From assembly GCA_049317525.1 (NCBI GenBank), contig JBMOIC010000013.1, positions 2,014 to 66,013 of the forward strand: DNA of 64,000 bases, in the 5' to 3' direction. Both the position numbers and the translations under genes were made by a program. The notes below the pieces were generated by a model. The model was not told where the DNA came from and ran no database searches. It saw only the letters and a program-made list of their open reading frames with translations. Origin of the DNA: Bacteroidota bacterium. GTDB lineage: Bacteria; Bacteroidota; Ignavibacteria; Kapaibacteriales; UBA961. This document shows, one piece after another, positions 1 to 64,000 of this stretch (its first letter is position 1; each line of letters starts with the position of its first letter).

Positions 1-830
1 CCCCATAAACGGGTTGGTGGGTCAATAGTAAGCTGTTTTGAATGATCATATGCTCCAATGTTAAATCTAACTATAGAGTCTGAATTCAATGTAAATGCAG
101 AGTATACTTCATTATCTTGATAGGAATAAGGCTTTTGTTGTTCAATTAATCCTAAAGGCGTTTCGATTGCTAAAGTACCATGATTATCTATGTAAAGCTT
201 GTCAGCTCCAGAAATTTTCATTGCTATATTTTCTGGATTTCCCCCAGGATGAACAATAAAATCATATTGTACTTTCTGTTTTTTACCTTCATATACGATA
301 AAATCAATATGTGGATATAGATCTTTAATAATTACTTTTTTACACGATTCTACTTCTGATACTCCATTTGGTATATGAGAATAATAATAATTCGTATAAG
401 ATGATAATGGTTCTATTCCACTAATTATAGATGATTGCGAACTATTCTGAAAAGAAATATCTACTCTATATGATTCTATCACAGATGGAGAATGCATATC
501 ATATTTATGCAGACTTTTTGATTGAAAAGGAATATTTTTTTTAGAATCTCGATGATACACTGCAAATGAAATCCCATTTTTTCTTATATATACAGCACCA
601 CCCGAAACTTGAGCTGTATACAAGATTTCATCATTTCTTTTATGATTCTGATCAATGATTTGTCCATTATTGGCTATAAAAACCAATGCATTATCTACAG
701 TATGAGTAAATCGTGACATTGTATTTTCTTGTGCAAAACAATCTTTATGAAAGGCCAGGATGATACATAATAAACTAGATATGATGAGATAATATCTAGT
801 TTTACAATGTCTATATAAAAATGAATTCAT
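1..830 (-). CDS. Partial SBBP beta-propeller secreted protein, N-terminal part; paralog of 868..4779; runs off the window edge
   Basis: Not in the ORF track. Manual translation from ATG at 830 gives MNSFLYRH...FIANNGQIIDQNHKRNDEILYTAQVSGGAVY...LTIDPPTRLWG, matching FIENKGQILDQ...IDPPTRMWG of the neighbour. Confidence 0.85.
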   Translation of the reverse strand, partial: MNSFLYRHCKTRYYLIISSLLCIILAFHKDCFAQENTMSRFTHTVDNALVFIANNGQIIDQNHKRNDEILYTAQVSGGAVYIRKNGISFAVYHRDSKKNIPFQSKSLHKYDMHSPSVIESYRVDISFQNSSQSSIISGIEPLSSYTNYYYSHIPNGVSEVESCKKVIIKDLYPHIDFIVYEGKKQKVQYDFIVHPGGNPENIAMKISGADKLYIDNHGTLAIETPLGLIEQQKPYSYQDNEVYSAFTLNSDSIVRFNIGAYDHSKQLTIDPPTRLW

Positions 831-867
831 TGATTATTCTATTTGTTATTATTAAAGTATTTCTTTT

Positions 868-3800
868 TTAATGAATTAAGAATTTTTGAGATACTGTTTG
901 AGTATTCGTTCTTAATCGTATAATATACATGCCAGCAGAAATTTTTGAAAGTGGAATCGCTATGTGTTGAATCGATTCATCTGTGGATTGCATTGATTGC
1001 ATCGAATAATGAACAATTCCAAGCATATCAACTAATTCTATTATTGGTGAACTCATAACTGGAAATTCACATAGAATATTCAAAATCTGTGAGTTATCAG
1101 AAGGATTCGGCTGAATACTAAGAATAGAAATTTGTTCACTATTTAACTCATTGATGCCTTGAGGATTAGCTATTGAAATCGTCATAATTGTATCTTTTCT
1201 ACATCCTGCTGCTGAAATTTCAATGACTGTTAATTGCAATGTACCTGGATTTGTACTAGAAATAGAAACGGTAGATTCATCTGTTTTTCCATTAATAATT
1301 CCATTACCGCTAATCAACCAGGAATAAGTTGAACCCTGATTTGATTGCACTATATATTGAATATCTGATTCTCCGGCTTTAATCTCTTTTGGACCAATTA
1401 TTATAGGCATAGGCAATGGTAATTCGATCAACTCTTTTTCTTTAGATAATGCTTGGCAATCACTTGTTTTAACAAGTACACTATATGTACCTGGTATTTT
1501 TGCTGTATATGATTTACCTACAGCATCAATGATATCATTTCCATTTAATTTCCACTGATACCCTGCTGCATCAAGTGAACACATTAATTGTATGCTATCA
1601 CCTTTACAGAATTGATTCTTTCCATTTGCAGCCGAAAACTCTGGATTTATGGAGTTTTTTACAGTTATTGTCATTGATGTATCCTTGATACATCCAGCAA
1701 GTGTTCTTTCGGTTAATCGTAATAATACATTTCCGATACCACCAAATGTGATTTTTGTTATTGCTTCATTTTCACTGCTTAGGCTGGCTTTTCCACTTTC
1801 TATACTCCAGGTGTATAATGAAGTACTTGAAGTAGCAGAGTATTCAACTGGTTTATCAAATCCACAAATTGTGTTTGGACCCTTTATTATCGGTATTGGT
1901 AAAGGATTAATAGTTACTATTAATGAAGTATCTTTCGTACATCCAGTTGTCACATTTGTTTTCTTTAATGTTATAGTATCGGTGCCAATTGCCTTCCATT
2001 CATACCCAGCATTTATTTGTCCTGCAGGACCACTTAATACGCCTTTTCCTTTAGTAGACCACTCATATGTAAAACCAGGTTCATTAGGTGTAGATTTATA
2101 CGTTAATAATTGTCCGATACACACATTTCCATTTCCTTGAATAATTGGGATAGGATTTGCATTAATAGTAATAATGATCATAGTGTCTTTATAGCAACCT
2201 AATGGAGTCTTTGTAACCCTTAATTTTAATGTATCAGTTCCTACAGAATTCCACTTAATTATTACTTCATTATTATTTGCATTTCCTATAATTTTTCCTT
2301 TTGAGGGCTCTGTCCAGGAATAAAGACAATCCTTAATCACTGGTATAGAATATGTCTGATTTGTTTGGCATGTAGAACTTTGACCAATAATAATAGATGT
2401 TGGAACAGCTACTAAATTTAAATCAACGGCATTATCTGGGCTTGCAATAAATGGACTATTACTTAATATTCTAATGCGATAACCGGATCCAGATAAATTT
2501 GAAGGAAATGTACAAACGATTGATCCAGAGGTATTTGCTGTTTTTGTTCCAATAATTGTTGGATTTACAAATGATCCATTTATAGAAGACAATTGGACTG
2601 TAAACACATTATTGGCTGCAAATTGTCCGCTTATTGTATAATTAACAGTTATTGTACTTCCAGCACAAAGCTCTGTTTGTGGAGTAGTACAAGATATTGA
2701 AGGATCTATAGCCATAAATCTAACAAGAAAGGCTTCTTGCAAACCATTACTGGTTGCTTGATATGATCCATTTGTGGTTATATCTGAATTTGAATTAGAA
2801 GTTCCGCATACATATAATTCATTAGATGCATCAAATGCTACTCTATTACAATTATCTGTTTTAATTCCGCCATAATATGAGCCCCAAATCCTGCTTCCAC
2901 TAGCATTAAATTTTGCTATAAAGCCATCATCTTCCCCACTTAAGGACTGTTGAAATCCATCAATAGATGCTATTGCAGATATTGAATTTGTTGTCCCAGT
3001 AATAACAATATTTCCATAAGAATCAGTTGCTAATCCTGTACATAGTTCATTATTTGCGCCTCCATAATACGTTCCCCATGCTCTATTACCATTGGCATCA
3101 AATTTTGCCACATATCCATCAAAAGATCCTTGCAAACCTTGTTGATATGATCCAGATGAAGATATGCTATTAAATGAATTAGTATGCCCTGTTATTAAAA
3201 TACTACCTTGGGCATCTATATGAATTGCAGAGCCATAATCATCTGAAGTTCCTCCATAATAAGTTGCCCAATCACGAGTTCCTGATGCATCAAACTTTGC
3301 TATATAAGAATCTGATCCACCCAAATTATTAGGTTGATACGATCCAGCTGTTGCAATTCCATTAGCTGAAATTGCATCTCCTCTTAATAATATTTTTCCA
3401 CTTATATCTATTGCAATTCCTGTGGATTTATCATCTGAAGTTCCACCATAATATGTACTCCACGTTAATTGTCCAGCAGAAGCATATTTTGCTAAAAATC
3501 CATCATATCCACCACCTAAATTGGTTTGAAATGCGCCTGCTATTGCAATTCCATTAGTAGAATTTGTTAATCCTGCTATAGCAATATTCCCAGAAGCATC
3601 TGTTTTAATTGATAAGCCTTTATCTTCTCCAGAACCACCTAAATAAGTGCCCCAAGTTCTAGTTCCATTATTTGTAAATTTCACTAAGAATGCATCATTA
3701 TTACCTCCTAATACAGTTTGAGGTGCACCAGCTGTTGCTATAGATGCTGCTGAATTCGTTGTTCCACATATGTATACATTTAATGCATTATCAATTGCAA

Positions 3801-4779
3801 TTGCTTGTGCTATTTCGTCTCCAGTACCGCCATAATATGTAGACCAAAGCCTTACACCAGTATTATTAAATTTTGCAATAAAGCCATCTGTATTTGCTGA
3901 TAAGTTAGTTTGATGTGAACCATTTGTTGCAATTCCCCAAGTAGAATTTGTTTGTCCACAAATAAATATATTTCCAGCTTGATCAATTGCAAGATCTGAA
4001 CCAATATCTGCTCCTGCTCCTCCAAAATATGTCCCCCACATTCTAGTTGGTGGATCAATTCTTAATGATTGATGATGATCATAAGAATCTACTTTAAATG
4101 AGACAGTATTATCAGTATTAATGATAAATGATGATGCTATTTCTTTGTCTTGATATGTTCTAGGAGCACCTTGTTCAATTGTTCCAAAAGGTGTTAAAAG
4201 CTGTAAAGAACCAGATTCAGATAGATGTATATCTGAACATCCAGAAAAAGACAATGATATGATATCTGGATTTCCACCCGGTTTTACGATAAAATCATAT
4301 TGAATTGTATTGTGTAGATTAGGATAGAGAATAAAATCTATTTGTGGATAGATGTCTTTGATGATGATCCTTTTGTATTTAGATACATTTGTTATTCCAT
4401 CAGGACAATGTGTAAGGAAATAATTATTCTTATCTGAATACTCGTCAATTCCTTGAAAAATTGGATGTGAGTTTGCCCCTTTAAATTTCATGTCTACCCT
4501 ATAGACATTTTTATTGGCTTGCTTTGATGTATCATAATTAGCAAAACTAATTTCATTTGCTTTTACATATACTGCCCCACCGGGTATTTGTGCCATGAAT
4601 ATAACTTCATCATTTACATTCCCCTTTTGATCTAATATTTGGCCTTTATTCTCGATAAATTCGATAGAATTTCTATTACTTAACATTGAAGATATGTCTG
4701 TGTTTTTTGCATAAACATTGACACTATTTACAATAAAAAAAAGCAATAACGATGCGATAGATAAGCGTTTCATGGCCAT
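868..4779 (-). CDS. SBBP-repeat beta-propeller protein with Ig/PKD-like repeats and T9SS type-A C-terminal sorting domain
   Basis: Signal peptide; seven WxTY(Y/F/L)GG repeats; Ig-like stalk; C-terminus IQPNPS...AGMYIIRL...SQKFLIH. Confidence 0.85.
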   Translation of the reverse strand: MAMKRLSIASLLLFFIVNSVNVYAKNTDISSMLSNRNSIEFIENKGQILDQKGNVNDEVIFMAQIPGGAVYVKANEISFANYDTSKQANKNVYRVDMKFKGANSHPIFQGIDEYSDKNNYFLTHCPDGITNVSKYKRIIIKDIYPQIDFILYPNLHNTIQYDFIVKPGGNPDIISLSFSGCSDIHLSESGSLQLLTPFGTIEQGAPRTYQDKEIASSFIINTDNTVSFKVDSYDHHQSLRIDPPTRMWGTYFGGAGADIGSDLAIDQAGNIFICGQTNSTWGIATNGSHQTNLSANTDGFIAKFNNTGVRLWSTYYGGTGDEIAQAIAIDNALNVYICGTTNSAASIATAGAPQTVLGGNNDAFLVKFTNNGTRTWGTYLGGSGEDKGLSIKTDASGNIAIAGLTNSTNGIAIAGAFQTNLGGGYDGFLAKYASAGQLTWSTYYGGTSDDKSTGIAIDISGKILLRGDAISANGIATAGSYQPNNLGGSDSYIAKFDASGTRDWATYYGGTSDDYGSAIHIDAQGSILITGHTNSFNSISSSGSYQQGLQGSFDGYVAKFDANGNRAWGTYYGGANNELCTGLATDSYGNIVITGTTNSISAIASIDGFQQSLSGEDDGFIAKFNASGSRIWGSYYGGIKTDNCNRVAFDASNELYVCGTSNSNSDITTNGSYQATSNGLQEAFLVRFMAIDPSISCTTPQTELCAGSTITVNYTISGQFAANNVFTVQLSSINGSFVNPTIIGTKTANTSGSIVCTFPSNLSGSGYRIRILSNSPFIASPDNAVDLNLVAVPTSIIIGQSSTCQTNQTYSIPVIKDCLYSWTEPSKGKIIGNANNNEVIIKWNSVGTDTLKLRVTKTPLGCYKDTMIIITINANPIPIIQGNGNVCIGQLLTYKSTPNEPGFTYEWSTKGKGVLSGPAGQINAGYEWKAIGTDTITLKKTNVTTGCTKDTSLIVTINPLPIPIIKGPNTICGFDKPVEYSATSSTSLYTWSIESGKASLSSENEAITKITFGGIGNVLLRLTERTLAGCIKDTSMTITVKNSINPEFSAANGKNQFCKGDSIQLMCSLDAAGYQWKLNGNDIIDAVGKSYTAKIPGTYSVLVKTSDCQALSKEKELIELPLPMPIIIGPKEIKAGESDIQYIVQSNQGSTYSWLISGNGIINGKTDESTVSISSTNPGTLQLTVIEISAAGCRKDTIMTISIANPQGINELNSEQISILSIQPNPSDNSQILNILCEFPVMSSPIIELVDMLGIVHYSMQSMQSTDESIQHIAIPLSKISAGMYIIRLRTNTQTVSQKFLIH
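2869..4040 (-). repeat. Seven intragenic ~192-bp (64-aa) beta-propeller repeats
   Basis: TYYGG-coding motif recurs near 2869, 3061, 3253, 3445, 3637, 3829 and 4021. Confidence 0.8.
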
Positions 4780-4861
4780 TTCCGGGTTTATTAATATATA
4801 CCCTGCAATTTAATTTCTTTTTGCATAGAAATGGCCATTAAGCTTATATAAATACTTGTAT

Positions 4862-7651
4862 TTATTTACATTTTACACAACAATCTGGAAATGCATATAA
4901 ATCTGGACGCATATTGATTAAACGAACAGTTACATCTACTCTTCGAACACCGTCTAAGTCATAATAACTGTTTTCACCTCTGATATATTTTTGTATTTCA
5001 GGTTGAATCGATGTATCAACATATTGTCCTTCTGCCATGATGATAATTCTAGCTTGTTTTAGCTTTCTTTCATAATCTGATGGATTTGAGAAATCCGTAG
5101 GGCTAATAATTAATCCTTTTCTTTGCAATTCACTAAATAATGAGTCCTTTTTTAATTGTTGCATTACGGCTTCAAAACCATAATACGCTCTTAATTTAGA
5201 AAGTGTATCATTATCTTGTCCAACTAATGATGCACCACTAGCTATCTGGATAGCAGTTGGTTTTTTAAATGTATAATTCACTGTATCAAATGCACATGAA
5301 ATATATTGAACATTATTAGGAGAGATAAATTTTCCAACGGTAACTGGTCTAATATCAGAATAAGCAGTCATGGTTATCAATACTTTTGCAGTATCATTTT
5401 TATCATAGACCTTCCAGAAATTCTTTAGAACTTTAGAAGTAGAATCGGCCATATTCTTAATATTTCTATCAATAATAGCAGCCTTGGAACGATAATCTGC
5501 TCTACGCGTATTCATTCTTTCTGTCGATTCATTTCCATTACGATTTCCCCAATATTTATTCTTCCAATTAAGTTCTATCCAAGATGCATTTTCTAAGTCA
5601 CCATCTTTAAGTCTATCGATATGTTCACTATATCCTTTTACTGTATTAACTTCCCAAAATGCTGTCTGAAAATATGGGACATTCTTTTGTGATCCAAAAA
5701 CTAGTAAGGTATCTAATTCTAGACAACATGGTGATTTATCATATTGTGGATATAAACGAATTGTATCGTGGACAATAATTGGCATGCAAGAATCAGTTGC
5801 TTTTACCATTACATATGGAAGTCTTAATTCTGCAAATCTGGTTTTGGATGAACCTATATGTCTTATTGAACTTGCTATTCCTACAGTATCATATGAATAG
5901 ACAGTATCTTTATACGCAATAGATCTAGTCATTCTGGCTTGCCTTAATGGTGGCATAGAATCAATATAGATTGTTGTGTCTCTACCAACCCGGATTCTCA
6001 TTTCTGGTGTAATATCAATTCTCTCATTTATTTTTTTTCTTAATTGAGGAATATTAAAATTATCCTTTGGTAAGGTATCATATACCCTGGCTGTTCTAGC
6101 TGCTTTTACGGATTTATCCTGAACCATTGTATCATATTGTTCTTTGCGTGATTTAGACAATATTTGTTCAATCGTTCTGGTAATATCATATCCATTATAA
6201 TTTGTTAAGATTGGTTCTAAGTTCTTGCATGGCTTTGTATTAAATGATGAATATCCATTCGATTTAATTGCTATTCCTTGTTGATAATTTTTCATTGAAT
6301 CAGAAGGAACACTCATTGTAAATGTATTACCTTTAATCTCTTTCATTTTACCATCAATATACACTTCTAATACTCCATTTTTAACCGAAGTATCATTTCC
6401 ATTATCATTGATTAATGTTACAGTATAGGCTACAGGGCATGGTTTTGGGGGTTGTTCGCATGGATAATTTGGATCGCATGGTTGGCATGGCAAACATGGT
6501 TCAGGTTTTTTGATCCCACAAAAAAAAGTGGCCTTAGTTTTATAAAGATCTAAACCGCCATATCCATATTTTTTAGCTGTATCTGGTGAAGTTAAAGATA
6601 ATCGATTTGATGAAAAGAACATTTCTCTTTCTACAGGTTGTACATCTGTAGTATCCATATGTGGATATTTTATATATGGAAACATCTCCATTGCAAGTGT
6701 ATTTACTGAGTCTTCCGTATTTCCTAAAATAAATGTACTATCTATCATCATTGACAGATTACCATTATTAGATAAACTATCCCAAGAAACTTGTAATGTA
6801 GAATAATAGATTTCATAGTTTCCTGATCGATTTGATGAAAAGATCAAATGCGGATTTCCATCTATACAGTATAAAAATGGAGAATATTCATTAGCCGGAG
6901 AATTTATGAAACCATCTCCTTGAAATAATCTCAGATTTATTGGTTTACTCCACTCTGTTCCTTTGCCAATTTTTCTGAAAGAAATAAATAAATCTGCATT
7001 TCCTTTTCTTTCAATCCCATTTACAGTGTACATTGCATTTTCATATGGGGCAGAGAAGCCTTCTGGTGACATTCTATCTGAGCTAAAAACTAATATTTCC
7101 ATTCCTGATGCTTCATGAATTCCTATCGTTGGATGTGCATCCCAAGCTGTAGAATTTAATTCTGATAAATTTCTAATTTTTTTATCAAAATTTTCAAATA
7201 AATCACTTCCACCTTGTACTTTACTTCCTGATGCTCCTAAAAAGCTAGCAACAGTAGAATCAATCGCAGCAGATGATGCAAATACTAATGAAAAAGCACC
7301 CGGAGTTACTGTACCCGAATGCCGAACAAATTCTTCTGGCATATCATGAAGTATTACTCTTTCTGTTTTGACTTGTCCCATACTATCTATCATCGATAAT
7401 GGAACTTGATATACTCTTTCTCTTTTATTTGTATTAGAGGTTATCAATAATGTATCATATTTTTTGATTTCTTTTTGATCATGCGGTGTTTCTGTTCCCG
7501 CTGCAAAATCATCATCTTTAGTATTAACTGAAGTACCTAAAATAGAAGGTGTTTTCTTAATTACTACTTTCGGTGAATTATTATCTGTTGCTTGTATCAT
7601 TGCATATAATGCAAAGCAAAACAATATGCTTGTATAAATATATTTTTTCAT
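4862..7651 (-). CDS. Secreted PD40 (WD40-like) repeat protein with divergent OmpA-like C-terminal domain (PorE-like), Cys-rich
   Basis: PD40-like motifs LNSTAWDAHP, INSPANEYSPF, FSSNR, GYGGLDLY; OmpA-like AYSD...NDTLSKLRA...RRVDV; many CC/CxxC motifs. Confidence 0.6.
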   Translation of the reverse strand: MKKYIYTSILFCFALYAMIQATDNNSPKVVIKKTPSILGTSVNTKDDDFAAGTETPHDQKEIKKYDTLLITSNTNKRERVYQVPLSMIDSMGQVKTERVILHDMPEEFVRHSGTVTPGAFSLVFASSAAIDSTVASFLGASGSKVQGGSDLFENFDKKIRNLSELNSTAWDAHPTIGIHEASGMEILVFSSDRMSPEGFSAPYENAMYTVNGIERKGNADLFISFRKIGKGTEWSKPINLRLFQGDGFINSPANEYSPFLYCIDGNPHLIFSSNRSGNYEIYYSTLQVSWDSLSNNGNLSMMIDSTFILGNTEDSVNTLAMEMFPYIKYPHMDTTDVQPVEREMFFSSNRLSLTSPDTAKKYGYGGLDLYKTKATFFCGIKKPEPCLPCQPCDPNYPCEQPPKPCPVAYTVTLINDNGNDTSVKNGVLEVYIDGKMKEIKGNTFTMSVPSDSMKNYQQGIAIKSNGYSSFNTKPCKNLEPILTNYNGYDITRTIEQILSKSRKEQYDTMVQDKSVKAARTARVYDTLPKDNFNIPQLRKKINERIDITPEMRIRVGRDTTIYIDSMPPLRQARMTRSIAYKDTVYSYDTVGIASSIRHIGSSKTRFAELRLPYVMVKATDSCMPIIVHDTIRLYPQYDKSPCCLELDTLLVFGSQKNVPYFQTAFWEVNTVKGYSEHIDRLKDGDLENASWIELNWKNKYWGNRNGNESTERMNTRRADYRSKAAIIDRNIKNMADSTSKVLKNFWKVYDKNDTAKVLITMTAYSDIRPVTVGKFISPNNVQYISCAFDTVNYTFKKPTAIQIASGASLVGQDNDTLSKLRAYYGFEAVMQQLKKDSLFSELQRKGLIISPTDFSNPSDYERKLKQARIIIMAEGQYVDTSIQPEIQKYIRGENSYYDLDGVRRVDVTVRLINMRPDLYAFPDCCVKCK

Positions 7652-7660
7652 AGTTTTTTC

Positions 7661-8548
7661 TTAATTCTCTTTACATTCTTCACATTTATAAGCTTCTGCA
7701 AACTTAATTGTCACCCTTTTTACTTTTGGTGCCAATACTCCTTCTTGAATATTTGATATCAAGACAAAGAAGTTTGTTCCATTTTGTGCTTTATAATAAA
7801 ACACATCACCTATTTTAAATCGTACACTATAATTAGATAAATCATTGGCTATAACGCTTCTAAATGGAGGCAATACATTCAATGTTTTAATATTTAATGG
7901 CCAAGAACTTGGGAATGTAAATGTTTTAGGATTCCCTGTCGGATTACTGGCCACAATAGAATAATTATTTCCAGTTGAATCTTGCTTATAGGTTAATGCA
8001 GAGGCATCATAAAAAGCACAAAATGCCAAACTAGAACCAGGATTTGATTGTTTACCAACATTTTGTACATATGTTGCAAAAATATTAGCATCATCTGTTT
8101 TTAAAGAAGTATCTATTGGAAAAACATCTCCTTTAAAACGTAGTCTGGTTTCTGGTTCTAATGAAATTGGTGGTAATGTGACACTTTCTACAAGAATATC
8201 GCCATCCATTAATGAATTTGGAGGTGAATTAAATGTATATGTCGTTGTATATCCTGTCAATGGATAATCCTTTTCTGCAAATGTCCAAGGACCTGCAGAG
8301 AACTTTTGATTATTTGGTAAATCCCCCGAAGAGTAAGAAGAGTAAGGGAATCTAAATGTAGCAATATTAAATTCAGGAACGGGTGTTCTATTATTTAAAG
8401 TATCAATTGCAGAATTAAATACTGCTATTGTTGCTTCTCTCACAATAGGCTTTTCATTTGGTACTATTGGTGTTGGAACAAAGCAATCTCCACAACCACT
8501 AAAAATTAGTACACACATACTTAACAATAATAATTGATATGTTTTCAT
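7661..8548 (-). CDS. Hypothetical lipoprotein
   Basis: Lipobox FSGC; ends in CEECKEN; TAATG overlap with the upstream stop. Confidence 0.7.
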   Translation of the reverse strand: MKTYQLLLLSMCVLIFSGCGDCFVPTPIVPNEKPIVREATIAVFNSAIDTLNNRTPVPEFNIATFRFPYSSYSSGDLPNNQKFSAGPWTFAEKDYPLTGYTTTYTFNSPPNSLMDGDILVESVTLPPISLEPETRLRFKGDVFPIDTSLKTDDANIFATYVQNVGKQSNPGSSLAFCAFYDASALTYKQDSTGNNYSIVASNPTGNPKTFTFPSSWPLNIKTLNVLPPFRSVIANDLSNYSVRFKIGDVFYYKAQNGTNFFVLISNIQEGVLAPKVKRVTIKFAEAYKCEECKEN

Positions 8549-9846
8549 TAATAAATTACTCCTAAGCGCAATTGAAAAGTTCCTATTCTTCTTGTTCCTG
8601 GGATATCAGCAAAACCTAAAAGACTAAATGAATCTCCTACAGCAATACTACGATAACCCAAATCTAATTCTATATCTATAAATGGTAAAATTGGAATATC
8701 CAATCCTATGCCCATTCCATAACTTAATGGTAAAGACCAATCAAGATCAATTTCTCCATTTGCTTGAGCTTCCTTAATCTTGGCTACACAGGTATTACAT
8801 GTTGCCCCAGCAGACATCTGCCAAGCATTTCTTGTTTGGGCATCAAATGACATCCCAAATTCACCATATGTATATGGTTTAATACAACCAAAAATAGCCT
8901 TAAACCAATTATCTGACGATTTCATTTCGTTTAATTCTTGTTCTGCTTTGGATGATCCTTCGCTTTCACCATTATTAACATTTATATAAAAAAAGCTTTG
9001 ATTAGCTTTCTTTTCTATAACATTTTTAGGCGGATTAAAATAATATCGTCCGGTTAATAAAACCATCGGACGAGGTATAGTAATCAGCGTATCTAAATTT
9101 GTTAATAATGAAGTTATTGCACCTGCATTTACTGTTTGAATTCCAGATGAATATGTAAATCCAAGCATCCATCTTTGATCTTTTCCTAAACGCGCACCTG
9201 CAATTACATCACCAATAACATGTATTTTTCCTTGATCTACCAATGCATTACCATCATTAAACATAGAAGCATTGCCCAATACTCCTAAAAATACTGGAGA
9301 ATATTCCCTATCGAAACAATGCAAATTCAAGCCAGCATCTATACCCAAACCTAAACGAAAATTTAAACCGAAACTTAAATCCAATGGATCGCAATTACAT
9401 GGTTTTACTGTCTGTAAAGGTATTTTTCGAATCAATGGAATTTGTTTAGTAACATGGAAACTCTCTACTAAATTAAATCCACCTAAAGAATCTGTTTGAA
9501 TCCCAGGAAATAAATCGGGTATTGTCTCCATATGTTTTAATGGAATAAATATACCTTTGGAAGATAATGTGGTGTCTATTTTATCCTGAAATGCAAATAC
9601 AGTATCAATAGAATTTTGTGCGGAATCTCTCATTATCTGTATATGAGATACATATCCTCTTAATGTTCTTCCATCACGATTAGCTGCATTTTGGGCTTTT
9701 TGAAAATATTGTGCTGAATATTCTGGTTTGATACGAACAGCATCTTCATATGTAGTTTGCTCATTATCCTTTGGGACAGATGAACAACCAACAAAAACTA
9801 AACAACAGAATGCCAATAATACTTGGATTTTACTTGATGTTTTCAT
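8548..9846 (-). CDS. Hypothetical lipoprotein with probable C-terminal outer-membrane beta-barrel
   Basis: Lipobox FVGC; alternating hydrophobic strands; terminal FQLRLGVIY resembles a beta-signal. Confidence 0.6.
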   Translation of the reverse strand: MKTSSKIQVLLAFCCLVFVGCSSVPKDNEQTTYEDAVRIKPEYSAQYFQKAQNAANRDGRTLRGYVSHIQIMRDSAQNSIDTVFAFQDKIDTTLSSKGIFIPLKHMETIPDLFPGIQTDSLGGFNLVESFHVTKQIPLIRKIPLQTVKPCNCDPLDLSFGLNFRLGLGIDAGLNLHCFDREYSPVFLGVLGNASMFNDGNALVDQGKIHVIGDVIAGARLGKDQRWMLGFTYSSGIQTVNAGAITSLLTNLDTLITIPRPMVLLTGRYYFNPPKNVIEKKANQSFFYINVNNGESEGSSKAEQELNEMKSSDNWFKAIFGCIKPYTYGEFGMSFDAQTRNAWQMSAGATCNTCVAKIKEAQANGEIDLDWSLPLSYGMGIGLDIPILPFIDIELDLGYRSIAVGDSFSLLGFADIPGTRRIGTFQLRLGVIY

Positions 9847-10422
9847 TTATTTTCCTCCTAGTGGCATGCTGAAATGTACCATACCTGCAAGGCTGGACAA
9901 ATGCGGACGATCCTTATCGCGAAGCATATTATTAGTTGTATATCGTGCAGAAAGAGTTATAAACCAATCACAACATGGATTTTCATAATTGAATAAATAT
10001 CCTGCCTCTATCGTTCCTGGCATTCCTACTTTTCCCTCTTTATCCTTACCTATTATTACAGATAGCCCAGTACCAATTCCAAGATATAATGGGACTGTTG
10101 GTGCTCCCCAAGGAAACCAACGAACATTTGCTTGAACATTGAGTACATGCGGTAAAGAATAGATTCTCGGGCTAGTATATTCTAAACTATCAATTGGTTG
10201 ATAATTTCCATAATTAACTGTGAATACTGGCCATAACTTGCAATATCGATGCAAGCCATATTGTAATTCTCCATGTAATCCTAAATTGGACTGGTCTACA
10301 AATTGTGTTTGTGGTGATGCAGCCCCTAATCCAAGGCCAAGAAAAGATTGTCCGTATGCACTTTGTGCACCTCCAATCATACAACACACCATCATTCCTA
10401 GTAAAAATAATCTCATGCGCAT
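9847..10422 (-). CDS. Small outer-membrane beta-barrel-like protein
   Basis: Signal peptide, amphipathic strands (LYLGIGTGLS, IEAGYLF), 191 aa; stop abuts the next ATG. Confidence 0.6.
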   Translation of the reverse strand: MRMRLFLLGMMVCCMIGGAQSAYGQSFLGLGLGAASPQTQFVDQSNLGLHGELQYGLHRYCKLWPVFTVNYGNYQPIDSLEYTSPRIYSLPHVLNVQANVRWFPWGAPTVPLYLGIGTGLSVIIGKDKEGKVGMPGTIEAGYLFNYENPCCDWFITLSARYTTNNMLRDKDRPHLSSLAGMVHFSMPLGGK

Positions 10423-10898
10423 TCTATAAATGTATAAATAAATAATTATGTCTGAATTCTATGTATAAAGTTTACAAAACTCTTAGTCTTTATTATATCT
10501 TCACGTCAAAAACATCTTAGCCTAGTTTTATGTTTTTTTATGTGATATTGATAATACTTAGTTACTTCATGAAGTATCTATTGAATACAATCCATTTTTA
10601 TGAAAAAAAACCCTAAATCGCTTGTCCTACAATAAATAACTAAATTAACTTCTAACCAATCTGATTGAAGTAAAAACCAGAACCTAATATGAATATTTAT
10701 TATTCGACCGATATAATTTGCTACATGACATTAATTGACTTTTCATTCATACCTTTTGAGAAATATATCATATCTCAAACTTCTCTGCCCCCATACTTGG
10801 CATCACATTAAGACACATACACTTTTCATTTACCGCTATTCTTTACAATTCTTTATCATAATGAGTCTTCAGCCAAAGTCTTTAAGAATTATTAATTT

Positions 10899-11897
10899 TT
10901 ACTTAGAAATTTCTTTCAATGGATAAAGATTTGATTCGGAAACTGTATTCTTATTAAGCAATGGTGTAATTCCAGATTTCATCATAAATTTCGTTAGATA
11001 TAAGTCAAGTAATTCATTGTTTATATTTTTCAATGTAAATTGATTGTTATTTTTCCAATAATTATACTCTGTTTCTGTATTTGTAGCAGCATACACTCTA
11101 ACTTCAGTATTTGATAATGAACGGTAATAACCAATCTTATAATTTCCAGATGGCACAAGAGATGCTGTAACTGTTTTTTCATAATTAGTACCAGGATTGA
11201 TTTTCAGTTTTTTTACTGTCTTTACACCTTGATGATGAACTATTAGATAAAAATATGATTCTGGAATTCGAATAATATATTGTTGATGCTGATTATCAGT
11301 AAAATCAAAGTTCTCATATTTTGAAATAACTTCACCCAATAAGCTACCATCAGAGAATGTGGCATTTGTCTGCCAATAAAGACTTGGTTTGGGCGCTACT
11401 TTACCTTCTATATATGTAGATTTTATAGTAGTTGAATCATTTGGATCGATTGTTACTATTTCACCAAACATTCTTACTTCTGCTTTTGTAAACGTTGTAT
11501 TATATACAGTTAGAGCATAGTCATTTATAATATTGATAAGAAATGGTGTTGTAGTACCAATATTCCCTGCGGCATCATATGCCAAAGCCCTTAAAGTATA
11601 AGAGCCATTTTTTTGCAAATATGTATCCCAAGTAAATTCCCAAGGAGCAGATGTTATCGTACCGATCAGTGTATTGTCAAGATAGATCTCTACTTTCTTT
11701 ACACCTACATTATCATTGCATTGTAATTCAAATGTCTCATTTTCATAAAGATCTGTCCCATAGATACCTCCCGGATAGATAAAATCTATAGTAGGTTTAA
11801 CATTATCACTATTCAAAGCAGAATTTGAGTTATCTGAACATGAACTGTTCACTAAAAGGATAGAACTAAGAATTAAAAACAGGAAAAATGATTTCAT
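10899..11897 (-). CDS. Ig-like (Big) domain lipoprotein
   Basis: Lipobox NSSC; DNVGVKKVEIY...WDT...NGSYTLRALAYDAAGN is a typical bacterial Ig-like pattern. Confidence 0.75.
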   Translation of the reverse strand: MKSFFLFLILSSILLVNSSCSDNSNSALNSDNVKPTIDFIYPGGIYGTDLYENETFELQCNDNVGVKKVEIYLDNTLIGTITSAPWEFTWDTYLQKNGSYTLRALAYDAAGNIGTTTPFLINIINDYALTVYNTTFTKAEVRMFGEIVTIDPNDSTTIKSTYIEGKVAPKPSLYWQTNATFSDGSLLGEVISKYENFDFTDNQHQQYIIRIPESYFYLIVHHQGVKTVKKLKINPGTNYEKTVTASLVPSGNYKIGYYRSLSNTEVRVYAATNTETEYNYWKNNNQFTLKNINNELLDLYLTKFMMKSGITPLLNKNTVSESNLYPLKEISK

Positions 11898-12127
11898 AAA
11901 TACACCAAAAAAAAGAATGCGAAATATAGTTATGTCAAAAGTTAGTTAAAAGATAATTTCATTCTCTAGATATTAACATTCATTTGCATGATTTAACAAA
12001 AAAGTTGTTGCTTCGGAATGAATCATTAGATAACCCTCTTTGAATTACTATATTTTTTAGATTAAATATTTAGGAGTACTTCGATTTTTACAATCTAATT
12101 ACGTACTAAACACCCTATGAATTACAC

Positions 12128-12535
12128 TTATAATCCCATTGCAGCTTTTTCGAGTTTAGATTGTATTTCTAAGTATTTTTTTTCGATAGATGGATTTGAA
12201 TTACATGTATAAGAGTGTTTGGCCCAAATGCTTGCTTGTTTAAGCATAAAATTATATTCCAGGAAGACCGTTTTGTCTTTAGGATTTGCTTTGTATTTTT
12301 CTATTATCTCTATGTATTTATCAACCCATAATTGATAATCTAAAAGATATTGATCACAATTTTTTGAAGATGCAGGCCTATATACTATTGGATTTACTGC
12401 TGTTTGAAGCAAAGTAGATGCACTGATTGATGATTTGTCTACCGAAGACGATGGTTTATTAATTGTTTCTTTATTACAACCCAAAATAATACAAGAAACT
12501 AACAATAAACTTATACTTTGTACCCAAGCTTTCAT
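12128..12535 (-). CDS. Small helical lipoprotein (DUF6591-like)
   Basis: Lipobox ILGC; DQYLLDYQLWVDKYIEIIEKYK motif; ATG at 12535 preferred to the track start at 12550. Confidence 0.6.
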   Translation of the reverse strand: MKAWVQSISLLLVSCIILGCNKETINKPSSSVDKSSISASTLLQTAVNPIVYRPASSKNCDQYLLDYQLWVDKYIEIIEKYKANPKDKTVFLEYNFMLKQASIWAKHSYTCNSNPSIEKKYLEIQSKLEKAAMGL

Positions 12536-12697
12536 GCTCCCTCTACCCAATTAAAGTAATTTTCAACTACACACTAATTTTTTCTTGGAAAAACCACTTA
12601 ATCTTTTTTCAGTACATATTTAATACTTAAAAACTTTCAAAACAAGAAAGATTTAATTTTCTATGCAAAATGAGTAGTTACTAAGTAGTGCCACTTA

Positions 12698-13777
12698 TTA
12701 TTGTAGAATATTTAAAAGTATAGACTTTTTTTGTTCTTCTACTAATTTTTTTACAATTGGATTTTGGTCTATTTGGGCTTTTTCATGTGGTTTTAGATCT
12801 GAATATCCACTTCTGAAATAATCCAGGGCTAGGGATATTTTATCATTTTCATAAAGAAATATCGCCACTTGTACTTTACCGATACTATAACGTGGATTAG
12901 CGATTGGAATTTCTAATATTACTTGTTGGGCTAATTCATGTTCACCAATTTTCTTGAGTATTCTGGCAGCAACTAGTCTTGCTCTTGAAAAAGTATATTT
13001 TACACCAATTGCTCTATTTAACCATAATAAAGCTGATTGATACTTTTCTAATTTTTCGAAGGCTAAAGCCATTGCCAGCATAGTAGTTTCTTCATCAGGA
13101 AATATATGTAATGTTTTTTTGCATGCTTCAATGATATCATTCCAGCGTTTTGCAACTTGAAGAGCTGTGATTTCAGCTGCATAATAGGAATATCTTTCAG
13201 GATATTTCTTTTGTAATTGGTGGAGAATAGGTATAGCTTTAATATCTGCCTGAACTTCGGGAATTGAGCCATGCAGCCAAATTAAAGTGGAGCAATACAA
13301 GTCTAATTCGTCAGGAATATTGTCTATTATATCAGGACCTAATGCAGCATATCCATGCTTGGATATTTCCCATCCTTTATCGTGCTCTCCTTGCCATAAA
13401 AGAGCATGTCCAAGTGTAATCATAATTATCGGATTATTAAGAGAATTCAGATATTCAATTAAATACTCTTTTCCTTGTTGATCTTCAATAAAAGCAATAT
13501 ACCACGCTTTAAGAAAATCAGAGTCTGTTTGCTCTAGCCCTTGAACTATAGATAATTCTCCTTTTTCATCAGTAGAATGTATATCTCTAAAATGTGAAAA
13601 GGCTAAACTGACATAAAGGTTTGGAAAATTAACTGGTGATAAACTAATAGCTCTTTCTAGAACTTTTCTAGCTTCTGGAAATCTAGATCGTGATTCTAGT
13701 TCGATGCCAATATGTGCAAGAGTAAGGACATTATCCCAATTATTATTGGATTGTTCGATTAATTGTTGAATAGTCAT
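12698..13777 (-). CDS. Tetratricopeptide-repeat protein
   Basis: TPR-like helices (EARKVLERAISLSP, SALLWLNRAIGVK); likely start MTIQQ just after the mlaE stop. Confidence 0.7.
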   Translation of the reverse strand: MTIQQLIEQSNNNWDNVLTLAHIGIELESRSRFPEARKVLERAISLSPVNFPNLYVSLAFSHFRDIHSTDEKGELSIVQGLEQTDSDFLKAWYIAFIEDQQGKEYLIEYLNSLNNPIIMITLGHALLWQGEHDKGWEISKHGYAALGPDIIDNIPDELDLYCSTLIWLHGSIPEVQADIKAIPILHQLQKKYPERYSYYAAEITALQVAKRWNDIIEACKKTLHIFPDEETTMLAMALAFEKLEKYQSALLWLNRAIGVKYTFSRARLVAARILKKIGEHELAQQVILEIPIANPRYSIGKVQVAIFLYENDKISLALDYFRSGYSDLKPHEKAQIDQNPIVKKLVEEQKKSILLNILQ

Positions 13778-13784
13778 GCGAATA

Positions 13785-14564
13785 TTAGAAAATATAGCCA
13801 AAAACAGCATCTAAAATTAGTATGGTAGCCGCTGAGATTGTAAAAGCACGCACTGTACTGCGTCCAACACCTTCGGCACCACCTTCTGTTGCAAATCCAA
13901 CATGACACCCCACAAGTGCCGTAACTCCGCCAAATATCAAAGATTTAAATAATGATTGTAGTATTTCTGAAACTTGAAAAAATCGTTGGATTGAATCAAA
14001 AAAGATATCAAATGTAAAATCAAATTTTAATGTTGTTAATACATAAGCACCTATCAATGCAACTAAATTAGAAAATACAGCAAGGACAGGCATCATTGTT
14101 AGTGCAGCAATAACCCTTGGCATACCTAAATATCTATTTTTATCAATTGCCATCATTTCTAAAGCATCAATCTGCTCTGATACTTGCATTGTTCCTAATT
14201 GGGCAGCTATTGCGCCTCCAACTCTTCCAGCAATAACCAATGCCGTTAATACAGGCGTTAATTCAGTAAAAACAACAGTTGATATAGAACCACCAATAAA
14301 TGGACGTGCAATTCCTATCAAATTAAATTTTGCAAACAGATTTGTTGCTTGCAATGCAGCAATAGCGCCAGTAAATGCTCCAATAAGTATCACTAAGGGT
14401 AATGATTCATTTCCTACTATAGACATCTCAGCCATAACTAAACGACGATCTTTATGAATTCTAGGGACATAGCGCATAATCTGTGTAAATAGAATGGCGA
14501 TTTGTCCAAATTCCCTAAAAAAATTAATAAGCGAACGGCCAATTTGAGCAAAGATTTGTAGCAT
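13785..14564 (-). CDS. mlaE: MlaE-family ABC transporter permease
   Basis: ELTPVLTALVIAGRVGGAIAAQLGTMQVSEQIDALEMM and GGAEGVGRST signatures. Confidence 0.93.
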   Translation of the reverse strand: MLQIFAQIGRSLINFFREFGQIAILFTQIMRYVPRIHKDRRLVMAEMSIVGNESLPLVILIGAFTGAIAALQATNLFAKFNLIGIARPFIGGSISTVVFTELTPVLTALVIAGRVGGAIAAQLGTMQVSEQIDALEMMAIDKNRYLGMPRVIAALTMMPVLAVFSNLVALIGAYVLTTLKFDFTFDIFFDSIQRFFQVSEILQSLFKSLIFGGVTALVGCHVGFATEGGAEGVGRSTVRAFTISAATILILDAVFGYIF

Positions 14565-14644
14565 AAATTATAGAAATGATGTATACAATATCATTGATGA
14601 TATACGAAAATAAAGCATTCTATTTCGATATCACTATCTAGAAT

Positions 14645-14676
14645 AAAAAACCCCAAATCTTAGAGGATTCGGGGTT
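14645..14676 (-). terminator. Intrinsic terminator after 14696..15379
   Basis: Minus strand AACCCCGAATC/GATTTGGGGTT stem followed by a U tract. Confidence 0.8.
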
Positions 14677-14695
14677 AAAAATAGATATTAATGTA

Positions 14696-15379
14696 TTATC
14701 CTTGGCCACCGATAGAACCGCCTGGTGGTGGTGGAACATAATCACATGGGCTTGTTCCTTTGATTATCCATTCATTCCAAGCTCCTAATTGTGTTCCAGT
14801 TAATATCGATTTAATATTTTCCAATAATTGATTGTAGCAATTTTTTAAAGCTGCTTTTTTAGCTGCAACAGCATCTGCTGTCGCTTTTTTAACATAAACA
14901 TTAATTTTCTTTGTTTCTTCAGAAACCTGAGATTTTGAGAAAGATCCTGTTTTTACTTTTTTAGCAATTGCCTCTAACATGTTTTTTTGATCAGCACGTA
15001 TTTTTGCGATAGCTTCTTTAAAATTAAATAAGGCAGCTTTTTCACAATTCTTTTTAGCATTCATAAATGCATATACTTGTGCCATTTGCTCTGTTGTAAG
15101 CTTTAAACAAGGTAATGCTTTCTCTAATGTAATTTTTTTTGTTTCTGATTCATTGCTATCATCTTCGTCTGCATCATTGTCTGAACATTTATCACCGCTG
15201 GATAATGCAGAGATATCTAGTCCGCCCATATCAGAATTGGACAATACTTTAGCTGAAGATTCATTGTTCATTGAACTATCTACAGGACAGTTTTCTTGTG
15301 AACATCCGGATACAATAAGCAGAATTGCTAATAATGAGAAAAGTGATGAAATCACTTTAAGATTAATGCTTTTCTTCAT
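14696..15379 (-). CDS. Helical lipoprotein (Spy/CpxP-like pattern), paralog of 15533..16261
   Basis: Lipobox VSGC; LKLTTEQ and ILTGTQ motifs resemble LTxxQ repeats. Confidence 0.6.
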   Translation of the reverse strand: MKKSINLKVISSLFSLLAILLIVSGCSQENCPVDSSMNNESSAKVLSNSDMGGLDISALSSGDKCSDNDADEDDSNESETKKITLEKALPCLKLTTEQMAQVYAFMNAKKNCEKAALFNFKEAIAKIRADQKNMLEAIAKKVKTGSFSKSQVSEETKKINVYVKKATADAVAAKKAALKNCYNQLLENIKSILTGTQLGAWNEWIIKGTSPCDYVPPPPGGSIGGQG

Positions 15380-15448
15380 GTTTAAACCTTATGTATTATT
15401 AAAAGTAGTAAATAACATTTTTAAGATCATTCTATGATAAGTCTAATT

Positions 15449-15482
15449 AAAAAAACCCTCTATCGAAAAAGACAGAGGGTTT
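15449..15482 (-). terminator. Intrinsic terminator after 15533..16261
   Basis: Minus strand AAACCCTCTGTC/GATAGAGGGTTT stem followed by a U tract. Confidence 0.8.
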
Positions 15483-15532
15483 AATCCATTTCTAAGATAA
15501 GCAAGCTAAACTGCATGCAGATCTTTTTATAC

Positions 15533-16261
15533 TTATCCTCTTGTTCCAATTGTACGGGGATCGCAAGGTGCTTTCCCAGTAGTTTTCCATTGCATCCAAA
15601 TAACAAGTTGCTCTGGTGTAAGGATAGATTCAATATTTGCCATTAAAGAAGCACGGCAAGCATCTAATGCAACTTTCATTGCTGCTTCAGCTGATTTAAC
15701 AGCTGGCTTTAAACTTGCATTCAAAGCTTCGATTTGTGTGCGGGCATCTGCTTTTGTAAGAGTTCCTGCTTTCACTTGTTCTTTAATAGCATCAATTGCT
15801 GCTTTTTGTTGTTGACGGATTGGCTCGATAGCTGCACGGAATTGATCTTTTGCTGCTTTCTCGCAATCACGATTTGCTGACATGAACTCGCGTAATTTTG
15901 CAAGTTGTTCAGCTGATAATTTTAAACAAGGTAAAACTGATTCTAAACGTGCTGGACGATTTGATTTATCACCACGAACAGAATCTTTATTACCATCACG
16001 GTCATCTCGATCACCAAGGCTATCACGTTTTCCACCTGGACCACGTCTATCGCCTTTTGCAAACATTTCTGATGTATTATCAGACATTAAATCTGACATA
16101 TAATCATAGTTTGATGCAAATACTTTTTCGCTTGATTGATCGGCCATAGATGGCTGAACTACGCCAGAAGGATCTGTACAGCTAGAAGCAAATACAGTCA
16201 CAACAATAGCTGCTAAAGCAACAAGTATACCTTGTACTTTTTTTGCGATGAAGTTTTTCAT
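15533..16261 (-). CDS. Helical lipoprotein (Spy/CpxP-like pattern)
   Basis: Lipobox ASSC; LKLSAEQ and ILTPEQ motifs; charged disordered linker. Confidence 0.62.
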   Translation of the reverse strand: MKNFIAKKVQGILVALAAIVVTVFASSCTDPSGVVQPSMADQSSEKVFASNYDYMSDLMSDNTSEMFAKGDRRGPGGKRDSLGDRDDRDGNKDSVRGDKSNRPARLESVLPCLKLSAEQLAKLREFMSANRDCEKAAKDQFRAAIEPIRQQQKAAIDAIKEQVKAGTLTKADARTQIEALNASLKPAVKSAEAAMKVALDACRASLMANIESILTPEQLVIWMQWKTTGKAPCDPRTIGTRG

Positions 16262-16488
16262 AATTAATTCCTGAATTATATGATTAATAAAGCTATTTCT
16301 AAATAAATATAAGAGAAGTTTAAATTAAGGCCGGCATTCAATCTAACTTGCTCTATCTTAGATGGACTAAACGTTTACTGATGTTAGCGTCATTGAAGAT
16401 AGTAACAAGATCATAAGTAATTAGTTACAAGGTTTTATAATTAATTTTCTAAGATGATTCTAAGTTATAATCATATCATGTAATTACA

Positions 16489-17370
16489 TTATTTTTTTAA
16501 TGCTTCAGCTCCACCTACAATTTCTAACATTTCAGTTGTAATAGATGCTTGGCGTGCTTTATTATATGATAATTGAAGCGCTTTAATTAAGTCTCTTGCA
16601 TTAATTGTTGCAGTTTCCATTGCCATCATTCTTGCTGCTTGTTCGGCAGCATTTGATTCCAGTAGGGCTTTCCACACAATATTATTTAAATATTTAGGCA
16701 GAAGAATATCCATAATATCTCCACGATTTGGCTCGTAAAGATAATCAGATACTGCAGACTTCTGATCATTTTGCTTACTTTCAACAGGTAGTAATTGCTT
16801 TGCAATAACTTGTTGTTTTATTACCGAAATGAACTCATTATAGTACACTATAACTTGATCATATTTTTCATTAATAAAACCATCTGACGTTAACGAAGCA
16901 ATTTCTTGTGCTGTACTAAATGAAAGTTGGGCAAAAATATCTGGGAATTGTGCCGGATGAGTATCAGATCTTTTACTGAAAAAATTGACGGCTCTTTTAC
17001 CAACAGAATACACACTAACTTTGGCTTGTGGAAATTCTTTAGGTAGAGTATTATCAATATATTGTGCAGCTGTTCTTAATAAGTTAGCATTAAAACTACC
17101 ACATAAACCTCTATCTGAAGAAATAACTATAACAGCTATAGAGCGAATTGTTTCTGGTTTACGAAGTAAAGGATGGAAATATCCTTCTTCGGAGGATGCA
17201 GCTAAATTTGCTAATACTCCAGCCATTTTATCAGTATATGGCCTAGCAGACATAATACTTTCTTGAGCTCTACGCAACTTTGCAGCAGCAACCATTCTCA
17301 TTGCGGATGTTATTTTAGCTGTATTTTTTACGGAAGTAATTCTGTGACGAATATCACGTAATGTAGCCAT
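16489..17370 (-). CDS. atpG: F1Fo ATP synthase subunit gamma
   Basis: KITSAMRMVAAAK, SDRGLCGSFN, YNKARQASITTEMLEIVGGA. Confidence 0.98.
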   Translation of the reverse strand: MATLRDIRHRITSVKNTAKITSAMRMVAAAKLRRAQESIMSARPYTDKMAGVLANLAASSEEGYFHPLLRKPETIRSIAVIVISSDRGLCGSFNANLLRTAAQYIDNTLPKEFPQAKVSVYSVGKRAVNFFSKRSDTHPAQFPDIFAQLSFSTAQEIASLTSDGFINEKYDQVIVYYNEFISVIKQQVIAKQLLPVESKQNDQKSAVSDYLYEPNRGDIMDILLPKYLNNIVWKALLESNAAEQAARMMAMETATINARDLIKALQLSYNKARQASITTEMLEIVGGAEALKK

Positions 17371-17409
17371 AGTATCTATTCTCTGATTTATAAAGAATGC
17401 TTAAAGCAA

Positions 17410-18378
17410 TCAATAATATTGTTGTATTGGCATTAAATAATTACAGATATAATCTGAAATGCTATCTTCAAGCTCCATGAAGGAGTAAGCTGAATCTGAT
17501 TGTAATAAAGTTGTCATATCAGCTTGAGTATAGTTTTGATATTGTCCAAGTAATGATATCGGCATTGGAACATATTCTATATTCACAGGTAGATTCATTG
17601 CGGCAAACACTGCAGAAGCTAAATCATTCCAAGATCTGGCTTTGCCAGTTCCAAGATTAATCAAACCTTTTAAAGATGTATCGGACAATAATTTCCACAT
17701 TACATTACAGGCATCTTTTATATAAATGAAGTCTCTTAATTGTCCACCATTGGAATAAGAAGAATCATTAGAAGCAAAAAGCTTTATATATCCTGTTTTT
17801 TGTATCTGATTATATGCTTTGAATATCATACTTGCCATATCTAGTTTATGATATTCATTTGGGCCAAATACATTAAAAAATTTTATTCCGATAGCATTAT
17901 CTACATATGACATATTCATCATCCACTCATCAAAGAGTTGTTTGGAATATCCATACATATTTAGTGGTGAAAAACCATAACATGATGTATCTGAATAACC
18001 TTTTTCTCCTGCACCATAGGTTGCAGCACTTGAGGCATACATAAAAGGTATAGATTTATGCAATGCAAATTCTGCAATATCTTTACTGTAACGATAATTA
18101 TTATCTAATAAATAATCTGCATTTCTTTCTGTTGTAGCAGAACAAGCTCCTAAATGGATAATTGCAGTTATATCTTTAGAAGAATAATGTCCTTGTATAC
18201 ATTTTGTACGAAAAACTTCTGGATGTTCGATTGTTCTAAAACGTTTTCCAGATAGATTTTTCCAACGGTCATCCTGTTGTAAAGTATCTATAACCAGGAT
18301 ATCATGATATCCTTCATTATTAAGCTTTGTTATAAAACAACTGCCGATAAATCCGGCGGCTCCGGTTACAGCTATCAT
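17410..18378 (-). CDS. rfaD: ADP-L-glycero-D-manno-heptose 6-epimerase
   Basis: GAAGFIGS, HLGACSATTE, YASSAATYG, PLNMYGYSK, FFNVFGPNEYHK. Confidence 0.92.
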   Translation of the reverse strand: MIAVTGAAGFIGSCFITKLNNEGYHDILVIDTLQQDDRWKNLSGKRFRTIEHPEVFRTKCIQGHYSSKDITAIIHLGACSATTERNADYLLDNNYRYSKDIAEFALHKSIPFMYASSAATYGAGEKGYSDTSCYGFSPLNMYGYSKQLFDEWMMNMSYVDNAIGIKFFNVFGPNEYHKLDMASMIFKAYNQIQKTGYIKLFASNDSSYSNGGQLRDFIYIKDACNVMWKLLSDTSLKGLINLGTGKARSWNDLASAVFAAMNLPVNIEYVPMPISLLGQYQNYTQADMTTLLQSDSAYSFMELEDSISDYICNYLMPIQQYY

Positions 18379-18403
18379 AGAACAGGAAGAACTGTTAAGA
18401 AAA

Positions 18404-19963
18404 TTAACTTATACCACGTATGGCTTTAAATCTTTCGCTGAATGAAGTAAGTACTTCATTTAGATCTTTTCTAATAGAATCTGTGATATCTTTAACTTCT
18501 ATTATAGAACTTAATAAAGCTTTATGTTTTGTTTCCATTAAGTCTAAGAATTCGTCTTCGAATTCACGTACATTTTCTAATGGAATTGAATCTATATAGC
18601 CATTTGTAGCTGCGAAAATCAAAGCAATTTGTCTGTCAACACTAACAGGAGAGAACTGTTGTTGTTTTAGGATTTCGGTTAAACGAGCACCTCGACGTAA
18701 TTGTTGCATGGTAGATTTATCTAAGTCAGATCCAAATTTTGAGAATGCTTCTAATTCTCTATACATCGCGAGCTCTAATTTTAATGGTCCTGCTACACGT
18801 TTCATTGCTTTGATTTGTGCATTTCCACCTACTCGAGATACTGAAATACCAACATTTAAAGCTGGGCGAACCCCTGCATTAAAAAGATTGGATTCCAAAT
18901 ATATTTGTCCATCTGTAATTGAGATCACATTAGTAGGAATATATGCCGAAACATCACCAGCTTGAGTTTCAATAACAGGTAATGCAGTCATTGAACCGCC
19001 ACCTAAATCATCGCTAAGCTTAGCTGCTCTTTCTAGTAAACGACTATGCAAATAGAAAATATCACCTGGATATGCTTCACGTCCTGGTGGACGGCGTAAC
19101 AATAAGGAAACTTGTCTATAAGCAGCTGCTTGTTTTGTTAAATCATCATAAATCACCAAAGCATGACGGCCTGAATCTCGGAAGAATTCTCCCATAGATG
19201 CTCCGCAATAAGGAGCAATAAATTGCAATGGTGCTGGATCTGCAGCATTTGCAGCAACAATGATAGTATACTTCAATGCTCCATGTTGCTCTAATGTAGA
19301 TACAACATTTGCTACTGTAGAACCTTTTTGTCCGATAGCAACATATATACAATAAACAGGATTTATGCCAAGACGCTTTGCTTCATCTGTATGAGTATAT
19401 CTTTGATTAATAATCGTATCTAAAGCTACTACAGTTTTGCCAGTTTGGCGGTCACCAATAATCAATTCACGTTGCCCACGGCCAATTGGAATTAATGCAT
19501 CAATAGCCTTAATACCAGTCTGCAATGGCTCTGTAACTGGTTGGCGTTCGATAACACCAAGAGCTTTTCTTTCTATTGGTAATGTTTTTGTAGATAGAAT
19601 TGGACCTTTGCCATCGATAGGAACTCCTAATGGATTAACTACTCTACCGAGTAATTCTTCTCCAACAGGTACAGATGCAATACGGCCTGTACGACGAACT
19701 GTATCACCTTCTTTAACTAGGCGGTCATCCCCAAAGAGAATAACACCAACATTATCTTCTTCTAGATTAAGCACCATTCCCATAACACCATTGGGGAACT
19801 CTACGAGTTCTGATGCCATAACTTTGGATATGCCGTAAACGCGGGCAACACCGTCTCCTACCTGCAATACTGTTCCGACTTCATAGATATCAGCTTCGTT
19901 TTCAAAGCCTGAAAGTTGTCGGCGTAAAATAGCAGAAATTTCTTCGGGTCGAACTTCAGCCAT
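18404..19963 (-). CDS. atpA: F1Fo ATP synthase subunit alpha
   Basis: [43 protein letters not shown]. Confidence 0.99.
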
Positions 19964-20005
19964 GGTCTATTTACCTGTTAAATATAGAGTTATACTAATA
20001 TTATA

Positions 20006-20851
20006 TTAAAATCTGAATGCTATACCCATATGCACAAATAGCATATCTGTACCTGCATTTGTAAATTGTTCATATATGGTTGTGCCATTTTTATCTACAT
20101 CTTTCACTTTTTGATAATCTGTAGGACTGCCATACAGATATCTAGCTTTGATATCAAGTAATATGCTACTTGCAGAATTTGGTAGAGTAATGTTTTCTAC
20201 CATTTTTATCATGATTCCAGTAGCTATACCATAATTTGTAAAAACGGATCTATCGGAATAAATTTCATCAGTTCTAGTTTCAGTTACTATCGAACCATCT
20301 GCTTTTTTTACTCTCTCATCATATTCGCCATCTGTAGTTGCACTGTAAACATTTAAACCTGCAGACAATTCAGCATAGGGAAATACCCAATGTTTTATGT
20401 CAAATTGAAATCTAGTAAATAGATTAATAGGTACAACAGAATTTGTATATACCCAACTCTCATATTTGGTAGAATACAATGCAAATTGTTTATTTCTTGT
20501 TAGCGCGCAATATCCAATATCCAATCCTGGAACTACAGAAAAATTGACAGGAATATTATTGTCAGAAAACAATTTTTCAAATGAATAACCTCCGCCAAAT
20601 GCTAGCCCAAATCCGCCTGAGCCAATATTGCTTTGGAATTCTCCTTGAGGATTACCAGATCCCATAGAAAAATAGGCAAAACCACGCCTAGGTTTATTCT
20701 TTAAGTCTTCTATTAATTTTGTATCATCATTTTGTGCTTTTATAACTACTGTAGACAGAATAAACATGAATACAATGCCGCAAAAGAAAACTGCTTGAGC
20801 AAAAAGCTCATCATTTCTTTTCGATACATATAAAAGTTTCAGTATGTTCAT
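20006..20851 (-). CDS. Hypothetical outer-membrane beta-barrel protein
   Basis: Signal-like N-terminus, amphipathic strands, terminal HMGIAFRF beta-signal. Confidence 0.65.
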   Translation of the reverse strand: MNILKLLYVSKRNDELFAQAVFFCGIVFMFILSTVVIKAQNDDTKLIEDLKNKPRRGFAYFSMGSGNPQGEFQSNIGSGGFGLAFGGGYSFEKLFSDNNIPVNFSVVPGLDIGYCALTRNKQFALYSTKYESWVYTNSVVPINLFTRFQFDIKHWVFPYAELSAGLNVYSATTDGEYDERVKKADGSIVTETRTDEIYSDRSVFTNYGIATGIMIKMVENITLPNSASSILLDIKARYLYGSPTDYQKVKDVDKNGTTIYEQFTNAGTDMLFVHMGIAFRF

Positions 20852-20860
20852 TTTTTCATT

Positions 20861-21418
20861 CTACATTGTAACAGAATAAGAGCCAGAAAGCTCTACTTGC
20901 AATTTGTTTAGTTGATGTCTCACAGAAGCATCTATCATCATATCTGCAATAGTAATTATTAAACCACCTTTTATTGCAGGATCTACACTAAAATGTGGTA
21001 AAACTGTTTTACCTGTTTTATCTGCAATAGCTGTAACTATACTTGCTGATAAATCTTCAGATAATTCTATGGCAGACACTATTTTTACGGGTACTAGATT
21101 ATTCTTTTTATTATATAATTCCGTAAATGCTGCAGAAATTTCTTGAAAAACAGATTCTCTTCTTTTTTTTGCAAGCATCTCAATAAACTGAATCATCAAT
21201 GTTGAAACCTTTCCCTCAAACACTTCTTTACATATAGAAATCTTATGATGATATTTAACTACAGGACTATTAAATAGAGCCCTCAATTCATCGGAAACAT
21301 TCAAACTGTCAACAATTAAAGTGAAGTCTTTGCGAATATCTTCGGTAGTATTATTATCATTTGCTATGCTCATTAATGCTGTAGCATAACGTTGTGCAAT
21401 TCGGGTTGAAGTAGCCAT
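20861..21418 (-). CDS. atpH: F1Fo ATP synthase subunit delta
   Basis: IAQRYATAL, VDPAIKGG...IDASV; operon position. Confidence 0.95.
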   Translation of the reverse strand: MATSTRIAQRYATALMSIANDNNTTEDIRKDFTLIVDSLNVSDELRALFNSPVVKYHHKISICKEVFEGKVSTLMIQFIEMLAKKRRESVFQEISAAFTELYNKKNNLVPVKIVSAIELSEDLSASIVTAIADKTGKTVLPHFSVDPAIKGGLIITIADMMIDASVRHQLNKLQVELSGSYSVTM

Positions 21419-21444
21419 AATATCGCAGCAGTTGCTAAAACCAA

Positions 21445-21939
21445 TTAATTATTAGAAAGTTCTGATATAGCAGATTCTACCAAGCCTTTGTGCAGCTCTG
21501 CAGATACTACTTTGCCTATCACTTTATCAGTTGCTTGGATAACTAAAGATGCAACTTCAGTTCTTAAAGATTGAAGAGCTAACTCTTTTTCTCTCGATAT
21601 TTCTCTTATTGCTTCTTCCAGTTTTACTCGCTTTACACGTTCGGCTTCTTCTGCAGCTGATTTTACAATCATTTCTGCCTGAATTTTACCTTCTTTAAGC
21701 ATAGACATTACTTCTGATTGCGCATTTGCAATCTTTTCACGACTATCTTTCAATGTTTTTTGTGCCTCTATACTAGCTTGTTCAGCTTGTTGTATTGATT
21801 CACTAATTTTTTTCTCACGGGCATCTAAAGCAGCTAGCATTGGTTTAAAACCAAACTTTCCAATTAGAATAAAGAAAAGTCCAAAATTGATAAAGGTCCA
21901 AATAATCAGACCTGGGCTTACATTCAGCAAATTATCCAT
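21445..21939 (-). CDS. atpF: F1Fo ATP synthase subunit b
   Basis: PGLIIW N-terminal TM helix followed by a long coiled coil. Confidence 0.95.
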   Translation of the reverse strand: MDNLLNVSPGLIIWTFINFGLFFILIGKFGFKPMLAALDAREKKISESIQQAEQASIEAQKTLKDSREKIANAQSEVMSMLKEGKIQAEMIVKSAAEEAERVKRVKLEEAIREISREKELALQSLRTEVASLVIQATDKVIGKVVSAELHKGLVESAISELSNN

Positions 21940-21966
21940 GATTCACTTTCATTCTGAATTTTATGA

Positions 21967-22046
21967 ATAGACTCGGTTTAGCCCGAACCTATACTGAACA
22001 TACCACAAAGCAATCCCAACAGTTCAAAGGGACTGCTTTATGGCAT
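21967..22046 (-). promoter_or_regulatory. Two tandem mRNA stem-loops between atpE and atpF
   Basis: 18-bp stem at 22000-22046 and 10-bp stem at 21967-21992; both are complete only on the minus (mRNA) strand through G-U pairs. Confidence 0.65.
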
Positions 22047-22088
22047 AATATTATTACATCTTACAAGCGTATTACTTTTTAAGTAATA

Positions 22089-22319
22089 TTATTTGTTTGC
22101 AAGAATGATACAGATTAGACAAGCCAATAACGCAACACCTTCGATAAGTGCTGCACCAATAATCATTGTTGTACGTGCATCTTTAGCTGTTTCTGGTTGG
22201 CGTGCACCAGCTTCTAATGCTGCTGCTACAAGTGGGCCAATTCCAGTACCTACACCAAAAACTGTGATACCTACTCCTAAACCGGCTGCAAGCCAAGCAA
22301 GTGCTTTTGATTCCATCAT
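22089..22319 (-). CDS. atpE: F1Fo ATP synthase subunit c (probably H+-type)
   Basis: GxGxGxG motif, ARQPE loop, ALIEG carboxylate; no Na+-type E-S/T signature. Confidence 0.97.
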   Translation of the reverse strand: MMESKALAWLAAGLGVGITVFGVGTGIGPLVAAALEAGARQPETAKDARTTMIIGAALIEGVALLACLICIILANK

Positions 22320-22385
22320 TGTTCTATTCTCCGAAAAATTATGAGTTAATGAAACCGAAATGGTTTTCTTAAAAACTAAATAAGT

Positions 22386-23402
22386 TTAGTGGTGTCCATC
22401 TTCTTGCACATGATCTCCCAATACTAATCCAGTAAATACTGCAGTTAGCATTGTGAAAATATATGCTTGTAAAAAGGTTACCAATAATTCAAGACTATAT
22501 ATAAATATCGAAAACAATACCGAAATAGGCGCTACAACAAATGAATGGAAAAAGAATATCAATCCCATCAATGTTAATAATACAATATGTCCACTTGTCA
22601 TATTTGCAAATAAACGTATGCTTAATGCAAATGGCTTGGTAAATAAGCCAATAATTTCAATTGGAACCATAATAGGTGCTAACCACCATGGCGCGCCACC
22701 CAATAAGTGATGAGCAAATGATTTAAAAGCTTCTACAGTACCCATTGCTTTAATTGGAATCAATAGATTAATTACTACAAAAGCTGTAATTGCTAATGCA
22801 GCTGTTGTTCCAATTGCCGAAGTGGCAGTATGTGCTCCTGGTAATAATCCCACAAGATTCATTGCATAGATGAAAAAGAATATTGTGAGAAAATAAGGTA
22901 AAAAGGCTTTTACTAATCTTTCATTAGGAATATTTGGACGCACCACAGTATCTCTTACCATCATAGTAAGCATTTCTAATGCATTTTGAATACCCTTTGG
23001 TGCTATATTGCCATTCTTATAACGTCTATTGCCTACCATGAATAATCCTAATACTACGATTAAAGATATCCACTGAAATGCAACAAAATTTGTAGGAGAA
23101 GCATCTAATGTAGGATGTGATCCATCTTTTTTTAATGCATGGCCATGATGCAAATCATATACACTATCTCTAATAAGTGATGCCTGATTAGGATACACTT
23201 TTAATCCAGTTTCTGCATCGTACAGGATATAAGGCAAATCTGCAATATGGATAGAAAAGATATGGAATCCGCTATGATCGCCTAACTCTTCGTCAAATAG
23301 GGCCTTGAAAGTAAAACCTTCAGATACCTGAGAATTGTGAGACTCATTATGTTGTGAGTGAGGTTCAGTCGCAGTATGAACTGCTGTTGAATCGTGATTC
23401 AT
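22386..23402 (-). CDS. atpB: F1Fo ATP synthase subunit a
   Basis: KPFALSIRLFANMTSGH, ELLVTFLQAYIFTMLT. Confidence 0.97.
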   Translation of the reverse strand: MNHDSTAVHTATEPHSQHNESHNSQVSEGFTFKALFDEELGDHSGFHIFSIHIADLPYILYDAETGLKVYPNQASLIRDSVYDLHHGHALKKDGSHPTLDASPTNFVAFQWISLIVVLGLFMVGNRRYKNGNIAPKGIQNALEMLTMMVRDTVVRPNIPNERLVKAFLPYFLTIFFFIYAMNLVGLLPGAHTATSAIGTTAALAITAFVVINLLIPIKAMGTVEAFKSFAHHLLGGAPWWLAPIMVPIEIIGLFTKPFALSIRLFANMTSGHIVLLTLMGLIFFFHSFVVAPISVLFSIFIYSLELLVTFLQAYIFTMLTAVFTGLVLGDHVQEDGHH

Positions 23403-23462
23403 AATATATGGAAATTGTTAAGCTTAACAATCAAGCTACATTGATTACTGAAATTCAATATT

Positions 23463-23783
23463 TTATTTTTTGGAATCTCTCACTTTTATCTTTTCTGATA
23501 CAAAGTGAAAGTAAAAAATTTCAATAAAGAGATAAATAAATACACCAAAAGCCAAAGAAATCGAATAACTTAAAGCAGCAACACCGTATTGAGTTAATGC
23601 CCACCAAGAAAAAATTCCAATTGCCATGATGCGCAAAAACATGCTGCCCAAAACAATCGAAATAAACTTTTCAAATTTCTTGCCATATGCATAAACAGAT
23701 ATTATATAACCCAATGCTGCATTAAGGAAACAAATAATTTGGGCAAGAACCGCCGAGTAAAAGTCCGAAGGATTATTATCCAC
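23463..23783 (-). CDS. atpI: ATP synthase protein I-like membrane protein
   Basis: Small multi-TM protein directly upstream of atpB; GTG start. Confidence 0.6.
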   Translation of the reverse strand: MDNNPSDFYSAVLAQIICFLNAALGYIISVYAYGKKFEKFISIVLGSMFLRIMAIGIFSWWALTQYGVAALSYSISLAFGVFIYLFIEIFYFHFVSEKIKVRDSKK

Positions 23784-23795
23784 TCTTTTTATACT

Positions 23796-24035
23796 TTATT
23801 TCACATCTTTTTGTTTGCCCATTGAAAGGGCAGTTCTAATAAAGTGGGTTAATCCGGCAACTGCTCCAAAAAAACCTCCGCTAACCATTAACCAAGGCTC
23901 GGTGCCATACTTGCCATCTAACCACCAACCAGCAAAGCCACAAAGAATTACAGAAGCAGCCAATTGCATGCCCATGCCCATAAAAGGGGCTAATTCTTTC
24001 TGAACAGATCCCGATTTTTCATTTTCTGGTAACAT
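23796..24035 (-). CDS. AtpZ/AtpI-family small membrane protein
   Basis: GWWLDGKYGTEPW signature; likely start MLPEN at 24035. Confidence 0.85.
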   Translation of the reverse strand: MLPENEKSGSVQKELAPFMGMGMQLAASVILCGFAGWWLDGKYGTEPWLMVSGGFFGAVAGLTHFIRTALSMGKQKDVK

Positions 24036-24193
24036 CACATATCCATGAACGAAAATAAAGGAACGATTCATAAGCTTACTGAATAAGTGTCCAAATTAAG
24101 TATTTAGATAAAGAATACCAAGAATAGATTTGATTAATTCTTGATTGAAATCTAATATGGAGCTAAAATTTAAAAAATTCCAAACTTTCTATT

Positions 24194-25036
24194 TTAATAA
24201 CTTTCATCAATTGAAGGAAAGTTGCAATTTCTTATGTCTTGAATATAGGAATCTACCGAATGAGAAATTCTTTCTTGAAGATTATCATATCGTCTTACAA
24301 ATCTTGGGCTAAAATCTATTGTGAGTCCTACCATATCTGAATACACCAAAATTTGTCCATCGCAATAAGGTCCAGCTCCAATTCCAATTGTTGGAACTAT
24401 CAAAGAGGATGTAATTTTTTGTGCTAACTGCATTGGAATTTTTTCTAGAACAATTGCAAATGCACCTGCTTGTTCAAGCTCAAGTGCGTCATTCATTATT
24501 TCTTCGGCTTCTTGTTCGGATTCACCTCTGGGACGATAGCTTCCAAATTGATTAATACTTTGTGGTGTTAATCCTAAATGTGCCATTACAGGTATACCTG
24601 CTTCTGTCATTTTTCTTACTGCTTTAGCTACTCGATGCCCTCCCTCGATTTTTACTGCGCTTGCTCCAGCTTCTTTCATTAAACGGCCAGCATTTCTAAA
24701 TGCTTCTTCTGGGCTTATTTGATAGCTCATAAAGGGCATATCTGCAACTACTAATGCCCTTTGTACTCCTTTAACAACTGCTTTTGTATGATAAATGATA
24801 TCTTCTAATGTTACTGGTATCGTTGTTTCATGTCCTTGAACTACATTTCCTAATGAATCCCCTACAAGAATTAAATCAATGCCTGCTTCATCTATTATTC
24901 TTGCTATTAATGCATCATAGGCTGTAAGACATGATATTTTCTTTTGTTTTTTTTTCATGTCCTGTAAACGACGTGTTGTAACGCGTTTCAAGGGCGCAGA
25001 TTGATGTTCTGCATCGTGTTTGTCTGATAAATTCAT
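24194..25036 (-). CDS. panB: 3-methyl-2-oxobutanoate hydroxymethyltransferase
   Basis: [33 protein letters not shown]. Confidence 0.97.
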
Positions 25037-25162
25037 ATTGTGGTCCAGGATTTAAGGCTTTTCATAACTTAATCTGAACTTCAATTTAAGTTTTTATTTC
25101 TCACTAACATTAAAAAAGCCTGTCTTATTAATGTCTGGTTTCCTTTTTTAGGATATAATTTA

Positions 25163-26686
25163 TCAATTCATATATGGAATTGTTTTAGTCTTCCCTTTTT
25201 TATCTTTTATTCTTATTAAATAATATGATGCATTAAAATATGGTAATGCTATCGATGATTGATTATCAATTACAGCTGTATATACTTGTTTTCCTTGAAG
25301 ATCAAACATTGAAATTTCATCTATACATTCGGCATTTTCTGATTGTACTATATGATTATTAATGAGAACATAGTCTTGTAATGATCCAGATTCTGCAATT
25401 CCAGTAGATATTCCTGTATTTTCTAAGCTGATGAGCTCGTCACCTGCTTTATAAGGCGTATAATAAAAATATGTCAGCATCATTTCATCTGTCGTTCCTT
25501 CACCAAGAGTAACTAATTTTGGAGGATTACTTGGATTATGATGATTATCAGTTGTATTGTCATATTGAACTTCCGAGTAAAAGACAGTTCCCTTAGGCAC
25601 CTTCTGTAAGGTTTTGAATGTATATGCCATTTGCCAATGGAAATCCCATTCGGGTATATCGATAATCTTTATAGTGTCTTTACTTGGCGTAATACCAATA
25701 ATTTTTGTGCTTTTTCCAATAAGATGCATATGAGGTAATACTGCAAATATGGAAGCATTTATTGGCGATACAAATCGTTGATGAAATGTCTTTTTTTGAT
25801 TTGCAGGAATAATAAGTGGTCCATCAATAATATTTTGATGATCTAATAGCGAACTAATTTTCACTTCTCTTACATTCATATCTTTATTAAATAAAAATCT
25901 TATCGTTGTTTGATCTTGTTTGTCTACCGAACCTGCTGGATAATGAACTTGTATTAAAATTTTAGCATTTTTTTGTAAACGTAAGCCAAAGTCTTTGGGA
26001 AAAAAATAGGGTTCTGTTCCAGGCGCATATACACCTAATAAAGTAGCGGTATTAGATCCAACACCTCCCAATCCGTCATATCCTGGTTCGGGAGTTAATG
26101 CGTCTAAAGAATCACCAACAGAAGAAGTATCCTGATATACCAATACATGATGCACAATTTCTGGATTTCCGGGTATCACTTCGATGCCACTAATAAATTG
26201 CTCAGTTGTATTGATTCCATTCAGAACAAAGCATTTATATTCATCTAATCCTCCAGATTTTGCTTGAGATGTATAAACAGACATCGAAGCAATAAAATCT
26301 GGATTTTTTATTATGGAATTTCCTGTATATTCTGGTGGTTTTGGTGCTATAGAAATATCACCCTCTGGCACATCATTATTAATCCAATCTATAATTGATT
26401 GTTTTTCTTCTGGGCTAAGGTTTTTTTGATGTGCATATTCTCTAAAAGTGGTATTTGCTGGATAAGGTGGCATATGATTGTCTTCAACACTATGTAGAAT
26501 TGCACTTTTTTTCGAGATCGCTTGTTGATATGTCATTAATGAAAAAGGGGCTATTCCCCCATCATGATGACAAGAAGTACATTTTGTATAGATAGTTGAA
26601 GCAATATTTTTAGACCAATCTGGTTTTGATGCATATACCGAAAACATGGTACATAAAAGCATTAGATATTTCAATATGTTTTTCAT
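25163..26686 (-). CDS. Copper type II (PHM/DBH-like) monooxygenase-domain protein with N-terminal CxxCH and probable T9SS CTD
   Basis: CTSCH; VHHVL; PHMH; DEMM; WDFHWQ; CTD-like tail; likely start MKNILKY. Confidence 0.75.
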   Translation of the reverse strand: MKNILKYLMLLCTMFSVYASKPDWSKNIASTIYTKCTSCHHDGGIAPFSLMTYQQAISKKSAILHSVEDNHMPPYPANTTFREYAHQKNLSPEEKQSIIDWINNDVPEGDISIAPKPPEYTGNSIIKNPDFIASMSVYTSQAKSGGLDEYKCFVLNGINTTEQFISGIEVIPGNPEIVHHVLVYQDTSSVGDSLDALTPEPGYDGLGGVGSNTATLLGVYAPGTEPYFFPKDFGLRLQKNAKILIQVHYPAGSVDKQDQTTIRFLFNKDMNVREVKISSLLDHQNIIDGPLIIPANQKKTFHQRFVSPINASIFAVLPHMHLIGKSTKIIGITPSKDTIKIIDIPEWDFHWQMAYTFKTLQKVPKGTVFYSEVQYDNTTDNHHNPSNPPKLVTLGEGTTDEMMLTYFYYTPYKAGDELISLENTGISTGIAESGSLQDYVLINNHIVQSENAECIDEISMFDLQGKQVYTAVIDNQSSIALPYFNASYYLIRIKDKKGKTKTIPYMN

Positions 26687-26836
26687 ACTTTTCCTTTTGA
26701 TGACTATTTGTCTTATTAACAGATGCAAATTAATATGCATTAATCAAATCCAAAGACTACTCAATACTTCTTTAGGTTTATAAAGGCAATAATATTTATA
26801 GTTTTACGCCTTGAAACTACATAAAATTTCTTAATC

Positions 26837-29800
26837 ATGAGTTTATATATGTTCTATAGATTGTTCATTGGTGCACTTGTACTTTGTATAGTGTTCACTA
26901 ATTATGTTTTTGGCGAACAGACGATTGTATATACACCTAAAGGTATTGTCCTTACTATTACTCATCTACAAACAAAACAACAAAATATGCCTTCCAATTC
27001 ACTTTTGAATTGTGTACATATTCCAAATGTTGCTGATGCTAGATTTTCTATTGATACTTCTTCTCCTGCACTTCAATCTTTATTTCCACTTTTAGCTGTT
27101 CCTAATACAGGCGCAATCAATATAAGATATACAATGAATGGATGGAAATCTATTCATTTGCAAAAACCTTTGGCTATGCTAAATCTGTTTTCACAGTCTC
27201 AAGAATGTAAAAAAGATATTAAAGAATTTGTCCATGTAGAAAGACAAGGTACCTTAAGAGATATCCCCGTAGCAGAGTTATCAATACAGCCCTTTAGATA
27301 TGATTATCAATCAGGGAAATTATCTATTGCAGATACAATTATCGTGCATATTGAATTTACTCATGTAGTACAGAACATTCCAGATTATCGTATCAATGAG
27401 AAAGAAAGTGGTTTTTTGTCTAGAATTATTAATCCTCAACATATCCCGGCATGTATTGTTCAATACAATAGAAAATCAGAAAATATTCTGACTGAAAATT
27501 GGTATTCTGCAAATCAAAAATATATTCGATTGATTACAAAAAAAGATGGTATAGCTAAGATTTCTGGCAAAGAAATCATTAGAAATAAACCAGAATGGCA
27601 AGGTAAGGAATTATCAAGATTCAGGCTTATATATAAAGGTAATACCTATCCTTTTGGAATTGATAAAGACAATGATAGTGTATTAAGCAATGATGATTCT
27701 TTCATTTTTGCATCTAAACGTGCTGCCGGAGATACTACTTGGTTTAATCGTGTTACAGATGAGTCTTCTTTCTTTTTAACATTAGAAAATAACCCTGTAA
27801 CTGATACATCTGCTCGATTATCAACTATTCAATCCATTCCTTTCAATACTTTAGATTCTATAGGTATTGTCTCTAAACATATAGAAGAGGATCATAGTAT
27901 TTATGCTGGTGATAAAACATCAGCATTTGAATTTTCTATACTTTCTTGTGATTTTAAATTTGGCAAAAATTTCTTTTGGCAAAGACTAAGCACATTAAGT
28001 CCATATTCTGTTTTTACTGATACGCTTCAATTAACAGCAACTTCATCTCCTTTATCACTCTCCATTGCTCTTCATGGTGCTTCTGATATTGATTCATTAC
28101 AATTTGACCATAATGTAGAGATTTTATGGAATGGTAATCGTATCGCTACAGATTCTTTTTCTGGTATGACAGATAAATTTGTGTCTATTTCTGTTCCTGC
28201 ATCTTTGATTATTCCTGGGGCAAATATTCTTCAGATACGATCTATATCTATTTCTGACAATGTATTTACAGAACTTTATCTTAATTATTATGAAATATCA
28301 CATAACACAAAACTATTATGTGAGCAAGGTGAACTTGCATATTCCAATAAAAAAGATCAGCCTGCTTCAATGCAAATTGATGGATTAAGAACATCATCAT
28401 ATACTGTTATAGATACTCTTCATAATTCATATCTAGTAGATTCTACTCAAAAAAAAGGTGATATCATTTCTGCAGGTATTGCTTCTAATGGGTTTACATC
28501 ATTGATGTTTAGGGATTCACTCTATTTCTCAAAAATATATTCAGGTTGTATATTATGGGTATTAATGAAAGATGGAACAACTCATTTTATTCAAGTTCAA
28601 ACATATCAAGATATAAAAAACGTGTTAAATAGTTATTCTCAATATACTTATGCACTTTTACTTTCATCTGGTAACCTTTTACAGTCATTAAGTCAAAATG
28701 AAAAAAGAGACTTATTAGGAACGGTTCAAACGCCTCAATCTGGGCCTTTTTCATTATTAATCAATGGCGGAAATCTACAAAGACACATTGCATTTGGTTA
28801 TACTTCAATGCAAGAATTCTTGCCTTCTGAATCTGGCCAAGCATATCGAGCATATATCAATTCACAAAACAATTTTTCTGGTTATATAGTAGATGCAGAA
28901 GCTTTTGCTGAAACAAGTATTGAAGATGTTTCTTCAAGCGATCTATTACAAGAGAATTCACAAGCAGATGCCGTTTTTATAGTACATTCTGATTTTGCTA
29001 AACAAGCAAAAATTCTTGCCGAACATAGAAATAAACAGGGATGGATAATTAAAATTGTTGATGTGAAGGACATTTACAAAGAGTTTAATCATGGAATTAA
29101 ATCTGTACATGCAATTAAAAGTTTTTTAAAACATGCACATGAACAATGGAAAAAGCCAGCTCCTTTATATGCTGTATTAATTGGAAATGCTAGTTGGGAC
29201 CCACTTAAATTGCTAAATACGTCTAATCAAAATGATTTTGTTCCAACTTATGGTTTTCCTGTTAGTGATGTCTGGTTTTCATTATTAGACAGTACTCAAA
29301 AAAATCCGGATATGGTTATTGGCAGATTGCCTGTTTCTACGCCTGAAGAAGCAACTGCAACTGTAAATAAAATCATAGAATATGACGAGTTAAAGGCATC
29401 GCCATGGATGAAACATTTTCTGTTTTTGTCTGGAGGAGACCCCGAAGACAATACCTTTTATAATCAATATAATGGGATTAATGAATATCTAACCAATAGT
29501 AATATTTGTGGTGATACAACAAGAATTTTCAGGCAAAATGCCCTGGGTGGAGTAGATGAATCTATTTCATTTAAAATTCGTTCTGCAATAAATGAAGGTG
29601 CATTATGGGTTAATTTCATTGGGCATGGATCCCCTCTTTACTATGAATTAGATGGATGGAGAGCTCCTGATTTAAATAATAAAGGTAAGTATTTCCTTCT
29701 TTCTACTTTTTCTTGTAGTTCAGGTGCATTTGGTGAGCCTTCGGGTCCTTGTAGAAATGAAACATATCTAACCGAAGCAAATAAAGGTTCTGTGGCATCA

Positions 29801-32647
29801 TTAGGAAATACATTTACAGGTATTGTAAGTACTGATTATAGTCTTTTTACCTCTATCTTTAGCATTATGGCTAGCAATAATTATGTAAGAAGAATTGGAG
29901 ACCTTGTTAATAGCGCTAAGGCAGGAAATTTTGGATTTGATATTTTGTTTAATAATTCTTGCTTGCAATTTAATCTAATGGGCGATCCAATGACAAATCT
30001 AGCCCTTGTAGATAAGCCCGATTATTATATAAGAACAAGTGATCTATCGCTTGCTTCTTCTACAATTTCTGCAAATGATAGCATATTTACTCTTAATGGA
30101 ATATGCCACAATAGAGGCATTGGTAATGGAAAAAATATTCCTATTCGCATTATGCGTTCTATTGGCAGCATAAAAGATACATTTAATATTTCTACAGATT
30201 CTTTGTGTAGAAGTAGTTCATTTTCTCTTAACTTTCCTATTAAAGGTATTTCTGGTACTCATATGATTACAGTTCATATCGATCCAGATAGCGTAATTCA
30301 GGAAGAAAATATCAAGGATAATAATATTCTGTCTATTCCCGTGAATGTGTTTGCTAATGGATTGTCTATGGTAGATCCACTTCCTGGCTGGACAGTTAAT
30401 GCAGAAAAACCTCAATTTAGATGTATAATCCCAAAAAATTCTTCTGCACAATCATTAGAATTACAGTTAAAACAGATAAACAATGATTCAATTATCTCTC
30501 AATACATGGGTGATACAGATAATACATTGAAAGTGTATGAAGGGTATATTGATTGGTTTCCCTCTGCTGATGCCTTGCAGCAATATATAGGAAAAGATAT
30601 TCTGTTTAATGCTCGAGTTCTTGATTCACTTACAAATCAATATAGTAAATGGACATCTATCCCTATTCATATTGAAAAAAGTGCTAGCGATACAGTTCAT
30701 TTTTCATTGTTCAACCTTGCAGCCTGGAAAGAGTCTGAATCTAGTCAATTAGATATTAATGCTACTTCATCAGCTTTGTCAATTTCATCTATAAAAAGGA
30801 ATATAACTGTTATTGGTTGTAATGCGGGTGCGGGTGGACGCTATGCAGACATTAATTATGGTGGCAGAGTATATATCGAAAGAAATGATGCCGCAAAATT
30901 ATGTGTACTAAAGATTAGTCCTTATGATACTATTGGTACATTCCGAGAGTTTAATGCATTTTTAAGCCCACAAGATAATGAACTAGATTATCGAGGAAAT
31001 TCAAAAGATCTAGTCACCTTCCTTAAAGATTCTGTGCAAAAAGGTGATTATATTGCCATAACTGTTTCTGATGCATGTTTTAGAGGCCCTATAGTTACAT
31101 CGGCTGGGCTTATTGGAGATTCTCAAAGCCTAATAGATGCTCTGAAAGAGTGTGGTTCTACTTTGATCGACTCTGTCTTCAATGCAAAAACATATCAAAA
31201 TGGTGCCGAAATATCTGGCTCTGATAGAATAGCTTCCTCTTTTGTAATGATAGGAAGAAAAGGAAGTCTCCCTGGTTCGGCAATAGAAAAATTTGCTCCA
31301 TCTTCGGATACTTTAACTGTTTCTGATACTCTTACTATTCTACAAAAATTAGGAAATTATTCATCAGGATTAATTGGACCTGCTAAAGAATGGCATTCAT
31401 TAGATATTTCTACTCAATTATCCAATGGTAATTCCACTATTTTACAAGTGTATGGAAGAAATTCTTTAATACCGCAAGATTCATTGCTATATGAAGGTTC
31501 CAAGAATAACATCAATTTGAACACTATCGATGCAAAAATATTCCCTTATCTAACTGTAAACATTAACTTAATAAATGATTCTTCAGATTTTTCTCCCATA
31601 TTGAATGGTATCAATTGTACATTTATTCCAGCGCCAGAATTAACAGTCTTTCCTTCAGATTTTTCTGTAAAAGGTACATATCCTAGACAAACCATCTTAA
31701 AAGGAGATAGTTTAGAGATTTCTGGCATAATCAAAAATCTATCGTTAAAACAATCTTCTTTTCCTTTAACTGATATGTGTATTTCACAAAAACCTCTTAC
31801 TGGTTCGAATTCATCTGAATCCTATACTTATCAAATTCCAATATTACAAAAAAATGCATCATATGCATTTTCTGTTATTCTTCCTTCACAAAATGTATCA
31901 AAAAGTACAGATTGGACAATGATTTCAGATTGCTCTTTAACACATGAAGATATGTACAGATTTAATAATACAGTAAGCAAACAACTATTTATTGACGAAG
32001 ATTCTGTGCCTCCATCAATTCAAGTATATGCAGATGATATCCTATTAAAAGATAATGATACAATTTCAGCAAATCCTTCATTTTCTGTTATTGTTCAAGA
32101 CAATTCTTTCTTAACTTTTGATTCTAGTAAAGTAAGGGTAAGAATTAATCGCTATTGGCAACCAGATTCTACAGCTTCAAAGGTTACATTCACTCAATAT
32201 GAATATGGATCTACACAAAGAGTTTCACTTAATTTTACAAGCTTAAATAGATTAGATATTGGCGAGAATTTATTAACTGTCTTTACAGAAGATGCTTCTG
32301 CAAATAAAGATACTATAAGGCTATTATTACATGTAGTTTTGAATAGTTCGGTGCATTCTTTTATTCAATGGCCTAATCCAATTCAATTACCCAATAGTGT
32401 AACAATTGGCTACAAATACGCTGCACAAAAACAAGATGCAGATTCTCGATTATCAATAGCTTCTATTAATGGATCTATTATTAATACATTACATCATAAA
32501 ACTACTATTGGCAATAATCAAGTTATGTGGGATTGTAAAGATTCGAATGGTAATCTTGTAGCGCCTGGTGTCTATCTATTCAGATTGCAAATTGATGGGG
32601 ATAGTTATACAGAACCTGTTTTTGGTAAGATAATTATCATTGAATAA
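26837..32647 (+). CDS. Large C25-family (gingipain/PorU-like) cysteine peptidase with FlgD-like/T9SS C-terminal domain
   Basis: IYKEFNHG, IGRLP, catalytic NFIGHGS and FSCSSG, LMGDP; C-terminal WDCKDSNGNLVAPGVYLFRL. Confidence 0.85.
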   Translation: MSLYMFYRLFIGALVLCIVFTNYVFGEQTIVYTPKGIVLTITHLQTKQQNMPSNSLLNCVHIPNVADARFSIDTSSPALQSLFPLLAVPNTGAINIRYTMNGWKSIHLQKPLAMLNLFSQSQECKKDIKEFVHVERQGTLRDIPVAELSIQPFRYDYQSGKLSIADTIIVHIEFTHVVQNIPDYRINEKESGFLSRIINPQHIPACIVQYNRKSENILTENWYSANQKYIRLITKKDGIAKISGKEIIRNKPEWQGKELSRFRLIYKGNTYPFGIDKDNDSVLSNDDSFIFASKRAAGDTTWFNRVTDESSFFLTLENNPVTDTSARLSTIQSIPFNTLDSIGIVSKHIEEDHSIYAGDKTSAFEFSILSCDFKFGKNFFWQRLSTLSPYSVFTDTLQLTATSSPLSLSIALHGASDIDSLQFDHNVEILWNGNRIATDSFSGMTDKFVSISVPASLIIPGANILQIRSISISDNVFTELYLNYYEISHNTKLLCEQGELAYSNKKDQPASMQIDGLRTSSYTVIDTLHNSYLVDSTQKKGDIISAGIASNGFTSLMFRDSLYFSKIYSGCILWVLMKDGTTHFIQVQTYQDIKNVLNSYSQYTYALLLSSGNLLQSLSQNEKRDLLGTVQTPQSGPFSLLINGGNLQRHIAFGYTSMQEFLPSESGQAYRAYINSQNNFSGYIVDAEAFAETSIEDVSSSDLLQENSQADAVFIVHSDFAKQAKILAEHRNKQGWIIKIVDVKDIYKEFNHGIKSVHAIKSFLKHAHEQWKKPAPLYAVLIGNASWDPLKLLNTSNQNDFVPTYGFPVSDVWFSLLDSTQKNPDMVIGRLPVSTPEEATATVNKIIEYDELKASPWMKHFLFLSGGDPEDNTFYNQYNGINEYLTNSNICGDTTRIFRQNALGGVDESISFKIRSAINEGALWVNFIGHGSPLYYELDGWRAPDLNNKGKYFLLSTFSCSSGAFGEPSGPCRNETYLTEANKGSVASLGNTFTGIVSTDYSLFTSIFSIMASNNYVRRIGDLVNSAKAGNFGFDILFNNSCLQFNLMGDPMTNLALVDKPDYYIRTSDLSLASSTISANDSIFTLNGICHNRGIGNGKNIPIRIMRSIGSIKDTFNISTDSLCRSSSFSLNFPIKGISGTHMITVHIDPDSVIQEENIKDNNILSIPVNVFANGLSMVDPLPGWTVNAEKPQFRCIIPKNSSAQSLELQLKQINNDSIISQYMGDTDNTLKVYEGYIDWFPSADALQQYIGKDILFNARVLDSLTNQYSKWTSIPIHIEKSASDTVHFSLFNLAAWKESESSQLDINATSSALSISSIKRNITVIGCNAGAGGRYADINYGGRVYIERNDAAKLCVLKISPYDTIGTFREFNAFLSPQDNELDYRGNSKDLVTFLKDSVQKGDYIAITVSDACFRGPIVTSAGLIGDSQSLIDALKECGSTLIDSVFNAKTYQNGAEISGSDRIASSFVMIGRKGSLPGSAIEKFAPSSDTLTVSDTLTILQKLGNYSSGLIGPAKEWHSLDISTQLSNGNSTILQVYGRNSLIPQDSLLYEGSKNNINLNTIDAKIFPYLTVNINLINDSSDFSPILNGINCTFIPAPELTVFPSDFSVKGTYPRQTILKGDSLEISGIIKNLSLKQSSFPLTDMCISQKPLTGSNSSESYTYQIPILQKNASYAFSVILPSQNVSKSTDWTMISDCSLTHEDMYRFNNTVSKQLFIDEDSVPPSIQVYADDILLKDNDTISANPSFSVIVQDNSFLTFDSSKVRVRINRYWQPDSTASKVTFTQYEYGSTQRVSLNFTSLNRLDIGENLLTVFTEDASANKDTIRLLLHVVLNSSVHSFIQWPNPIQLPNSVTIGYKYAAQKQDADSRLSIASINGSIINTLHHKTTIGNNQVMWDCKDSNGNLVAPGVYLFRLQIDGDSYTEPVFGKIIIIE

Positions 32648-32687
32648 AAAAATGCCTTATCATCGGGGGGAAGTGATGACAAGGCAT
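32646..32687 (-). terminator. Intrinsic terminator downstream of tRNA-Gly (may also serve the convergent C25 gene)
   Basis: 13-bp stem ATGCCTTGTCATC/GATGATAAGGCAT on the minus strand followed by a U tract. Confidence 0.75.
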
Positions 32688-32722
32688 GCAGCATAAAGAG
32701 GAAGTAACGGCTTTCGCCGTCG

Positions 32723-32794
32723 AGCGGGAAACGAGGGTCGAACTCGCGACATCAACCTTGGCAAGGTTGCGCTCTACCACTGAGCTATTCCCGC
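32723..32794 (-). tRNA. tRNA-Gly (GCC), CCA not encoded
   Basis: GCGGGAATAGCTCAGTGGTAGAGCGCAACCTTGCCAAGGTTGATGTCGCGAGTTCGACCCTCGTTTCCCGCT folds as a cloverleaf. Confidence 0.97.
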
Positions 32795-32815
32795 ACTCTC
32801 ACAATTGAGTGGACA

Positions 32816-32823
32816 CAAAAATA
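32816..32823 (-). promoter_or_regulatory. Bacteroidota-type -7 promoter box for tRNA-Gly
   Basis: TATTTTTG matches TAnnTTTG, about 21 nt upstream of the tRNA. Confidence 0.6.
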
Positions 32824-32838
32824 GGTTTATAGAATAAT

Positions 32839-33483
32839 TTATCCAAATTTTTTTTCAAAAATAGTGTCGAATTCTTTTAAACACAGCTGTTTTACTTCAT
32901 TCATATCAGGAATATATCCTAGCTCTTGAGATAATGAAGTAACATTCATATTATTAATTCCACAAGGGACAATCCATTCGAACTGATTGATATCATTAGA
33001 GATATTAAATGCCAATCCATGAGAAGTAACCCATCTAGAACAATGCAAGCCTATGGCACATATTTTTCTTTTTTGATCTATCCATACTCCGGTTTTTCCG
33101 GGAATTCTATCAGATTTAATATGATAATGTTTCAGTACTTCAATAATCACTTGTTCTATAGCCCTTAAGAACCAATGTAAATCTTGTTTATAATCCATTA
33201 AATTAAAAATAGGATAGACTACCATTTGTCCTGGATTATGCAAAGTGATATCTCCCCCACGATTAATTGGAATAACTTCTATATGTAATGATTGAAGAAA
33301 TTCGGAAGAAATTAATAAGTGTTGTTCGCCACCTTCTTTGCCAATGGTAATTACAGTAGGGTGCTCGCACATTATCAATGTACTATGTGATGTACCAGAT
33401 TGAATGGATTTTACTAAGTCTTCTTGTTTTTTCCAGGCATCTCTATATTGGATCATTCCCCAATCCTGAACATTGAATGGCAT
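32839..33483 (-). CDS. lipB: Lipoyl(octanoyl) transferase
   Basis: CEHPTVITIG, RGGDITLHNPGQ, KICAIG, HGLAFN, IVPCGI. Confidence 0.95.
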   Translation of the reverse strand: MPFNVQDWGMIQYRDAWKKQEDLVKSIQSGTSHSTLIMCEHPTVITIGKEGGEQHLLISSEFLQSLHIEVIPINRGGDITLHNPGQMVVYPIFNLMDYKQDLHWFLRAIEQVIIEVLKHYHIKSDRIPGKTGVWIDQKRKICAIGLHCSRWVTSHGLAFNISNDINQFEWIVPCGINNMNVTSLSQELGYIPDMNEVKQLCLKEFDTIFEKKFG

Positions 33484-33526
33484 ATAGAAACTCTGATTAA
33501 GTAATAAAGGGTAGAGATTTTATAAG

Positions 33527-33534
33527 CAAAAATA
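33527..33534 (-). promoter_or_regulatory. -7 promoter box upstream of lipB
   Basis: TATTTTTG on the minus strand. Confidence 0.55.
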
Positions 33535-33544
33535 CTCAAGATAA

Positions 33545-34690
33545 TCAGAAAGTAATGCCTGTTATCTTACAGTAATTTTTAGGATTATTTGCATTTGTAA
33601 TAGGAAATTCGAAACTAGTACTAAAAGGACCAGAATATTTAGGAGTAATTTTAACGATATAATTCATTGCAGTTTTTGGGCTTAGCCAATACCCTTGATT
33701 TTTTCCCGATATAATAATGGTTAATGAATCTGTATCTTTAAAATTGACAAATTCTTTAACATAACATGGGCTATCTGTATTATTAACAATACTACAAGAA
33801 GCCATATATACCATTGATTTAAATGCATAATTTACATGTATATCAGTTACATATACATTTGGTATTAAATGTATTTCAGCATTAACTTTAGCTATTTGTT
33901 TAACTCTGCCTTGTCCTGAATATGAAATATTAGCATGTAAATCTGCAGAAATAGAAGAACCTAATAAAGTTGAAATACATCTAATTGGAATCGACCTATA
34001 ATAACCTGGGAAAATTACCATTGGGAATATAGCATTGTTTAGCACTTGAAATTGAGATATTTCTCCTGATACAAAAGATGCACCTGTAACTGTCACATTT
34101 CGGTTACCTTTATTATATACCTTGATAGTTGTATCGCGATTTTCTCCAAAGATTAAATCTCCAAAATGCAAATCTTCTACCCATACCCTTGTTCCGGGCA
34201 AAACATTGCACCTAATTGGTACAAAGAAGTTCTTCCAAGAATTTATTAAGATTGTGTCTTGAATAATTCCTTCTTGCGTAGGCTTACATGTTAAAGAAAT
34301 TGTTCTGCTTGAACCAACTTTTCCTTTTGGTGATAGAATAAAAGAAATACTATCAGACATAAGTTTAAAGCCGATTGCACCATTAGATAATTCAACAGAA
34401 TTAATGGGAATAAATAAAGAATCTGAAGTATTAATGAATTCTACAGTTGTTGTAATTTCCGAGGATGGAAATTCTGACTCAAAATGTAAAGAAGCAGGAT
34501 TAACTACTAAATATTCTCTATATAATGAATCTAATGTTATGGAATCTATCACATTTCTTGATCTATCAGCAGGCACTTCTGTGGCTGGAGAACAAGAACT
34601 GATAAGAATCAGTAATAAAGTAATGATTGAATATGTGGTAGTAACAATCATTGAATATGTGTTGTGTGCTTTTGATGAAATAGGTGGCAA
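33545..34690 (-). CDS. Lipoprotein with tandem Ig-like (ASH/choice-of-anchor-D-like) domains
   Basis: Lipobox ISSC; LHFGD...KVYNKGNRNVTVT pattern; true start may be ATG at 34651. Confidence 0.6.
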   Translation of the reverse strand: MPPISSKAHNTYSMIVTTTYSIITLLLILISSCSPATEVPADRSRNVIDSITLDSLYREYLVVNPASLHFESEFPSSEITTTVEFINTSDSLFIPINSVELSNGAIGFKLMSDSISFILSPKGKVGSSRTISLTCKPTQEGIIQDTILINSWKNFFVPIRCNVLPGTRVWVEDLHFGDLIFGENRDTTIKVYNKGNRNVTVTGASFVSGEISQFQVLNNAIFPMVIFPGYYRSIPIRCISTLLGSSISADLHANISYSGQGRVKQIAKVNAEIHLIPNVYVTDIHVNYAFKSMVYMASCSIVNNTDSPCYVKEFVNFKDTDSLTIIISGKNQGYWLSPKTAMNYIVKITPKYSGPFSTSFEFPITNANNPKNYCKITGITF

Positions 34691-34699
34691 GGGGCAATC

Positions 34700-35860
34700 C
34701 TAAAGCTTAATCTTGGCACCATAGGTTAAGCCTATTTTTTGCGTGCTAAACCATTGTTGCTGATGTGAATACAAAGAGGAAATTCCTTCAACTCCTGTCA
34801 TTAATGTAATTCTATTTGAAAGATCATATTCGATACCGGCAGATACTCTGCCAAGTGGTCCTGTTTCGGTAGCTCCTGCAGATATTTTAACAATTGGTTT
34901 AACTGAATAATCGGTAGTAAAAGTATGCTTCCATCCAATAGCTGCCCATGATGCTAGATATGTTTGATCATATTGAATAAAATAATTTCCTTCTTGTCCA
35001 CTGAATCTATGAGGAATAAATTCTTGCCCACCTTCGGCATATATAGAATTATTTTTTGACAATGCATATTCTATGGATAATGCAAGATTATTCACACTTG
35101 GCTTGATAGATGGATTTACTGTTTGTGGTGTATAAGAATGCTGAGTAAAACCTCTTAATCCAATAGAAAATTCAGAAGTTGGTTCTTCATTAATTATTGT
35201 TTTATCTACTTTCCAAGCTACATCTTCAAATACAGTTTCAGATATATTCTCTGGCGAATATTCATCATACAAAGCAAGCGGTTTATCTACATTCACAGAT
35301 GCATCAACCATAGAAGTTTGATGTATTTCTGGGAAATACACATGAGAAAAACTAAATGGTGCCAATGCAATTGATGAATAACTATTCCTTCCAAGATTAT
35401 TCCACTGTTTATTTGAATTTTGCTGTAATTCTATTGGAGATTGTTGAATACTTTGTGAACTTTGAATTGAATTTAGTAATTGTTTATCTGGGTTCAAGGT
35501 CATAAAAAAACCAGTAAGTGCAGCCCCAGTTAACAAATACAGCAAAGGTTGTACAACAATTCCAGCAAATGTAGTCAAAGAAGTTTTTGCTGTTTCCATA
35601 AATGTTGGCTGAGCAACTGTAGTACCTAATCCAATGGCTCCTATGCGTCTTAATACACCTTCTTGCAATATTTTAGGTGGAGCTATTAATGTAGTATCAA
35701 AATGACGCTTCATTGCAAGATGTTCATTCATTTCCTGCTGTAAATCAGAATCTGATGCCAGCATTGAAAACAAAGTTGGATGCATTAATTCAGGCAATTC
35801 ACCATCAACATATAATGTTAATAATTCAGATGGTTGTAATTGTGAAAAATCTAAACTCAT
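34700..35860 (-). CDS. Putative anti-sigma factor with TM helix and C-terminal beta-barrel-like domain
   Basis: Follows an ECF sigma; N-terminal LTLYVDGEL motif; one TM; terminal IGLTYGAKIKL strands. Confidence 0.65.
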   Translation of the reverse strand: MSLDFSQLQPSELLTLYVDGELPELMHPTLFSMLASDSDLQQEMNEHLAMKRHFDTTLIAPPKILQEGVLRRIGAIGLGTTVAQPTFMETAKTSLTTFAGIVVQPLLYLLTGAALTGFFMTLNPDKQLLNSIQSSQSIQQSPIELQQNSNKQWNNLGRNSYSSIALAPFSFSHVYFPEIHQTSMVDASVNVDKPLALYDEYSPENISETVFEDVAWKVDKTIINEEPTSEFSIGLRGFTQHSYTPQTVNPSIKPSVNNLALSIEYALSKNNSIYAEGGQEFIPHRFSGQEGNYFIQYDQTYLASWAAIGWKHTFTTDYSVKPIVKISAGATETGPLGRVSAGIEYDLSNRITLMTGVEGISSLYSHQQQWFSTQKIGLTYGAKIKL

Positions 35861-35903
35861 ATATAACCTAATGTGTACTTTCTTCTAAATATGCCTAGCA
35901 TGT

Positions 35904-36527
35904 TTATGAACGATATAAATCATCAATAAATGGTGCTAGAATGACACGAATTTTTTGTTTTGCTCTATAAATTCTTGTTCGTACTATTGGCATTGTTGTT
36001 TCTACGATGTCAGCTATTTCATTATAACTATAGCCATACATTTCTCTTAATACTAATACTTCTTTATAATCATCAGGAAGCATTTCTAAAGCCGTAGCAA
36101 TTAATCTATTTAATTCAGTTTGCTCATATGGTGTATCAAAAGAAGGGAATTCAAAGTTTTCGAGTGATATTTTAGTGGAATTATACTTTTTTTGTTTTTC
36201 GTTTAAACATAAATTCCGTGCTATCTTTAATAAATATCCTTGAATATTCTGAACTTCTCTGCCTAATACTCCCATTTCATAAAATCGGACAAATGTCTCT
36301 TGAAAAATATCATCAGTTGCTTGAATCTCGCCCAATATTTTTCTGCAATAGGAATAAATCCTTGCTGAATATCTCTCATAGAGTATATTCAGACCATAAT
36401 GGGCTGATGATCCACCACCATTAAGCATAAGATAAAGCTCGATATCGCTTAGATTCTTATACCCATGGGGAGAAGATTGATCATCCACATTATGCGGAGG
36501 AATTCCTGAATTCATAAAGATGTCCAT
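35904..36527 (-). CDS. ECF RNA polymerase sigma-70 factor
   Basis: DDIFQETF, YLLKIARNLCLN, LPDDYKEVLVLREMYGYSYNEIA...VRTRIYRAK. Confidence 0.93.
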   Translation of the reverse strand: MDIFMNSGIPPHNVDDQSSPHGYKNLSDIELYLMLNGGGSSAHYGLNILYERYSARIYSYCRKILGEIQATDDIFQETFVRFYEMGVLGREVQNIQGYLLKIARNLCLNEKQKKYNSTKISLENFEFPSFDTPYEQTELNRLIATALEMLPDDYKEVLVLREMYGYSYNEIADIVETTMPIVRTRIYRAKQKIRVILAPFIDDLYRS

Positions 36528-36569
36528 TGACTTAATTGGGCTATTGATATGGTAAAGATATCAGGATTC

Positions 36570-37859
36570 TTAGTTTGTTACAGCTAATCCCTTTTTACCT
36601 ATATCTTTTCTAAAATACATACCTTGAAATGAAATATGTTCTATACTTTTATATGCTTTTTGAATTGCTTCAGATAATGTTTCTGCATGAGCACAAACTC
36701 CTAATACCCTGCCTCCAGATGTTATGATATTGTTATCTACATCTTGGCTTGTTCCAGCATGATAAATCGTAATCTGCTCATTAGGATTAATATTTTCTGT
36801 TCCATATATCTTATATCCAATGTTATAATGATCAGGATATCCCCCAGATGCAAGTACAATATTGCATGCAAAACCTTTTGATCTTTGTTTCATATGCTCT
36901 GCTTGTATAGAACCATTGGCAGCAGAGTACAATAATGCAGCTAAATCACCTTCAAAAACTGTAAGAACAGCTTGAGTTTCGGGGTCTCCAAAGCGACAAT
37001 TAAACTCTATCACAGATGGATTTCCATTATCTATCATTAAACCACAGAATAAACAACCTACAAATGGATATCCAGCTTCTTTCATGGCTTTTAAGGTTGG
37101 AGTAAATATGGTATCTGCTACTTTTTGCAATACTTCGTCAGTTACAATTGGTGCAGGGGCATATGCTCCCATACCGCCAGTATTTTTCCCTACATCATTA
37201 TCATATATTCTTTTATGATCTTGAGCAGGAGCCAACATCACAAAATTCTCACCATCACATATTGCAAAAACTGATGCCTCTTCCCCCTGTAAAAATTCCT
37301 CAATAACTATTTTAGAACCTGCGTCTGCAAATAATCCAGAAAAAATATCATTTATAGCATCATGCGCTTCTTGTTTTGATTCTGCAACAATAACACCCTT
37401 ACCAGCTGCTAATCCGTCTGCTTTTATCACAATTGGAACAACAGAATGTTCAATATAATCATGTGCTAATTCTGCTTGATCACCAGTAAATGTAGTATAC
37501 CTTGCAGTAGGGATATTATGGGATATCATTAGCTCTTTAGAAAAGCTTTTTGATGATTCTATGCGGGCTGCTAATGCAGAAGGACCAAATACCGAAATAC
37601 CTTTATCTGTTAACATATCAGCTAATCCATTCACCAGAGGAGCCTCTGGTCCGATAACAACTAATTCAATAGCATTTCTTTTACAAAATGAAATAATGGT
37701 ATTTGGATCATTCAAAGAACAATCAGTAACTTTTTGTGCTAAAGTTAAAATCCCTGGATTTCCTGGTAATGCAAATAATAAATCACAAGAAGCAGATTGT
37801 TTTAAACCCTTAGCTAATGCATGTTCTCTTCCGCCAGAACCAATCAATAAAATATTCAT
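36570..37859 (-). CDS. purD: Phosphoribosylamine--glycine ligase
   Basis: GSGGREHAL, KADGLAAGKGV, QDHKR, NTGGMGAY, RFGDPE. Confidence 0.98.
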   Translation of the reverse strand: MNILLIGSGGREHALAKGLKQSASCDLLFALPGNPGILTLAQKVTDCSLNDPNTIISFCKRNAIELVVIGPEAPLVNGLADMLTDKGISVFGPSALAARIESSKSFSKELMISHNIPTARYTTFTGDQAELAHDYIEHSVVPIVIKADGLAAGKGVIVAESKQEAHDAINDIFSGLFADAGSKIVIEEFLQGEEASVFAICDGENFVMLAPAQDHKRIYDNDVGKNTGGMGAYAPAPIVTDEVLQKVADTIFTPTLKAMKEAGYPFVGCLFCGLMIDNGNPSVIEFNCRFGDPETQAVLTVFEGDLAALLYSAANGSIQAEHMKQRSKGFACNIVLASGGYPDHYNIGYKIYGTENINPNEQITIYHAGTSQDVDNNIITSGGRVLGVCAHAETLSEAIQKAYKSIEHISFQGMYFRKDIGKKGLAVTN

Positions 37860-37892
37860 ACGATATTATATATAAAAGTAGATAGAATGCTT

Positions 37893-37900
37893 CAAAAATA
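37893..37900 (-). promoter_or_regulatory. -7 promoter box upstream of purD
   Basis: TATTTTTG on the minus strand. Confidence 0.55.
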
Positions 37901-37956
37901 CTGAGTTTTTATTGTCTAAATAGACAATTCAACAGTAATTTTATCTTATAACTTTA

Positions 37957-38931
37957 TTAATATCTAAACATGAGAGAAGTTCTGGTTCCCACTAAGTATG
38001 TATTCCAATTAGAATCGTGTAATATTGGTGTTAGTGGCATTTGAACAAAACCTTCAATTCCTAATCCAATTGGACCAAACATTAATTGCCATCCAAGTGA
38101 ATATTCTATTCTACATCTAAATGATTGTAATTCCTTTAATCTTTTATCTTGTTCTAATATTATAACATTACTTCCATTTGAATAGCGTATATACTCCCTA
38201 TCACTCATTATTGTTGATGAATATATCTGATTAGAATATGCCATAAAACCACCTATAGCACCAATACTTGTGGTATATACAGAATATACTTGCATATCAG
38301 CAACTGTTAGATATGCACCATAAATTGAGAATTCAAGTCCTGCAGATATATTAATCTCATATTCTTTTAAAAATATAGTATGTAATTCTTCTAATGTTTT
38401 TTTTTGTCTATCTATGCCTAGATATGACTTTGTTTTATCAATTGCATATAAAGTAGAATTTGTACTTAATAAATCTGTTCCTATTCTAAGAACTGTATTT
38501 AATGGTTTTAAAGAAATTCTTCTGCGTATTCCTATGCTCCATAAATCATCCTCTGGAATATCATCATCAGTTTCTTCCATAGAAAATGGAGACAAAGTAT
38601 GCATATCCTTTTTGATAAATGGATGTGAAGAAGTAAATTCTAAATCTGGATATATAAAGCTATTACTTTTTATAGGTAAGCTATTTTGATATATACCATC
38701 CATAAAAAATGGTGTTCCCATGCCGGTAATATCTAATGTAGAAATAGCTGGTATCGATGGAAACCAACCATAAGAAGACTCTGCATTAAAATCTGATTCA
38801 ACTGTGAATGCTTCTGGTGTTAATTCTTCCAGATTTATTTTTGGTTTTCTTGTAGAATCTCTTTTTACTGTTTCTTGTCCAAAAGCAATAATTGAGCTAC
38901 ACAATAAACAGATTATATATAAATAATTCAT
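37957..38931 (-). CDS. Hypothetical outer-membrane beta-barrel-like protein
   Basis: Likely start MNYLYII (ATGA overlap with the upstream stop); signal peptide; terminal aromatic residue. Confidence 0.55.
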   Translation of the reverse strand: MNYLYIICLLCSSIIAFGQETVKRDSTRKPKINLEELTPEAFTVESDFNAESSYGWFPSIPAISTLDITGMGTPFFMDGIYQNSLPIKSNSFIYPDLEFTSSHPFIKKDMHTLSPFSMEETDDDIPEDDLWSIGIRRRISLKPLNTVLRIGTDLLSTNSTLYAIDKTKSYLGIDRQKKTLEELHTIFLKEYEINISAGLEFSIYGAYLTVADMQVYSVYTTSIGAIGGFMAYSNQIYSSTIMSDREYIRYSNGSNVIILEQDKRLKELQSFRCRIEYSLGWQLMFGPIGLGIEGFVQMPLTPILHDSNWNTYLVGTRTSLMFRY

Positions 38932-39608
38932 GGAGAAACACTCCATTTTTTTACAATCTCTCCAGAATTTGTTTGTATATGAAAGAAATAGACTCCTGGG
39001 CTTTGTATATAAGGTAAAATTTCCCAAGACCATTGATATTGTCCTGAAAAAGCTTGAAAAAACTTCTCTTTATATATTATTCTTCCAAGAATATCCAATA
39101 TCTGAATTGATATATCAGATGGCCTATCTATGCGATAAAACCAAGTAGTTATTTGATAAATAGAAACTGGATTAGGAATATTATCCGAAACAGCCGCAAT
39201 TCTTATATAAGGAAGTGGTGTATATAATGACTGCACATATACTTGCTGCACAGTATCTAGAATTATGGCTCTGTTTTGTATTATCTGAATATGCATTGTT
39301 GTTATGCTATCAGTTCCTGCCAAAGGGCTTATATATACATTGACTTTACCAATTTCTTTGGTGAAGAATATAATACTATCATTTGTTAAGCGATTGATAT
39401 ATATAGTTTTATCATTGATTGAAAGTGAATCAATAAATAATAATGTGGGGTTTGCAATAGTGATGTTCCATGATAATGAATCTTCATATGTGCATGGATA
39501 TTCATATATATAGCTCTTGCCTATTGACAATGTATCTTCTGCAAGTCCATCAGAACAAATAAAGAAAGACAAGGCTAATAGTATTTTATAAAAAACAGAA
39601 GTCCCCAT
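38928..39608 (-). CDS. Secreted hypothetical protein with T9SS-like C-terminal domain
   Basis: Signal peptide; NIPNP...ILDILGR...SPGVYFFHI...VKK. Confidence 0.65.
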   Translation of the reverse strand: MGTSVFYKILLALSFFICSDGLAEDTLSIGKSYIYEYPCTYEDSLSWNITIANPTLLFIDSLSINDKTIYINRLTNDSIIFFTKEIGKVNVYISPLAGTDSITTMHIQIIQNRAIILDTVQQVYVQSLYTPLPYIRIAAVSDNIPNPVSIYQITTWFYRIDRPSDISIQILDILGRIIYKEKFFQAFSGQYQWSWEILPYIQSPGVYFFHIQTNSGEIVKKWSVSP

Positions 39609-39609
39609 T

Positions 39610-41250
39610 TTAATTCCTCATCATGATAAATTCTGTTCTTCTATTTTGTTTTCTTTGTTCTTCATTTTCATTTGAATTTAATGGCTCAGATTCTCCCATT
39701 CCTTTAGGAATTAATCTATTTTTCATGATGCCTTTTTGTACGATAGCTGATGCAACTGATTGTGCCCTTGCCAAAGAGAGTTCCAGATTATTTTTTTCTG
39801 TTCCGATATCATCTGTATGACCTCTAATCTCAATTATTAATTCTGGATTATTATTCATAGCTACTACTATTTCATCAATTATTTGTTCATTTCCAGCAGA
39901 CATAATTGATGTGCCACTTTCGAACTGAATATTTGCTATGTGTATAGAACCTTTATTTTCATAAAACTGAAATAACGATTTATCATAATATCCATGTGTA
40001 TATCCAACTATGTCTTTCCTTAGTTGAACAAATAGTCCAATTTTATGAATATCAGCAGATTTTGGTGGTGTATACGAAATACGATAATGATTTTTTATAC
40101 TTTTTACTATATCTGCTAATACATATGGAAACTCTTTGATTGTGTAGATTCTATACATTTTACCTCCGGTAGCTGAAGATAATTTTTTAAGAGGCATTTC
40201 ATCTGTCATGCCATAAGCAATAGAAAATATTGGAATATTATGTGCTCTACTTAGTCTGATAATGCTATCTTCATGAATCTTTGAAGAATTATCACCTCCA
40301 TCGCTAAATAAAACGATAATGCGTTGATGCATTGAAACTTTCTTTAATTCCTCTATTCCTGCAGCTGTACCATCATATAAGGCTGTACCACTTCCATAAC
40401 TTTTAGTAGAATCATCTTTAAATGAAGAATTTCCATTAAAGCCTATAGATAAACCCGAAGAATAATTTCTTAAGCCATCAATTTTAAATAGCGAAGTATA
40501 TGTTTGATAATTATTCATTAATGGTACTTCAGTAAATATCTTAGATGTGAATTTAATAACAGATATATAATCTTCATCATATAACATATCCATTGTATTT
40601 CGTACAGCTTCTTGTAATTTTATTGCACGTGAATTTCCCATAGAAGGAGAATGGTCTAAAACAAAAGATAATGCTAATGGATTTCTTTGATCTTCTCTAA
40701 TTTCCTTCACTGAAAATGATCCTACTCTGCTTTTTTTATATGAAATCGAGCTAGAATCTGTAAGTGATTTCCAAATTACACTTGGGTTTTTGGGTGTAAC
40801 AATAATACCTTTATCACCAGCTAATCCTTTTATGAAATGTCCAGAAGAATCCGTTACTTTTACCAACATTATTATTGAGTCTGGATAATGAGAATCATCA
40901 ATCCTTATTATTGATGTTTGAATTGTCTGATAAGATATACTTTGATTATTCGAAAAGATTTCTTGTACAGTTGGTGATATCTGATTTTGCTGAATGGTAT
41001 CGTTAAGTGTCTGAGAATGATAGCCTAATGAAGAAAACAAAGAGTCATTCAATAAAGCTGATTGGGATGAAAATGGATATTGATAAAGCAATGAATCAAA
41101 CATAATTTCTGATGTCTGATATACAGGACGATATCCCTTGGGTGGCTGCAATTCCATGATTTGTTGTACCATCATATGTGGACATCCAATAAGAAAGAAT
41201 GCCAATAGACAAGGAATACACTTCAGGAATATACGATGCATTACAAGCAT
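39610..41250 (-). CDS. VWA-domain plus OmpA-like domain lipoprotein
   Basis: Lipobox LIGC; MIDAS DHSPS, TALYD, LFSDG; GHTD...NLELSLARA...NRRTEF. Start at 41250 or 41241. Confidence 0.85.
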   Translation of the reverse strand: MLVMHRIFLKCIPCLLAFFLIGCPHMMVQQIMELQPPKGYRPVYQTSEIMFDSLLYQYPFSSQSALLNDSLFSSLGYHSQTLNDTIQQNQISPTVQEIFSNNQSISYQTIQTSIIRIDDSHYPDSIIMLVKVTDSSGHFIKGLAGDKGIIVTPKNPSVIWKSLTDSSSISYKKSRVGSFSVKEIREDQRNPLALSFVLDHSPSMGNSRAIKLQEAVRNTMDMLYDEDYISVIKFTSKIFTEVPLMNNYQTYTSLFKIDGLRNYSSGLSIGFNGNSSFKDDSTKSYGSGTALYDGTAAGIEELKKVSMHQRIIVLFSDGGDNSSKIHEDSIIRLSRAHNIPIFSIAYGMTDEMPLKKLSSATGGKMYRIYTIKEFPYVLADIVKSIKNHYRISYTPPKSADIHKIGLFVQLRKDIVGYTHGYYDKSLFQFYENKGSIHIANIQFESGTSIMSAGNEQIIDEIVVAMNNNPELIIEIRGHTDDIGTEKNNLELSLARAQSVASAIVQKGIMKNRLIPKGMGESEPLNSNENEEQRKQNRRTEFIMMRN

Positions 41251-41403
41251 GGAGATGACATTAAAAAATAGAATAAACTGATTATTATAAGTAAAAAGCA
41301 GATAATTAGTGAATAAAAAACAGATGTTATTACACCTTAAGCTCACTTTATCAAGTAAACTCGTACTTTTGTTTAATTCTTTCAATAATTTCAGTTAATA
41401 TTT

Positions 41404-42765
41404 ATGAATGTTCATTCCAGTATTTTAAGTTTAATTGGTAATACTCCTTTGGTTCGCTTGAATTCTGTAGCTAAAGATATTCCAGCACAGATTTATGTAA
41501 AATTAGAAAGTAGAAATCCTGGTGGATCTGTAAAAGATAGAATTGGCATAGCAATGATAGAAGCCGCCGAGGCTGAAGGAAAAATTAAACCAGGTGGATT
41601 AATTGTAGAACCTACAAGTGGCAATACAGGAATTGGCCTTGCTTTAGCAGCAATTTTAAAAGGATATTCATGTTTATTTGTGATGTCTGATAAAGCCTCA
41701 CAAGAAAGAGTTAAATATTTAAAAGCGATTGGGGCAGATGTTTTAATTGTATCAAGTGCAGCAAAAGCTGATTCTCCTGATTATTATTTTAATACCGCAT
41801 TAAGATTATCCCAAGAGATTCCAAATGCAATCATGCTAAATCAATATGATTATCAAGCAAATCCTGCAATTCATGAAGCTACAACAGGACCAGAAATTTG
41901 GAATGATACAGATGGAATGGTAACTCATTTTATTGCTGGTATTGGAACTGGTGGTACTATAACAGGTACTTCCAGATTTTTAAAAAAACAGAATCCTAAT
42001 ATCAAAATTATTGCTGCAGACCCAACAGGTTCTTGTATTAAAGCATTTAAAGAAACAGGTAAATTGGTAGAAGCTTTGCCCTACTTAATCGAAGGTGTTG
42101 GACAAGAACGCATACCTGGAAATTTAGATATAGACCTTATCGATGAAATTGTAAATATTAATGATAAAGAAGCATTTACGATAGCACGACGTTTAGCTAG
42201 AGAAGAAGGGATATTTTGTGGTGGATCTAGCGGAATGAATGTTGCTGCAGCCCTAAAAATAGGAAAGAATCTCACTGAAAAAGATATCGTTGTAGCTATT
42301 ATCTGTGATACAGGAGAAAGATATTTAACTAAACATCATTCCGATGAATGGTTAAAAGAAAAGAATTTATTAAATGAAGATAAAATGTCTGTAAAAACAG
42401 CATTATCTGTTAAATCAAATCAAAGATTATTAGCACATCTTCTATCAATTTCTCCAGATGATACTGTTGAACAAGCATTACAATTAATGCAAGAAAATGA
42501 AATTTCTGAATTACCAGTATTTGATAATGGCAAGCCAATTGGAACTGTTCGTGACAATAAACTAATGTCTAAAGTTATTGCAGATCGATCCTTTTTGGCA
42601 AAACAGATATCAGAAATCATGGAAATTCCTATGCCAATTATAGACTCACATGCTGATATTCAATCTGCAATTATTGCTTTAAAAGATAATCATGCTGTTT
42701 TGGTTTCTGATTTTGGAAAGATAACAGGAATTTTAACTAGACATGATATTCTTGAATTTATTTAA
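41404..42765 (+). CDS. Cystathionine beta-synthase with C-terminal CBS domains
   Basis: NPGGSVKDR, PTSGNTG, GIGTGGT, YLIEGVG; CBS pair. Confidence 0.88.
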   Translation: MNVHSSILSLIGNTPLVRLNSVAKDIPAQIYVKLESRNPGGSVKDRIGIAMIEAAEAEGKIKPGGLIVEPTSGNTGIGLALAAILKGYSCLFVMSDKASQERVKYLKAIGADVLIVSSAAKADSPDYYFNTALRLSQEIPNAIMLNQYDYQANPAIHEATTGPEIWNDTDGMVTHFIAGIGTGGTITGTSRFLKKQNPNIKIIAADPTGSCIKAFKETGKLVEALPYLIEGVGQERIPGNLDIDLIDEIVNINDKEAFTIARRLAREEGIFCGGSSGMNVAAALKIGKNLTEKDIVVAIICDTGERYLTKHHSDEWLKEKNLLNEDKMSVKTALSVKSNQRLLAHLLSISPDDTVEQALQLMQENEISELPVFDNGKPIGTVRDNKLMSKVIADRSFLAKQISEIMEIPMPIIDSHADIQSAIIALKDNHAVLVSDFGKITGILTRHDILEFI

Positions 42766-42771
42766 TATTTT

Positions 42772-43227
42772 ATGATTGATATTGTTTTAGCAATAGGCCT
42801 AGTGATAAGTACTGTGATAGGAATGGAATGTATTGCTTGGACGGTGCATAAATACCTTATGCATGGCCCTTTGTGGTTTATTCATAAAACCCATCATCAA
42901 GCAAGAAAAGGTCTTTTTGAGTTAAATGATATATTTGGGATATTCTTTGCAATTATTGCAATTGGATGCTTTGTTCAAGGAATTACAACTGATAATTCCT
43001 TGATAATATCTATAGGTGTGGGTATTACTTTATATGGTTTTTTATACTTTTTTGCTCATGACATAATTGTTCATCAAAGAGTAAAAATGTTTGCTAAATC
43101 TACGAATTCATATATTCTTGCTTTAAAAAAAGCCCATAGAATTCATCATAAAACCCTTACCAAAAAGAATGCTGAAGAATTTGGGTTTTTATTTGTAAAA
43201 AAAGAATATATACAAAAATCCAAATAA
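42772..43227 (+). CDS. crtZ: Beta-carotene hydroxylase
   Basis: His boxes HKYLMHG, HKTHH, FELND, HDIIVHQR, HRIHH. Confidence 0.9.
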   Translation: MIDIVLAIGLVISTVIGMECIAWTVHKYLMHGPLWFIHKTHHQARKGLFELNDIFGIFFAIIAIGCFVQGITTDNSLIISIGVGITLYGFLYFFAHDIIVHQRVKMFAKSTNSYILALKKAHRIHHKTLTKKNAEEFGFLFVKKEYIQKSK

Positions 43228-43932
43228 CTACTTTTTACTTTTAGGTGCCTTTTCTTCTGTCTTATTTGTGGTTTTATGTGATTCTATAATGGTAATATCA
43301 GGGGGAATCGTAAAAACAGAATTATCGATAATTTTATTCTCCTCAAATTTTACAGCATATGTTTCCATTGGAATACCTGCTGTTAATGCTTCACTTTTTA
43401 ATAAGATATTATTCCACACAGAATATGTTCCAAGTAATGGCAAAGTTGGATGTTGTAAAGACCAAACATCACATACATAGCCCAGAACTGTGTCTTTGTC
43501 TAGCGTTTTCTTTAAACCAATCGATTGAGATATTGAATCACTTAAAGTATTAAAATTAATACCTCCAGCATCTATATAAGAGCCTAAAGACATCTTTTTG
43601 GCGGTCCCTTCTTCCATATCGATAGATATCAATGTACCTTCTACAATGATACTTTTAGTATGTACTTTCAGCTTTAATCCTTCTTCTGCAACTCTATACC
43701 CAATAGACTCAGTTACTTCTTTTTTGCCATAATCATCAAATAATACTGTGATTTTTGTGCGCATTCCTTGCATTTCTGAAAAAAGAAGAATTTCTCCTGA
43801 TTTAATAGTGTATTTATTTTTTACAGTTTGTGATGCAATGTCTTTCTTTTGTTTTTTGCTGAGCTTTTGAGAATATGTATTATGAAATACAAGAAAAAGA
43901 AATGCAAAACACATGATGAGGTAATTCTTCAT
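43228..43932 (-). CDS. Secreted hypothetical protein (DUF4412-like)
   Basis: Signal peptide; FDDYG, TVLGYVCDVW, FTIP motifs. Confidence 0.55.
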   Translation of the reverse strand: MKNYLIMCFAFLFLVFHNTYSQKLSKKQKKDIASQTVKNKYTIKSGEILLFSEMQGMRTKITVLFDDYGKKEVTESIGYRVAEEGLKLKVHTKSIIVEGTLISIDMEEGTAKKMSLGSYIDAGGINFNTLSDSISQSIGLKKTLDKDTVLGYVCDVWSLQHPTLPLLGTYSVWNNILLKSEALTAGIPMETYAVKFEENKIIDNSVFTIPPDITIIESHKTTNKTEEKAPKSKK

Positions 43933-43953
43933 AAGTATTTGTTTTTTATTGGT

Positions 43954-44718
43954 TTACTTTGATGTATTAAAAATTAATTCTGGCCGATATTCAAAATGCA
44001 TAGTATCATAATGATACCATTTACCACCCCAAATAAATCCATGTTTTTCAAATATCTGCACTAATTTTAAAGGTATAGAATTTTTATACTTTACATGAGC
44101 ATCTTCATTTGTGCAATCACAATCCCATTGCCAATAATGAGAAAAAGATGTATTAATGTCAATTGTCATTCCAAAACTATGCATACTAATTCTTTTGGTA
44201 CCTGCAATATTTCTCCAATTGAATGTACCACCAATATTTTTAATATACTTTGCAAATTCTGGATGCTTATCGATATCTGCCGATAGCTGTTTCACTTTTT
44301 CTGCTATTCCATTTACATTGGTAATTCTTATGGTTTGTCCGGCAATTTTTGGACACCATGCGATACTTTTTAAATTTTTTCTTACGGATTCTTTATTTGA
44401 ACCATATATTTTTTTAAAAAACTCTTCATTTCTTATTCTACCTGGATCGAAGTTTTTTTGTAATGGTTTAAAAGAAGTATCGGTACTATATGCATATGTA
44501 AATTGGTCTTCTAAATCTGGATTTTCTAATAATTCTTTAACAGATTTCTTTTTTCCATCATCGTATAGTAAACTTGAACCATCGTTAAATATAATTCTAT
44601 TGTTTTCATAAGTTTTAATCTGCGGATAATTATCAATTAATGCTTTAGCACCTTTGGGAATTTCTTCTGATTTACATATAAAAGTAAAGCTACATAAGCA
44701 GAAAAGTAATGTTTTCAT
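43954..44718 (-). CDS. M15-family cell-wall metallopeptidase
   Basis: RISMHSFGMTIDIN, GFIWGGKW, DTMHFEY. Confidence 0.88.
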   Translation of the reverse strand: MKTLLFCLCSFTFICKSEEIPKGAKALIDNYPQIKTYENNRIIFNDGSSLLYDDGKKKSVKELLENPDLEDQFTYAYSTDTSFKPLQKNFDPGRIRNEEFFKKIYGSNKESVRKNLKSIAWCPKIAGQTIRITNVNGIAEKVKQLSADIDKHPEFAKYIKNIGGTFNWRNIAGTKRISMHSFGMTIDINTSFSHYWQWDCDCTNEDAHVKYKNSIPLKLVQIFEKHGFIWGGKWYHYDTMHFEYRPELIFNTSK

Positions 44719-44730
44719 AGATTCCCTTGA

Positions 44731-46812
44731 TTATTTCATTTGAAGGCGACTCATAATATAGCGCCAATAAAAAGCTTGATCTTCAATCATTTGGGCCATA
44801 GATTTTCCAGAACCATGTCCACTATCATAATCTACATATAGCATAATAGGACTTTTCTGTTCAGGTTTTTGCTGTGCCAAAGCAACAAATTTCTTTCCAT
44901 GTAATGGGTCAACTCTGGAGTCATTTTCTCCAACTGTAACTAACATTTCTGGCAATGGAACTCCATGTTTCATAGAATGATATGGTGAATAGCTTAAAAG
45001 ATTGCCAAAATCTTCTTGTTTTTCGGGATCTCCATATTCAGGAATCCAGAATCTGGCTATTTGAAATTTATGATATCGTAGCATATCTAATAATGGAACT
45101 TGGCAAATGATTGCTCGATATAAATCAGGCCTTTGCGTAGCAATAGCCCCCATAAGAAGTCCACCATTAGAGCCACCACGCGCAACAATTTTAGATGGAT
45201 TAGTATATTTATTCTTTATTAACCATTCTGTTGCAGCAATAAAATCATCGAATGTATGCTGTTTCTTTTTTAACATTCCATCTTGATGCCAGCTTTCTCC
45301 ATATTCATTTCCGCCCCTTAAACCAGTACTTACCCAAATGCCTCCTCTTTTTAAAAAAGATGCATTATAACCAACAAATGAGGGTGATATACCGATATTA
45401 AAACCACCATAACCTGTAATTAGTACGGGATTATTTCCATCTAATTGTAAGTCTTTTTTATGGACAATAAACATAGGAATACGCTTATTATCTTTAGACT
45501 CATAAAAATGTATATCTGCAGTAATATCAGAAAGATCTACTGGTACGGATTCTTGATAATAGAATGTCCAATTAAGTGAATTTCCATCCACTTTATACAT
45601 TTTAGCTGGCGCAGTAAAAGTTGAAATAGTTATATATAATAGATTTTTATCTCTATCATAACTCATTGCAGATACATTGCCGAATTCAGGTAATTCTAGT
45701 TCTTTATGATAATTTCCTTGTAAATCATATACTTTCAGTCTTGTCATGATATCTTTTTTATCTTGAACGATTATCCATGAATTTGTAATCTCGAATCCAT
45801 CTATAACAGTTTCTCCTTCAGGAATCAAAGTAGTTGCTGTAGCAAATTCTGGACTATTCACATTGGATTTCATCACTTTAAAATTGGGTGCATGATCATT
45901 TGTCATCCAATAAATATCATTATTCCTAAATTCAGGATATGCTTTATATTCTTTACTTGAATAAATTATTTTAGGATTTTCATTACTCTGAATAGTTCGA
46001 AACTTAATTGTATTTGTATAAAAATCGCCTTCTCCCCATACTTGAAAATCTTCATATTCTGTTTCATAAATCCAAGCAGAGATCTTAGCATCGGAAGGTT
46101 CAACAAGTTTTTGCGCAGATGCGGGGTTTTGTCCTATAGTATGAAGATATACTGCTAATGGACTTTGTTTATCGATTAACTCTTTTGTTCTAGGGGTAAT
46201 AAAAGCTTTTGATTCATCTTTTGCCCAAGAAAATGATCCAATACCAGATAAAGTTTCCCCTATTTGTTTTCCCGTTTTTGTATCTATAATTCTAATATCT
46301 GTAATTTCTGCACCCTTACTTTGAGTACCAATAGCTGCCTTTGAAGCATTTTTATTATAGGTTATAGATGTAATTGAAGTTTTGCCTGATGGATCTAATA
46401 GCACAGGATCAAAAATCTTAATCTCTTCGCCATTAAATATCGTATATAATGAAAACTGTAATTCACCTTTTTTCTTTTTGGAGATAAATTCTCTGTCTTT
46501 TTTTAATCTTGGCGGAGAAGACATTTCCCTATCAAATAATGCTTTGATTTCTTCATCGAGTCCAGGGATATCAGGCGCTGTTTTTTTTATAAAATCTACT
46601 GTTGCATCATGCTGTTTACGTGTCCAATCAATCACATCAGTTTGATTTTTATCTTCTAGCCACCTAAAATGGTCTGTTAATTCAATTCCATGAATGTATT
46701 CTTTAACCGTATTTTTTGTTGTTGGTATAACCGTAAATTCTTGAGCATGTGAATTCATAATAAAAAAGATATGTTCTAAAAGAAACCAGACTAAAATAAT
46801 TATTGTTTTCAT
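44731..46812 (-). CDS. Prolyl oligopeptidase (S9A)
   Basis: GYGGFN, GGSNGGLL, DSRV, GHG triad motifs; signal peptide. Confidence 0.93.
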   Translation of the reverse strand: MKTIIILVWFLLEHIFFIMNSHAQEFTVIPTTKNTVKEYIHGIELTDHFRWLEDKNQTDVIDWTRKQHDATVDFIKKTAPDIPGLDEEIKALFDREMSSPPRLKKDREFISKKKKGELQFSLYTIFNGEEIKIFDPVLLDPSGKTSITSITYNKNASKAAIGTQSKGAEITDIRIIDTKTGKQIGETLSGIGSFSWAKDESKAFITPRTKELIDKQSPLAVYLHTIGQNPASAQKLVEPSDAKISAWIYETEYEDFQVWGEGDFYTNTIKFRTIQSNENPKIIYSSKEYKAYPEFRNNDIYWMTNDHAPNFKVMKSNVNSPEFATATTLIPEGETVIDGFEITNSWIIVQDKKDIMTRLKVYDLQGNYHKELELPEFGNVSAMSYDRDKNLLYITISTFTAPAKMYKVDGNSLNWTFYYQESVPVDLSDITADIHFYESKDNKRIPMFIVHKKDLQLDGNNPVLITGYGGFNIGISPSFVGYNASFLKRGGIWVSTGLRGGNEYGESWHQDGMLKKKQHTFDDFIAATEWLIKNKYTNPSKIVARGGSNGGLLMGAIATQRPDLYRAIICQVPLLDMLRYHKFQIARFWIPEYGDPEKQEDFGNLLSYSPYHSMKHGVPLPEMLVTVGENDSRVDPLHGKKFVALAQQKPEQKSPIMLYVDYDSGHGSGKSMAQMIEDQAFYWRYIMSRLQMK

Positions 46813-46910
46813 GTATATGTTCCATAATGAATATGTAAAAATACTGATTTCCTTATTGTTTACAGGTACATTCCTTAGAGAATAAGGTAAATTCAGGCAC
46901 TATAATTATG

Positions 46911-46918
46911 TATTTTTG
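46911..46918 (+). promoter_or_regulatory. -7 promoter box upstream of metH
   Basis: TATTTTTG ending 30 nt before the ATG. Confidence 0.55.
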
Positions 46919-46948
46919 CATCAACTTTGAATATTAAAAGCATAAAAC

Positions 46949-49738
46949 ATGACAAGTTTCGAACAACTCACACAATTATTACAAAAAAGAATATTGATCA
47001 TCGATGGGGCGATGGGAACAATGATTCAGCAACATTCTCTAGAAGAATCTGATTTTAGAGGTGAACAATCTCCAGATCTTGCATACCATTCTTTGTTATG
47101 TAATCATCAACATGATATAAGGGGAAATAATGATGTCTTGGTTTTATCGCAGCCTAACATTATTCAAGATATACACAGAGAATATTTAGCCGCTGGTGCA
47201 GACATTATTGAAACCAATACATTTAGTTCTACTTCTATTGCTCAAGCAGATTATGGACTAGAATCTTTAGCCTATTCATTAAATAAGCAAGCTGCAATAC
47301 TCGCAAAACAAGCTTGCATAGAATATTCAACTACCGAGAAGCCCCGATTTGCAGCTGGTGCAATTGGGCCTATGAATAAGTCTTTATCATTATCGCCAGA
47401 TGTAAATAATCCTGGTTATAGAGCCACCACTTGGAAAGAAGTTGTGGATTCCTATATTGAACAATTACATGGATTATTAGACGGTAATATTGATATCATT
47501 TTAATCGAAACCATTTTTGATACTCTTAATTGTAAAGCTGCTATTTATGCAGTAAACACAGTATTTGAAGAAAGGGGAATTTCTTTGCCCGTTATGTTAT
47601 CTGGAACCATCGTAGATATGAGTGGCAGAACATTATCTGGGCAGACAACAGAAGCATTTTGGAATTCTGTAAAACATTGTCCTAATTTATTATCAATTGG
47701 CTTAAACTGTGCTTTGGGCGCTCAGCAGATGCGTCCTTTTTTAGAGGAATTATCTCGTATAGCTACATGCTTTGTAAGTGTATATCCTAATGCAGGTTTA
47801 CCCAATGAAATGGGTGGTTATGATGAAAGCCCAGAATCTATGGCATCTGTACTTAAAGAATTTGGAGAGGCAGGCTTTTTTAATCTAGTTGGCGGTTGCT
47901 GTGGTACAACACCACAACATATTAAGGCAATTGCAGATTCTGTTCATTCAATTATTCCTAGAAGTATTCCAGAAAGAACTACCTTATTGCGCTTAGCAGG
48001 CATGGAACCTTTTGAATATAGACCAGATACCAATTTCGTAAATATAGGCGAAAGAACAAATGTAACTGGGTCTACTAAATTTGCTAAACTGATTAGAGAA
48101 AATAAATACGAAGAAGCATTAAGCATTGCCAGACAGCAAGTTGAAGCTGGTGCGCAAATCATTGATATTAATATGGATGAGGGAATGTTAGATTCAGAAA
48201 ATGCTATGAAAGTATTTCTGAATTTGATTGCTAGCGAGCCTGATATTGCTAGAGTTCCTATTATGATAGACTCCTCAAAATGGTCTATTATAGAAGCGGG
48301 TTTGCAATGCGTTCAGGGAAAATCTATTGTTAATTCTATTTCCATGAAAGAAGGCGAGGAACAGTTTCTTTATCTAGCAAAACAAATTAAAAAGTATGGA
48401 GCTGCTGTAATTGTAATGGCTTTTGATGAACAAGGCCAAGCAGATACATATCAAAGAAAAATTGATATTTGTTCCAGAGCATATACTTTATTAACAGAGC
48501 ATGTTCATTTTCCAGCAGAAGATATCATTTTCGACCCCAATATCTTTGCAATAGCAACTGGTATTAATGAACATAATAATTATGCTGTTGATTTTATTCG
48601 AGCAACAGAATATATAAAGCAGAATCTACCTGGAGCAAAAGTTTCTGGCGGTATTTCTAATTTATCTTTCAGTTTTAGAGGGAATGAACCTGTAAGACGC
48701 GCCATGCATACTGCATTTCTGTATCATGCAATTAAAGCTGGAATGGATATGGGAATCGTAAATGCTGGGCAAATTGATATTTACGATGAAATCCCCAAAG
48801 ATTTACTATTGCTTGTTGAAGATGTTATCTTAAATAGAAATGAACAGGCAACCGAGAAATTAATTGACTATGCAGAACAGTTAAAATTAACAGGTACTTC
48901 AAAAGATACCCAATCAATACAATCTGATTTGTGGAGATCTTTACCAATTGAAGAGCGTCTAAAACATGCCTTAGTTAAAGGCATAGACGCATTTATTGAT
49001 CAAGATTCCGAAGAAGCTAGAATTGCATTAGCATCCCCATTAGCAGTAATCGAAGGCCCATTAATGGATGGAATGAATCTTGTAGGAGAATTATTTGGTG
49101 CAGGTAAAATGTTTTTACCTCAAGTAGTTAAGTCTGCAAGGGTTATGAAAAAATCAGTAGCATATTTAACACCATTTATGGAAGAAGAAAAAGCAGCAAG
49201 TGGCTTAGTTTCTAAACCAAATGGAACAATTATCATGGCAACAGTAAAAGGTGATGTTCATGATATTGGAAAAAATATAGTAGGTGTGGTTTTAGGATGT
49301 AATAATTATGAAGTAATAGATCTTGGTGTAATGGTACCTGCAGATAAAATTTTAGATGCAGCCCTACTTCACAATGCAGATATTATAGGATTATCCGGCT
49401 TAATAACACCTTCTTTAGATGAAATGGTGCATGTAGCAAAAGAAATGGAAAGACGGAATATTCGGATTCCTTTATTGATAGGTGGGGCAACAACTTCTAG
49501 AGTGCATACAGCAGTAAAAATATCCCCTCAATCTAGTGGAATAATTGTTCATGTTTTAGATGCATCAAGGGCAGTTCCTGTAGCGGGAAATCTGATTTCA
49601 CAAGAACATAATCCATCATTTACAAAAGAAATTCAAACGGAATATGAACAAGTTAGAAAAGATTATGAATTTCGAACACAGGCAAAAAATACAATATCAT
49701 TAGAAAAAGCAAGAAACAATAAATTGCAATTATGGTAG
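46949..49738 (+). CDS. metH: Cobalamin-dependent methionine synthase: homocysteine, folate and B12 domains, lacking the activation domain
   Basis: [45 protein letters not shown]; ends at ARNNKLQLW. Confidence 0.96.
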
Positions 49739-49823
49739 ATAACTTTATACAAATTATACACTTATCTTATAATCGCAACAATTAATAATTTGTCATTTGT
49801 CACGTTGACTGACAGTTATTCCC

Positions 49824-49831
49824 TATTTTTG
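49824..49831 (+). promoter_or_regulatory. -7 promoter box for the DEAD-box helicase
   Basis: TATTTTTG followed by a ~130-nt leader. Confidence 0.55.
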
Positions 49832-49963
49832 TAATTGCGCTCCATTGCTTTGTGAAAAACTCAGAAATCGTTAAAGGCATATGCCTGCAGTTTTCACTCC
49901 TCATGATATCCGCCTAGCTATTGCAGCGCCTACGATTTTTATCCATCGTCCACAAAGGAACGA

Positions 49964-51460
49964 ATGAATTTTTCTGAAATAGCTTTGAGCCCTGAAATAC
50001 AGAAGGCCATCGAAGCTGAAGGATATACACAGCCTACACCAATACAGGCTAAAGCTATACCCGAAGTATTAAACGGTCGAGATCTGATTGGATGTGCACA
50101 GACAGGAACCGGAAAAACAGCAGCATTTGCACTCCCAATTTTAGAATTGCTTTTATTAGATCAACCTGTTCATAAAGTTCATCATAAAGGTGATAAACAG
50201 AAACGCTCTAATACGCCGATAAGAGCTTTAGTCTTATCTCCAACTCGTGAATTAGCCCAGCAAATAGGTGATAGTTTTGATTCTTATGGAAGATATACTG
50301 GCCTTAAAAGCACTATAATTTACGGTGGTGTTTCACAGGGTAAACAAATGCAAGCATTACGCTATGGTGTAGATATTTTGGTAGCTACTCCTGGGCGTCT
50401 TCTTGACTTGATGAATCAACGTATAGTTTCATTAAATGAAGTTGAAATTGTTGTCCTTGATGAAGCAGACCACATGCTGGATATGGGATTTATCATCGAT
50501 ATAAAAAAGATTCTATCTACTTTGCCTGAAAAAAGACAATCTTTACTCTTTAGTGCAACCATGCCTTCTGAAATCGTAAAGCTTGCCCAACAGATGCTTA
50601 AAGATCCCGTGAAAATTCAAGTTGCGGCGGTTTCTGCTGCAGCCGATCCAGTTGAACAACAAGTATATTTTATTGATAGAAAATATAAAACTGCATTATT
50701 ATTAAGAATGCTAGATACTTTACCAATGACTTCTGTTTTAGTATTTTCTAGAACAAAGCATGGTGCAGATAGATTAACAAAAGAATTAAATAAGTCTGGT
50801 GTTCCTGCAGAAGCAATTCATGGAGATAAAGCCCAAACTGCACGCCAAAGAGCTCTTAATAGATTTAAAGAAAGACGCTCTAGAGTTTTGGTAGCTACCG
50901 ATATTGCAGCACGTGGAATTGATGTTGAAGAATTACCATATGTTGTAAATTATGATATGCCAGATGCAGCCGAAACATATGTACACAGAATAGGCCGTAC
51001 AGGACGTGCTGGACAAAAAGGTACAGCGATTTCTTTTTGTGCAAATGATGAACGCGATACATTAAGACATATCAAAAGGATTGTTGGTAATAATGCTATT
51101 ACTGTAAAAACTCCTGAGTCTCTACCAGCTTGGACACCTAGAGATCCTTCTGATTATCCAGAACCTAAGGTGCTTAAAGCAGGTAAACATGAGTTTATTC
51201 CTGCTTTTCACACTCCAATTAAACCTTTAAGTAAAGCTGGGTCTGCTGTGCAATCAATTCTTAAAGATACTTCTAGTAATAAGAAGTCAAAAAATGTACA
51301 TGAAGATTCTTATGATATCGAGCAATTAATCAGTAAGAAAGAAAAAAAATCACTTTCTGATTCTGAATCTGTTGCTTTAAAGTTAAAAGCCGAAGGTGTA
51401 GATTATAGTATTATTATCCGAGCAACCGGAATTAGCAAAGAAGCGCTGATTAAATTATAA
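49964..51460 (+). CDS. DEAD-box RNA helicase (RhlE-like)
   Basis: Q motif, AQTGTGKT, PTRELA, TPGRL, DEAD, SAT, ARGID, HRIGRTGR. Confidence 0.95.
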   Translation: MNFSEIALSPEIQKAIEAEGYTQPTPIQAKAIPEVLNGRDLIGCAQTGTGKTAAFALPILELLLLDQPVHKVHHKGDKQKRSNTPIRALVLSPTRELAQQIGDSFDSYGRYTGLKSTIIYGGVSQGKQMQALRYGVDILVATPGRLLDLMNQRIVSLNEVEIVVLDEADHMLDMGFIIDIKKILSTLPEKRQSLLFSATMPSEIVKLAQQMLKDPVKIQVAAVSAAADPVEQQVYFIDRKYKTALLLRMLDTLPMTSVLVFSRTKHGADRLTKELNKSGVPAEAIHGDKAQTARQRALNRFKERRSRVLVATDIAARGIDVEELPYVVNYDMPDAAETYVHRIGRTGRAGQKGTAISFCANDERDTLRHIKRIVGNNAITVKTPESLPAWTPRDPSDYPEPKVLKAGKHEFIPAFHTPIKPLSKAGSAVQSILKDTSSNKKSKNVHEDSYDIEQLISKKEKKSLSDSESVALKLKAEGVDYSIIIRATGISKEALIKL

Positions 51461-51487
51461 TCTTGCATTATCTGTTTAACATTCATT

Positions 51488-51524
51488 ATCCCCAATCAAA
51501 TATATTTTTTTGGGGATTTTTTTT
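51488..51524 (+). terminator. Probable intrinsic terminator after the helicase
   Basis: ATCCCCAA...TTGGGGAT followed by a T run. Confidence 0.65.
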
Positions 51525-51611
51525 GCTATAACTTCTATCCACTATTAACTCAACTCGTACGTCCACCAATCGTTATTATTAGCAAAGCCTTCATCACTCT
51601 CTTTTTTTAAT

Positions 51612-54545
51612 ATGTTATATAAATTCAACGTTTTTATTATACTTTGTTTAACTACATATAGTATCGCATTTTCACAATCTGGTAATACCGTCAGAGGGGT
51701 AATTATAGATAGTACTTCCAAAGTTGCAATTGCTGGGGTAAGAGCTCAACTTTTGAAGCAATCAGACGATAGCTTTGTATCCGGTGCAATTAGTGATCGT
51801 TCTGGTATTTTTTTACTTAAAAATATCCCTTCAGGACAATATACTCTTCTTGTTCAATCTATTGGTTATGCCAAGTACAACAAAAACTTAAATATTTCTA
51901 GTAATAATGACACTGTCAAAATCGGCACAATACGATTGGGGACTTTAGGTTATTTAACTGATGAAGTTGAAGTTACCGCAATTGCAAATCGAGTAGAACT
52001 AAAGGGTGATACTACAGAATTTAGTGCTAATAGTTTCAAAACAGATAAAAATGCTACTGCTGAAGATTTGGTGAGAAAACTTCCTGGAATGGAAGTTGAT
52101 GCAAGTGGAACCGTAAAATCTCAAGGAGAGCAAGTTCGAAGGGTTCTAGTAGATGGAAAACCATTCTTTGGAACAGACCCAAGCGCTGCTCTTAAAAATT
52201 TACCTGCAGAGGTTATCGATAAAGTGCAAAGTTTTGATGCAATGAGCGATCAATCTGCATTTACCAAGTTTGACGATGGAGATAGAACAAAAACACTTAA
52301 CATTGTAATGAAAGCAGATAAGAAAAATGGACAGTTTGGCAAACTATATGCTGGGTATGGAAATCAAGAAAGATATACTGTGGGTGGCAATGTAAATTTT
52401 TTTAATGGTGATAGAAGAATTTCTGTGATTGCTATGAGTAATAATATCAATCAACAGAACTTTTCTATTCAAGATATATTAGGTGCAGTTGGCGGTGGAA
52501 ATAATCCAATGATGCAAAGAATGGGAAGTATGATGCGAGCTTTTGGTGGTAGTTCTGGCGGCTCTAGAATGGGTGGAATGATGCGTGGAATGGGCGGTGG
52601 AGGAGGAGGTAGTAGTGTTGGAGATTTTCTTGTTGGACAAAGCGACGGAATAACTCAGGCGCATGCTATTGGTATTAATTATTCAGATTCTTGGGCAAAA
52701 GGCCTTAGTACTTCTGGTAGTTACTTTGTGAATTATAGCGATAATACTTCTAATCAAATTATTAATAGACTATATTTTTTGGGTGATACAACTACTCAAA
52801 ATAATGTTCAGAATAATATTAATCAGTCATTAACAGGAAATCATCGCTTTAATTTTAGGATGGATTATACAATTGATTCTATGAATTCTATTACGTTTCA
52901 ACCACAATTGTCTTTCCAAACAACTGAAAAAAAGTATAGCTCTGCAAATAATACTATTGATTCTTATAATCTACCCGTAAATAGTTCAAATACGCTTACA
53001 AACACTGATAATAATGGATATAATGGTAGTATGGATCTATCGTATCGTCATAGATTTATGACAGATGGTCGTACTGTATCTGCAACTGTCAAAATTGGAA
53101 GTAGTACAAATAATGGCTCTGGTAAAAACGATGCTATCAATCAATTTTATACAACTTTGCAACAAGCTTTTACCGATACATTAAAACAAGATATGCCAAC
53201 CGAAGGCAATGGCAAAAATGCTAATACTAATATAGTATATACCGAACCTATTCATAAAGATGGAATTCTTCAATTTGGATATTCATATGCTATCAATGAA
53301 AATACCAATGATAAGAAAATCTATGATTTTGATCCTATCACAGAATCGTATTCAATATTAAATACTCGACTTTCTAATAATTCTATAAGTACATATAGTA
53401 CTCAAAGACCAGGCATTACCTATAAGTATAATTTTGATCAGTTCACTAATTTGTCTATTGGTATTGATTATCAATCTGCCAAATTGACCGTTGATCAATC
53501 GTATCCTACTAGTTTTTCTGATACAAAAACGTTTAATAATATTCTGCCTTCTATCACCTATTCGATGCGTAATGGTTTTACAAGCAATACTCGTTTCAGT
53601 TATAGAGCCTCTACAAATCAACCTTCATTAAGCCAATTACAAAATGTAATTGATAATTCTGATCCTGTACGCTTAACTGTCGGAAATCCCAATCTTGTGC
53701 AAGAATACACTCATCAAATCAGCGGTAATTATGGCACCTTTAATATGATGAGCGGTACTGCTTTCTTTACAATGGTAAATGTTGGGATAACGAATAATAA
53801 AATCACAAATTCATCTTTTATCGCTTCTGGTGATACTATTTTACCTGGCGGAATTCGTTTAGGTAATGGGTCGCAATTAACCTCTCAGATCAATATCGAT
53901 GGGGCTTGGAATGCTAGTACATTTCTTACATATACTTTTCCTATCGAGCCAATTACTGGAGCAAAGCTAAATACTAGTTTTAATATTGGTGGTATTTTTT
54001 CTAGAACTCCTACTTTGATAAATGGAGCCAGAAATGAAGCTGATAATATTGCATTTACACCTTCATTAGCTTTTGCAAGTAATATTAGCGAGAATCTAGA
54101 CTTCTCCTTATCGTGGAGAACTGCCTATACAATTGTTCAGAATTCAATCAGAAGCGAATTAAATAATAATTATTCTATTCATAATCTGTTTGCTCGCTTG
54201 AACTATGTTTTTTGGGGCGGTTTTGTTCTCAATGGTGATTTTACATATACAATTAATAATGGACTTTCCGGAAATCTAAATACTACTATTCCATTATTAA
54301 GTTTAGGAATTGGTAAACGTTTTTGGAATGATGATGCTGAAATTAAAGTCTCAGTTTATGATGCTTTAAATCAAAATCAAAGTATTTCTAGAAATGTAGC
54401 TGCAAATTATATTGAAGACACAAAAACAAATGTATTACAAAGATATTTCTTATTGAATTTCACTTATAATTTACGGGCATTTAATGCAAGCAATACTAAA
54501 CCATCTGGTGGTGGTATGCCACCAATGCCTGTGCCAGGACATTAA
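51612..54545 (+). CDS. TonB-dependent receptor-like outer-membrane barrel with N-terminal carboxypeptidase-regulatory-like domain
   Basis: Signal peptide; KGDTTEF, EDLVRKLPG, LVDGKPFF plug motifs; VGNPNL; RYFLLNFTY. Confidence 0.85.
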   Translation: MLYKFNVFIILCLTTYSIAFSQSGNTVRGVIIDSTSKVAIAGVRAQLLKQSDDSFVSGAISDRSGIFLLKNIPSGQYTLLVQSIGYAKYNKNLNISSNNDTVKIGTIRLGTLGYLTDEVEVTAIANRVELKGDTTEFSANSFKTDKNATAEDLVRKLPGMEVDASGTVKSQGEQVRRVLVDGKPFFGTDPSAALKNLPAEVIDKVQSFDAMSDQSAFTKFDDGDRTKTLNIVMKADKKNGQFGKLYAGYGNQERYTVGGNVNFFNGDRRISVIAMSNNINQQNFSIQDILGAVGGGNNPMMQRMGSMMRAFGGSSGGSRMGGMMRGMGGGGGGSSVGDFLVGQSDGITQAHAIGINYSDSWAKGLSTSGSYFVNYSDNTSNQIINRLYFLGDTTTQNNVQNNINQSLTGNHRFNFRMDYTIDSMNSITFQPQLSFQTTEKKYSSANNTIDSYNLPVNSSNTLTNTDNNGYNGSMDLSYRHRFMTDGRTVSATVKIGSSTNNGSGKNDAINQFYTTLQQAFTDTLKQDMPTEGNGKNANTNIVYTEPIHKDGILQFGYSYAINENTNDKKIYDFDPITESYSILNTRLSNNSISTYSTQRPGITYKYNFDQFTNLSIGIDYQSAKLTVDQSYPTSFSDTKTFNNILPSITYSMRNGFTSNTRFSYRASTNQPSLSQLQNVIDNSDPVRLTVGNPNLVQEYTHQISGNYGTFNMMSGTAFFTMVNVGITNNKITNSSFIASGDTILPGGIRLGNGSQLTSQINIDGAWNASTFLTYTFPIEPITGAKLNTSFNIGGIFSRTPTLINGARNEADNIAFTPSLAFASNISENLDFSLSWRTAYTIVQNSIRSELNNNYSIHNLFARLNYVFWGGFVLNGDFTYTINNGLSGNLNTTIPLLSLGIGKRFWNDDAEIKVSVYDALNQNQSISRNVAANYIEDTKTNVLQRYFLLNFTYNLRAFNASNTKPSGGGMPPMPVPGH

Positions 54546-54560
54546 TTTTAGAGTGAATGC

Positions 54561-55490
54561 ATGAGCTATAGTCCCACAATTCCTACTACATTTGATATCT
54601 GCATTTTTGAAGATATTTCTCTTCAAGAAATTTCAGCATATATTGATTGGTCTCCCTTTTTTCTTTCTTGGGAATTAAAAGGAAAATATCCTGCAATTCT
54701 TCACGATGAGATATATGGCAAAGAAGCACAGCAATTATTTGATGATGCACAACAATTATTATCACAATTAATTGAATCCAAAAGACTTAAAGCTAATGGT
54801 ATATGCAGAATATTTCCTGTTAATTCAATTAATGATGATGATATAGAAATATATACAGATGACTCAAGAACATCTGTTTTAACAAAACTTCATTTTTTAA
54901 GACAACAGAATCAAAAAGCTAGTAATCAGCCTAATCTTTGTTTGGCTGATTTTATTGCTCCAAAACATTCCAATATCAATGATTATATGGGTGCTTTTGT
55001 TGTATCTGCTGGGCATCATTGCGATGAAATCTGTAAAGAATATGAATTAGCTCATGATGATTATTCATCCATTCTTGTTAAAGCAATAGCAGATAGACTT
55101 GCCGAAGCTGCTGCCGAATGGCTTCATGATAAAGTAAGAAAAGAACTTTGGGGTTATGATAATAATGAGCTAGATACACAGCAATTAATTGAAGAATCTT
55201 ATCAAGGTATAAGGCCAGCCCCAGGATATCCTGCATGTCCAGATCATACAGAAAAATCAACCTTGTTTTCTTTATTACAAGCTAGTGAACATACAGGTAT
55301 AACATTAACAGAAAGTTATGCAATGATGCCCGCAGCTTCTGTAAGTGGTTGGTATTTTGCACATCCGGCTGCAAAATATTTTACAATTGGCAAAATATCT
55401 AAAGAACAAGTGATAAGTTATGCTGAAAGAAAAAATATGAGTGTAGAAGAATGTGAAAAGTGGCTGGGGCCTGTTCTTGCTTATTCATAA
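54561..55490 (+). CDS. metH: Stand-alone MetH SAM-dependent activation domain
   Basis: YIDWSPFF, LRQQ, ADRLAEA, GIRPAPGYPACPDH, LTESYAMMPAASVSG. Confidence 0.93.
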   Translation: MSYSPTIPTTFDICIFEDISLQEISAYIDWSPFFLSWELKGKYPAILHDEIYGKEAQQLFDDAQQLLSQLIESKRLKANGICRIFPVNSINDDDIEIYTDDSRTSVLTKLHFLRQQNQKASNQPNLCLADFIAPKHSNINDYMGAFVVSAGHHCDEICKEYELAHDDYSSILVKAIADRLAEAAAEWLHDKVRKELWGYDNNELDTQQLIEESYQGIRPAPGYPACPDHTEKSTLFSLLQASEHTGITLTESYAMMPAASVSGWYFAHPAAKYFTIGKISKEQVISYAERKNMSVEECEKWLGPVLAYS

Positions 55491-55549
55491 TTCATATTTT
55501 TAAATATCCTGTTTGCCTTTTTTTTCTTTACTTAAGATGGATTATCATT

Positions 55550-57892
55550 ATGACATATAAACTTTTTATGTGGATTGTCTTTTTGATATTAATCATGCCA
55601 TGTACCACTTTGTATTCGCAACAATCTGCAATTAGTATTTCGGGGATTATTAGTGATTCTTTATCAGGAGAAACACTCATTGGGGCAACACTAACAATAA
55701 GTAAAGAAGATAATCCAAAAATAATCAGTGGAACATATTCTAATAAGTTTGGATTTTTTTCAATTCCAGCTGTCAAACCTGGCTCTTATATCATTTCATG
55801 TTCATCGATAGGATATAATACCAAATCACTTCCTTTAGAAATTAAAAAAAATAATGTGAGAATAGATATTTCTTTGACGAATAGAACAAGCAAAACCAAA
55901 GAAATTACCGTAACTGCACAAAAAGAGCAAGCCTCAATTCAATCGTTAAATACAGTTGAATTATCTAAAGATTTTCTCAAACAAATGCCTTCTATTGGAG
56001 GTGAAACCGACGTTTTTAGAGTATTACAATTAATGCCAGGAATTAAAAGTGCAAGCGAATTATCAAGCGGCTTATATGTAAGAGGTGGCTCTCCAGACCA
56101 AAATTTGATCCTGTTAGATGGTGTTATTGTATATAATCCTTCTCATTTGGGAGGATTCTTATCAACATTTAATAGTGATGCATTAAAAGATATTAGAATG
56201 ATAAAAGGGGGCTTTCCGGCAGAATATGGCGGGCGTTTATCAAGTGTTTTAGACCTAACCATGAAAGAGGGAACCAAAGAAAAAATTTCTGGTAGTGCAG
56301 GCATATCAATGATATCATCGCGATTATCTGTAGAAGGACCAATTAATGATGAATCTACATTTATGATTTCTGGTCGTAGAATGTATTTTGATGTATTAAC
56401 TTCACTGATTTCTAAAGAGTTAAGTGATAATACACCACAATATTATTTCTATGATATCAATGCAAAAATTAATTATAAACTAGGAATGAATGATAGATTA
56501 TTTGTCAGCGGATATTTTGGACGAGATGTATTATCAGAACCTAAACTTGCATCAAATGAAGGAACAACTTTTGGTTTAGATTGGGGAAATTCGACATTAA
56601 ATGCACGGTGGATGCATATATTTTCTCCTGCTGTATTCACCAATTTTAGCGCTATTTATACTGATTATAATTTCAGTACTAATTTTGGACAAAGATCCGG
56701 TAATGATACTAATTCTACACAATTTAATTTCTCAAGTCTTTCTAAAATTCGAGATTATATGTTTCGTGGAGAAGCCCAGTATTTTGCTTATGATAATCAT
56801 ACAATTAAATGTGGTTTTGAAGCCATTCATCATAAATTCACTGCGAATGCAACTGATTCAATTGATACAAGCCAAGGTGATCTATTATTAAGAGCAAATA
56901 CTCAACAAGCCTTAGAATTAGCATTATATGCTCAAGATGAATGGAAAATACAAGACAATTGGTTGATGAATGCTGGCGGTAGATTATATTATTTTCAAAA
57001 TGGTAATTATCTTCAATTTGAACCAAGGATAAGCACACAATACTTTTTGGCTGATAATCTTCATATTCATGCTTCTTATGCAAGGGCGCATCAATTTTTG
57101 CATTTAATTGTCCGCAATGATATTGCATTACCTACTGATTTATGGTTTCCATCTACAGAGAACATCAAACCATCGATGGCTGATCAAGTTACTTCTGGAA
57201 TCGAATATAGAACAGACGACAAAACATGGAAATTTACCATTGATGGATACTATAAAGAAATGTCTAATCTGTATGAATATAAGGATACAGCATCATTTAC
57301 TTTAGGTTTACCATTAGAACAGCAATTTACATCTGGTAATGGCACTTCATATGGAATGGAAGTATTCATAAATAAACAAATTGGCTCATTCACAGGATGG
57401 ATTGGATATACTTTATCATGGACAAACAGAACATTTGCCGAATTAAATAGAGGTAGAACATTTTTCCCTCGTTATGATCGTAGGCATGATATTTCTGTTG
57501 CATTAAGTTGGAAATTAGGCGCATCTTGGCAGCTAGGAGCTACGTGGGTTTATGGTACTGGGCAGGCATACACAATGCCTACAAGTAAATATGTAATTCC
57601 AGACTTCACAGGAAATAATGGCATAAGAACAGCATATGATTTCAGTGAAAGGAATGGTTATAGATTACCCTCTTTTCACAAATTAGATCTAAACTTTATT
57701 CATTTGTTCTCGTGGTTTGGCTTACCTATGCAGTTTTCTATAAATATTTATAATGCATATAATCGCTTAAATCCATTTGCACAGTATATAGCAGATGAGT
57801 ATGATCCTGCTACAAATACTAATAAAACAGTTGTGAAGCAAATAACTCTTTTCCCATTTATTCCTACTTTTGGATTAAGTGCAACTTTTTAA
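55550..57892 (+). CDS. TonB-dependent receptor
   Basis: SGETLIGA, GETDVFRVLQLMPG, VRGGSPDQN, GGRLSSV; terminal F; ATG at 55550 preferred. Confidence 0.9.
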   Translation: MTYKLFMWIVFLILIMPCTTLYSQQSAISISGIISDSLSGETLIGATLTISKEDNPKIISGTYSNKFGFFSIPAVKPGSYIISCSSIGYNTKSLPLEIKKNNVRIDISLTNRTSKTKEITVTAQKEQASIQSLNTVELSKDFLKQMPSIGGETDVFRVLQLMPGIKSASELSSGLYVRGGSPDQNLILLDGVIVYNPSHLGGFLSTFNSDALKDIRMIKGGFPAEYGGRLSSVLDLTMKEGTKEKISGSAGISMISSRLSVEGPINDESTFMISGRRMYFDVLTSLISKELSDNTPQYYFYDINAKINYKLGMNDRLFVSGYFGRDVLSEPKLASNEGTTFGLDWGNSTLNARWMHIFSPAVFTNFSAIYTDYNFSTNFGQRSGNDTNSTQFNFSSLSKIRDYMFRGEAQYFAYDNHTIKCGFEAIHHKFTANATDSIDTSQGDLLLRANTQQALELALYAQDEWKIQDNWLMNAGGRLYYFQNGNYLQFEPRISTQYFLADNLHIHASYARAHQFLHLIVRNDIALPTDLWFPSTENIKPSMADQVTSGIEYRTDDKTWKFTIDGYYKEMSNLYEYKDTASFTLGLPLEQQFTSGNGTSYGMEVFINKQIGSFTGWIGYTLSWTNRTFAELNRGRTFFPRYDRRHDISVALSWKLGASWQLGATWVYGTGQAYTMPTSKYVIPDFTGNNGIRTAYDFSERNGYRLPSFHKLDLNFIHLFSWFGLPMQFSINIYNAYNRLNPFAQYIADEYDPATNTNKTVVKQITLFPFIPTFGLSATF

Positions 57893-57903
57893 TTGAGTTA
57901 ATT

Positions 57904-58824
57904 ATGAATTATTCTATTCTATTGATATCTTTTTTTTCTATATCCATGTTTTTTCTGGGGGGATGCGAACAAACCGTCAATGTCGCTGAATTACCATTTG
58001 AAGAAAAGATTATGGTAGAAGGCATTCTTAAAGCAGATTCTATCATTGAAATTGTTTTTTCTAAAACAGTTCCAGTATTAGACACTCAGAATCTTTATAC
58101 AATTGATACTGTGAATAATAGAATCACTACTCTTCAAGGAACTATATCAATAGATGGAATTTCTTATCCATTAATTCATATTAATAATGGCAGATATAGA
58201 ATATTTGATGCTCAACAACAATCCATTAAAGGGATAATCGGATCTATATATATGTTGAATGCATCATGGAATGACAAAATTATCTATGCCCAAACACAGA
58301 TTCCAATTGCTAAGAAGCCTAATATTTTAAGCATTAACATTGATACAAGTCGTTCCTCTGTATATGGTTATCAAGATTATATCAAAGTTTTCATATCACT
58401 TTCTTATCATCCGGAAGATAAAGAAGCAACTGTACATACTATTAATACAATTTCTCCTTTTGATAAATCTTTTTATAATGAAATTGATACATTAAACTAT
58501 AAAGAATTTAATTATCCTCAATATTTCCCACCCTATTATTTTACTAAAAAAGAAATTCCCCATATTTCTTCTTTCTATGTATGGTTATATGCATCATCTA
58601 GCATCTCAATAGCTGATGTTTTATCGATGTATGCTGATTCGAAAATCATTACTAAACATTATGATAAAGCAATGAAAGAATATATCGATACTCAGTATTA
58701 TGGCGATAATCTGGGTGGAATTTTTGGCGGTGGAGGCACTGGCATACATTGGAATATCAAAGGACAAGGTTTAGGCTTATTCATTGGATATTCTGATAAT
58801 ATTTTACCACTGCCACTACAATAG
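57904..58824 (+). CDS. DUF4249-like lipoprotein partner of the TBDR
   Basis: Lipobox LGGC; MVEGIL; NIKGQGLGLFIGY; typical position after this receptor family. Confidence 0.7.
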   Translation: MNYSILLISFFSISMFFLGGCEQTVNVAELPFEEKIMVEGILKADSIIEIVFSKTVPVLDTQNLYTIDTVNNRITTLQGTISIDGISYPLIHINNGRYRIFDAQQQSIKGIIGSIYMLNASWNDKIIYAQTQIPIAKKPNILSINIDTSRSSVYGYQDYIKVFISLSYHPEDKEATVHTINTISPFDKSFYNEIDTLNYKEFNYPQYFPPYYFTKKEIPHISSFYVWLYASSSISIADVLSMYADSKIITKHYDKAMKEYIDTQYYGDNLGGIFGGGGTGIHWNIKGQGLGLFIGYSDNILPLPLQ

Positions 58825-58825
58825 A

Positions 58826-60325
58826 TTAAGTACGATATCTAATTCTATAAGATCTTGTTGGAGTTGCATTTGTGTCTGGTTCTAACACTACCAATGTCTC
58901 TATAGATGGCGTCCCAGGATACATATCTAAAGCTTGCACTAAAGTTGGAATATATCCTGCTCTTTTCCATTCTGCCATCGCTTTTACGATTTGATCGATT
59001 GCACAGAATATGTGAATCACTTTTACTGGCTTTCTTAAGGCAATTTCTGCTATAACTCCCTCGGCTGTCCCCTGCCTAGGAGGATCTATAATTATATATT
59101 CAGGCTTTCCAATTTGAGGTACTAATTGTTTAATTGAATCTTTTGTAATATATGTTTCTTTAAAATTCAAAGTCCCTATTTGATGACCTGCTTTTAATCT
59201 TCTTTGTACTAAACTTTTTGCAGATTCTATTCCAGATGCCGATGAATCTAATCCAAGACTATCGGAAAATACAGAACTCAATGTATGAGAAAAAAGTCCA
59301 TATCCACAATATAGATCGAGTAAGCGAGCATCTGATGGAATATCAGATAATAATTGCTGAATCCGTTTTACAACGATTCGAAGCATTGGTATATTAACTT
59401 GGGTTAGAATAAAAGGGCTTAGCTGAAATTTAATTTCTTCTATTTCTAATTTTAGCATGTCAAAACCAAAAAGCTTTTTAAGCTTCATTTGTCCTGGTGC
59501 TAAATCCTTATGATCTAAAAAATACTCTGAACGGTTTGGATCATGATACATCCATGCAGAAACTATATTAAAATCTGATTTTTGAAGCATTTCTGCGATT
59601 AATTTCAATTTTCTAACAATTTCACCATTAATTTCAAAAACATTAAAGATGATTGCTTTTTCACCAGTATCCCTAATAATGATAAAATTAAGTGCCTCGC
59701 TCAATTCTTTATAGGGACTTGTCGCTAGTTTTTCTGCAATTGCCAAATAAATGTCATAATGCATTTCTGGTTCAATTGACGATTGGGCAACTATAGCCAT
59801 TCCACGTTTAGGGAATTCTAGATGTTTTTGTTCACCAAAACCAAGGACGATAGAATGTCCACTAAAAAAAACTTTCCTGCGTGAATGTGCCCGATAATTT
59901 CTTGGCTCTGGAGCTGGTATCAAAGGCAATATTTCCCCATCTAAGTGCTTATCTGACCAGTACTTACTAAATTCTTTTAACTTTACCATTTGTTCGGTAA
60001 AATATGGATAATGCGCTAATGGTTCAAGGCCTTCATGACTTCCCTCTGTAGCATTTCTTTCAGGCAAACTCATCAATATACTTCGTGAAAATTTAGCTTC
60101 TTCACTATGAAAGCGGGTATTATCTATTGGTTTTTTTTGATAAAACGGTTTAAAACCAGAATCTTGATTATTCTGTGCATCTGGATATCTGTAGTCATCT
60201 TCTTCTTTTTTGATTTTGACTGGCTTTTTCTTTTTATCTTTTATGGCTTGATAAAATGGAACAATATCACTTGGCTTTCTTGGATTATTTCTTCCACCTA
60301 AGGTTCTGGGTTTTCTGCTTTTCAT
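58826..60325 (-). CDS. TrmA/RlmD-family RNA (uracil-5)-methyltransferase, divergent
   Basis: TQVN, LDLYCGYG, DPPRQG, IFC, DMYPGT..E. Confidence 0.8.
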   Translation of the reverse strand: MKSRKPRTLGGRNNPRKPSDIVPFYQAIKDKKKKPVKIKKEEDDYRYPDAQNNQDSGFKPFYQKKPIDNTRFHSEEAKFSRSILMSLPERNATEGSHEGLEPLAHYPYFTEQMVKLKEFSKYWSDKHLDGEILPLIPAPEPRNYRAHSRRKVFFSGHSIVLGFGEQKHLEFPKRGMAIVAQSSIEPEMHYDIYLAIAEKLATSPYKELSEALNFIIIRDTGEKAIIFNVFEINGEIVRKLKLIAEMLQKSDFNIVSAWMYHDPNRSEYFLDHKDLAPGQMKLKKLFGFDMLKLEIEEIKFQLSPFILTQVNIPMLRIVVKRIQQLLSDIPSDARLLDLYCGYGLFSHTLSSVFSDSLGLDSSASGIESAKSLVQRRLKAGHQIGTLNFKETYITKDSIKQLVPQIGKPEYIIIDPPRQGTAEGVIAEIALRKPVKVIHIFCAIDQIVKAMAEWKRAGYIPTLVQALDMYPGTPSIETLVVLEPDTNATPTRSYRIRYRT

Positions 60326-60359
60326 GTATAAGAAGTATTGTTAACGATGCACTATGATG

Positions 60360-60367
60360 CAAACTTA
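60360..60367 (-). promoter_or_regulatory. -7 promoter box upstream of the methyltransferase
   Basis: TAAGTTTG on the minus strand. Confidence 0.5.
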
Positions 60368-60556
60368 AGTATTTAACACGCTAATCTACATTTTTGAAAC
60401 AAGAAGAACTTTTTGATCTAGTTTTATGTAATAATCTAGTGATTAATCTTAACATTCATATCTGATAACATAGTGGAAAATCTTATTTTGTACATAGATA
60501 TTAGTGTAAGGCATATCCATACATCCCCTTTCTTTCTAAAAAGTTAAATACATTGT

Positions 60557-60976
60557 ATGGCAAAAAATAAAACTGTCGAAACCGAAATAGATATTGATCA
60601 ATTCTTAAATTCTCTTGCTGATAATGATCAAAAAAAGCAAGATTGTTTGCTTATCATAGAATTAATGAGTTCATACACAGGATGCAAGCCCAAAATGTGG
60701 GGAGCTTCTTTAATTGGATTTGGTTCTTATCATTATACATATCCAAGTGGACATACCGGCGATTGGTTTTTAATCGGTTTTTCACCTCGAAAATCTGCTA
60801 TCTCTTTATATGTGTATTCTCAAACAGATCAGAATGCAGTATTATTAGAACAATTAGGAAAATATACTGCAGGAAAAGGTTGTATTTATATCAAAAAAGT
60901 ATCAGATATCAATATAAATATTTTAGAAAATATCTGTCGTAATACAATTGCATTCCTAAAAGAATCATATACTTAA
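60557..60976 (+). CDS. DUF1801-domain protein
   Basis: PKMWG..IGFGSYHY, GFSPRK, LGKY..GKGCIYIK. Confidence 0.88.
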   Translation: MAKNKTVETEIDIDQFLNSLADNDQKKQDCLLIIELMSSYTGCKPKMWGASLIGFGSYHYTYPSGHTGDWFLIGFSPRKSAISLYVYSQTDQNAVLLEQLGKYTAGKGCIYIKKVSDININILENICRNTIAFLKESYT

Positions 60977-61040
60977 TTCATATCAATATTGATGAATACA
61001 TATTTTATAAGTCTTCTACTACTTTAATTATTTCTTTCTT

Positions 61041-61583
61041 ATGAATCGTTTATTTATTTCATTATTTATTATTTCCTTCTTCTTTGTAGATATTCCAGCT
61101 AAAGCAGGTATTTCACCTAAAGCTCTACAAAAAATTAAAGCAGATATAGAAAAGCAAATTCCAGCATTAAGGGAAAGTCTTATAAAAGAAGGACTAAACA
61201 AAGATCATATAGATTTTTCTTTAGATACATTTAGAATTGAACATATTACTGATAAACGTTTAGAGCTTGATAATTCTCCCATTGGCGTAAAAGCTACATT
61301 AAATGATATGATTTTTGATTATGATAAATTGATGAATAAATATTTCAATAAGCTTTTAAAATTATTGAGTGAAGATGATAAGATAAGTCTTACTACTGCT
61401 CAAAAAGCCTGGATTACTTATAGAAATACCGAAGAACAATTAATAAATACTTTATCTAAGCAACAATATTCTGGTGGTGGTGCCGAACAATCAATAATTT
61501 CAATTAGCATATATGCTGATTTAATTGAAAATCGAGCAATAACCATATTTGATTATTATAATGATATTGTTCAAGAAGAATAA
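61041..61583 (+). CDS. Lysozyme inhibitor LprI (DUF1311)-family protein
   Basis: Signal peptide; DKLMNKYFNKL...LTTAQKAWITYR. Confidence 0.75.
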   Translation: MNRLFISLFIISFFFVDIPAKAGISPKALQKIKADIEKQIPALRESLIKEGLNKDHIDFSLDTFRIEHITDKRLELDNSPIGVKATLNDMIFDYDKLMNKYFNKLLKLLSEDDKISLTTAQKAWITYRNTEEQLINTLSKQQYSGGGAEQSIISISIYADLIENRAITIFDYYNDIVQEE

Positions 61584-61814
61584 ATAGTAACTATATATAT
61601 ATTACTACTTATATACTTTTTAATAGTAATGTATTTACTATTTTGACTCTTAATATTGGCGCGCTAATTCATTGTTATTCCATGTATCTACATTGTCCTT
61701 TTTTTATTTGTTGTCATTAACTTAATGCATGTGATATTTAATCATTTAAATTTCTTAATATCAAAGTATAAATTCTGATTAGATGTTTTTGTCTTTAATT
61801 TTTTATCCTAAAAT

Positions 61815-62753
61815 ATGATCAAACAATTATCTCCTTTTTTTAATAAAACTTACACTAGTCTTCTCTCAGAACAAACAAAACATATTTTTGAGAAAATAAT
61901 ATTAACTATTGCGATTGCAAGTTTTTTTATTCACTTGATAATTATTTGGCTAGTGGATTTTGGCTTCATCAGTATTCAAGGAGCGCCCCTTCTTTTTACT
62001 AATACTATAAGCGCTATATATACGCCTTTTTCATTTATTTTAGTTTATGAAGTTTATCTGCTTATATATTATTTACCAAAGTCAATTACAACATATATCA
62101 GCAAACAGTATGAGATTATTTCATTAATTATTATAAGACGTCTCTTTAAAGACTTATCGGAGTTAACATTTTCTAATAATTGGTTTAATATTAAATATGA
62201 TTTGGAATTTACTTATGACTTAATAGCATCAGTTCTTCTTTTTTTTCTGATTTATCAGTTTTATGTTCAAAACAAAAAACGTTATCGAACTGAAGATATT
62301 AGTGCTAGCAAAGCAGAAAGCATATCTACATTTATAAAAATCAAAAAAATTATCGCTACTCTTTTAGTTCCTGCCCTTTTTATTGCTGCTATATATTCAT
62401 TTTTGCATTGGATTATGAGTGTACTTTCTCCAAGTGATATTCAATCTATATCTCTAAAAAATATAAATAATATATTCTTTGAGCAGTTTTTTTCTATGCT
62501 AATCATTGCTGATGTCATTCTATTACTATTTTCATTTTTTCACACCGATGAATTTCATAAAGTGATAAGAAATTCAGGATTTATCATATCCACAATCTTA
62601 ATAAGATTATCATTTGCGGCAACCGGATTGCTAAACACTGCATTAATTATTTCTGCGGTTGTATTTGGGCTTGTAATTTTAATAATACATAATCAATTTG
62701 AAAAGAAATTATCACTTCAGGAAAATCTTAACAGTCATGAATATGATGCTTGA
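61815..62753 (+). CDS. Multi-pass membrane hypothetical protein
   Basis: About eight hydrophobic segments; AIYTPFSFIL, QYEIISLIIIRR. Confidence 0.7.
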   Translation: MIKQLSPFFNKTYTSLLSEQTKHIFEKIILTIAIASFFIHLIIIWLVDFGFISIQGAPLLFTNTISAIYTPFSFILVYEVYLLIYYLPKSITTYISKQYEIISLIIIRRLFKDLSELTFSNNWFNIKYDLEFTYDLIASVLLFFLIYQFYVQNKKRYRTEDISASKAESISTFIKIKKIIATLLVPALFIAAIYSFLHWIMSVLSPSDIQSISLKNINNIFFEQFFSMLIIADVILLLFSFFHTDEFHKVIRNSGFIISTILIRLSFAATGLLNTALIISAVVFGLVILIIHNQFEKKLSLQENLNSHEYDA

Positions 62754-62839
62754 TTAATTCACAAAGTGCATTGTATTCAGTATGTTTTTTCCTATATCTA
62801 CAATACCAACTATTACATTATTTGTTTAATGATGTGTTC

Positions 62840-63571
62840 ATGAAAAATATTTTTGTTATTCATGCCCTTAAAGGATATGAATTTCATGCTGAAAGAATAA
62901 AGAAGTTATTTAGTCAATATAATCTAGATTTTGAGTTTATAACAGATGGTGACCCATCTTTAACAAATAAGGATATAATCAATTCTTATTTTGTTTCTAA
63001 TATTGACAAAGTGATGTCTATAGGTGTGCTTTCATGCACTTTGAATCATATATATGCATATAAGAGAATCATTGAACAAGGCCTTGATTATGCCATTATT
63101 TTTGAAAATGACCCTTTTTTTCTTGATGATTTTTCTAAAAATATTGCAATAATTGAACAAGAATTACAGCATATTCCTACCGGATTTATCATCTCTTTAG
63201 AAAACAGTACTTTGCGTTTTCCTTCTTTTTTCCAGACACAGAACAATCAAATTCTCTATAAAGCAAAATCAGGTAGAATGGCTGGGGCTTATCTGATAGA
63301 CAATGAAGGTGCAAAGAATATCTTAAACTATCTTGATACATATAAATGCAATAATGTCATAGACTTATGGCATAATACATTAATTGACAATAATATAATT
63401 ACAATGTATTGGGCGCATCCCGCTTTTGTAGAACAGGGCTCGCATAATGGCCTTTTACATTCTACAATTTCAAGCAAACCTAGTTCTATATTCAGACGTA
63501 TTTCTTGGTTAGCTCAAAAATTATATAAATATTACTTCAGACGTCTATTTACTGAACAAGATATTATATAA
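62840..63571 (+). CDS. Glycosyltransferase family 25
   Basis: IFVIH, SCTLNH, IIFEND, AYLI...GAK; start at ATG 62840. Confidence 0.82.
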   Translation: MKNIFVIHALKGYEFHAERIKKLFSQYNLDFEFITDGDPSLTNKDIINSYFVSNIDKVMSIGVLSCTLNHIYAYKRIIEQGLDYAIIFENDPFFLDDFSKNIAIIEQELQHIPTGFIISLENSTLRFPSFFQTQNNQILYKAKSGRMAGAYLIDNEGAKNILNYLDTYKCNNVIDLWHNTLIDNNIITMYWAHPAFVEQGSHNGLLHSTISSKPSSIFRRISWLAQKLYKYYFRRLFTEQDII

Positions 63572-63633
63572 ATAGATGTACTTATTATTAGAATGTGCTT
63601 TCCTCATTCCCTTTAGATTTACTGTGAGTTTAT

Positions 63634-64000
63634 ATGCTTTCACTGCGACTTCATTCAATTATTACATTCTTGTTGTTTTTTATCATAAGTATATGTCATG
63701 CAGATACATATTGGAATGGTTCTACATATTTTACTGAAATTAAGGGTGGTAATTCACAAAACTATCTTCAAAAAGCCAAATATGCGATGTACATACCTAA
63801 TAATGTAGAAACAATCAAAGGTATTCTGATTCATCAGCATGGTTGTGGAGCCGAAGGTTCGGGAGAACCAATTGTCACTGATGCTCAGTATCAAGCTTTC
63901 GCAAATGCTTGGAATATTGCTATTATTGCCCCAGATTTATATCCTATTCAAGGCAAAAATTGTTATGATTGGGTACAACCACAAGATGGCTCGGCACAAT
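63634..64000 (+). CDS. Partial secreted hypothetical protein (possible hydrolase), runs off the window edge
   Basis: Manual translation MLSLRLHSIITFLLFFIISICHADTYW...KGILIHQHGCG...; open to the window end. Confidence 0.7.
   Translation, partial: MLSLRLHSIITFLLFFIISICHADTYWNGSTYFTEIKGGNSQNYLQKAKYAMYIPNNVETIKGILIHQHGCGAEGSGEPIVTDAQYQAFANAWNIAIIAPDLYPIQGKNCYDWVQPQDGSAQ

Follow-up and report, generated by a model that had tools for sequence, protein, structure and literature searches.

Four adjacent genes, here called A, B, C and D, are an accessory module which, among the T9SS-bearing relatives of the bacterium studied, is either present or missing as a unit. None of the four products scores above a Pfam or NCBIfam threshold, and they represent four protein families without a name in current libraries. 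The N-terminal half of the largest product, D, is homologous to PD40+CRD+OmpA proteins, i.e. to proteins of PorE architecture. One plausible explanation, to which we would give about an even chance, is that A-D make up a single accessory envelope module tying the outer membrane to peptidoglycan, with a PorE-like anchor and novel partners.

An earlier note on this DNA had described four co-oriented genes with tight junctions, and their coordinates, strand and spacing were all confirmed from the open reading frames of the window (the whole analysed stretch of 64,000 nucleotides). The stop codon of A abuts the start of B, the next two genes share 1 nt, and a gap of 9 nt separates C from D (Table 1). 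The cluster ends 82 nt before gene E, which lies downstream of it. Two propeller genes with at least one T9SS C-terminal domain had been reported at this place; this holds for E with its Por_Secre_tail domain, while the C-terminus of F is not visible because F runs past the end of the contig.

Table 1. Positions of the four genes, their neighbours and the parts of protein D within the window
Feature	Position	Strand	Description
Gene F	3-830		DUF7948; runs past contig end
Gene E	868-4779		DUF7948 + SBBP + Por_Secre_tail
Gene D	4862-7651	minus	929-aa ORF
D vicinal Cys924-Cys925	4877..4882	minus	extreme C-terminus; invariant in 19/19
D alpha/beta domain, residues 650-915	4907..5704	minus	putative peptidoglycan-binding domain, OmpA_C motifs
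D long polar beta-hairpins, residues 481-640	5732..6211	minus	strands up to 30 residues
D beta-sandwich, residues 405-470	6242..6439	minus	position of the CRD of PorE
D propeller, residues 28-386	6494..7570	minus	five-bladed, PD40-type
Gene C	7661-8548	minus	295-aa ORF
Gene B	8548-9846	minus	432-aa ORF
Gene A	9847-10422	minus	191-aa ORF
Upstream intergenic region	10423..10898	minus	expected promoter place; variable between strains

All of A-D, with every junction, are spanned by contigs assembled from the RNA libraries of three studies, but such contigs may derive from DNA and cannot prove a single transcript. In one study they stop at 10428 and 10447 and restart at 10585. The upstream intergenic stretch is unique within the genome, and a related strain has 13 letters in place of 10635-10858. 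No terminator-like site was found anywhere in 4500-11200. As a side observation, the A-D families are carried by Kapabacteria-type genomes from freshwater and turn up in lake RNA libraries.

The distribution of the genes was surveyed in 151 genomes of the same order, with D counted at E<=1e-30. D was found in 68 of them, B in 69, A in 70 and C in 61, in the same genera throughout. Genus tallies of A, B and D are identical (26 of 49 genera) except in genus g5, in which D, B and A occur in 9, 10 and 11 of 22 genomes, respectively. All 68 genomes bearing D also have A and B, all 61 bearing C have the other three genes, and A, wherever it is found in the order, stands beside B. The order A-B-C-D is nearly always kept, as it was seen in 6 of 8 fetched loci and, by coordinates, in 24 further genomes; consecutive NCBI locus tags agree with it. 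The claim that this is a conserved four-gene envelope module of unnamed families is thus borne out, with co-inheritance in about half of the related genomes. Nevertheless, 7 of the 68 genomes lack C (the order there being A-B-D), and in 3 genomes D lies apart from A-B-C, which shows that no part strictly requires all the others. As 83 of the 151 genomes lack D, the role of the module must be dispensable.

Gene A encodes a protein with a signal peptide, for which a search of 1.84 billion representatives returned 22 relatives at E<=1e-3. Six of 20 aligned family members match PF13505 (OMP_b-brl), with a best E of 2.3e-9, and the window copy does not. The previously proposed small barrel is therefore supported at the family level, and A is probably a member of a small outer-membrane beta-barrel family. 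Gene C is a predicted lipoprotein, as had been suggested, since the lipobox cysteine is present (...IFSGC19, followed by an invariant Cys22). None of its 25 relatives has a Pfam domain, a sequence-profile comparison with the PDB gave no match, and nothing was returned for it from the ESM Atlas.

The description of B as a lipoprotein with a barrel agrees with its lipobox (...VFVGC21, Cys21 being present in 20 of 20 aligned sequences) and with an AF2 model (pLDDT 72.6, pTM 0.52). In this model a small N-terminal beta domain (about 33-146) and a linker with C150, C152 and C177 precede a barrel at 179-432, the eight strands of which fall between 185 and 431; one of its turns on the periplasmic side is long, and an outer loop, which carries C350 and C353, is helical. 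VIA comparison of residues 179-432 gave the best score to 9nh2_A (Z 14.1, rmsd 3.2, 163 aligned), followed by NspA 1p4t_A (Z 13.7) and OmpW 2f1t_A (Z 12.6), and Foldseek returned OmpA, NspA and OmpW at E 2.9e-6 to 2.9e-5. The sequence ends in ...LGVIY, i.e. in an aromatic residue. The model thus supports an 8-stranded barrel of the OmpA/OmpW/NspA type.

Protein D had been described as PD40 plus OmpA-like, and the first half of this description stands on both profile-profile and fold evidence. None of the 37 relatives of D has a Pfam domain, and D itself scores 12.4 bits against PD40 (PF07676), below the cut-off of 20.9 (E 0.16). Compared by hhalign with 16 PD40+OmpA proteins, D gave a probability of 99.95% (E 2.7e-38), and HMM matches to PD40 + CarboxypepD_reg + OmpA proteins were obtained phylum-wide at E 1e-15 to 1e-6. 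Among 19 proteins sharing the D propeller, PD40 is present in all 19, OmpA in 16 and CRD in 8. Residues 23-399 of the AF2 model (pLDDT 73, pTM 0.43) match GH43/GH62/GH32-type propellers at Z 17.7-13.8; the top match has an rmsd of 3.7 over 258 aligned residues, and 49 further rows are propellers of the five-bladed type. D starts with a signal peptide. In the window copy the cleavage region is free of Cys, and among 19 aligned sequences 15 have a clear lipobox, one an ambiguous one and three none, these three being the window copy and the two sequences most closely related to it.

When D is aligned by hhalign to PD40+CRD+OmpA proteins, the match continues past the propeller; the beta-sandwich alone reached a probability of 0.3%, and no Pfam CRD match was obtained for D. 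Its strands (407-468) are modelled at pLDDT 85-94. A Pro/Cys-rich linker (379-405) precedes it in this genus, with five extra cysteines found in genome G000 only, according to the per-genome cysteine table. The polar hairpins which follow (DSSP strands 481-510, 515-527, 553-565, 570-593 and 625-638; pLDDT 60-90) may, judging from the model, possibly serve as a spacer arm.

It is the OmpA-like half of the description that is borne by motifs only. The order of alpha/beta elements in 650-915 was read from the whole-protein AF2 model, and within this domain AYSD766, N814-DTLSKL-R821-A and RRV903-905 are invariant or nearly so; N..LS..RA is present in 19 of 19 family members, with [AF][YF]SD.R about 51 residues upstream. 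Asp766 and Asn814 are 48 residues apart, the spacing including an insert of about 40 residues. A scan of the 2686 frames of 100 aa or more in G000, the genome studied, gave 18 occurrences of the motif, 15 of which fall at PF00691 matches; combined with RR[VI] it occurs 6 times, at 5 PF00691 matches and in D, so that here it is almost confined to OmpA_C domains. The domain may thus be called OmpA_C-like by its motifs, but it fails every sequence test: the 32 PF00691 matches of its genome do not include D, which has no such match even at E<=10, hhalign gave probabilities of 1.9% and 0.1%, and a profile of the domain, searched against the genome, found only itself. Taken as a whole, the succession of propeller, beta-sandwich and OmpA_C-like tail does resemble PorE, as had been proposed.

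Every cysteine motif quoted in the earlier note is present in the translations: CC150-151 in A, CNC150-152 and CNTC350-353 in B, CGDC19-22 and CEEC289-292 in C, and CC642-643, CC924-925 and C928 in D. Cysteine content is 1.7-2.6% in A-D versus 1.09% in the 1697 ORFs of the same genome that are 180 aa or longer. Only 16.4% of these ORFs have a C-x(0-2)-C pair past residue 25, so four such genes in a row would be expected at about 7e-4, if independent, which is more than chance would explain. All four families have invariant cysteine columns: C61 in A, where CC150-151 is also conserved; C21, C150, C152, C177 and C321 in B, with C350 and C353 in at least 90%; Cys22 in C, whose C-terminal CxxC is found only in closer orthologues; and C262, C378, C475, C643, C924 and C925 in the 19 aligned D sequences. 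Cys924-Cys925 is kept in all 8 genome copies compared, including forms of 1211 aa. Conserved gene order and conserved cysteines had been proposed in the earlier note as tests, and both turned out favourably. Cysteine positions shift between lineages inside single proteins, where cysteines are gained and lost in pairs, as structural disulfides are, and there is no clear co-variation between proteins. Most likely, the conserved cysteines are engaged in structural disulfides, some of them periplasmic and some in an outer loop. Another reading, doubtful but worth considering, is a previously undescribed, T9SS-independent four-protein staple between outer membrane and peptidoglycan, in which inter-subunit disulfides or a common metal site would hold a PorE-type anchor to the two 8-stranded barrels and the lipoprotein; these would be built from conserved terminal and loop motifs, namely the invariant C-terminal CC of D, the C-terminal CxxC of C, the CC of A and the CxC of B. 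If this were true, the PorE architecture would be a general, reusable wall anchor and not a part of a secretion system.

The resemblance to PorE makes it plausible to ask whether the module is a T9SS accessory, i.e. a PorE/PorP-type anchor for particular cargo, such as the downstream SBBP propeller proteins, or for their secretion apparatus. On one hand, SprA is present in the genome, the window cluster lies just upstream of a gene with a Por_Secre_tail domain, and in genome G297 a lone D-like gene of 1211 aa comes after a Por_Secre_tail gene. There is also a precedent in F. johnsoniae, in which six porP-like genes are described as adjoining porE-like genes, with a type B CTD protein anchored by PorP-PorE (PMC9143113). 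On the other hand, in six other loci with conserved order none of 31 flanking proteins has a Por_Secre_tail domain, the neighbours being unrelated housekeeping genes, and SprA is found in 148 of the 151 genomes as compared to 68 for the module (counted by D). Neither the absence of a cargo gene from the flanks of these six loci nor this difference in distribution fits a core T9SS component, and both argue for an autonomous accessory module. Furthermore, PorP_SprF (PF11751) has no match in A-D, nor in A and B even at E<=10 (for the PF11751 search of the whole genome there was no positive control); with an 8-stranded barrel in B and another predicted in A, the partners are not PorP-like, just as had been proposed. 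C is a putative lipoprotein without a CTD, and the genome also has four ordinary PD40+OmpA genes. The T9SS association put forward earlier was thus not sustained, and we regard this explanation as unlikely.

It is also conceivable that the four envelope proteins are co-transcribed and take part in one process without forming a stable complex, e.g. as co-regulated but separate structural proteins. Mutual contact between them is something we infer, some genomes lack C or have D at a distant place, and Bacteroidota have many OmpA-type and small-barrel paralogues, in keeping with the number of PF00691 matches in this genome. However, across the 151 genomes A, B and D share one pattern of presence and absence, the overlapping or abutting junctions are kept in other genomes, and in genome G454 the whole set of four genes is found twice. 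Joint action short of a stable complex seems to us improbable.

A redox or metal-handling complex, in which the CC, CxC and CxxC chemistry would be the function and anchoring would not, might account for close cysteine pairs in all four proteins, for the invariant C-terminal CC of D and CxC of B together with the near-invariant CxxC of B, and for a cysteine content about twice the genome mean. Yet no family or fold match to a redox or metal protein was obtained, the CxxCH haem motif is not visible in the A-D translations, cysteines come and go pairwise within single proteins, and the recognisable domains (barrels, propeller, OmpA_C-like motifs) are structural, which makes this possibility very unlikely. 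As for a Tol-Pal-like unit, with D as a fused TolB-Pal analogue acting in outer-membrane constriction at division, the combination of a PD40 propeller with an OmpA_C-like tail and Foldseek matches to TolB chains (E 9.4e-7 to 4e-5) are outweighed by best fold matches to five-bladed propellers at Z of about 17 (TolB giving a TM of 0.33 on target), by the absence of a TolQ-, TolR- or TolA-like gene beside the cluster in any locus scanned, and by a patchy distribution unfit for a division function, and we find it barely credible.

If A-D do form one module linking the outer membrane to peptidoglycan, its working might be pictured by analogy with PorE. The C-terminal domain of D would bind the peptidoglycan stem peptide via Asp766, Asn814 and Arg821, and its propeller would dock onto outer-membrane partners, the place of PorP/SprF being taken by lipoprotein C and by two 8-stranded barrels, one formed by A and the other by the C-terminal part of lipoprotein B. 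The purpose of such a complex would presumably lie in this connection.

The closest known system is PorE itself (PG1058), which acts with PorP and PG1035 in the T9SS of Porphyromonas gingivalis. PorE is reported as an outer-membrane lipoprotein with a five-bladed propeller (PMC7192894). This propeller probably touches PorP, a barrel, and PorE cannot function without Asp576 and Asn584 (PMC12773672). Both proteins show the same order of propeller, sandwich at the CRD position and OmpA_C-like tail, both are encoded beside outer-membrane barrel partners, and most D orthologues, but not the window copy with its missing lipobox, are predicted lipoproteins like PorE. The candidate Asp, Asn and Arg of D match the peptidoglycan-binding Asp576, Asn584 and Arg591 as given for PorE, but the Asp-Asn spacing there is 8 (PMC7192894), and in D the insert lies inside the binding motif of a domain diverged beyond recognition by Pfam or hhalign. 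In contrast to PorE, D lacks a TPR domain ahead of its propeller (no Pfam TPR match at E<=10, the propeller starting at about 28) and has an inserted hairpin arm of 160 residues. Whereas PorE is partnered by PorP/SprF and a type B CTD protein, the presumed partners of D are a lipoprotein and two 8-stranded barrels, and the module has no conserved T9SS neighbourhood, being limited to fewer than half of the genomes when SprA is found in all but three.

The N-terminal half of D is likewise homologous to generic Bacteroidota PD40 + CarboxypepD_reg + OmpA ("PorE-like") proteins. These measure 430-930 aa and score above the Pfam thresholds for PD40 and OmpA, whereas D reaches neither; their genes stand among unrelated genes in this genome, whereas D travels with A, B and C. 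With a PorE-like protein inherited together with three unnamed families, the module is a clean system in which to ask what the propeller of such proteins docks to, and whether the PorE architecture serves as a general wall anchor. A similar logic is found in OmpA, which joins an 8-stranded barrel to an OmpA_C-type wall-binding domain, and in TolB-Pal, which pairs a PD40 propeller with an OmpA_C lipoprotein; TolB has a six-bladed propeller and an N-terminal alpha/beta domain and is encoded with tolQRA-pal. All of them link the outer membrane to the wall, but the barrel and the putative wall-binding domain of the module reside on separate polypeptides, unlike in OmpA, and the propeller of D, unlike that of TolB, is five-bladed and has no genes for Tol inner-membrane partners nearby.

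The four minus-strand genes A, B, C and D, each from an unnamed family, are inherited together as a genuine unit. Our open reading frames agree with the earlier note, which had described four co-oriented genes here: the start of B abuts the stop of A, B and C share one base, and C and D are separated by 9 nt. No terminator-like site was found between 4500 and 11200, and a sigma-70 promoter scan was uninformative (26 sites versus 40 expected). Downstream, E and F (window 3-4779, minus strand) are tandem paralogues, each with an N-terminal DUF7948; F is cut short by the end of the contig at 947 aa, its C-terminal tail lying outside the assembly. The upstream region 10899-12550 (minus) also holds a 140-aa lipoprotein-like gene with a weak DUF6591 match below the cut-off (E 9.6e-4). 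The intergenic piece 10635-10858 (224 nt, upstream of A), represented by 13 other letters in a related strain (one RNA-library contig), is single-copy in the window's own genome and is not a repeat.

Genes of the module and its flanks, and parts of D (nucleotide positions in the window unless a locus is named; residues for parts of D)
Feature	Position	Strand	Description
A	9847-10422	minus	ORF, 191 aa, ordinary signal peptide
B	8548-9846	minus	ORF, 432 aa, lipobox ...VFVGC21
C	7661-8548	minus	ORF, 295 aa, lipobox ...IFSGC19
D	4862-7651	minus	ORF, 929 aa, ordinary signal peptide
D propeller	residues 28-386	minus	AF2 model
D beta-sandwich	residues 405-470	minus	AF2 model, confident
D very long polar hairpins	residues 481-640	minus	AF2 model
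D alpha/beta domain	residues 654-915	minus	AF2 model
E	868-4779	minus	1303 aa, DUF7948 + SBBP repeats + Por_Secre_tail; 82 nt downstream of D
Upstream gene	within 10899-12550	minus	332-aa Big_7 lipoprotein(-like), 476 nt upstream of A
1211-aa D form (G269)	L035 7778-11413
1211-aa D form (G297)	L036 8791-12426

The gene order, whose conservation the earlier note had named as a test in favour of its claim, holds across relatives: six of the eight fetched loci with a D homologue keep A-B-C-D with abutting or overlapping junctions, 24 further genomes compared by coordinates have the full order, and one genome (G454) bears two complete clusters, on contigs C59 and C29. Among 151 genomes of the order, D was found in 68 (E<=1e-30), B in 69, C in 61 and A in 70; A and B are present in all 68 genomes with D, and the additional A and B genomes are contig-end cases or a fragment. 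Genus by genus, the counts of A, B and D agree (26 of 49 genera), g5 being the one exception (D 9/22, B 10/22, A 11/22); C occurs in 23 of 49 genera. The module is found in 11 of 12 other genomes of its own genus. Seven genomes have A-B-D without C (G401, G408, G415, G425, G429, G434, G475), and in three (G269, G297, G528) D lies apart from A-B-C, the separate D of G269 and G297 being a form about 300 aa longer. The long D of G297 follows an 864-aa Por_Secre_tail gene, with a PD40+CRD+OmpA gene further upstream. The more distant G049 has a gene for a 1031-aa VWA-domain protein (L033 13804-16899) that shares 4 nt with the beginning of A and possibly belongs to the same transcript as the cluster.

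With a cut-off of E<=0.1, none of the four proteins matched a Pfam or NCBIfam family; relaxing it to E<=10 brought up one PD40 repeat in D (Pfam, E 0.16). Their relatives (37 protein clusters for D, 32 for B, 25 for C, and for A 22 representatives among 1.84 billion) are all without a family name, and those of D, B and C carry no precomputed Pfam domain. Where named, the organisms are Kapabacteria/Kapaibacteriota, Ignavibacteria, 'Chlorobi bacterium' or Bacteroidota. Profile searches of the PDB gave best E values of 0.59 (D), 0.14 (B) and 2.5 (C), and nothing for A. Judging by titles and the opening lines of abstracts, we found no description of the cluster among the papers listed from the full-text literature, subscription journals being outside its scope.

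B, and A at the family level, resemble small outer-membrane barrels. PF13505 (OMP_b-brl) is matched by 6 of 20 aligned A-family members (best E 2.3e-9), the window's own A not being among them. In the AF2 model of B (pLDDT 72.6), residues 33-146 form a small beta domain; a linker modelled with low confidence follows, in which C150, C152 and C177 lie, and then come eight long strands at 185-431. The model aligned by VIA-align with an 8-stranded porin from the Dot/Icm machine of Legionella (Z 14.1, rmsd 3.2, 163 aligned), NspA (Z 13.7) and OmpW (Z 12.6), and by Foldseek with OmpA, NspA and OmpW (E 2.9e-6 to 2.9e-5). Comparison of A with B by hhalign (probability 1.3%) gave no sign of a barrel duplication. 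In the ESM Atlas, B and C found only unnamed or generic barrel clusters, with scores below 0.9 for C, which had no match in any search (relatives' Pfam domains, PDB profile, ESM Atlas).

A dedicated role in the T9SS seems improbable to us; the earlier note had named a T9SS-associated complex as one of two candidates. SprA, present in the window's genome, occurs in 148 of the 151 genomes, in contrast to 68 of the same 151 for D. Por_Secre_tail was found in none of the 31 flanking proteins of the six other conserved-order loci (these include argininosuccinate synthase, LepA, signal peptidases, UvrB, DprA and transhydrogenase), and therefore the T9SS-cargo neighbourhood of the window is not a conserved feature. 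Also arguing against this role, ordinary PD40+OmpA genes occur four times in the genome, among unrelated genes, and A and B are without PorP_SprF similarity (Pfam, E<=10), which bears out the claim that the partners do not look like PorP. The absence of a PF11751 (PorP_SprF) match from the whole genome is uninformative, as the control was silent in every genome. Directly upstream of two of the PD40+OmpA genes lie genes of 344 aa (L053 841-1875) and 200 aa (L052 889-1491) without a Pfam match, which could encode partners of the adjoining proteins. Several ORFs of about 680-730 aa with two OmpA matches each were also seen (contigs C39, C24, C2, C10, C1, C15, C3).

That the four genes are merely co-regulated and form no complex is, in our opinion, unlikely.

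In three lake/freshwater studies, RNA-library contigs of 95-100% identity extend over all four genes and span the A/B, B/C and C/D junctions, though such contigs may contain DNA and are no proof of a single transcript; in one study parts of gene E and 10448-10584 were without cover, which carries no evidential weight. The complex prediction for D 28-475, B 22-180 and C 20-295, in which C scored 0.00, is a 'no answer' with no bearing either way.

All the cysteine motifs quoted in the earlier note are present in the translations, and invariant or near-invariant cysteine columns exist in all four families. Cysteine makes up 1.7-2.6% of A-D; the figure for 1697 long ORFs from the same genome is 1.09%, and only 16.4% of these ORFs have a close pair beyond residue 25. 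In A, C61 is invariant, and the 150-151 pair, present in most members, becomes a single shifted cysteine in a distant group. In B, C21 (the lipid anchor), C150, C152, C177 and C321 are invariant, and C350 and C353 are conserved in at least 90%. In C, C22 is invariant; C177 and the C-terminal CxxC are confined to the closer group, and the distant group has a different pair at 34 and 158. In D, C262, C378, C475, C643, C924 and C925 are invariant in 19 of 19 aligned members; in a per-genome comparison, the D of G045 deviates at two of these six positions. Because pairs are gained and lost inside single proteins, the pattern would suit structural disulfides more than it would a shared site, and we regard a redox or metal role as quite doubtful. 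The Pro/Cys-rich linker 379-405 of D (window 6437-6517; CLPCQPC...C...C) bears five extra cysteines, found among the genomes compared only in this D, the copy that lost its lipobox.

There is, in our estimate, about an even chance that A-B-C-D serves as an accessory anchor between outer membrane and peptidoglycan, with a PorE-like D at its centre and new partners. The AF2 model of D (pLDDT 73, pTM 0.43) contains a propeller similar to five-bladed-type propellers (Z 17.7-13.8). It also matches TolB (Foldseek E 9.4e-7), yet with a low TM, and a Tol-Pal-like role is very improbable. As for the PorE-like anchor, the D-family profile, run on 401 genomes of the phylum, found outside the family only propeller matches, in proteins of about 300-1090 aa. 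The domain set of the 19 such proteins scanned (PD40 in 19, OmpA in 16, CarboxypepD_reg in 8, TPR in 4) is the PorE architecture. With the 16 PD40+OmpA proteins the D family aligns across D 1-587 (hhalign 99.95%, E 2.7e-38); fold and profile comparisons both support the propeller claimed for D. A clear lipobox is present in 15 of 19 aligned D orthologues and in neither the window's D nor its two closest relatives.

The OmpA-like part claimed for D stands on its motifs, but not on domain searches. PF00691 did not match D, which is outside the 32 PF00691 matches of the 2.57-Mb genome (one of them in the window near 39640-39924, minus); when its C-terminal and middle regions were compared by hhalign with the OmpA_C domains of the genome and with PD40+OmpA proteins, nothing significant emerged (1.9% and 0.1%), and a profile built on the final 290 residues in 8 genomes recovered D alone from this genome at E<=10. 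Both low-confidence hhalign alignments place NDTLSKLRA of D on N..LS..RA of OmpA_C, a motif found in 19 of 19 D-family members, where AYSD.R precedes it by about 51 residues. Across the genome's 2686 frames of 100 aa or more, N..LS..RA occurs 18 times, 15 of them at PF00691 matches, and with a following RR[VI] six times, namely at five PF00691 matches and in D. The C-terminal domain is thus probably a much-altered OmpA_C derivative, judging from these motifs.

PMC7192894 describes PorE itself as a lipoprotein of the outer membrane that combines TPR, a five-bladed propeller, CRD and OmpA_C; its Asp576, Asn584 and Arg591 bind the stem-peptide diaminopimelate. According to PMC12773672, PorP is the probable contact of the PorE propeller, and PorE function requires Asp576 and Asn584. 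The Asn-to-Arg spacing of D is that of PorE (7 residues), whereas the Asp-to-Asn distance is 48 residues in D and 8 in PorE, with a predicted hairpin insert in between.
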